Source: a virus
Lineage: Duplodnaviria; Heunggongvirae; Uroviricota; Caudoviricetes
Strand: one strand, 5' to 3'
DNA length: 7,904 nucleotides
Virus record (IMG/VR): IMGVR_UViG_2660238352_000010
Coordinates: 1 to 7,904 of that record
In this document: piece by piece, positions 1-7,904 of the stretch
How the letters are laid out: each line of letters starts with the position of its first letter
Numbering within the stretch: position 1 is the first letter of the stretch
Notes under the pieces: model-generated
What the model saw: the letters and a program-made list of their open reading frames with translations, nothing else
Databases searched by the model: none
Told to the model about the DNA's origin: nothing
Position numbers and translations under genes: made by a program

Positions 1-89
1 TAGCTGGATTGAATACCCTTCAAAAGAGGTCCGCGACGCTGCTAATCAAAAGATGATGTCGGACCCACGGATGAAAGAGCTACTGGCCG

Positions 90-455
90 GTGTCGCAGTG
101 GGCGTCAGGCGCGGCAGCAAACAGTATGCTGGCATCATTCTTCCTTCAGACGGATGCATCAAATCTGAATCTTATGCACCACAAGGGCACGTCGAATGCA
201 CAACTTGGTACATTTGGTGCGTTTGACCATAACTGGCATACGGTTGTTTTCCGCTTTGCGGGAAATAACAGCGAAAGAGTCGTTCCGGTGATTGATGGTA
301 CAGAGCAGACGGCGTTTGACCTTGTGATGTGGACAAATGATGGCTTTACAGCAGATACGCTGACGCTGACAGATATCACGGGGGCAAAAGCGACGTATCC
401 TGTACTGCTTGATACGGTCACAGTCAAAGTTAACGAAAGCCGGGCATCATCATAA
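90..455 (+). CDS. Hypothetical protein, probably the 3' portion of a larger or frameshifted gene; function not recognised
   Basis: Frame 3 is open from 75 to the TAA at 453-455 and reads as a protein-like, beta-rich sequence (…FDHNWHTVVFRFAGNNSERVVPVIDGTEQTAFDLVMW…). The start is uncertain: GTG at 90 or ATG at 126, neither with a good SD. Frame 2 is open from the window edge to 238 and is also protein-like, so a frameshifted or left-truncated gene is possible. Confidence 0.35.
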   Translation: MSQWASGAAANSMLASFFLQTDASNLNLMHHKGTSNAQLGTFGAFDHNWHTVVFRFAGNNSERVVPVIDGTEQTAFDLVMWTNDGFTADTLTLTDITGAKATYPVLLDTVTVKVNESRASS

Positions 456-460
456 CCGGC

Positions 461-497
461 AAAAAAAGCCGCCAGCGGCAGGAACGGAAGCTGGCGG
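461..497 (-). terminator. Rho-independent terminator, minus-strand orientation
   Basis: An 8 bp GC-rich stem (ccgccagc 469-476 pairing with gctggcgg 490-497) with a 13 nt loop. On the + strand it is preceded by A7 (461-467), so on the minus strand the hairpin is followed by CUUUUUUU. There is no U-tract on the + side. Confidence 0.5.
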
Positions 498-547
498 AGG
501 TAATCCCAATGGAGAATGTAAAGAAAAGATGCTTTCGTATATCGGTT

Positions 548-576
548 TTTTAAATGAAAACAGTTCTCATTGTCAA
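548..576 (-). promoter_or_regulatory. Candidate sigma70 promoter on the minus strand
   Basis: Minus strand reads TTGACA (perfect -35, + coordinates 576-571), then a 17-18 nt spacer, then TTAAAA/TAAAAA (weak -10). It sits about 80 nt upstream of the minus-strand terminator at 461-497. Confidence 0.25.
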
Positions 577-594
577 CCATAACGGTAAGAAACT

Positions 595-789
595 ATGACA
601 TTTATTCATCAGGTGATGCTGTACTTCTGTACGGCGGTCTGTGTGCTGTATCTTCTTTCGGGTGGGTACAGGGCAGTGCGCGATTTCTGGCGCAGGCAGA
701 TTGATAAAAGGGCCGCAGAGAAAATCAGCGCCAGTCAGTCAGCCGGAGCAAAAACAGAAGCCCCACTCATTCCGGAACAACCTTCTTAA
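595..789 (+). CDS. Hypothetical small membrane protein (64 aa)
   Basis: ATG at 595 to TAA at 787-789. The N-terminus is hydrophobic (VMLYFCTAVCVLYLLSGGY), consistent with one TM helix, followed by a basic, charged tail. The SD is weak (aagaaa). No homolog recognised. Confidence 0.3.
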   Translation: MTFIHQVMLYFCTAVCVLYLLSGGYRAVRDFWRRQIDKRAAEKISASQSAGAKTEAPLIPEQPS

Positions 790-814
790 TAACCCCTTTC
801 AACGAGAAAATCCT

Positions 815-1105
815 ATGTCAGAAATAAAATCGCTGGTCACTGCTGAGGCAGTGAAGGAAGTCCTGCGCTCTGAAGAAGTCCGGAGCGCACTGAAACAGCA
901 ACTTCGGCAGAACCTTGAGGCGCGTCTTGATGCAGAAGTGGATTCAATTCTGGATGAATTGCTTGGTGCACAGCCGGAACCATCCCCGGAACTGCTTCCG
1001 GAACCACAGGCGGAAGATGTCACCACGGAAAATGGTGATATTCAGCCGGAGCCACCGGTGACGGATATGACAGACACACAGCCAGAATCGGGCACAATGC
1101 TGTAA
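815..1105 (+). CDS. Hypothetical acidic protein (96 aa) with a helical N-terminus and a Pro/Glu-rich, probably disordered C-terminus
   Basis: ATG at 815 is the first ATG after the in-frame TAA TAA at 787-792; the ORF-track start at 641 is an overlap artefact. The sequence is MSEIKSLVTAEAVKEVLRSEEVRSALKQQLRQNLEARLDAEVDSILDELLG…PEPSPELLPEPQAED… It ends at TAA 1103-1105, directly followed by a terminator hairpin. No homolog recognised. Confidence 0.45.
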   Translation: MSEIKSLVTAEAVKEVLRSEEVRSALKQQLRQNLEARLDAEVDSILDELLGAQPEPSPELLPEPQAEDVTTENGDIQPEPPVTDMTDTQPESGTML

Positions 1106-1115
1106 CGGTGAGTCA

Positions 1116-1153
1116 GGGTCATCAGTAAAGAGCTGGTGGCCCTTTTGTTGTTG
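1116..1153 (+). terminator. Rho-independent terminator, + strand
   Basis: A 10 bp stem (gggtcatcag 1116-1125 pairing with ctggtggccc 1133-1142, including two G-U pairs) with a 7 nt loop, followed by TTTTGTTGTTG (1143-1153). It lies between the 815..1105 ORF and the holin SD (GGGAGA at 1169-1174). Confidence 0.5.
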
Positions 1154-1180
1154 TGAGCTTCCGAGTACGGGAGACGGGGT

Positions 1181-1396
1181 ATGTACCAGATGGAAAAAAT
1201 CACAACAGGTGTGTCATACACCACGTCAGCGGTGGGAACGGGCTACTGGTTCCTGCAGTTGCTGGACAGGGTTTCCCCGTCTCAGTGGGCGGCAATAGGC
1301 GTGCTGGGGAGTCTGTTGTTTGGGCTGCTGACATATCTGACTAACCTGTATTTCAAAATCAGAGAGGACCGTCGTAAGGCGGCGCGGGGAGAGTAA
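1181..1396 (+). CDS. S: Class II holin of the phage 21 S / EssQ pinholin family (71 aa)
   Basis: The product [71 protein letters not shown] is near-identical over the C-terminal two-thirds to the P21 S21 / E. coli EssQ holin as I recall it (…[14 protein letters not shown]…[22 protein letters not shown]). It has a dual-start motif (Met1 and Met4), an SD GGGAGA 6 nt upstream, and two predicted TM helices. Confidence 0.9.
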
Positions 1397-1400
1397 AGCG

Positions 1401-1745
1401 ATGAAGAAAAAATACGAACTGGTTGTTAAAGGGATAAATAATTACCCGAATAAGATTACTGTTACTGTGGCACTGGAAATTGGTGGGTATCCGTCACTGT
1501 TGTTGCCAGATGTGGCGATTAGTCTTGACCGTACTGAAGATGCCACGCTGGAGTTTTACGAAGCTGAGGCGAAAAAGCAGGCGAAGCAGTTTTTCATGGA
1601 TGTTGCTGCCGGGTTATGTGAAGGGGATGGTCCGTTGCCGGAAAAGCGCCCCGTAATTTTAGAGGCGCAGGATGTGTTGATAACCTACAGAGGAAAACTA
1701 CCGGGAATAATTACTGGTTCTCTGAAGACTCCACCGCTGGCCTGA
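1401..1745 (+). CDS. YdfR-like DUF1327 family protein (114 aa), the usual gene between holin and endolysin in Qin-type lysis cassettes
   Basis: ATG at 1401 with SD GGGGAGAG (1386-1393), translationally coupled to the holin stop at 1394-1396. The N-terminus MKKKYELVVKGINNYP resembles the YdfR family as I recall it. Its position between S and R matches the essQ-ydfR-rrrQ arrangement. Confidence 0.7.
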   Translation: MKKKYELVVKGINNYPNKITVTVALEIGGYPSLLLPDVAISLDRTEDATLEFYEAEAKKQAKQFFMDVAAGLCEGDGPLPEKRPVILEAQDVLITYRGKLPGIITGSLKTPPLA

Positions 1746-1795
1746 AGACTTAACATATCCAGGGATTTGAAATCGATAAACCCTGATAAATATCC

Positions 1796-2833
1796 ATGAA
1801 CACCAAAATCAAATACGGCCTGTCGGCTGCCGTTCTGGCGCTGATTGCCGCAGGTGCGCCTGCGCCTGAAATCCTCGACCAGTTTCTGGATGAAAAGGAA
1901 GGTAACCACACCACGGCATACCGTGATGGCGCGGGTATCTGGACCATCTGCCGCGGTGCCATCCTGGTGGATAGTAAACCTGTCGTTCCGGGCATGAAGT
2001 TGTCGAAGGAAAAATGCGACCAGGTTAACGCCATTGAGCGTGATAAAGCGCTGGCGTGGGTGGAGAAAAACATCAGAGTGCCGCTGACCGAACCCCAGAA
2101 AGCGGGGATCGCGTCATTCTGTCCGTACAACATTGGTCCCGGTAAGTGTTTCCCGTCGACGTTTTACAGACGAATTAATGCTGGTGATCGCAGGGGAGCA
2201 TGCGAGGCGATTCGCTGGTGGATTAAGGACGGTGAGCGGTATTTTTTCTGTAATGAGCTGAATGAAAAAGGGGAGCCGGTCACCTGGCAGGGGCGGCAAT
2301 ATCAGGCGTACCCGATTGAGGGGAGTGGCTTTGAGATGAACGGAAAGGGCAGCAGTGCCCGCCCGTCGCTGACGGTGTCCAATCTTTTCGGCCTTGTCAC
2401 CGGAATGGCGGAGGATTTGCAGAGCCTGGTGGGGGCCACGGTGGTCCGCCGCCGGGTGTATGCCCGTTTTCTGGATGCGGTGAATTTCGTTGCGGGCAAT
2501 CCGGAAGCGGACCCGGAGCAGGAGCTGAGTGACCGCTGGGTGGTGGAGCAGATGTCGCAGCTGACAGCCATGACGGCCTCGTTTGTGCTGGCCACACCGA
2601 CCGAGACGGACGGGGCGCTGTTTCCCGGTCGTATCATGCTGGCGAACACCTGTATGTGGACCTACCGCTCTGATGAGTGTGGTTACACGGGCGGGGCTGT
2701 GGCGGATGAGTTCGATAAACCCACCACGGATATCCGTAAGGACAGATGCAGCAAGTGCATGCGCGGGTGTGAACTGCGCAGGAATGTCGGCAATTTTGGC
2801 GGTTTCCTTTCCATTAATAAACTTTCGCAGTAA
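1796..2833 (+). CDS. Chimeric ORF: SAR endolysin (T4-lysozyme-like, GH24) residues 1-146 fused in frame to the C-terminal 199 residues of minor tail protein L
   Basis: Residues 1-146 (MNTKIKYGLSAAVLALIAAGAPAPEILDQFLDEKEGNHTTAYRDGAGIWT…GACEAIRWWIKDG) match RrrQ/R21-type endolysins, with a Gly/Ala-rich SAR domain and an E35-x8-D44-x5-T50 catalytic triad. Residues 147-345 (ERYFFCNELNEKGEPVTWQGRQYQAYPIEGSGFEMNGKG…CSKCMRGCELRRNVGNFGGFLSINKLSQ) match lambda gpL from about residue 34 to its C-terminus, including the C-terminal Cys cluster. The junction is at about 2231-2236. Confidence 0.85.
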   Translation: MNTKIKYGLSAAVLALIAAGAPAPEILDQFLDEKEGNHTTAYRDGAGIWTICRGAILVDSKPVVPGMKLSKEKCDQVNAIERDKALAWVEKNIRVPLTEPQKAGIASFCPYNIGPGKCFPSTFYRRINAGDRRGACEAIRWWIKDGERYFFCNELNEKGEPVTWQGRQYQAYPIEGSGFEMNGKGSSARPSLTVSNLFGLVTGMAEDLQSLVGATVVRRRVYARFLDAVNFVAGNPEADPEQELSDRWVVEQMSQLTAMTASFVLATPTETDGALFPGRIMLANTCMWTYRSDECGYTGGAVADEFDKPTTDIRKDRCSKCMRGCELRRNVGNFGGFLSINKLSQ

Positions 2834-2838
2834 ATCCC

Positions 2839-3582
2839 ATGACAGAGACAGAATCAGCGATTCTGGCGCATGCCCGGCGGTGTGCGCCTGCGGAGTCGTG
2901 CGGCTTCGTGATAAGCACGCCGGAGGGGGAGCGGTATATCCCTTGTGTGAATATTTCCGCAGAGCCGGAGGCGTATTTTCGTATCGCACCGGAAGACTGG
3001 CTGCGGGCAGAGATGCAGGGGGAGATTGTGGCACTGGTCCACAGTCATCCCGGTGGACTGCCCTGGCTGAGCGAGGCCGACCGGCGGCTGCAGATAAAAA
3101 GCGCACTGCCCTGGTGGCTGGTCAGCCGGGGTGACATTCACAAATTCCGCTGCGTTCCGCACCTGACGGGACGGCGCTTTGCGCACGGGGTGACGGACTG
3201 TTACACGCTGTTCCGGGATGCATACCATCTGGCAGGCATTGATATGCCGGATTTTCATCGCGGGGATGACTGGTGGTGCAACGGTCAGAACCTTTACCTG
3301 GACAATATGGAGGCAACGGGCTTTTACCGGGTGCCCCTGTCCTCTGCACTGCCGGGCGATATCCTGCTGTGCTGCTTCGGCGCATCGGTGGCTAATCATG
3401 CCGCCATTTACTGCGGCAACGGTGAGCTGCTTCACCATCTGCCTGAACAGCTGAGTAAACGGGAGAGGTATTCCGAAAAATGGCAACGACGAACGCATTC
3501 TGTCTGGCGTCACCGCCACTGGCACGCATCTGCCTTCACGGGGATTTACAACGATTTGGCCGCCGCCTCAGCCTGTATGTGA
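2839..3582 (+). CDS. K: Tail tip assembly protein K (MPN/JAMM plus NlpC/P60 domains), 247 aa
   Basis: The product is close to lambda gpK (MTETESAILAHARRCAPAESCGFV…). It has a complete JAMM motif H68-x-H70-x7-S78-x2-D81 (VHSHPGGLPWLSEAD) and an NlpC/P60-type Cys121 (VTDCYTLF) with downstream His residues. The start is 5 nt after the L stop. It overlaps I by 103 bp. Confidence 0.9.
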   Translation: MTETESAILAHARRCAPAESCGFVISTPEGERYIPCVNISAEPEAYFRIAPEDWLRAEMQGEIVALVHSHPGGLPWLSEADRRLQIKSALPWWLVSRGDIHKFRCVPHLTGRRFAHGVTDCYTLFRDAYHLAGIDMPDFHRGDDWWCNGQNLYLDNMEATGFYRVPLSSALPGDILLCCFGASVANHAAIYCGNGELLHHLPEQLSKRERYSEKWQRRTHSVWRHRHWHASAFTGIYNDLAAASACM

Positions 3583-4160
3583 ACACGGCAGCGGAAGCCA
3601 TCCGCGCACTGTCGATGCAGGTGCCGGGCTTTCGCCGTCAGATGAACGAAGGCTGGTACCAGATACGCATTGCCGGTGAGGATACGGCACCGGAGGCGGT
3701 GTATGCCCGCCTTCACGAACCACTGAGTGAGGGAACGGTTATCCATATTGTGCCGCGACTGGCCGGGGCCGGAAAGGGTGGACTGCAGATTGTGCTGGGG
3801 GCGGCAGCCATCGTGGGCTCTTTCCTCACGGCCGGTGCCTCGATGGCGTTATGGGGTACAGCCCTGAGTGCCGGCGGTTTTTCTGCCACCACGATGCTGT
3901 TTTCACTGGGGGCCAGCATGATTCTGGGTGGTGTGGCCCAGATGCTGGCCCCGAAGGCAAAAACACCGGATTACCGCGCAACGGATAACGGCAGACAGAA
4001 CACGTATTTTTCGTCACTGGACAACATGATTGCCCAGGGTAACCCGATGCCGGTGCCTTACGGGGAAATGCTGGTTGGCTCCCGCCGTATATCCCAGGAC
4101 ATCAGTACCCGTGATGAAGGCGGGTGCGGAAAGGTCGTGGTTATCGGGCGGCAGGGGTAA
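3480..4160 (+). CDS. I: Tail tip assembly protein I (ubiquitin-like N-terminal domain, hydrophobic Gly/Ala-rich C-terminal half)
   Basis: The product MATTNAFCLASPPLARICLHGDLQRFGRRL…MLAPKAKTPDYRATDNGRQNTYFSSLDNMIAQGN…VVVIGR aligns along its length with lambda gpI as I recall it. A GG sits at residues 100-101 after the Ubl region. The stop is TAA at 4158-4160. Confidence 0.9.
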   Translation: MATTNAFCLASPPLARICLHGDLQRFGRRLSLYVNTAAEAIRALSMQVPGFRRQMNEGWYQIRIAGEDTAPEAVYARLHEPLSEGTVIHIVPRLAGAGKGGLQIVLGAAAIVGSFLTAGASMALWGTALSAGGFSATTMLFSLGASMILGGVAQMLAPKAKTPDYRATDNGRQNTYFSSLDNMIAQGNPMPVPYGEMLVGSRRISQDISTRDEGGCGKVVVIGRQG

Positions 4161-4167
4161 AAAGAAT

Positions 4168-4201
4168 AAAAAAAATCCCGCAGTGATCGCGGAGCTGCGG
4201 G
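4168..4201 (-). terminator. Rho-independent terminator, minus-strand orientation
   Basis: A 7 bp stem (cccgcag 4177-4183 pairing with ctgcggg 4195-4201) with an 11 nt loop. On the + strand it is preceded by A8 (4168-4175), so the minus-strand RNA ends …CUGCGGGAUUUUUUUU. There is no U-tract on the + side. Confidence 0.6.
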
Positions 4202-4262
4202 GACAGACAAAGATTAGAGTTAAGGAGTTGTTTTTGTTACTCGGGCAAAAAAACACTAACGC
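4168..4262 (-). ncRNA. Candidate prophage-encoded small RNA (~95 nt), minus strand, between tail genes I and J
   Basis: The unit is bounded by a near-consensus sigma70 promoter (TTCACA, 16 bp spacer, TATAAT) with a predicted TSS near 4262, and by the intrinsic terminator at 4168-4201. No plausible ORF is contained. The predicted RNA is 5'-GCUGCGUUAGUGUUUUUUUGCCCGAGUAACAAAAACAACUCCUUAACUCUAAUCUUUGUCUGUCCCCGCAGCUCCGCGAUCACUGCGGGAUUUUUUUU-3', with a CA-rich tract and an anti-SD-like CUCCUU. Confidence 0.45.
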
Positions 4263-4268
4263 AGCGAA

Positions 4269-4296
4269 ATTATACGCGCCACAGTCAGTTTGTGAA
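4269..4296 (-). promoter_or_regulatory. Sigma70 promoter on the minus strand (-35 TTCACA, 16 bp spacer, -10 TATAAT), with an A/T-rich upstream region
   Basis: On the + strand, ATTATA at 4269-4274 is the reverse complement of a perfect TATAAT, and TGTGAA at 4291-4296 is the reverse complement of TTCACA (5/6 to TTGACA). The minus-strand sequence upstream of the -35 (…ggcataaaaattctgaatatc) is A/T-rich and UP-element-like. Confidence 0.55.
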
Positions 4297-4368
4297 AATG
4301 TGAAGATATTCAGAATTTTTATGCCATTACCGGTTTTTACCAACAGGATTATCGGTGGACATGAAAGA

Positions 4369-4404
4369 AAACCCCGGTATCTGCTGATACCGGGGTTTCT
4401 CTTT
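4369..4404. terminator. Bidirectional intrinsic terminator: perfect 13 bp stem, 4 nt loop, U-rich tracts on both strands
   Basis: aaaccccggtatc (4369-4381), loop tgct, gataccggggttt (4386-4398). The + strand is followed by TTCTCTTT; the minus strand is followed by UCUUUCAU after the stem. It lies about 100 nt upstream of the J start and about 70 nt upstream (minus sense) of the minus-strand promoter. Confidence 0.6.
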
Positions 4405-4501
4405 AGCATGGCAGAAATGTGTTTCATGCTTTTCGGGCGAAGGATATCCGACTTCTGTACGGAATGGCAAGTGGCGGTTAATTTATTCAGGGGAAGGCTG
4501 T

Positions 4502-7500
4502 ATGGGAAAAGGTGGCGGTAAGGCACACACGCCTCGTGAGGCGAAGGATAATCTCAAATCCACGCAGATGATGAGCGTGATTGATGCGGTTGGTGAGGGA
4601 CCGATAGAAGGCCCGGTGAAGGGACTGCAGAGTATCCTGGTGAACAAAACCCCGCTGACGGACACGGACGGTAATCCCGTGATACACGGTGTGACGGCGG
4701 TCTGGCGCGCCGGGGAGCAGGAGCAGACACCACCGGAAGGCTTTGAGTCCTCCGGAGCTGAAACTGTACTGGGCGTGGAAGTGACGAAGGCAAAACCGGT
4801 GACGCGCACCATTACGTCCGCGAACATTGACCGCCTGCGGGTTACCTTCGGGGTGCAGTCACTGGTGCAGACCACGTCAAAGGGTGACCGAAACCCGACA
4901 TCCGTCCGCCTGCTGATTCAGTTACAGCGTAACGGTAACTGGGTGACAGAAAAGGATGTCACCATTAACGGCAAGACCACCTCGCAGTTTCTGGCGTCGG
5001 TGATTCTGGATAATCTGCCTCCCCGTCCTTTTAACATCCGGATGGTCCGGGAGACGGCGGACAGCACCACGGACCAGTTGCAGAACAGAACACTCTGGTC
5101 ATCGTACACCGAAATCATCGATGTGAAACAGTGCTACCCGAACACGGCGATTGTGGGGCTGCAGGTGGATGCGGAGCAGTTCGGTGGTCAGCAGATGACG
5201 GTGAACTACCATATCCGCGGTCGCATCATCCAGGTGCCGTCAAACTATGACCCGGAAAAACGCACCTACAGCGGTATCTGGGACGGCAGTCTGAAACCGG
5301 CATACAGCAACAACCCGGCCTGGTGCCTGTGGGACATGCTGACTCACCCGCGCTACGGGATGGGAAAACGTCTGGGGGCGGCGGATGTGGACAAGTGGGC
5401 GCTGTATGCCATCGGGCAGTACTGCGACCAGACGGTCCCGGATGGTTTCGGGGGCACAGAGCCGCGGATGACCTTTAATGCGTACCTGGCACAACAGCGT
5501 AAGGCGTGGGACGTTCTCAGTGATTTCTGCTCGGCGATGCGCTGTATGCCGGTATGGAACGGCCAGACGCTGACGTTCGTTCAGGACCGCCAGTCGGATG
5601 TGGTGTGGCCGTACACGAACAGCGATGTGGTGGTGGATGATAACGGCGTGGGGTTCCGCTACAGCTTCAGTGCCCTGAAGGACCGGCACACGGCGGTGGA
5701 GGTGAATTACACCGACCCGCAGAACGGCTGGCAGACCTCCACGGAACTGGTGGAAGACCCGGAAGCCATACTGCGCTACGGACGCAACCTGCTGAAGATG
5801 GATGCGTTCGGCTGCACCAGTCGCGGTCAGGCCCACCGTGCCGGGCTGTGGGTGATAAAGACAGAACTGCTGGAAACGCAGACGGTGGATTTCACACTCG
5901 GGTCACAGGGGCTGCGGCACACACCCGGTGACATCATTGAAATCTGTGATAACGACTATGCCGGAACCCTGACCGGCGGACGTGTCCTGTCCATTGATGC
6001 TGCCACCCGCACCCTGACGCTGGACCGTGAAGTGACACTTCCGGGGACAGGTACATCGACGGTGAACCTGATTAACGGCAGCGGTAAGCCGGTGAGTGTG
6101 GACATCACCGCACACCCCGCGCCGGACCGGATACAGGTCAGTACCCTGCCTGATGGTGTGGAGACATACGGGGTGTGGGGACTCTCCCTGCCGTCACTGC
6201 GCCGTCGCCTGTTCCGCTGTGTCTCCATCCGGGAAAACACGGACGGCACCTTTGCCATCACGGCAGTGCAGCACGTACCGGAAAAAGAAGCCATTGTGGA
6301 TAACGGAGCCCGCTTTGAGCCGCAGTCAGGCACCCTGAACAGCGTTATCCCACCGGCAGTGCAGCACCTGACGGTGGAGGTGAGCGCAGCTGACGGCCAG
6401 TATCTGGCGCTGGCGAAATGGGACACGCCGCGGGTGGTGAAGGGCGTGCGCTTCAGTCTGCGCCTGACCAGTGGAAGCGGTGAGAACAGCCGCCTGCTGA
6501 CCACCGCCATCACTGCCGATACGGAGCACCGTTTCAGTGGCCTGCCTCTCGGGGAATACACCCTGACGGTCAGGGCGATTAACAGCTATGGCCAGCAGGG
6601 CGAACCCGCCACCACCACGTTCCGGATTAACGCACCGGCAGCGCCTGCCGGTGTTGAACTGACGCCGGGGTATTTTCAGATAACGGCGGTACCGCGTCTT
6701 GCGGTGTATGACCCGACGGTGCAGTTTGAGTTCTGGTTTTCGGAGGCAAAAATTGCAGACGCCGCACAGGTGGAAACCTCTGCCCGTTATCTGGGGACCG
6801 GCAGTCAGTGGAGTGTCTCCGGCCCGCACATTAAGCCCGGAAAGGATTTCTGGTTTTATGTGCGCAGCGTCAACCTGGTGGGTAAATCTGCTTTTGTGGA
6901 AGCCAGTGGACGGGCGAGCAATGATGCTGCGGGCTATCTGGAACTTTTCCGGGAAAAGATAGGAAAAACGCATCTGGCAGAGGCGCTGTGGGCAGAGATT
7001 GACAACAGTCAGCTGAAGGACGAGATGGCGGAAATGCAGACCACCATCACAGAAACCCGCAATGAAATCACACAGACGGTCAGTAAAACGCTGGAGGACC
7101 AGAGCGCCACCATACAGCAGATACAGCGCGTGCAGAAGGACACAAATGATGACCTTGCTGCACTTTACATGCTGAAGGTACAGAAAACAAAAAATGGCAT
7201 ACCCTATGTTGCCGGTATTGGAGCGGGGATTGAGGATACTGATGGCCAGCCCCTGAGCAACATACTGCTGCTGGCTGACCGTATTGCGATGATTAATCCG
7301 GAGGACGGCAACACCACGCCGTTATTTGTGGCGCAGGGGAATCAGTTGTTCATGAACGATGTGTTCCTGAAGCGGCTGTTTGCGGTGAGTATCACCTCGT
7401 CCGGCAATCCCCCGACGTTTTCCCTGACGCCGGAGGGCAGGCTGACCGCAAGAAATGCTGATATCAGCGGTAACGTGAATGCGAATTCCGGGACGCTCAA

Positions 7501-7904
7501 CAACGTCACGATTAACGAGAACTGTCGGGTTCTGGGAAAACTGTCCGCGAACCAGATTGAAGGCGATCTCGTTAAAACAGTGGGCAAAGCTTTCCCCCGG
7601 GACTCCCGTGCACCGGAGCGGTGGCCATCAGGGACCATTACCGTCAGGGTTTATGACGATCAGCCGTTTGACCGGCAGATTGTTATTCCGGCGGTGGCAT
7701 TCAGTGGCGCTAAGCATAAGAGAGAGCATACTGATATTTACTCCTCATGCCGTCTGATAGTGCGGAAAAACGGTGCTGAAATTTATAACCGTACCGCGCT
7801 GGATAATACGCTGATTTACAGTGGCGTTATTGATATGCCTGCCGGTCACGGTCACATGACACTGGAGTTTTCGGTGTCAGCATGGCTGGTAAATAACTGG
7901 TATC
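4502..7904 (+). CDS. J: Host specificity / central tail fibre protein J, 3' end truncated by the window edge
   Basis: ATG at 4502 with SD GGGGAAGG upstream. The frame is open to the window end (1134 codons). The N-terminus [39 protein letters not shown]… and long stretches (…[31 protein letters not shown]…, …[34 protein letters not shown]…, …[11 protein letters not shown]…) match lambda gpJ as I recall it. It is absent from the ORF track only because no stop lies inside the window. Confidence 0.95.

Follow-up and report, generated by a model that had tools for sequence, protein, structure and literature searches.

A probable sister gene of the Esr41 small RNA in the late region of a Stx-phage-like prophage

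The minus strand at positions 576-461 of the window, i.e. of the whole 7,904-nt stretch of DNA that was analysed, very probably contains an unannotated small RNA (sRNA) gene, which sequence comparison identifies as a diverged sister of Esr41 lying in the slot known for PasA, PasC and EcOnc33. We think it likely that this stretch is a self-contained gene for an sRNA of ~81 nt that is expressed in the lysogen, is of the Hfq type and acts in trans by blocking ribosome binding sites; expression from the unit is inferred from its parts and its relatives. The original prediction had described an autonomous small unit on the minus strand, antisense to the late genes, and this description is supported by synteny with PasA, PasC and EcOnc33 and by a reciprocal similarity of profiles with Esr41.

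Position, promoter and terminator of the minus-strand unit

The genes of the window are those of the late region in a lambdoid, Stx-phage-like prophage. This prophage is defective and carries an endolysin::tail-L fusion, 3' of which the gene order is K, I, a 370-bp gap and J (Table 1). The upstream gene at 1..455 is labelled as a SASA family carbohydrate esterase or as a DUF6645 protein in the matching genomes. The sRNA unit sits in the 139-bp gap between the stop of this esterase and the start of DUF1378, antisense to the late operon and ahead of the DUF1378, DUF826 and holin genes, which follow one another in that order. The DUF1378 ORF lies outside the RNA unit and is context only. The unit had originally been likened to another minus-strand unit of the window, the I-J unit, which is PasB.

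Table 1. Features of the minus-strand unit and of the genes around it, in window coordinates
Feature	Position	Strand	Remarks
Upstream late gene, DUF6645 C-terminal domain, 3' end of a nanS-p-type sialate esterase	1..455	+	Pfam PF20350; convergent with the sRNA
Predicted sRNA, ~81 nt	461..541	-	+1 at 541 +/- 1; 3' end within the U-run
C + U7 tail	461..468	-	Terminator U-run; likely Hfq proximal-face site (predicted)
Terminator hairpin, CCGCCAGC / 13-nt loop / GCUGGCGG	469..497	-	Arms 497-490 and 476-469; 8/8 complementary
Core seed UUCUCCAU	509..516	-	Complementary to AUGGAGAA (Shine-Dalgarno GGAG + AUG)
5' motif CGAAAG	532..537	-	Invariant in all phage-borne copies; absent from Esr41
-10, weak	547..553	-	TTAAAA with a 17-bp spacer (553-548) or TAAAAA with 18 bp (552-547)
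Spacer, imperfect dyad ATGAGAAC-T-GTTTTCAT	554..570	-	Low-confidence regulatory site
-35 hexamer TTGACA	571..576	-	Read directly; perfect
DUF1378 ORF, 64 aa	595..789	+	Pfam PF07125, E = 9e-35; divergent from the sRNA promoter
DUF826	815-1105	+	Pfam
P21-type holin	1181-1396	+	Pfam
DUF1327	1401-1745	+	Pfam
Endolysin::tail-protein-L in-frame fusion	1796-2833	+	Pfam

Direct reading of the sequence recovered every element that had been described, i.e. the TTGACA, the weak -10, the GC-rich hairpin and the U-run, each where it had been placed. None of the elements goes beyond chance when taken singly. The window has two TTGACA where 4.45 are expected, and it contains 19 terminator-like sites where shuffled sequences give 7.2; the terminator scan called just a shorter, 5-bp version of the hairpin at 497-469, and the promoter scanner made no call at 576-547 because the -10 lacks its final T. 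The site rises above chance because it is conserved and is homologous to other loci.

The poor -10 had been regarded as a weakness of the unit. The -10 is indeed poor, but comparison with the relatives eases the doubt: EcOnc33 has an identical TTGACA-17-TTAAAA, and the -10 elements of PasA and PasC are equally poor. Esr41 has TTATAT at the same spacing. In Esr41, PasA and PasC the distance between the mapped 5' end and the first T of TTGACA is exactly 35 nt, and we therefore placed the +1 of the window unit at 541 +/- 1. Both the covariance model R1 described below and the Rfam model of Esr41 align over this stretch of the minus strand (461-540 and 461-535, respectively). Within the promoter, the spacer dyad is overlapped by a match to the Fur-box consensus (13/19 at 574-556), which is joint best in the window; the AAC-N-GTT core is the only part of the dyad kept in the relatives. 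As a Fur-box-like dyad in AT-rich DNA, it is put forward with low confidence as a hypothetical Fur site.

The 3' end of the unit has the features of an intrinsic (Rho-independent) terminator, i.e. a GC-rich stem-loop followed by a U-run on the transcribed strand. The stem is 8 bp long with 7 G-C pairs, and the hairpin begins ~45 nt downstream of the predicted start. The U-run is confined to the minus strand, the + strand reading AGGTAATCCC after the hairpin; the hairpin can therefore terminate a minus-strand transcript alone. This bears on a suggestion made along with the original prediction, namely that the hairpin is a terminator relic or 3' stabiliser of some other transcript, with the TTGACA being part of a + strand regulatory site. 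Such a reading draws on the excess of terminator-like hairpins over shuffled sequence and on the lack of significance of a single TTGACA. However, besides the strand of the U-run, there is no credible minus-strand gene upstream of the unit among the ORFs of the window, and the TTGACA, the -10 spacing and the RNA body are conserved together, as a whole unit that is homologous to a complete sRNA gene. This reading is extremely improbable. A qut-like or late-promoter role for the TTGACA was likewise rejected, as the hexamer is conserved within the minus-strand unit.

The RNA between the TTAAAA and the terminator begins with an A/U-rich stretch. When the minus strand from 540 to 461 was folded, the centroid structure consisted of the terminator hairpin alone and the minimum free energy (MFE) was -18.1 kcal/mol, which corresponds to a modest z-score of -1.7 against shuffles. 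In the MFE fold the CGAAAG motif pairs with a 3' GCUUUU. The core seed UUCUCCAU is unpaired in the centroid fold and is thus predicted to be single-stranded. The unit also contains the GC-rich palindrome and long poly-U that make up the Hfq-binding module of the Esr41 type, and by analogy with Esr41, the Pas sRNAs and EcOnc33 the C + U7 tail is likely to bind Hfq. With regard to coding potential, the minus-strand RNA contains no AUG or GUG with a preceding Shine-Dalgarno sequence. We also rejected a + strand mini-ORF at 510-554 with a GGAGG 8 nt upstream: it is the complement of the anti-Shine-Dalgarno seed, and at the loci of Sp5 and Esr41 it is reduced to 4 codons.

Similarity to Esr41 and conservation of the unit

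Esr41 (Rfam RF02676, also known as EcOnc14) is an Hfq-binding sRNA of the EHEC O157 island SpLE1. Rfam was run at its gathering thresholds over the whole window and as an E-value scan over 321 nt (380-700). The gathering-threshold scan of the whole window gave no match, AsxR/AgvB included. In the scan of 380-700 the top match was Esr41, which aligned over its full model to 461-535 of the minus strand with 20.5 bits (E = 0.1), far below its gathering threshold of 102 bits. The copy in the Stx2 phage Sp5 of the Sakai genome scored 28.1 bits (E = 0.0015) against the same model, and the genuine Esr41 gene in Sakai SpLE1 scored 108.6 bits. Identity among the genuine Esr41 copies of E. coli genomes is never below 95%, and BLAST with Esr41 fails to reach the window family.

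The similarity was also searched for in the opposite direction, using a covariance model (R1) built from 11 phage-borne copies from which Esr41 was excluded. R1 found Esr41 (locus L005, 551-621) within 3 nt of its annotated ends and as the top match outside the family, at 22.8 bits (E = 0.003 in 719 kb and E = 0.00036 in 85 kb); the 719 kb had mostly been pre-selected for TTCTCCAT...CCGCCRGC and are hence a hard background. The reciprocal similarity is significant with Esr41 left out of the model.

The two RNAs resemble each other from the promoter to the U-run. The Esr41 promoter TTGACAacgctaactatttttaaTTATATattcatG aligns with TTGACAatgagaactgttttcatTTAAAAaaccgatA in the window, both following TTGACAA..AACT.TTTT.A.TT with the +1 at 35 nt from the TTGACA. 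Both RNAs carry UUCUCCAU as a single-stranded motif complementary to ribosome binding sites, as well as a small GGG/CCU hairpin region, a CCGCC(A/G)GC...GCUGGCG terminator and a U7 tail, and their lengths are close (74 nt for Esr41 and ~81 nt for the window RNA). They differ in the 5' third, which is unrelated (a GAUGC/GCAUC stem-loop in Esr41, CGAAAGCAUCUUUUCUUUA in the window RNA), and in the bases that flank the seed (CAUUGGGAUUA against CAUGGGGUAUU). Their settings also differ: Esr41 is present as a single copy in SpLE1, whereas the window family occupies the late region of Stx phages with up to 7 copies per genome. The location of SpLE1, O-island 43/48 near iha and ter, is not that of the window unit, which lies in the esterase-DUF1378 late region instead, and homology to the Esr41 locus ends at the borders of the sRNA gene. 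The Sp5 copy, which lies between a nanS-p remnant and a DUF1378 homologue, is 82% identical to the window and is intermediate between the window and Esr41. Taken together, these comparisons suggest that the window unit and Esr41 are very probably sister genes that have diverged.

A 146-nt core of the unit was found in 976 of 5426 complete E. coli genomes (~18%), with a median of 2 and a maximum of 7 copies and identities of 74-100%, and a 451-nt query matched 304 phage records, mostly Stx1- and Stx2-converting phages. There are copies in Sakai Sp5 (NC_002695.2, 1272086-1272219) and in the Stx1 phage Sp15 of the same genome (2922031-2922167), and the O104:H4 HUSEC2011 and O121:H19 genomes carry a type that is 74% identical. 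None of the matching public records, whether E. coli genomes or phage records, has an RNA annotation at the site. We also scanned sequence collections with the pattern TTCTCCAT-N(8-16)-CCGCCRGC, which is too loose for large collections: genome contigs gave only chance matches in unrelated phyla, which were reused as the hard background for the R1 search, and viral contigs gave 22 true homologous loci after a BLAST filter.

Little or no variation is seen across the diverged copies in the TTGAC, the spacing, GTTTTC, CGAAAG, UUCUCCAU, the stem and the U-run; the TTGAC is invariant in all of these copies and also in Esr41, PasA and PasC. The seed is carried by the window type, the Sp5/Sp15 type, the O104:H4 type and Esr41, with an insertion in one variant. 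Among 18 distinct homologues, pairing in the stem amounts to 98.6%, and the changes seen are one from A-U to G-U and one double change; because the stem is nearly invariant, covariation gives no independent support for the structure. Immediately 3' of the U-run, the DNA changes among several esterase ends that are unrelated to each other. Between the Sp5 and O104-type loci, DUF1378 is 100% identical, the esterase end 90% and the sRNA gene 76%. Judging from these identities, the RNA body diverges, or is exchanged, faster than its flanks, while the promoter, core seed and terminator are kept.

The same data bear on whether the window holds a decaying or silent copy, i.e. a remnant of an Esr41/Pas-type gene whose transcription has dropped below useful levels. 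The weak -10 and the location in a defective prophage with an endolysin::tail-L fusion would be consistent with decay. So would the terminator-less variant PasA-3, which Zhu et al. consider a possible pseudogene (bioRxiv 10.64898/2026.05.13.724894), and the absence of the Sakai Sp5 and Sp15 copies from the EcOnc list, i.e. the 63 Hfq-bound candidate sRNAs of Tree et al. 2014. As the two copies are near-identical, their reads may have been lost through multi-mapping, and low expression is an equally possible cause. However, the allele in the window is identical or near-identical to ones found in dozens of genomes and in phages that are intact and inducible, it has lost none of its elements (promoter hexamers, seed, stem, U7 tail), and the verified EcOnc33 uses the same hexamers. 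We accordingly give little credence to the idea that the copy is silent.

Relationship to the sRNAs of the esterase-holin slot

The slot in which the unit lies, intergenic between a sialate esterase and a holin-lysozyme cassette and antisense to both, is one that is known to hold sRNA genes. The coordinates of PasA and PasC in EPEC E2348/69, which we took from table S6 of Pearl Mizrahi et al. 2021 (PMC8550237), show that each of these genes follows directly on a SASA esterase gene, is antisense to it and starts from a TTGACA; in PasA the holin-lysozyme cassette follows. This order of esterase, pasA or pasC, holin and lysozyme is typical (Zhu, Shabalina and Storz, bioRxiv 10.64898/2026.05.13.724894). 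The two RNAs are 79-85 nt long and their stability was found by northern blotting to depend on Hfq (PMC8550237). They share with the window unit the esterase-holin slot, the orientation antisense to the late genes, a TTGACA with a poor -10, a GCCAGC...GCUGGC terminator with a U-run, and the length. However, in RNA body and predicted seed there is no detectable similarity between PasA or PasC and the window RNA (R1 E of at least 6.4): both lack UUCUCCAU, the sequence in common is limited to the TTGACA, GCCAGC/GCTGGC and the T-run, and the slot in E2348/69 lacks the DUF1378 and DUF826 of the window. The window unit was also rejected as a PasA-2 or PasC variant, as the 3' ends differ. In Sakai, PasA and PasC correspond to EcOnc51/52.

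The slot is also that of EcOnc33, which we placed in Sakai Sp6 by means of a ~140-nt offset between Sakai genome versions derived from Esr41 and AsxR. The minus strand of the Sp6 esterase-DUF1378 gap reads TTGACA-17-TTAAAA, an RNA body, GCCGCCGG...CCGGCGGC and C + U7. EcOnc33 was crosslinked to Hfq in 5/5 CRAC data sets, has a terminator and ran at ~71 nt on a northern blot (Tree et al. 2014). It agrees with the window unit in the esterase-DUF1378 slot, the strand, the hexamers and their spacing, and a GC-rich terminator with a CU7 tail; it differs in its RNA body, which lacks UUCUCCAU and is matched weakly by R1 (9.6 bits, E = 0.34).

AsxR and AgvB are similar to the window unit in that they are short Hfq-binding prophage sRNAs convergent with the late operon, and they form related groups whose 3' parts are conserved and whose 5' parts vary. 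Unlike the window unit, they lie upstream of the esterase, just after moron or stx genes (locus L003, 3130-3182), and they are sponges for host sRNAs with a length of 51-60 nt. An identity with AsxR/AgvB was rejected in view of this location and of the lack of a match in the window. Zhu et al. (bioRxiv 10.64898/2026.05.13.724894) noted Rfam Esr41 matches near pasD, which they left undescribed and which may be the locus in the window.

We considered whether the esterase-holin interval of Stx-type prophages is a site for swappable sRNA cassettes, in which RNA bodies are exchanged between a common TTGACA with a weak -10 and a common GC-rich stem with U7. This is a tentative idea and a rather doubtful one. 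If it held, the Esr41-like types, PasA, PasC and EcOnc33 would be unrelated or fast-diverging bodies that give each prophage a different seed, and Esr41 itself would be an escaped copy of the cassette. The Sp5/933W, Sp15 and O104:H4 alleles of the classical Stx1 and Stx2 phages would then tie the carriage of Stx phages to the control of host iron-uptake genes or of other genes targeted at the ribosome binding site, and the Esr41-like alleles might be regulated by iron and Fur through the Fur-box-like dyad in the promoter spacer.

Proposed function and its consequences

On the reading that we prefer, the sRNA gene would be moron-like, i.e. host sigma-70 RNA polymerase would transcribe it in the lysogen, separately from the late transcript that Q antiterminates. 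Transcription would run from 541 +/- 1 to the U-run, where the hairpin and U7 would terminate and stabilise the RNA, and the terminator hairpin with its U-tail would bind Hfq. The single-stranded UUCUCCAU, which is both anti-Shine-Dalgarno and anti-start-codon, would then pair with AUGGAGAA-like sites of host mRNAs and possibly of island mRNAs, and pairing at these ribosome binding sites would repress translation.

Esr41 provides the precedent for such a mechanism. It represses cirA, chuA and bfr, as confirmed by compensatory mutations (PMC5286369), and its binding at the ribosome binding site has been stated (PMC8065619, PMC9002310). As a control we predicted the pairing of Esr41 with cirA and obtained a 13-bp duplex of UCUCCAUGGGGUA with UACCUCAUGGAGA that overlaps the Shine-Dalgarno sequence and has an energy of -26.4 kcal/mol, a stability that was reached by 0/500 shuffles; UUCUCCAU forms the centre of this duplex. 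The window variant gave a marginal result with cirA (-18.4 kcal/mol with a 7-bp core, 2.8% of shuffles being as good). For bfr, no member of the family paired better than shuffles, Esr41 included, and duplex energies are weak evidence because the bfr prediction fails even for Esr41. Because the flanks of the seed differ, the target set of the window RNA is probably not identical to that of Esr41, and we expect the two sets to overlap but to differ.

The orientation of the unit also allows a quite different mode of action, in which the RNA is a cis-acting antisense RNA on the late transcript, or a type I antitoxin for DUF1378, and tunes expression of the lysis cassette via RNase III cleavage or interference with transcription. 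Over 461-541 the predicted RNA could pair with the late polycistronic mRNA without a single mismatch, which is the only strong duplex within the window; its promoter lies 19 nt upstream of the start codon of DUF1378, a small protein of unknown function; and convergent sRNA genes recur in lambdoid late regions. Several observations argue against this mode of action. The predicted RNA (541-461) lies upstream of the DUF1378 start codon at 595 with 54 nt in between and leaves the ribosome binding site uncovered, so that the overlap with toxin mRNA that defines a type I pair is lacking. The original prediction had pointed out that there would be no overlap unless the mRNA of the ORF starts upstream of 543; no + strand promoter was called in 456-594, and the RNA would overlap only with a read-through late transcript. 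Nor are RNA and toxin gene inherited together, as the promoter, seed and terminator are kept without a nearby DUF1378 in Esr41 (in SpLE1) and in PasA (directly before the holin); the identities of DUF1378 and of the sRNA gene between the Sp5 and O104-type loci (100% and 76%) point the same way. Moreover, the best-conserved internal element is a generic anti-ribosome-binding-site motif rather than a locus-specific one, and Esr41 acts in trans (PMC5286369). Apart from the self-antisense site, the seed has no second cis target within the window. The pairing with the 64-aa ORF as a toxin and antisense RNA, which had been thought conceivable, is thus not upheld, and an action in cis as a whole appears unlikely.

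The preferred reading, an Esr41-like RNA acting in trans, would have several consequences. If the unit is expressed, about one in five complete E. coli genomes would carry 1-7 copies of an unannotated Esr41-like regulator, and among the carriers would be the principal Stx1 and Stx2 phages of O157:H7 as well as the phage type of the O104:H4 outbreak. Descriptions of Esr41 present it as an island sRNA that is specific to EHEC and has a single copy, with effects on iron uptake, colicin sensitivity, LEE and motility. If a multi-copy, phage-borne sister family does share its core seed, the phenotypes of esr41 deletions may be buffered, and the gain or loss of Stx phages could shift the Esr41 regulon. 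The practical gain is modest and consists of better annotation. For the slot downstream of nanS-p, which is already known for its sRNAs, the unit would represent a fourth sequence family, and it lends support to the view that lambdoid late regions carry interchangeable riboregulators.

A fused endolysin and tail gene

In the window, Pfam analysis found a single ORF in which the N-terminal domain of an endolysin (PF00959, residues 33-147) is followed in frame by minor tail protein L (PF05100, residues 146-343). The in-frame junction indicates that a deletion removed Rz through the head genes and most of the tail genes, and the prophage is therefore defective. The whole window with this junction was present in no complete E. 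coli genome of the collection.

Features of the window and of two other prophage loci
Feature	Position	Strand	Method
Endolysin::minor tail protein L fusion, single ORF	window 1796-2833	+	Pfam
PasB promoter, near-consensus	window 4296-4269	-	promoter/terminator scan
PasB terminator	window 4193-4177	-	promoter/terminator scan
Hairpin GAAACCCCGGUAUC-AGCA-GAUACCGGGGUUUU, 14 pairs	within window 4368-4470	-	
Mini-ORF, 14 codons (MENVKKRCFRISVF); GGAGG, 8 nt, ATG	window 496-554	+	
Terminator-like hairpin, 12 pairs, then TTTGTTGTTG	window 1115-1152	+	promoter/terminator scan
EcOnc33 unit	L254 (Sakai Sp6 locus) 1692-1807 = NC_002695.2 about 1557191-1557306	-	
PasA-downstream unit: TTGACA, short body, terminator	L001 (E2348/69 PP2 locus) 365-471	-	

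PasB and the I-J gap

The minus-strand unit that the original prediction had placed between the tail genes I and J (4174-4296) is PasB: nucleotides 4174-4196 match the published PasB northern probe exactly, and the region shares 92% identity with the PasB locus of E2348/69. Another strong hairpin, with TTGCCA-18-TATCCT ahead of it, lies farther upstream than the PasB promoter and could be a further tandem small unit; Rfam returned nothing significant for 4368-4470 on the minus strand. The I-J gap of E2348/69 is ∼130 bp shorter than that of the window.

The best two matches to the 19-bp Fur-box consensus in the window (13/19 each) are at 554-574 on the minus strand, in the promoter spacer of the predicted Esr41-like sRNA, and at 4305-4323 on the plus strand, immediately upstream of the PasB promoter. 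The sRNA promoter spacer also carries the dyad ATGAGAAC-T-GTTTTCAT. As both sites are AT-rich, both matches may be due to chance.

Other plus-strand features

The plus-strand mini-ORF with its GGAGG is the mirror image of the anti-SD seed of the sRNA. This ORF is probably not a gene, because its counterparts have only four codons: MEKK (Sp5) and MEKM (Esr41 locus). The 12-pair hairpin is on the late-gene strand, between DUF826 and the holin gene.

sRNA families and tandem units in the slot downstream of the esterase gene

One member of the sRNA family, at the E. coli O18 locus (L249 487-515, NZ_CP007275.1), has its 13-nt terminator loop in the opposite orientation to that of other members: it carries GGCAGGAAUGGAC, the reverse complement of GUCCAUUCCUGCC. 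The loop probably flipped between the two arms of the stem, which are palindromic. The covariance model built from 11 phage-borne copies (R1, Esr41 left out) matched this hairpin on both strands.

EcOnc33 (Tree et al. 2014) falls in the esterase-DUF1378 gap of Sakai Sp6. It has the TTGACA-17-TTAAAA promoter in common with the sRNA of the window but differs from it in its RNA body, and the slot therefore has at least four sRNA sequence families. In E2348/69 PP2, another complete unit lies immediately downstream of PasA; it has a PasC-like terminator (UUAGCCAGCG...CGCUGGCUUUUUUUAUUAUGC), and its 3' end is the reported minor PasA 3' end, 743264. The presence of PasA and this second unit at one locus indicates that tandem sRNA cassettes are possible in the slot.

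Follow-up and report, generated by a model that had tools for sequence, protein, structure and literature searches.

A catalogued DUF1378–DUF826 gene pair upstream of the holin gene of Stx-type lambdoid prophages: a likely accessory cassette

The stretch of viral DNA analyzed here (the window, 7,904 nt) comprises positions 1 to 7,904 of the Caudoviricetes record IMGVR_UViG_2660238352_000010 in IMG/VR. Near its left end, two small genes lie between the remnant of an esterase gene and a holin gene. A sequence-only reading of this DNA had described them as two cargo ORFs with their own terminator, located immediately upstream of the holin. The ORF list, the folding of the hairpin and the match to PF04971 place both ORFs, the terminator (1115–1153) and a P21-type holin gene (1181–1396) exactly in that arrangement. 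The features of the region are as follows.

2–79, plus strand: truncated 3' part of ybaA (DUF1428), a host core gene, forming the left edge of the prophage remnant and oriented so that its transcripts would head toward the pair.
81–455, plus strand: 3' end of a NanS-p-type SASA sialate O-acetylesterase gene, of which about 125 codons remain, with a DUF6645 C-terminal domain (E 1e-26).
461–576, minus strand: candidate gene for an antisense sRNA that resembles PasA/PasC in placement and architecture.
576–571 and 553–548, minus strand: predicted −35 (a perfect TTGACA) and −10 (TTAAAA) elements of the candidate sRNA, with 17-nt spacing and a predicted start at about 541.
497–490/476–469, minus strand: stem of the candidate sRNA terminator, with a T7 run at 467–461 (a terminator-like site from a scan).
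595–789, plus strand: DUF1378 family gene with an ATG start, 64 aa, product predicted to be a single-pass inner-membrane protein, N-out/C-in.
815–1105, plus strand: DUF826 family gene with an ATG start, 96 aa, predicted product cytoplasmic, acidic and helical, its Pro/Glu tail disordered.
1115–1153, plus strand: intrinsic terminator before the holin gene, with a hairpin at 1115–1143 followed by TTTTGTTGTTG to 1153.
1158–1173, plus strand: holin leader hairpin overlapping the Shine-Dalgarno sequence (z = −0.35, not significant alone).
1181–1396, plus strand: P21-type class II holin gene (PF04971, E 9e-33) with a dual start, Met1/Met4.

The prophage around the pair is a remnant shaped by extensive deletion, and in the window neither Q nor pR' is found directly ahead of the two genes. 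The segment at 2–79, which covers Pfam DUF1428 profile positions 68–93 of 102, is 100% identical to ybaA in 5,417 of 5,426 E. coli genomes, and homology to the esterase starts only at about nt 81. From that point the remnant aligns with the last part of two longer genes, one annotated ‘SASA family carbohydrate esterase’ in DETEC-S792 (1,983 bp) and the other its homologue in PhiR5_1 (1,989 bp). The junction between ybaA and the esterase was found in no complete RefSeq E. coli genome. On the other side of the pair, the holin gene, annotated in E2348/69 as a 68-aa form starting at Met4, is followed by DUF1327/YdfR and then by a lysozyme gene, which in the window forms an in-frame fusion with the tail protein L gene.

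Neither product had matched a family that the sequence-only reading could name, and on this point the reading is superseded. The 64-aa product is a member of Pfam DUF1378 (PF07125; 119.1 bits against a cut-off of 25, E 9e-35), with residues 1–59 aligned to the full profile (positions 1–59 of 59). It also matches phrog_494 and is 75–98% identical to named E. coli and Shigella proteins. As a plain member of DUF1378/PHROG 494 it shows no difference from the family and occupies the same place between nanS-p and S; its equivalents are ECs_1210 in Sakai Sp5, H0119 in VT2-Sakai and ‘Orf25’ in 933W. The 96-aa product belongs to Pfam DUF826 (PF05696; 98.8 bits against a cut-off of 25, E 2e-28), with residues 1–57 on profile positions 1–59 of 75, and phrog_311 covers it over its full length (E 5e-37). 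Equivalents are ECs_1211 in Sakai Sp5, H0120 in VT2-Sakai and L0106 in 933W, and RefSeq holds proteins identical to it (WP_001824734.1). The RefSeq labels agree with the Pfam and PHROG assignments, reading ‘DUF1378 family protein’ and ‘DUF826 domain-containing protein’.

The helical N-terminal domain of the 96-aa product fits the profile of Pfam DUF826/PHROG 311, and its acidic tail is among the longer ones: the protein has 96 aa, compared with 81–90 aa for other E. coli alleles and 90 aa for the TL-2011c/VT2-Sakai type. DUF826 is a small family, with 59 profile matches in 1.84 billion representative proteins. They comprise Escherichia/Shigella sequences, diverged homologues, and a subgroup that could be assigned to Pantoea genomes, where the DUF826 homologs occur without any DUF1378 gene. 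The sole mention of the pair that we found in the literature names the products as proteins of unknown function (PMC10462455), and a literature search with the locus tags ECs1210, ECs1211, Z1467 and L0106 returned no relevant paper. DUF1378 and DUF826 are already catalogued families, and the genes, the families and their position are all present in databases.

Sequence composition and structure predictions bear out the earlier description of the first product as a single hydrophobic helix with a basic tail and of the second as a helical N-terminus with an acidic Pro/Glu tail. AlphaFold2 (AF2), run on the family alignment, models DUF1378 as one helix at residues 2–50 followed by a disordered tail. 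The hydrophobic span covers approximately residues 4–24 and has an invariant SGGY at its end, and residues 25–64 are basic (pI 10). Basic residues of membrane proteins lie on the cytoplasmic side (the positive-inside rule). Because all eight K/R residues of DUF1378 are C-terminal to the span, the protein is predicted to adopt an N-out/C-in topology, with a short periplasmic N-terminus and a cytoplasmic basic helix and tail.

The DUF826 protein is acidic (pI 4.05). The corresponding AF2 model has a short helix at residues 10–17 and a long helix at 20–50 (pLDDT >90). Residues 53–96, which include 11 acidic, no basic and nine Pro residues, have pLDDT <50 and are predicted to be disordered. This tail differs in length and sequence among alleles but is rich in Pro, Glu and Asp in all of them. 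Long-tailed alleles end in a hydrophobic tip (...GTML, ...VMML, ...DMMM or ...STMM), and the copy in the window ends in ...GTML.

Conservation was assessed in 112 loci from IMG/VR and annotated records, namely those that allowed both ORFs to be delimited. Neither frame is disrupted in any of the 112, and the gene order NanS-p-type esterase, DUF1378, DUF826 is maintained in every one, diverged lineages included. The synteny comparison that the earlier reading had proposed as a check thus finds the pair traveling as a unit, and alleles of the two genes recombine independently. Median pairwise Nei–Gojobori dN/dS was 0.21 across 45 distinct DUF1378 sequences and 0.25 across 49 distinct DUF826 sequences; by region, it was 0.16 in the membrane and basic part of DUF1378 and 0.23 in the helical domain of DUF826. 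This comparison shows DUF1378 and DUF826 to be genuine protein-coding genes under purifying selection, and not noncoding DNA with unconserved frames, an outcome for which the earlier reading had allowed.

The pair is widespread within E. coli and its phages. A megablast search with positions 456–1180 matched 1,006 of the 5,426 complete E. coli genomes, with a median of 2 copies and a maximum of 7. The region was also found in 306 phage records, mostly of Stx1- and Stx2-converting phages. Carriers include 933W, VT2-Sakai, TL-2011c and the PhiR phages, the last with E. coli C or K-12 given as host.

The start of DUF826, and whether the two ORFs are separate genes at all, can be judged from the same loci. 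In the ORF list, the frame of ATG 815 is part of a longer 154-aa frame that begins at GTG 641. A longer DUF826 frame is likewise used for L0106 in the 933W annotation (148 aa, the 5' extension not being conserved), a 134-aa form is a frequent PGAP call across many genomes, and in most Stx-like loci the frame is open for about 66 codons upstream of DUF826. Natural DUF1378–DUF826 fusion ORFs are rare, a fused PHROG (8301) also exists, and the rare fused proteins join exactly at the A-run. The two ORFs might on these grounds be parts of one product, made either from the 148–154-aa frame of L0106 or by a +1 frameshift at GAT-AAA-AGG (703–711). We give this reading next to no chance. In one diverged lineage the 5' extension is only 27–35 codons long and stands in another frame relation to DUF1378, and in another it is 5 codons long, yet ATG 815 and the DUF826 domain are kept where the extension shrinks. 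Furthermore, the extension carries a stop codon in one close relative; L082 lacks the slip site, and L036 has a changed version of it. Because the longer upstream frame is not conserved in diverged lineages, we take ATG 815 to be the start of DUF826. The concern that the ORFs could be fragments of a larger gene is answered by the same lack of conservation of the 148–154-aa frame.

A programmed +1 frameshift yielding an N-terminally extended DUF826 was considered and rejected because neither the frame relation nor the extension is conserved in the diverged lineages. The version of this idea built on the 154-aa frame, the AAA-AGG slip site and the fused proteins P0032 and P0068 was likewise abandoned, as the fusions appear to be single-base indels. 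The few database fusions of both domains have lost one A from GATAAAAGG or carry other indels, and they look like the result of indels or sequencing errors. Natural fusion proteins were also tried as an AlphaFold pseudo-complex, which was discarded because MAFFT had misaligned the C-terminal helix of DUF1378 onto the DUF826 helix.

The neighborhood of the pair invites a role in lysis. In the Stx-like lineages and in the diverged lineage L127/L128, the pair is followed by a P21-type holin and an SAR lysozyme, co-transcription with S under Q is expected from position, and DUF1378 is predicted to be a small, single-pass protein of holin-like size. The pair could then be an antiholin-like regulator of lysis timing acting on the adjacent P21-type pinholin. 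T4 RI/RIII, P1 LydB and P2 LysA/LysB likewise combine a small membrane protein and a small cytoplasmic helical protein beside a holin, but they have no sequence or profile similarity to the pair, and neither product matches the holin and antiholin families of Pfam or PHROGs.

Comparison of prophages with and without the pair weighs further against such a regulator. DETEC-S792 carries the pair together with the holin protein WP_000284510.1, whereas in DA33133 the identical holin is encoded 150 bp after the esterase gene with no trace of the pair, and this protein works in pair-less prophages. The holin allele is present at 8,940 places in E. coli genomes compared to 2,340 for the pair region, and about three quarters of the holin copies lack the pair. 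Conversely, 33 IMG/VR loci of one lineage have lost their lysis and head genes and retain both ORFs intact, with dN/dS values of 0.24 for DUF1378 and 0.14 for DUF826 that indicate purifying selection in these lysis-less remnants. The pair is followed there by a small ORF, by ORFs that we read as Com-like and Mom-like, and by homologues of the lambda tail genes U and V. Since the identical holin occurs without the pair, the pair is dispensable for the lysis cassette. By these comparisons it is an optional cassette and not a component that the holin needs; neither an obligatory link to lysis proteins nor homology with them was found. Unlike T4 RI/RIII, P1 LydB and P2 LysA/LysB, it is dispensable for an identical holin, has a terminator between itself and S, and persists in loci that have lost the lysis genes. 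A lysis-timing regulator is thus an unlikely explanation of the pair.

The hairpin that separates the pair from S has a folding energy of −19.3 kcal/mol (z = −4.1), a value reached by none of 200 shuffled sequences. Its register is specific, with 96% of cells paired compared to 18–69% when the partner is slid. Among nine variants, a covariation analysis found one-sided changes only, with no compensatory pair and no statistical support. The terminator reported in the earlier reading is therefore a real hairpin, but its attribution to the pair as ‘its own’ is not supported. The same strong T-tract hairpin and the S leader precede the holin in pair-less DA33133, a different terminator stands before the holin in PP2 of E2348/69, and the diverged lineages have unrelated hairpins at the place after DUF826, with some hairpin there in every lineage. 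Its occurrence ahead of the holin in a prophage without the pair suggests that the terminator is not private to the pair. From these sequence comparisons it is best described as a pre-holin terminator that forms part of the holin leader.

Evidence for transcription of the pair from a promoter of its own was sought in a consensus scan of positions 1–2200, which detected no plus-strand sigma-70-like promoter and, specifically, no candidate between the esterase gene and the pair, although a weak or non-sigma-70 site could escape such a scan. The spacer upstream of the pair is taken up by a promoter/terminator unit on the minus strand. On the plus strand, no T-tract follows the hairpin that lies between nanS-p and the pair. 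Expression of nanS-p rises by 1–2.4 logs on mitomycin C induction (PMC10462455), which is consistent with Q-dependent late transcription. Given that no promoter of its own was found, that nanS-p is induced, and that the hairpin between nanS-p and the pair lacks a plus-strand T-tract, we infer from its position that the pair belongs to the late transcript in the intact phage.

These results bear directly on the proposal that the pair is a moron or cargo, which stands in part. The optional nature of the pair is supported by its presence and absence between the same neighbors, as the esterase gene and identical holin of DETEC-S792 and DA33133 demonstrate. Like the lambdoid morons bor and lom of lambda and gp15 of HK97, it is an optional insert between conserved late-region neighbors, a known cargo site, and shares with them an intrinsic terminator downstream and retention in defective prophages. 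The low dN/dS in degraded prophages and the survival of the pair in the ybaA-fused remnant fit the same picture. The pair differs from these morons in that no promoter of its own was detected, its base composition is not distinct (GC 0.51–0.53 vs 0.50–0.55 in flanking genes), and its terminator is common to pair-less prophages.

A moron expressed from the lysogen might act in superinfection exclusion at the membrane or, following the suggestion made from the acidic composition of the 96-aa product, as an anti-defence or DNA-mimic protein. The latter idea found no support. Its acidic segment is predicted to be disordered, unlike folded DNA mimics, searches of PDB sequences with DUF826 gave no match, and comparison of the DUF826 model with BFVD folds gave nothing below E = 2. 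PADLOC, a defence library, matched neither DUF1378 nor DUF826. A search of PDB sequences with the DUF1378 protein likewise gave no match, nor did a search of genome contigs with the same protein. We regard a lysogen-expressed moron of either kind as doubtful, with a minor but appreciable chance of being correct.

The minus-strand unit in the spacer is a candidate antisense sRNA gene. The spacer measures 139 bp from the esterase stop to DUF1378, the candidate RNA would be about 80 nt long, and its T-run ends 6 nt from the esterase stop codon. The promoter pattern occurs once in the window against 0.08 expected, a comparison to be read with the caution that the pattern was derived post hoc. The combination of promoter, 80–110 nt body, GC hairpin and T-run is present in 99 of 110 loci, representing 38 distinct RNAs, and the RNA body differs between lineages.

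In position and layout the candidate resembles Hfq-dependent prophage sRNAs, namely PasA and PasC of EPEC E2348/69 and EcOnc51/52 of Sakai (PMC8550237 Table S6; PMC4104026 Table S2; bioRxiv 10.64898/2026.05.13.724894). These RNAs occupy the same interval after the esterase stop in antisense orientation, are about 80 nt long, and share the TTGACA-N17-TNARAA promoter layout and a GCCAGC-type terminator stem with a T7–8 run. Alignment with PasA and PasC by blastn at word size 7 yielded chance matches of 8–14 nt only, and an Rfam search of the whole window gave no match at the candidate. Bona fide PasA sits in pair-less spacers, whereas the candidate adjoins the pair.

Elsewhere in the window, a homolog of the PasB sRNA was observed on the minus strand at 4169–4247, between tail genes I and J, with about 90% identity over about 80 nt. 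A sub-threshold Rfam match to Hrs1 at 4168–4239 was rejected, as it is the reverse strand of this PasB homolog.

The proximity of the candidate sRNA to DUF1378 raises the possibility of a type I toxin-antitoxin-like module comparable to tisB/istR-1 or zorO/orzO, in which DUF1378 would be a small membrane toxin and the antisense RNA would block its translation from read-through mRNA. The conserved minus-strand promoter and terminator unit begins some 54 nt ahead of the start codon of DUF1378, the candidate RNA is fully complementary to plus-strand transcripts entering the pair, and DUF1378, at about 60 aa with one predicted hydrophobic helix, is of a suitable kind. However, PasA, PasC and EcOnc51/52 have the same position and architecture in prophages without a DUF1378 gene, the long conserved hydrophilic tail of DUF1378 and its conserved partner gene have no counterpart in known type I toxins, and Table S2 of Tree et al. 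lists no Hfq peak at the spacer of Sakai Sp5. A module of this type is very improbable. A related scheme, which we consider distinctly unlikely, would have the pair form a two-protein membrane device with a specific activity at the inner membrane. In it, the basic juxtamembrane helix would hold the acidic protein, and the conserved hydrophobic end of the disordered tail would act as a docking peptide; synthesis from read-through would be gated by a previously undescribed PasA/PasC-like antisense sRNA encoded just ahead of the pair. The activity might serve to exclude the DNA of superinfecting phages, to govern triggering of the pinholin, or to regulate NanS-p release.

The explanation that we prefer, and hold to be probable though not strongly so, is that the pair is a catalogued accessory cassette of Stx-type lambdoid prophages, late-transcribed and encoding a membrane-tethered DUF1378–DUF826 combination with an accessory role. 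In the intact phage, the pair would be made from pR' with the Q-antiterminated late message, alongside stx and nanS-p. Polymerase modified by Q reads through terminators at which other polymerase stops. Q-modified polymerase would accordingly pass the terminator into S; a non-antiterminated polymerase would halt there, and read-through could then supply the pair with no lethal pinholin. In the remnant studied here, expression of the pair would come from ybaA read-through, which the terminator would keep out of the still-intact pinholin gene.

At the protein level, DUF1378 would span the inner membrane, leaving its basic juxtamembrane helix and tail on the cytoplasmic side, and the acidic helical domain of DUF826 would dock on the basic helix. 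Docking would tether the flexible acidic tail of DUF826 at the inner face of the membrane, where its conserved hydrophobic tip may bind some partner. The two proteins contrast in charge, with pI 10 for the cytoplasmic part of DUF1378 and pI 4 for DUF826. Charge complementarity, co-occurrence and the rare fusions lead us to propose, with moderate to low confidence, that DUF1378 and DUF826 associate at the cytoplasmic face of the inner membrane. The independent recombination of alleles of the two genes, the Pantoea homologs of DUF826 that lack a DUF1378 gene, and the indel-like origin of the fusions speak against this.

The role of the pair is most likely non-essential and accessory, connected with the esterase/late-release module, as opposed to a core function in lysis or DNA mimicry. 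Among the explanations considered, we place this late-region accessory function first. The esterase linkage itself could be mere shared ancestry of a small phage lineage.

Nothing in the anatomy of the pair points to a new kind of system. What is gained here is the correct start of DUF826 at ATG 815, the recognition of the pair as an optional cassette and of the terminator as most likely part of the holin leader, and notice of a spacer gene that is conserved and sRNA-like. Major Stx phages (933W, VT2-Sakai) carry the pair, as do about a fifth of complete E. coli genomes, often in multiple copies, and it sits between the toxin and esterase cargo and the lysis genes that release them. Its function could matter for how toxin or esterase is released or for how the prophage is maintained.

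The prophage in the window is defective, because a deletion at the lysozyme/tail L fusion removed Rz, the terminase, the head genes and most of the tail genes. This junction and the other features discussed here are as follows.

Features of the window.
2-79, plus strand: 3' portion of ybaA, a host core gene (DUF1428), at the left end of the window
461-576, minus strand: putative sRNA unit with a promoter-like TTGACA-N17-TTAAAA, an RNA of ~80 nt, a GC hairpin and a T7 run
1091-1102: hydrophobic tip in the last four codons of the DUF826 gene, also present in homologs
1158-1192: holin leader hairpin (CTTCCG/CGGGAG) and starts; the hairpin overlaps the holin Shine-Dalgarno sequence
1796-2833: 345-aa ORF, an in-frame fusion of a SAR-type phage lysozyme (its N-terminal ~147 residues) with minor tail protein L
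4169-4247, minus strand: homolog of the sRNA PasB by sequence match, between tail genes I and J

Pfam domains in the fusion ORF are Phage_lysozyme at residues 33-147 and Phage_tail_L at 146-343. A second junction lies at ~nt 80, where ybaA runs straight into the last ~125 codons of the sialate O-acetylesterase gene, so that a chimeric ORF arises, with its end at 226; this junction was absent from all complete RefSeq E. coli genomes.

Two minus-strand elements of the window resemble prophage sRNAs. The element between the tail genes shares ~90% identity over ~80 nt with PasB of EPEC, the matching stretch including the PasB terminator and T8 run as well as an exact match to the published PasB Northern probe. 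The sole Rfam match there was sub-threshold, to Hrs1 on the opposite strand. The unit at 461-576 is antisense to the esterase gene, with its 3' end 6 nt off the esterase stop codon. Its layout of promoter-like site, ~80 nt RNA, GC hairpin and T7 run was kept in 99 of 110 related loci, and the RNA bodies were of 38 distinct kinds among the related loci compared. Position and architecture are shared with the EPEC sRNAs PasA/PasC and the Sakai sRNAs EcOnc51/52, to which no sequence similarity was detectable. The unit may be an undescribed relative.

The DUF826 gene (open frame 641-1105) is called inconsistently between databases, as a product of 96, 134 or 148 aa. The 134-aa call starts at TTG 701, and the 148-aa call is L0106 of phage 933W (3180-3626 of locus L084); the long frame is not kept in diverged lineages. 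Loss of one A from GATAAAAGG (703-711) fuses DUF1378 to DUF826 in a few records, and PHROG 8301 is a family of this fused type. Records of phage PhiR5_1 (6360-6650) and its relatives name the gene "head completion protein", probably an automated mis-annotation, since profile and structure results gave the name no support.

The acidic DUF826 tail is variable apart from its terminal tip, conserved in long-tailed alleles as GTML, VMML, DMMM or STMM, and has the look of a short motif for docking or degradation. Distant homologs in three Pantoea loci (e.g., L093, 3950-4177) lack a DUF1378 gene; upstream of them lie an Rz-like gene and further small ORFs. These homologs share a conserved Trp-rich N-terminal extension (MWIKDWLF...), which might stand in for a membrane anchor.

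Downstream of the pair, Met1 and Met4 of the holin are both in-frame starts; together with the leader hairpin they resemble the known dual-start control of lambdoid S genes; the hairpin alone is not significant (z = -0.35).

The pair also occurs apart from lysis genes. IMG/VR loci L094-L126 (e.g., L095, 1671-7458) have a widespread remnant layout without lysis and head genes, in the order esterase, DUF1378, DUF826, a small ORF, Com-like and Mom-like ORFs (both assigned by visual inspection), then tail genes U and V. Despite these losses, DUF1378 and DUF826 are intact and under purifying selection there.

Follow-up and report, generated by a model that had tools for sequence, protein, structure and literature searches.

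An in-frame chimera of endolysin R and tail-tip protein L marks a probable large internal deletion in a lambdoid prophage

Results

Gene content of the contig

The stretch of DNA analysed here, hereafter called the window, comprises 7,904 bp and represents the entire contig CDRO01002327.1 of the assembly GCA_001373195.1, with both ends falling inside phage genes and neither an attachment site nor flanking chromosome in view. All of its genes are oriented on the plus strand and correspond to the late region of a lambdoid prophage (Table 1). The truncated gene at the left end occupies the position at which relatives carry a gene annotated as a SASA family carbohydrate esterase or DUF6645 protein. 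Further downstream, holin, YdfR and lysozyme follow one another in the same order as in the Qin-type lysis cassette, which has been annotated in many E. coli genomes. The lysozyme is part of a chimeric ORF, and the genes adjoining this ORF keep the lengths found in relatives; K, for instance, is equal in length to the annotated C40 family peptidase of those relatives, and J, which is complete at 1176 aa in a sister contig (L004), remains open to the right contig end. Retention of the holin and of the tail-tip genes K, I and J, as proposed in a first-pass annotation made from the sequence alone, was borne out by Pfam matches in each case.

Table 1. Coordinates of genes and other features in the 7,904-bp window
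Feature	Coordinates	Strand	Remarks
NanS-p-like carbohydrate esterase gene, 3′ end	1..455	+	DUF6645 C-terminal domain, Pfam E=1.3e-26; cut by left contig end
DUF1378 small protein gene	595..789	+	Pfam PF07125, E=8.9e-35, full length
DUF826 protein gene	815..1105	+	Pfam PF05696, E=5.7e-28
Class II holin, phage 21 S (pinholin) family, 71 aa	1181..1396	+	Phage_holin_2_1, E=9e-33, full length
YdfR (DUF1327) gene, between holin and endolysin	1401..1745	+	Pfam E=2.4e-45; YdfR family in relatives
R::L fusion ORF	1796..2833	+	ATG start, 345 codons
R-derived part of fusion ORF	1796..2229	+	Codons 1 to ~145; 94.5% nucleotide identity to R of locus L008
Crossover microhomology CGGTG	2230..2234	+	R codons 145-147 and L codons 32-34
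L-derived part of fusion ORF	2235..2833	+	Codons 34-232 and native stop; 97.5% nucleotide identity to L of locus L008
Tail-tip assembly protein K, 247 aa, intact	2839..3582	+	Prok-JAB (JAB/MPN) and NLPC_P60 (Pfam)
Tail assembly protein I, 193 aa, intact	3579..4160	+	Lambda_tail_I (Pfam); 582 nt, as in relatives
AT-richer 341-nt insert between I and J, candidate small transcription unit	4161..4501	-	Not part of the deletion scar
Terminator-like hairpin in I-J gap	4193..4177	-	
Promoter-like TTCACA-16-TATAAT in I-J gap	4296..4269	-	11/12, near-consensus
Terminator-like hairpin in I-J gap	4399..4368	-	
Tail-tip attachment protein J, first 1134 codons	4502..7904	+	Seven Pfam matches, six J-specific; no stop

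The gap between I and J is occupied by an insert with a GC content of 43-47%, compared with ~60% in the surrounding sequence; lambda, by contrast, lacks the insert and has 60 nt between the two genes. On its minus strand the gap contains a promoter-like site and two terminator-like hairpins, one of them positioned about 75-95 nt downstream of the promoter-like site, and the second being a 14-bp hairpin. In six relatives, the promoter and the terminator are invariant, and the stretch between them is represented by two alleles. No match at the Rfam gathering threshold was obtained for the whole window, and a search of the I-J gap with an E-value threshold returned only sub-threshold matches at chance level. 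The insert may be a small-RNA moron.

Structure of the chimeric ORF and its junction

The first-pass annotation described a single 345-codon ORF which starts as a SAR endolysin and switches at codon 146/147 to tail protein L at about residue 34. Indeed, such an ORF is present, and in protein terms it consists of residues 1-146 of the SAR endolysin R followed by residues 34-232 of the tail-tip protein L. When checked separately for family membership, as had been suggested, each half matches its own Pfam family: Phage_lysozyme over fusion residues 33-147 (E=3.7e-21) and Phage_tail_L over residues 146-343 (E=1.4e-91). With two strong and separate domain matches, the ORF is far beyond chance.

We mapped the junction by a three-way nucleotide comparison of the window with intact R and intact L, for which a single prophage of E. 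coli SW070917 (locus L008), where R is annotated as rrrQ, provided both references. The register of R is kept from the ATG through position 2234, and the register of L from position 2230 through the stop codon, so that the two overlap in the pentamer CGGTG; over the slightly longer AGGnCGGTG, R and L have eight of nine bases in common at the crossover. For a junction placed at random, the approximate chance of finding at least 5 bp of microhomology is 0.006, and that the reading frame was kept across it is a 1-in-3 accident. The comparison places the switch where it had been predicted, and defines the end points that an alignment against intact relatives was expected to yield. The start of K lies 5 nt past the fusion stop, in agreement with the earlier description, and the spacer TAA-ATCCC-ATG is the same in lambda. 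As far as the observation itself is concerned, the first-pass annotation is confirmed in every detail that could be checked.

The endolysin half

The canonical lysozyme triad of SAR endolysins has the form E-X8-D-X5-T (PMC9239132), and the triad of the fusion fits this motif: E35, D44 and T50 are all present and align with E35, D44 and T50 of the phage 21 SAR endolysin (3HDE), as the earlier reading had it. Residues 8-24, GLSAAVLALIAAGAPAP, have the sequence properties of a SAR segment, being preceded by K4 and K6, with a mean Kyte-Doolittle hydropathy of 1.64 and a Gly/Ala/Ser content of 59%. The fusion has in common with SAR endolysins of the phage 21/933W type the weakly hydrophobic, Gly/Ala-rich N-terminal segment after two lysines, the E-X8-D-X5-T triad and an upstream holin of the S21 family.

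It differs from them in that 199 residues of L take the place of the 31 C-terminal residues, and in that no spanin gene comes next: K follows directly, whereas relatives have Rz, annotated as “lysis protein”, after R. The missing C-terminus, GRDCRIRSNNCYGQVSRRDQESALACWGIDR, represents the last 31 of the 177 residues of R, and the Phage_lysozyme alignment covers profile positions 2-112 of 125, the last 13 positions being gone. Intact R (177 aa) can be aligned with R21 (165 aa) up to R21 residue 163, while the lysozyme part of the fusion reaches no further than the equivalent of R21 residue ~142, so that the last ~23 residues of the R21 fold are gone. The catalytic domain (PF00959) is thus incomplete, and of the “catalytically complete muralytic domain” claimed in the first-pass annotation the triad stands, whereas the domain as a whole does not.

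The tail-tip protein L half

Lambda gpL has an HDI beta-sandwich at its N-terminus (residues 1-166) and an iron-binding domain at its C-terminus (residues 154-232), in which C173, C182, C205 and C212 act as [4Fe-4S] ligands (PMC10721106). With the lambda tail tip (PDB 8IYK) as the structural reference, the beta-sandwich of the fusion is incomplete, as residues 1-33 of L are deleted, and the match to PF05100 begins at profile position 5. Mapping by sequence, the equivalents of the cluster ligands, C286, C295, C318 and C325, are kept together with C321, and would coordinate a putative Fe-S cluster. The M-L-K-I-J context of L is preserved on one side: K, I and J are found downstream as in lambda, and M and all tail genes upstream of it are gone.

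Extent and content of the probable deletion

The similarity of the window to E. coli prophages is about 91-98%, reaching about 95-98% in the best records. In SW070917, which has the closest intact prophage with both flanks, the left and right flanks are 96.6% and 96.9% identical to the window, respectively, and both lie in one prophage. Relative to this prophage, exactly 17,002 bp between the crossover points are missing, and in three other relatives, EC2, S1-KEN-03-A and SCU-104, the flanks are spaced by 16.8-17.8 kb. These figures agree with the deletion of 15-20 kb that had been estimated without recourse to databases.

On the lysis side, the SW070917 interval contains the end of R, several small ORFs, Rz (“lysis protein”), a TonB-family gene in the Bor position and YlcI/YnfO. 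It continues with an HNH endonuclease, small and large terminase subunits, a 645-aa capsid protein and a portal, followed by a head-tail connector, a head closure protein and an HK97-gp10-like protein, and ends with tail completion, the major tail subunit, the G/T chaperones, the tape measure, M and the first 33 codons of L. The interval thus accounts for the spanins, terminase, portal, head genes and tail genes V through M, the removal of which had been postulated. The heads lost relative to these relatives are HK97-like, with an HNH-terminase module, rather than lambda-like, which leaves the argument for a deletion unaffected. Colinear flanks with a missing internal block, together with the loss of genes for virion production, are what is seen in a defective prophage, and the view that the in-frame R::L chimera marks a large internal prophage deletion is supported. 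Perfect short microhomology at the end points is the usual signature of RecA-independent illegitimate recombination, through slippage or microhomology-mediated repair.

Occurrence of the junction

The identical 345-aa protein is encoded on three contigs with different ends, which belong to the assemblies GCA_000944435.1, GCA_001373195.1 and GCA_000936715.1. They are 100% identical over positions 1317-2844 of the window, a stretch that takes in the last part of the holin gene, ydfR and the fusion in its entirety, and differ in clustered blocks within K and J; these differences represent either exchange with paralogous prophages or paralogues that were collapsed differently. Support for the junction comes from these three assemblies, all of them strongly fragmented, with contig numbers above 2,300, and perhaps derived from related isolates. 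We take the junction to be real and identical by descent in all three.

None of 5,426 complete E. coli genomes contains the junction, and an exact-match scan for it returned nothing in metagenome contigs or in GTDB representative genomes. The fused form occurring natively in phages, which the first-pass annotation had named as a finding that would speak against a deletion, was looked for among 50,697 phage records: in none of the 2,437 matching records are the two halves found in one place, and a native “tail-associated lysin” architecture was rejected on these grounds. The SRCC 1675 record, in which the junction query is covered to 100%, was rejected because there, at the record's end, L′ comes first and R second, the reverse of the window. 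P0016-P0018, P0020, P0022, P0085 and P0090, which scored above plain L or lysozyme proteins and were initially considered as R::L fusions, did not qualify either, each being an L or lysozyme protein that carries tandem duplications within it; P0024 fuses L to I.

Comparable deletions in other prophages

Internal loss of morphogenesis genes is the usual fate of prophages. The same holin-YdfR-lysozyme cassette architecture is displayed by the cryptic prophages Qin (essQ-ydfR-rrrQ) and DLP12 (essD-rrrD-rzpD) of K-12 and by the defective prophage pool of O157 strains, which, like the window, have lost morphogenesis genes by internal deletion, with lysis and tail-fibre-proximal genes left in place. 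Unlike the window, DLP12 retains its spanin (rzpD/rzoD). The window further differs from the K-12 prophages in having its end points inside R and L, in frame, and the junction is absent from K-12. The fate of such prophages is reviewed in PMC6379469.

Two other E. coli prophages, in strains CEA601S and JNEC-KY204, belong to the same family (92-95% identity) and have independently lost the heads and the tail shaft as well, with S-ydfR-R followed within 0.5-3 kb by L/K-I-J. Their scars are different: in CEA601S, a partial Rz is joined to the last ~49 codons of L (Rz′::′L), whereas in JNEC-KY204 an IS1 lies between gene fragments, and R, Rz and L are all of full length.

In a large protein database, about 20 of the best 120 protein clusters matched by the fusion consist of L with a foreign domain, derived from Nu1, the gpA ATPase or nuclease, the portal, capsid E, G or T, and further from M, a LacI-family protein, K or a tail-fibre C-terminus. 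The fusion had been regarded as an unusual protein; it is less so than that assessment suggested, as in-frame chimeras of L with fragments of other prophage genes are frequent in databases. Five such chimeras were traced to contigs, three of which (L010, L012 and L016) represent lambda-like prophages where K-I-J comes after an internal deletion; L014 has a moron between L and a partial K, and L015 has tail-fibre genes directly after L. The chimeras of L with Nu1, gpA, portal, capsid E, G, T and M represent the same kind of event as the window, namely an in-frame internal deletion ending in L, with 2-6 bp of microhomology in the five that were mapped. Their left partner is, however, a morphogenesis gene, as opposed to an endolysin, and most of them begin at L codons 2-4 and contain a nearly full-length L, whereas the junction in the window is at codon 33/34.

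The right ends of the five mapped junctions all fall within lambda positions 13433-13441, at an 8-bp palindrome, GGATATCC, in L codons 2-5. Their left ends vary (lambda 1020, 2268, 3390, 6325 and 6595), with deletions of 6.8-12.4 kb, and the perfect microhomology of 2-6 bp is accompanied by further similarity to GGATATCCGG. At the protein level, the L part begins with Q2, D3 or I4 in eight of 11 chimeras; a score-based ranking favours an L of nearly full length, but does not account for a single codon pair. The start of L looks like a deletion hotspot, with many independent deletions in lambda-like prophages having this palindrome as their right end. The L lineage present in the window lacks the palindrome, and the hotspot did not make the window junction.

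Discussion

Origin of the chimera

We consider it highly probable that a single microhomology deletion of ~17 kb, within a defective lambdoid prophage of the E. coli/Shigella type, left behind the in-frame chimera. One illegitimate recombination event in the prophage state, by replication slippage or by break repair, would have involved CGGTG in R codons 145-147 and the same pentamer in L codons 32-34. The ~17 kb lost would have included the 3′ end of R, Rz/Rz1, cos, the HNH-terminase genes, capsid, portal and connector, as well as the tail tube, chaperones, tape measure, M and the 5′ end of L; since cos and terminase would be among the lost sequences, the event probably occurred, or was fixed, in the prophage state. 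The end points would have been in the same frame by chance, yielding a 345-codon ORF with the translation start of R and the stop codon of L. Intactness of the neighbouring S, ydfR, K, I and J genes and identity of the 1.5-kb core in three assemblies suggest that the deletion is evolutionarily recent; the identity of the three copies says nothing on selection.

R and L could instead have come from two different lambdoid prophages in the same chromosome, by a larger deletion or rearrangement or through a prophage hybrid. Related lambdoid prophages are abundant, with a median of 4 matching places per E. coli genome and a maximum of 27, and in 99RCEF and S1-CAM-02-A the best matches to the left and right flanks are located in different prophages. 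The blocks of difference in K and J, if due to exchange with paralogous prophages and not to collapsed paralogues, would fit such an origin, as would the L′-R adjacency of opposite order in SRCC 1675; moreover, both ends of the contig are in phage genes, and lambdoid mosaicism softens arguments for a one-prophage origin that are based on the closest relative. Gene order and strand are nevertheless those of a simple internal deletion, close relatives of both flanks are found with comparable identity in one prophage in four complete genomes, and a deletion between separate prophages of the same orientation would take out the intervening chromosome, which is usually costly. An origin from two prophages is therefore unlikely. 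That the junction is a chimera of assembly or library preparation, absent from cells, is a concern prompted by the fragmentation of the three assemblies, by the window being an entire short contig that ends in repeated prophage genes, and by the absence of the junction from all 5,426 complete E. coli genomes. A repeat-induced mis-join by the assembler is ruled out, since R and L have just 5 bp in common, far below any assembler k-mer. The same junction and 1.5-kb core recur in three separate deposits with different contig ends and flank variants, and analogous microhomology junctions occur in long NCBI contigs, making an artefact most improbable.

It is hardly credible that the fusion is a selected, functional two-domain protein, be it a domesticated lysis or vesiculation factor or a muralytic protein of the tail tip. 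To be sure, the catalytic triad, the SAR segment and all Fe-S cysteines are kept, S, ydfR, K, I and J are intact nearby, the allele is common to three assemblies, and lysis modules of defective prophages can affect the host, as is reported for the DLP12 lysis module and vesicle production (PMC7918800). Yet both domains are cut within their folds, and the architecture appears in no phage record and no complete genome that was searched. SAR-driven export would put the L part into the wrong compartment, and no tail is possible without V, H, M, U and Z. The three identical copies carry no selection signal, and an in-frame outcome has a chance of 1/3.

Likely fate of the product

The retained R start would allow the chimera to be translated upon late, Q-dependent transcription. 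A SAR endolysin is exported by the Sec system as an inactive tethered protein and is released once the pinholin collapses the membrane potential, after which disruption of the outer membrane requires a spanin (PMC9239132). In the chimera, the SAR segment would carry the 199-residue L fragment via Sec into the periplasm, away from cytoplasmic Fe-S assembly and from its tail partners, which this element has lost in any case. The AlphaFold2 model of the fusion, built from a 22-sequence alignment, was discarded (mean pLDDT 40, pTM 0.29), and the structural argument is made from alignments to the solved R21 and gpL structures. Because both domains are cut within their folds (the C-terminal 17% of the lysozyme and the first strands of L), and because there is no spanin, the chimera would most likely fold poorly and be a by-product whose lytic activity is reduced or absent. 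The element alone is expected to be unable to package DNA, to build virions or to complete spanin-dependent lysis, and other prophages in the same cell might supply the missing functions in trans.

We regard it as very unlikely that the S - YdfR - R′::′L - K - I - J remnant has been kept as a useful “suicide/leak” module devoid of spanin and virion. If it were, the chimera would still be exported once the late promoter is activated and would keep sufficient muralytic activity, in concert with the pinholin, to kill or permeabilise the cell or raise vesicle release, by means of an enzyme that brings a foreign Fe-S domain into the periplasm.

Significance

Overall, the R::L junction is a real but ordinary deletion scar of a defective prophage, a case of prophage decay and no new kind of protein, in-frame chimeras of this kind being routine; it is simply the first such chimera seen with an endolysin as the left partner. 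It provides a clean, nucleotide-resolved case in which a deletion at 5 bp of microhomology removes the whole morphogenesis block and spares the lysis and tail-tip genes. It also carries a warning for annotation, in that a 345-aa “lysozyme/minor tail protein L” ORF is to be flagged as a deletion scar and not as a bifunctional protein, and the junction could serve as a clonal marker of the lineage that carries it. With regard to prophage dismantling in general, the hotspot at GGATATCC may tell more than the junction of the window itself.

Deletions sharing an end point at the start of L

The junctions of five chimeras in which a foreign left partner is joined in frame to the tail-tip gene L were placed on the coordinates of phage lambda (NC_001416). 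In these lambda-like prophages from natural E. coli isolates, the right end of all five independent in-frame deletions falls at lambda 13433-13441, that is, at the 8-bp palindrome GGATATCC across L codons 2-5, while the left ends are all different, lying within A, B or E, 6.8-12.4 kb upstream. Each junction displays 2-6 bp of microhomology, and at the protein level the L part begins at residues 2-4 in 8 of 11 such chimeras. The palindrome looks like a deletion hotspot.

Coordinates of features in the window and in related loci
Feature	Location	Strand	Remarks
Chimeras of a foreign left partner with L	L010:9001-9876; L012:5313-6557; L014:763-2001; L015:2251-3399; L016:1452-2447		in-frame deletions
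Variable blocks	window 2845-3450 and blocks in 5371-7235		compared with L004 and L006
Extra ydfR-R segment	L008:2147-2568; L002:7070-7342		compared with window 1746-1795
Partial L and lysozyme gene	L003:3910-4903 (NZ_CP015023.1 5505582-5506575)		E. coli SRCC 1675
I-J insert	window 4161-4501	minus (signals)	AT-richer
Sigma-70-like promoter	4296 to 4269	minus	predicted by sequence match; near-consensus, 11/12
Terminator-like hairpin and T-run	4193 to 4177	minus	predicted
Second hairpin, 14 bp	4368-4399	minus	predicted; in I-J insert

Variation and rearrangement in related prophages

The fusion itself is identical in the window and in the other two contigs carrying it, L004 and L006, whereas substitutions between the three are tightly clustered within K and J, and L006 has a 5-nt indel immediately past the fusion's stop codon. 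The substitution clusters look as if paralogous prophages had donated patches by gene conversion, or as if the short-read assemblies had collapsed paralogues differently. Several L and lysozyme proteins deposited in databases (P0016, P0017, P0018, P0020, P0022, P0085 and P0090) contain internal tandem duplications of 40-75 residues, which probably arose when repeated prophage genes were misassembled. Such duplications raise bit scores and imitate fusions in similarity searches. In SRCC 1675, a partial L gene retaining its N-terminal part, but not the C-terminus, is followed 55 nt downstream by a complete lysozyme gene, in the order opposite to that of the window's fusion. This pair is located at the extreme end of the linearised chromosome record, and may reflect either a further rearrangement of prophage DNA or a fault in closing the assembly.

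Between ydfR and R, many relatives have an additional segment of 370-560 nt, which the window lacks; in JNEC-KY204 this segment is annotated as a hypothetical gene on the minus strand. The length difference is a minor mosaic difference within the lysis cassette.

The insert between I and J

While I and J are separated by only 60 nt in lambda, the window contains a 341-nt insert at this position, which matched no Rfam family. Its predicted promoter and terminator are invariant in relatives, and the predicted transcribed body occurs as two alleles. The insert is a candidate for a small RNA of the prophage, or for a moron.

Follow-up and report, generated by a model that had tools for sequence, protein, structure and literature searches.

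The window, by which we mean the whole stretch of 7,904 nt analysed here, contains a lambda-like tail module with the gene order K-I-J. Between the stop of I (4160) and the start of J (4502, not 4503) there is a gap of 341 bp, the size reported in the initial annotation. Its figure of about 60 bp for phage lambda at this place was also accurate, since the lambda coordinates (I end 15444, J start 15505) leave a gap of 60 bp. This difference supports the proposal that an island has been inserted relative to lambda. The features that concern us are the following.

2839 to 3582: tail gene K, with JAB and NlpC/P60 domains
3480 to 4160, plus strand: tail assembly protein gene I (Pfam Lambda_tail_I, E = 2.8e-16)
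4168 to 4262, minus strand: sRNA gene assigned to the pasB family, window allele (probe match and alignment to NC_011601 1466261-1466343)
4168 to 4201, minus strand: intrinsic terminator, with the stem CCCGCAG/CUGCGGG (4201-4195 with 4183-4177), an 11-nt loop and a U8 tail (4175-4168)
4202 to 4227, minus strand: central region CUCCUUAACUCUAAUCUUUGUCUGUC, predicted to be single-stranded and variable among alleles
4227 to 4238, minus strand: CA-rich tract AACAAAAACAAC
4269 to 4296, minus strand: sigma-70 promoter, with -35 TTCACA (4296-4291), a 16-nt spacer and -10 TATAAT (4274-4269); 11/12 matches
4297 to 4325, minus strand: A/T-rich, UP-like tract 5' of the -35, at the end of the conserved pasB module
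4326 to 4501: "long-form" upstream cassette, from the pasB module to J, replaced by an unrelated shorter one in E2348/69 and Sakai
4368 to 4399, either strand: GC-rich 14-bp hairpin between an A-tract and a T-tract, called as a terminator on the minus strand
4502 to 7903, plus strand: tail tip/host specificity gene J (Pfam GpJ domains), continuing past the end of the window

The island had been described as a self-contained promoter-sRNA-terminator unit oriented against the late operon, and our results support this description; all the elements listed at that time were found, either at the same positions or 1-2 nt away. The near-consensus sigma-70 promoter is followed by a non-coding segment of approximately 95 nt, which ends in the second intrinsic terminator with its 7-bp stem and U8 tail. 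The CA-rich tract and a CUCCUU element (4227-4222, minus strand) are both present, and the upstream perfect hairpin spans 4399-4368 instead of 4398-4369. In a consensus scan of positions 3400-5200, a procedure that gives false positives, we obtained three promoter-like sites against 0.9 ± 0.9 in shuffled sequences; the -35 region is nearly the same in the loci of E2348/69 and of the Stx2c phage. With a start 7 nt after the -10 (4262) the RNA would be 95 nt long, and about 80 nt long if its mature 5' end corresponds to the published end of PasB (4247). In the folding test suggested by the initial annotation, positions 4202-4227, next to the terminator hairpin, are unpaired in both the MFE and the centroid folds. 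The CA-rich tract is predicted to be unpaired in the 80-nt form and paired with the 5' U-run in the 95-nt form. The terminator and its U8 tail are likely the Hfq-binding 3' module.

The unit had been put forward as a candidate novel sRNA. However, its sequence marks it as an allele of PasB (in EHEC, EcOnc22-24), a prophage sRNA whose existence had already been demonstrated experimentally. PasB (E2348CN_0006) was reported in prophage PP6 of EPEC O127:H6 E2348/69, where it lies on the minus strand of NC_011601.1, from 1466343 to 1466261 (83 nt), and its Northern probe is AATCCCGCAGTGATCGCGGAGCT (Sci Adv 2021, PMC8550237, Table S6). This probe matches the window at 23 of 23 positions (4174-4196), with 0 matches expected by chance, and the E2348/69 locus has the same order of I, antisense RNA and J. 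The two loci align from the end of I to ~4325, about 30 bp upstream of the -35, a range that takes in the terminator, the RNA body and both promoter hexamers. Gene I of the window can be aligned with the I gene of PP6, and its 3' end is inside the conserved homology block, which is shared with E2348/69 and Stx phages and stops near 4325. The exact probe match, the alignment and the same I-J position are the basis for placing the unit in the PasB/EcOnc22-24 family; the layout in the window (I end at 4160, RNA 3' end at 4168, J start at 4502) is common to E2348/69 and Sakai Sp15.

Several properties of the family are known from its published members. PasB was seen by Northern blot and its stability depends on Hfq; deletion of hfq lowers its level with log2 fold changes of -6.8 and -2.4, and in RIL-seq it is among the most connected sRNAs of the accessory genome (PMC8550237). 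In EHEC, EcOnc22 was located in the I-J gap of the Sakai prophage Sp15, on the strand opposite to both genes (Tree et al., Mol Cell 2014, Table S2); it is ~85 nt long and destabilised in a Δhfq strain, and EcOnc23 and EcOnc24 are its homologues in Sp14 and Sp11, respectively (Tree et al. 2014). These data on the homologues support the kinship with Hfq-bound sRNAs of EHEC and EPEC prophages suspected in the initial annotation. We observed that the Sp15 I-J gap of O157:H7 Sakai (positions 1992-2231 of our locus L127) carries a divergent copy of the module, and that the EcOnc22/23/24 probe, which begins with GGGAGAGAACGATGAAGATTAAC, is complementary to the RNA of this gap. Table S6 of the EPEC paper gives no EHEC homologue for PasB (PMC8550237); the link between PasB and EcOnc22-24 is one that we draw here from position and alignment.

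The published 5' end of PasB (~4247 in the window) lies 15 nt downstream of the start predicted from the promoter (4262). This end was derived from read coverage and an approximate band size (Pearl Mizrahi et al. 2021, PMC8550237). None of the PasB RIL-seq reads starts further 5' than 1466344, one nt past the published end, and the 15 nt between the two ends (GCGUUAGUGUUUUUU) belong to the best-conserved segments of the family. The offset could reflect processing within the U-run, the use of another start, or a coverage-based underestimate of the 5' end.

The family was found in 1785 of the 5426 complete E. coli genomes (~1/3), at 3755 places, a single genome having as many as 8 copies. At ≥99% identity, the window allele was recovered in 46 records; a strain with the identical sequence is UPEC-245U/190328 (NZ_CP049845.1, 232505-232637). 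In a spread sample of 30 matches from these genomes, none of the 30 carries an annotation, and PasB of E2348/69 and EcOnc22 of Sakai match no Rfam family. Consequently, scans will keep calling this RNA novel, a situation that a covariance model or an annotation rule would remedy. The promoter 21-mer is present in at least 119 IMG/VR contigs. When the same 21-mer was used to scan genome contigs, hits were limited to E. albertii and two contigs that are probably contaminants, which agrees with the reported restriction of PasB to Escherichia and Shigella (Zhu, Shabalina & Storz, bioRxiv 2026). We also fetched 80 viral loci, using protein I and not the RNA as the anchor; a module was present in the I-J gap of each of the 52 in which the I stop and the J start could both be located.

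The alignment of 41 distinct alleles revealed a fixed chassis formed by a 5' GCGUUA, a U-run, a CUCC-like element, AAUCUU and the 7-bp terminator stem. Little or no variation was seen in the stem, AAUCUU and the 5' GCGUUA, whereas the 5' and central segments vary, as does the terminator loop in both sequence and length. Promoter and terminator are conserved across alleles, and the promoter is near-identical in most of them. The terminator alone constitutes the consensus structure, and it exhibits no covariation because all 7 stem pairs are invariant in the 41 alleles. A 5' hairpin between the U-run and an A-rich segment was compatible with 92.7% of cells, a value not above that of shuffles, and showed a double change in one pair; it is absent from the RNAalifold prediction for the 41-allele alignment. 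The initial annotation had considered a randomly drifting spacer as the outcome that would speak against it; instead, about a third of the genomes carry the module in conserved form. The I-J unit is far more than chance.

Two classes of I-J gap were distinguished, of 338-344 bp with the long cassette and of 234-240 bp with the short one, and RNA allele and cassette type recombine independently. The long cassette is nearly invariant in 110 copies. Whichever strand is folded, its hairpin (4399-4368) reaches -28 kcal/mol with z about -8 (z = -8.5, with none of 200 shuffles folding as well). In the short cassette, another hairpin occupies the corresponding position, and a T-tract follows it on the plus strand. 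Since A and T runs are present on both sides of the hairpin in the window, termination would be possible either way, and this element is probably a bidirectional terminator or insulator.

The island is also crossed by open reading frames, two long ones (4014-4526 on the minus strand and 4030-4521 on the plus strand) and two small ones, of 66 aa (4321-4521, plus) and 47 aa (4327-4470, minus); the 66-aa frame is annotated as a hypothetical protein in phage ASU11. Neither of the small frames is preceded by a Shine-Dalgarno sequence or matches a PHROG family, and indels of 1-5 nt together with changes in the length of the U-run break any frame across the RNA between alleles. The earlier statement that the island has no credible ORF is therefore true in substance.

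To define the part of the RNA that may recognize its targets, we relied on the RIL-seq data for E2348/69. In the non-activating condition, PasB appears as RNA2 in its chimeras with ~30 mRNAs, and its sole row as RNA1 is that with the PP2 leader RNA. Among the mRNAs, E2348C_2648 (71 chimeras), the napF 5'UTR (70), map (67), nlpD-rpoS (56), hflX (55) and fabR (50) were recovered, and further partners in this condition include bfpB, raiA, caiF, espC, ftsZ, tolC and rplX, among others. We evaluated complementarity for 8 of the ~30 partners, using windowed duplexes and counts of exact complements. The perfect matches sit in nt 37-58 of the 98-nt E2348/69 RNA (UCCUUCACAUUGAUCUUCAUUU). The complements to E2348/69 PasB, with positions relative to the start codon, were these.

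napF: 11 nt, -5 to +6, over the GUG start
yijD: 11 nt, -17 to -7, in the Shine-Dalgarno region (the "fabR" chimeras)
caiF: 9 nt, +4 to +12
PP9 gene downstream of E2348C_2648: 7 + 7 nt, -13 to +3, across the Shine-Dalgarno and the AUG
rpoS: 10 nt, +33 to +42

In total, 19 matches of at least 7 nt were found between E2348/69 PasB and these partners, against 6.1 ± 2.7 in shuffles (maximum 15, n = 200); taken individually, the duplexes exceeded those of shuffles for 3 of the 8 partners. The concentration of matches in nt 37-58 suggests a seed in the centre of the RNA and a mode of action by occlusion of translation initiation. From this we infer that the unstructured centre of PasB would be its seed. 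The CUCCUU element, which had been proposed as a seed or sponge motif, does lie in the putative target-binding region; nevertheless, it is only part of a longer seed that appears to be directed to mRNAs, with PasB as RNA2, and the sponge part of the proposal did not hold.

The window allele differs from E2348/69 PasB exactly in this region. The summed duplex energy for the 8 partners was -169.5 kcal/mol with the E2348 allele, -127.8 kcal/mol with the window allele and -115.9 kcal/mol with the class B allele, and the matches of 9-11 nt (napF, yijD, caiF and rpoS) are all lost in the window allele. Its targets are thus probably different from those of E2348/69 PasB. The dominant partner of PasB is a plus-strand RNA from the esterase-holin intergenic region of PP2, recovered in 774 chimeras in 3 libraries, and the homologous region of PP5 contributed 54 chimeras. 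The window allele keeps the segment UGUCUGUC, which pairs with GACAGACA of the PP2 esterase-holin leader RNA. This target site is not present in the window, and a search for targets within the window itself yielded two complementary 8-mers against 4.9 ± 3.6 expected. As the dominant partner is the leader RNA of a holin gene in a co-resident prophage, the family could act between prophages.

Taking these results together, we propose, with a probability of about 0.85, that positions 4168-4325 (minus strand) constitute a "moron"-type sRNA gene of the PasB/EcOnc22-24 family, which would operate as follows. With a sigma-70 promoter of its own, the unit would be expressed in the prophage without relying on the late operon. 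Transcription would begin at ~4262, processing may bring the mature 5' end to ~4247, and synthesis would stop at the CCCGCAG/CUGCGGG hairpin and its U8. Hfq would be bound by the terminator and the U-tail, and the central region (4227-4202) would pair with mRNAs in trans, mostly over the Shine-Dalgarno sequence or the start codon, so that their translation would be repressed. The distinct seed of the window allele would give a target set different from that of E2348/69 PasB, with UGUCUGUC still fitting the holin-leader partner, and the cassette (4326-4501) would shield both the sRNA unit and J from read-through. Expression, Hfq dependence and RIL-seq partners are known from the homologues; the anatomy, the homology to PasB and the distribution come from this analysis.

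Among the other explanations, the one that survives best, although we regard it as improbable, is that the unit is mainly a cis element that tunes J versus I, or silences leaky late transcription, through an antisense duplex and RNase III or through convergent transcription, with any effect in trans being secondary. Along the I-J spacer, the RNA and the late mRNA are perfect complements, the module begins 6-8 nt after the I stop in every allele examined while the body of the RNA varies, and in both cassette types J is separated from the module by a hairpin that has a T-tract on the plus strand. However, late mRNA is essentially absent in lysogens, where PasB and EcOnc22 are abundant, bound to Hfq and engaged with many partners in trans. 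Besides, no I-J antisense chimeras were found among the PasB partners listed, and lambda copes with a gap of 60 bp. Polymerase modified by Q is expected to ignore terminators.

A weaker candidate is an anti-sRNA or sponge of the AgvB/AsxR class whose CA-rich tract titrates GcvB or another GU-rich sRNA, as the initial annotation had contemplated; we consider this quite unlikely. Prophage anti-sRNAs do occur in EHEC, the tract is present and exposed in the 80-nt form, and the partner with 774 chimeras is a non-coding RNA. However, AgvB and AsxR are located elsewhere, downstream of the Q-antiterminated PR' at the stx/moron site and convergent with a partner sRNA, and their conserved 3' domain of ~42 nt was missing from the I-J unit. 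The Rfam scan yielded nothing at the gathering score in the whole window; RF02702 and RF02703 had no match at E ≤ 10, and at this threshold positions 4100-4560 gave only noise (e.g., Hrs1 with 22 bits versus a cut-off of 56). Regarding GcvB, which we located in E2348/69 with Rfam, the CACAACA motif recognised by its R1 region is absent from the unit in the window, and the best PasB-GcvB duplex (-15 kcal/mol) was worse than the means obtained with shuffled PasB (-17.7 to -18.5 kcal/mol). No GcvB-PasB pair was observed among the top sRNA-sRNA rows of both RIL-seq conditions, nor among the non-activating PasB rows, whereas GcvB-SroC was recovered more than 1000 times in the same data. The position of PasB as RNA2 with ~30 mRNAs is that of base-pairing sRNAs. 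The proposals of an AgvB/AsxR relative and of a GcvB decoy were consequently abandoned.

Finally, that the island is a non-functional spacer with chance motifs, or a gene for a small protein (the 66-aa or the 47-aa frame), is hardly credible: simple consensus scans produce false positives and the ASU11 record does annotate a protein, but the homologues are transcribed and bound to Hfq in two pathotypes, a third of the complete E. coli genomes have kept the module, and the frames, in addition to the defects described above, cross the 14-bp hairpin and are missing from the short-form loci.

Returning to the sRNA gene, we suggest more tentatively, as an idea that we consider possible and less probable than its opposite, that the I-J gap is a seed-swapping locus in which at least 40 alleles combine a fixed chassis with a variable centre and 5' part that re-target the RNA, PasB and EcOnc22-24 being one family. 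If this is true, the window allele regulates genes other than those of E2348/69 PasB, and the family may mediate the control of lysis or late genes between prophages; the location of the strongest PasB partner upstream of a holin gene hints at cross-talk of co-resident prophages. The placement of the probable seed in the allele-variable centre predicts that napF, yijD and caiF would be repressed by the E2348/69 allele and not by the window allele, and that compensatory mutations in CUUCACAUUGA would restore the repression of fusions to napF, yijD, caiF and the PP9 gene E2348C_RS14200. Since the sRNA is known, a new category is needless; the modest interest of the locus is in its allele-specific seed, in bringing the EPEC and EHEC names together, in the annotation and Rfam model that the family lacks, and in the possible link to a holin-leader RNA of other prophages.

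Compared with other known systems, the unit resembles AgvB and AsxR in being a short, Hfq-binding moron of lambdoid prophages in pathogenic E. coli that is oriented against late transcription and joins a variable part for target recognition to a conserved terminator part; in contrast, those RNAs are 51-60 nt long, act on GcvB and FnrS, and differ in sequence and locus. HnrS (EcOnc10/11/12), a repressor of hha, is a multicopy prophage sRNA of 66 nt and has 15 nt complementary to the 3' end of mazF (PLoS Pathog 2026, PMC13502914). It is likewise encoded in the late region, associated with Hfq, present in multiple copies through several prophages, and repressive at the ribosome-binding site, but its length and sequence are different; none of the three alleles compared (window, E2348, Stx2c) has the 15-nt complementarity to mazF, and the best match, of 7 nt, occurs in Stx2c only. 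EcOnc22-24 are closer, sharing the antisense position in the I-J gap, the terminator stem, AAUCUU and the CUCC core, although their promoter and 5' half are divergent and their seed is CUCCAUAACGUUAAUCUUCAUCGUUCUC. The closest is PasB of E2348/69. In it, the U-tail is one U shorter, promoter and J are separated by another cassette, shorter by 100 bp, and the centre reads CUCCUUCACAUUGAUCUUCAUUUG where the window has CUCCUUAACUCUAAUC----UUUG (4 substitutions and a 4-nt deletion). Nevertheless, both RNAs are antisense in the I-J gap with their 3' end 6-8 nt from the I stop, both promoters have the identical -35 hexamer and the -10 TATAAT, and the two alleles agree at every position of the 41 nt at the 5' end and of the 48 nt at the 3' end up to the U-tail.

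For the antisense pasB sRNA gene and its neighborhood, we compared the gaps between genes I and J in 80 viral loci anchored on protein I (L139-L218), in 52 of which the I stop and J start were located. Every combination of the pasB RNA allele with the short or the long cassette, the two unrelated segments found between the pasB promoter and J, was present. This free combination of allele and cassette type points to recombination breakpoints within the ~340-bp gap, near window position 4325.

In two additional loci, L035 (IMG/VR 2534681940_000025) and L124 (NZ_BAKW01000035.1), the −35 element of the pasB promoter is separated from its −10 element by an insertion sequence. The first ORF of this insertion sequence, at its start (31 residues), resembles an OrfA of the IS629/IS3 family. 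Both loci would be natural knock-outs of the pasB sRNA. L124 is a 546 bp contig assigned to Asaia platycodi JCM 25414, and the pasB promoter of E. coli prophages was also observed on a 3408 bp contig of Streptomyces flavalbus (L126), which carries a full and unique pasB allele. Most likely, these two short contigs represent E. coli or phage DNA contaminating the non-enterobacterial Asaia and Streptomyces assemblies.

An ORF annotated in phage ASU11 (ON416862.2) occupies the equivalent position of the following window feature:

4321-4521, plus strand: 66-aa ORF, hypothetical protein in ASU11

This ORF traverses the 14-bp hairpin located upstream of the pasB promoter and overlaps the start of J. 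Given that it lacks a Shine-Dalgarno sequence and matched none of the PHROG families, the ASU11 ORF is probably an annotation artefact.

The left end of the window includes an in-frame fusion and two genes upstream of it:

641-1105: DUF826 gene, lysis region
1401-1745: DUF1327 gene, lysis region
1796-2833, plus strand: 345-aa ORF, lysozyme/minor tail protein L fusion, junction near 2234

The phage lysozyme domain corresponds to residues 33-147 and minor tail protein L to residues 146-343, and lysis-region genes are found upstream in place of the terminase, head and tail-shaft genes. Among the complete E. coli genomes searched, none contained window 1-2900 as a contiguous region, and the junction was unbroken in 0. 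The junction stems either from a rare deletion that a defective prophage has undergone or from a chimeric assembly.

Regarding the partners of PasB, by far the strongest in RIL-seq (774 chimeras, three libraries) is an RNA from prophage PP2 of E2348/69:

L137 283-412 (NC_011601 743482-743611), plus strand: PP2 partner RNA of PasB

It is located between the SASA esterase and class II holin genes, has its own terminator (L137 432-458) and overlaps the 5' end of pasA in antisense. The homologous PP5 region yielded 54 chimeras with PasB. No discussion of the partnership with the PP2 esterase-holin RNA was found in the cited PasB literature.

An esterase-like gene, ending at 453, is also present in the window, followed by:

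~462-500, minus strand: GC-rich hairpin, then U7

A simple scan revealed no promoter for this hairpin, and the Esr41 match in the region was sub-threshold (20.5 bits versus a cut-off of 102). It may be the 3' end of a second antisense sRNA, a candidate placed where other prophages have PasA, PasC and Esr41-type sRNAs.

Follow-up and report, generated by a model that had tools for sequence, protein, structure and literature searches.

A terminator-type hairpin between an antisense small RNA gene and tail gene J in an Escherichia coli prophage: probably the local version of a recurrent pre-J terminator

Introduction

Hairpins with the appearance of terminators raise a particular question when they stand between two transcription units that run away from each other, as neither unit would be expected to end there. 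Such a hairpin is found in the stretch of DNA considered here (the window, 7,904 bp), which is part of a lambda-like tail operon from an E. coli prophage. In E. coli UPEC-245U/190328 the annotation of an identical locus lists tape measure, M-like, L, K, I, J and lom genes. Between I and J lie the gene of a small RNA (sRNA), PasB, which is read leftwards, and next to it a perfect 13-bp inverted repeat. An earlier note, made from the letters of the DNA, had placed a bidirectional terminator in the late operon just upstream of J and had taken it as the insulation of a moron; the placement holds, as the element lies between I and J, and what the hairpin does there is the subject of this report. 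Features of the locus are compiled in Table 1.

Table 1. Features of the I-J region, with window positions unless an accession is given. W and E are the two spacer classes defined in the text.
Feature	Position	Strand	Basis
Tail assembly gene I, upstream neighbour	3579..4160	+	RefSeq annotation, identical locus NZ_CP049845.1
pasB sRNA gene	4168..4262	-	PasB Northern probe match, alignment to NC_011601 1466261-1466343
pasB sigma-70-type promoter, TTCACA-16-TATAAT, 11/12 matches	4269..4296	-	promoter scan; conserved in W and E islands
W right module / J leader, with hairpin and J ribosome-binding region	~4326..4501 (~180 bp)	+	genome counts, alignment
Putative U-tract for leftward termination; minus strand reads TTTTCTTTC past core	4363..4371	-	d ~ +39, top-ranked site
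Hairpin, perfect 13-bp inverted repeat	4369..4398	none	repeat search, folding, shuffles
T-rich tract TTTCTCTTT, putative U-tract for rightward termination	4396..4404	+	d ~ +31 with core stem
Weak candidate promoter-like site, TTGCCA-18-TATCCT, 9/12 matches	4441..4470	-	promoter scan
Tail tip / host specificity gene J, running past window end	4502..7904	+	RefSeq annotation of identical locus
Lambda pre-J hairpin	NC_001416 ~15465-15495	+	sequence, terminator score

The I-J spacer and its small RNA gene

The spacer between I and J measures 341 bp here versus 60 bp in lambda, and its G+C content is 39-43% versus 55-63% in I and J. Of the four promoter-like sites in the window, three fall within this spacer, and all of these are on the minus strand. 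Promoter scans found nothing consistent on the plus strand in or near the pasB island, which counts against reading the hairpin as a terminator that acts ahead of J.

The minus-strand promoter beside the hairpin had been proposed to serve an sRNA, and this proved to be the case, as it belongs to PasB. PasB is an 83-nt, Hfq-dependent RNA of prophage PP6 in enteropathogenic E. coli (EPEC) E2348/69 (NC_011601 1466343..1466261), where it was detected by Northern blot and by RIL-seq (PMC8550237; see also bioRxiv 10.64898/2026.05.13.724894). In E2348/69 it is likewise located between the I and J homologues. The published Northern probe, AATCCCGCAGTGATCGCGGAGCT, matches 4174-4196 of the window exactly and on the plus strand, so the RNA is on the minus strand. 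The allele in the window shares its promoter and terminator with that of E2348/69, from which it differs by a 4-nt deletion and by a few changes in the body. In window positions, the 83-nt RNA of E2348/69 spans 4247..4168, its annotated 5′ end being at 4247; the start predicted here is at ~4262. The terminator of pasB consists of a stem at 4177-4203 followed by a run of eight U (4175..4168) that abuts the stop codon of I.

Three RNAs of enterohaemorrhagic E. coli (EHEC) Sakai, EcOnc22, EcOnc23 and EcOnc24, are ~85 nt long, bound by Hfq and destabilised without it (Tree et al. 2014; PMC4104026). They are located in the I-J spacers of Sp15, Sp14 and Sp11, antisense to tail genes. Between genome versions there is a shift of ~+140 bp, as calibrated on AgvB, which displaces their printed coordinates with respect to NC_002695.2; after this correction the Hfq peaks fall on a pasB-like body, and uncorrected they would wrongly hit the hairpin of the E spacers described below. 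EcOnc22/23/24 appear to be the EHEC homologues of PasB, a pairing left out of the table in the EPEC paper, which gives EHEC homologues for PasA and PasD1 only (PMC8550237). Among 5426 complete E. coli genomes, 1785 contain the pasB-like left module, at 3833 places in total, and the I-J spacers of the inspected RefSeq records carry no annotation, pasB included.

Several other named RNAs were considered and set aside. AgvB and AsxR, as identities for the neighbouring sRNA, are encoded at the PR′ moron site, and Rfam gave no match. HnrS (EcOnc10-12, 66 nt), considered for a hypothetical RNA of ~70 nt discussed below, has Sakai coordinates ~5 kb from AgvB, towards the early side of the late region and not between I and J. 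EcOnc33 and EcOnc54 (Sakai Sp6), considered as matches to the hairpin, are found at the esterase/lysis region and at an L-K moron.

Open reading frames span the spacer on both strands of the window (4030..4521 on the plus strand, 4014..4526 on the minus strand). A coding reading was rejected: in most other variants of the module these frames do not stay open, and they are for that reason most likely due to chance. A small plus-strand ORF antisense to pasB (MKINVMELFFRHQKSNAASLLRLQAIAGNVKSFRNFIPS, MKINV..., 39-41 aa) is seen at 1564-1683 of the VT1-Sakai locus, equivalent to ~4206-4330 of the window; a Shine-Dalgarno-like GGAG precedes it, and it stops shortly ahead of the E hairpin. Only VT1-Sakai and one IMG/VR variant keep it intact; elsewhere it is decayed or without an ATG, the copy in the window having lost its ATG and carrying a 4-bp deletion. 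One possibility is that pasB arose antisense to this ORF, which would then be an ancestral gene of the late operon.

Structure of the hairpin and terminator scores

The two arms of the hairpin, 4369-4381 (AAACCCCGGTATC) and 4386-4398 (GATACCGGGGTTT), are complementary at all 13 of 13 positions and enclose the 4-nt loop TGCT, and together they form the longest perfect short-range inverted repeat of the window. Among 300 dinucleotide-preserving shuffles of the window, in which perfect inverted repeats with a loop of 3-8 nt were counted, the longest repeat per shuffle was 6-12 bp and 13 bp was never reached. Within the stem a G+C core of 10 bp can be recognized (4372-4381 / 4386-4395), and the free energy of folding is ~ -22 kcal/mol on either strand. 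The core is flanked by AAAGAAAA on the 5′ side (4364-4371) and by the T-rich tract on the 3′ side; past the core the RNA would read UUUCUCUUU on the plus strand and UUUUCUUUC on the minus strand, with 7 U among 9 nt on each. The hairpin starts 208 nt past the stop codon of I and ends 103 nt ahead of the ATG of J. With respect to pasB it is located upstream, 72 nt from the -35 element and 107 nt from the predicted start.

A consensus terminator scan ranked the hairpin first in the whole window and called it on the minus strand only. The plus strand was left uncalled because the maximal 13-bp stem absorbs the first three T of the 4396-4404 tract, which also pair with AAA at 4369-4371, and the T-count then fails. 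When the 10-bp G+C core is taken as the stem, the d'Aubenton-Carafa-type scores are those given in Table 1, above 30 on both strands. Core and loop are within the range of intrinsic terminators (a G+C-rich stem of ~5-14 bp and a loop of 3-8 nt). A U-tract follows on the minus strand; on the plus strand it is obtained only if the three basal A-U pairs are counted as part of the tract, which is moreover broken by two C residues, a point that counts against a terminator ahead of J. The A-tract on the 5′ side and the U-tract on the 3′ side provide the symmetry of a bidirectional terminator, and a stop in both directions is predicted because the stem is long here and stands between an A-tract and a T-tract. 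Judged from its letters, this is a strong terminator-type hairpin that can be read two ways, and the earlier description of a perfect 13-bp repeat with a 4-nt loop and U-rich flanks on both strands stands. No match to the hairpin sequence was found in the searchable literature. In Rfam no family reaches its gathering score over the region, where the best overlapping matches score 15-22 bits against thresholds of 40-114. In kind the hairpin is an ordinary intrinsic terminator, previously undescribed.

Bidirectional terminators are placed between convergent units and end both of them. Here pasB (minus strand) and J (plus strand) diverge, and only read-through from I on the plus strand and a hypothetical RNA from 4470..4441 on the minus strand converge on the hairpin. 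Because both annotated units point away, it is not the 3′ end of pasB or of J, and its possible targets are incoming or read-through transcripts and short RNAs that lack annotation; the same had been supposed from the outset, and the leftward course of pasB and the rightward course of J agree with it. Directly after the hairpin, at 4405-4436 on the plus strand, there is a weak second hairpin (AGCATG..CATGCT with a 14-nt loop, then TTTTCGGG) with d ~ -55, that is, with no terminator score.

The minus-strand score, the highest in the window, admits a reading in which the hairpin is the 3′ end of a second minus-strand sRNA. Here a transcript would start at ~4434 from the weak promoter-like site and form an Hfq-type RNA of ~70 nt that ends at the hairpin and UUUUCUUUC, in tandem upstream of pasB. 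Its predicted shape, a 5′ stem-loop, a single-stranded AAAGAGAAA and the terminator hairpin (which would double as the pre-J terminator), is like that of Hfq-dependent sRNAs, and some islands do stack two to three minus-strand units. The fold of 4363-4434 on the minus strand reaches -31.9 kcal/mol (z = -6.9), most of which comes from the hairpin. The promoter-like site is located ~35 nt upstream of the hairpin on this strand, with an A/T-rich stretch further upstream; against it stand the weak -10 element TATCCT and the 18-nt spacer, and one such site in 900 bp is about what chance would give (0.4 expected). Rfam again offers no match at threshold, and the EPEC and EHEC studies report only pasB-type sRNAs (PasB, EcOnc22-24) at I-J spacers, although the loci checked there carry the E hairpin. 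Conservation is uninformative on this point, the module with the hairpin being invariant. A second sRNA is regarded as an unlikely explanation; if it were true, an undescribed prophage sRNA would be present in about one in four complete E. coli genomes.

Modular composition of I-J spacers

Comparison of 60 unique I-J spacers, taken from IMG/VR loci and reference records, resolves two classes: W (338-344 bp), which has the hairpin under study, and E (234-255 bp, plus three longer spacers), which has a different one. The left part of the spacer, with the pasB body in several diverged alleles, pairs with either right part, W or E. The earlier note had suggested a check on whether the hairpin is conserved together with the adjacent promoter; the pasB promoter is present in both W and E islands, and the hairpin differs between them.

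The W right module has 1694 copies, spread over 1446 of 5426 complete E. coli genomes; all copies are at least 95% identical, all are under or next to gpJ, and the J allele that they adjoin is in every case the one starting with ATGGGAAAAGGTGGCGGTAAGGCACAC. In an alignment of 18 unique long spacers the W hairpin is near-invariant: each of two singleton variants loses one pair of the stem, and compensatory changes are absent. So little variation gives the W structure no support from covariation, which counts against reading it as a terminator ahead of J. The E. albertii copy is a variant that also occurs among the E. coli and IMG/VR copies. A scan of the genome collection for the hairpin core (58 matches) gave only chance matches outside Escherichia, with E. 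albertii as the sole exception, and a flank-anchored scan for variants, with a pattern that contained a SNP specific to the window, gave 3 viral and 2 metagenome loci only. A decayed copy of the locus in E. coli NZRM4165 has a truncated I and a frameshifted J, and it has lost the entire pasB unit along with the left hairpin arm.

For the E right module the count is 3716 places in 892 genomes. Its hairpin, (A)CAGGCACC(C)-loop-(G)GGTGCCTG(T), then TTGTTTTT, is on the plus strand and is present in E2348/69, VT1-Sakai, PhiR12 and Sakai Sp9; terminator scores are +19 to +29 on the plus strand and negative on the minus strand. Across 15 distinct variants, pairing is kept in 98.7% of cells, with one compensatory position (C-G / U-G / U-A) and two positions with G-U changes. 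On these comparisons the structural conservation of the E hairpin is modest but real.

The mosaic nature of the spacer, in which pasB alleles are swapped between hairpin types, could also suggest a role for the W element as DNA: save for its loop it is a perfect 30-bp palindrome, which might bind a dimeric protein or act as a recombination hot spot at a junction of mosaic modules. The exchange point between left and right parts is, however, the conserved pasB promoter segment and not the hairpin, the combination of G+C stem, A-tract and T-tract is the pattern of a terminator, and the analogous E hairpin changes as an RNA would (compensatory and G-U changes). A function at the DNA level is considered very improbable.

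Three spacers from IMG/VR (421, 424 and 715 bp) are tandem islands, with two to three pasB-like units and a single plus-strand hairpin on the side of J. A minus-strand terminator and a promoter motif accompany every unit, and in one unit type the terminator differs (CTCCCG..CGGGAG). Fragments that resemble the 3′ end of I are present between the units, which suggests that these stem from duplication by recombination.

These comparisons bear on the view that the hairpin insulates the moron, by isolating the pasB unit, blocking antisense transcription from J and stopping transcription that exits towards J. Morons are defined by having their own promoter and terminator (PMC3594210; Juhala/Hendrix definition). 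The position of the hairpin, 72 nt behind the pasB -35 element, its best score on the minus strand, and the outward-facing terminators at both island edges (that of pasB on the left, the hairpin on the right) would all fit such a role. E2348/69, however, lacks the W hairpin and has no minus-strand terminator in that slot, and it expresses PasB; neither the W hairpin nor a minus-strand terminator at that place is therefore needed for PasB expression, and the notion that the sRNA depends on the hairpin has to be given up. Nor does the hairpin end the transcript of the moron, as PasB ends at its own terminator (4203..4168), and it does not travel with the moron, the same pasB alleles being found with the W or the E hairpin. 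The linkage of the W module is to a single J allele, with no such tie to any one pasB allele, and tandem islands have a single hairpin. Insulation specific to the moron thus finds little room, and we hold it to be as doubtful as the second sRNA.

Hairpins ahead of J in other phages

The slot before J was also inspected in other phages, at about a dozen hand-picked loci that do not form a systematic sample. The 60-bp I-J spacer of lambda, which is without pasB, reads GTG-AAACCGCC-TGCG-GGCGGTTT-TGTCATTT, ~25 nt before J, and this type of hairpin is common to E26 and mEp460. HK022 and Klebsiella phage 020009 share GCCACC..GGTGGC followed by T7, Serratia phage Ulliraptor has GCCCC..GGGGC and T7, the T1-like phage Rogue1 has CCCGC..GCGGG and T6, and Acinetobacter phage Acba_16 has GGCGCT..AGCGCC and T6. 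Altogether six further hairpin types in eight other phages are on the plus strand, 20-70 nt ahead of J, and score +25 to +39. No type resembles another, and none is annotated in the records inspected. With W and E included, eight unrelated hairpin types occupy one pre-J slot. No pre-J hairpin is present in four phages whose I and J genes are directly adjacent or overlap (Vibrio H20, phi1026b, Mcat19 and "rolling"). The hairpin of the window falls in with the proposed grouping of pre-J terminators (a plus-strand hairpin with a T-run in the I-J spacer, within ~100 nt of the J start), its stem ending 103 nt before the ATG.

The occurrence of such hairpins in lambda and in five other siphophage lineages indicates that the pre-J terminator is independent of the pasB moron, which is a further argument against insulation as its purpose. 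In HK022 two annotated moron genes, gp22 and srb/gp23 (the latter on the opposite strand), are present in the I-J slot upstream of its hairpin (locus positions 1-300); as morons are found there too, extra genes seem to have landed at the I-J junction repeatedly.

The hairpin of the window could alternatively matter for the RNA and not for its termination, either as a barrier to 3′ exonucleases that protects the upstream tail-gene segment of the antiterminated late mRNA or as a protective 5′ stem for the J segment after the duplex between pasB and the late mRNA has been cut. The great stability of the W hairpin (~ -22 kcal/mol) and the 80-95-nt stretch immediately upstream that is perfectly complementary to an abundant sRNA are consistent with this, and since an antiterminated polymerase should ignore terminators, a role at the RNA level would provide a function in lytic growth. 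All eight pre-J hairpin types are nevertheless followed by a T-run on the plus strand, a signature of termination for which a decay barrier has no need, and we rate a stability or processing element as improbable, more so than either insulation or a second sRNA.

A probable local pre-J terminator

Since the plus-strand role recurs across lineages, goes with J and is independent of pasB, the hairpin is read as a local pre-J intrinsic terminator. It is probable, with considerable room for doubt, that it serves as a Rho-independent terminator in the J leader, with its conserved task on the plus strand, and that it is the local version of a terminator that recurs before J. The earlier proposal that it stops transcription into J that is not antiterminated remains the best explanation, as unrelated plus-strand hairpins recur in the same slot.

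Polymerases without the late antiterminator would move rightward out of I and across the antisense pasB island; the nascent RNA would fold into the hairpin, and release would follow at ~4399-4406, ahead of J and the genes downstream. Antiterminated late transcription would be expected to read through, by extension from the established biology of lambda. On the same DNA, leftward transcription is predicted to stop at ~4363-4368, which would shield the pasB promoter from antisense transcripts of J or of the J leader. A minus-strand terminator would be a property of the W version only, and it may shield the pasB promoter or end the RNA of ~70 nt. Termination itself, the read-through under antitermination and any role on the minus strand are what we infer from these features. 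The low G+C content of the spacer and the 60-bp spacer of lambda fit the insertion of the pasB moron between I and a pre-existing pre-J hairpin.

With this reading pasB, and EcOnc22-24 in EHEC, are placed in a set architecture of I, one or more antisense sRNA units, a plus-strand terminator and J, an arrangement that roughly one in three complete E. coli genomes contains and that no inspected RefSeq record annotates. As unrelated hairpins fill the pre-J slot in lambda, HK022-like, T1-like, Serratia, Klebsiella and Acinetobacter phages, the comparison suggests that selection has favoured a terminator or attenuator ahead of the large, low-copy tail-tip gene in the tail operons of siphophages. 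Should this hold, it would bear on the silencing of J, lom and tail-fibre genes in lysogens, on the setting of their dose in phages without Q-type antitermination, and on the I-J junction as a favoured landing site for morons.

Comparison with known systems

Bidirectional terminators with an A-tract, a G+C stem and a U-tract were reportedly described in the SEnd-seq study of E. coli by Ju, Li and Liu in 2019. The present hairpin is like bidirectional Rho-independent terminators in its 10-bp G+C core with added A-U pairs, its 4-nt loop and its folding energy of ~ -22 kcal/mol, and unlike them in that it is not located between convergent genes, pasB and J pointing away from it.

The island as a whole resembles lambdoid morons (PMC3594210): its spacer is extra with respect to lambda and lower in G+C, and pasB has its own promoter and terminator. 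The hairpin, in contrast, is not the terminator of the moron, which is at 4177-4203, and is linked to J and not to pasB. With regard to PasB and EcOnc22-24, it merely adjoins the sRNA gene and is outside the 83-nt RNA.

The E hairpin (E2348/69 PP6; Sakai Sp9, Sp11, Sp14 and Sp15; VT1-Sakai; PhiR12) shares with that of the window the slot between the pasB promoter and J and a G+C stem (8-10 bp in E) with a T-run on the plus strand. The two are unrelated in sequence, the E hairpin is unidirectional and without a T-run on the minus strand, and its distance to J is ~45-55 bp versus 103 bp here.

The hairpins of lambda, HK022, 020009, Ulliraptor, Rogue1 and Acba_16 differ in that their stems are shorter (5-6 G+C pairs), that they score on the plus strand only, save for a marginal minus-strand score in Ulliraptor, and that no pasB island is located upstream of them. 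They are like the hairpin of the window in what they have in common with one another, a G+C hairpin and T-run on the plus strand within a tightly packed tail operon.
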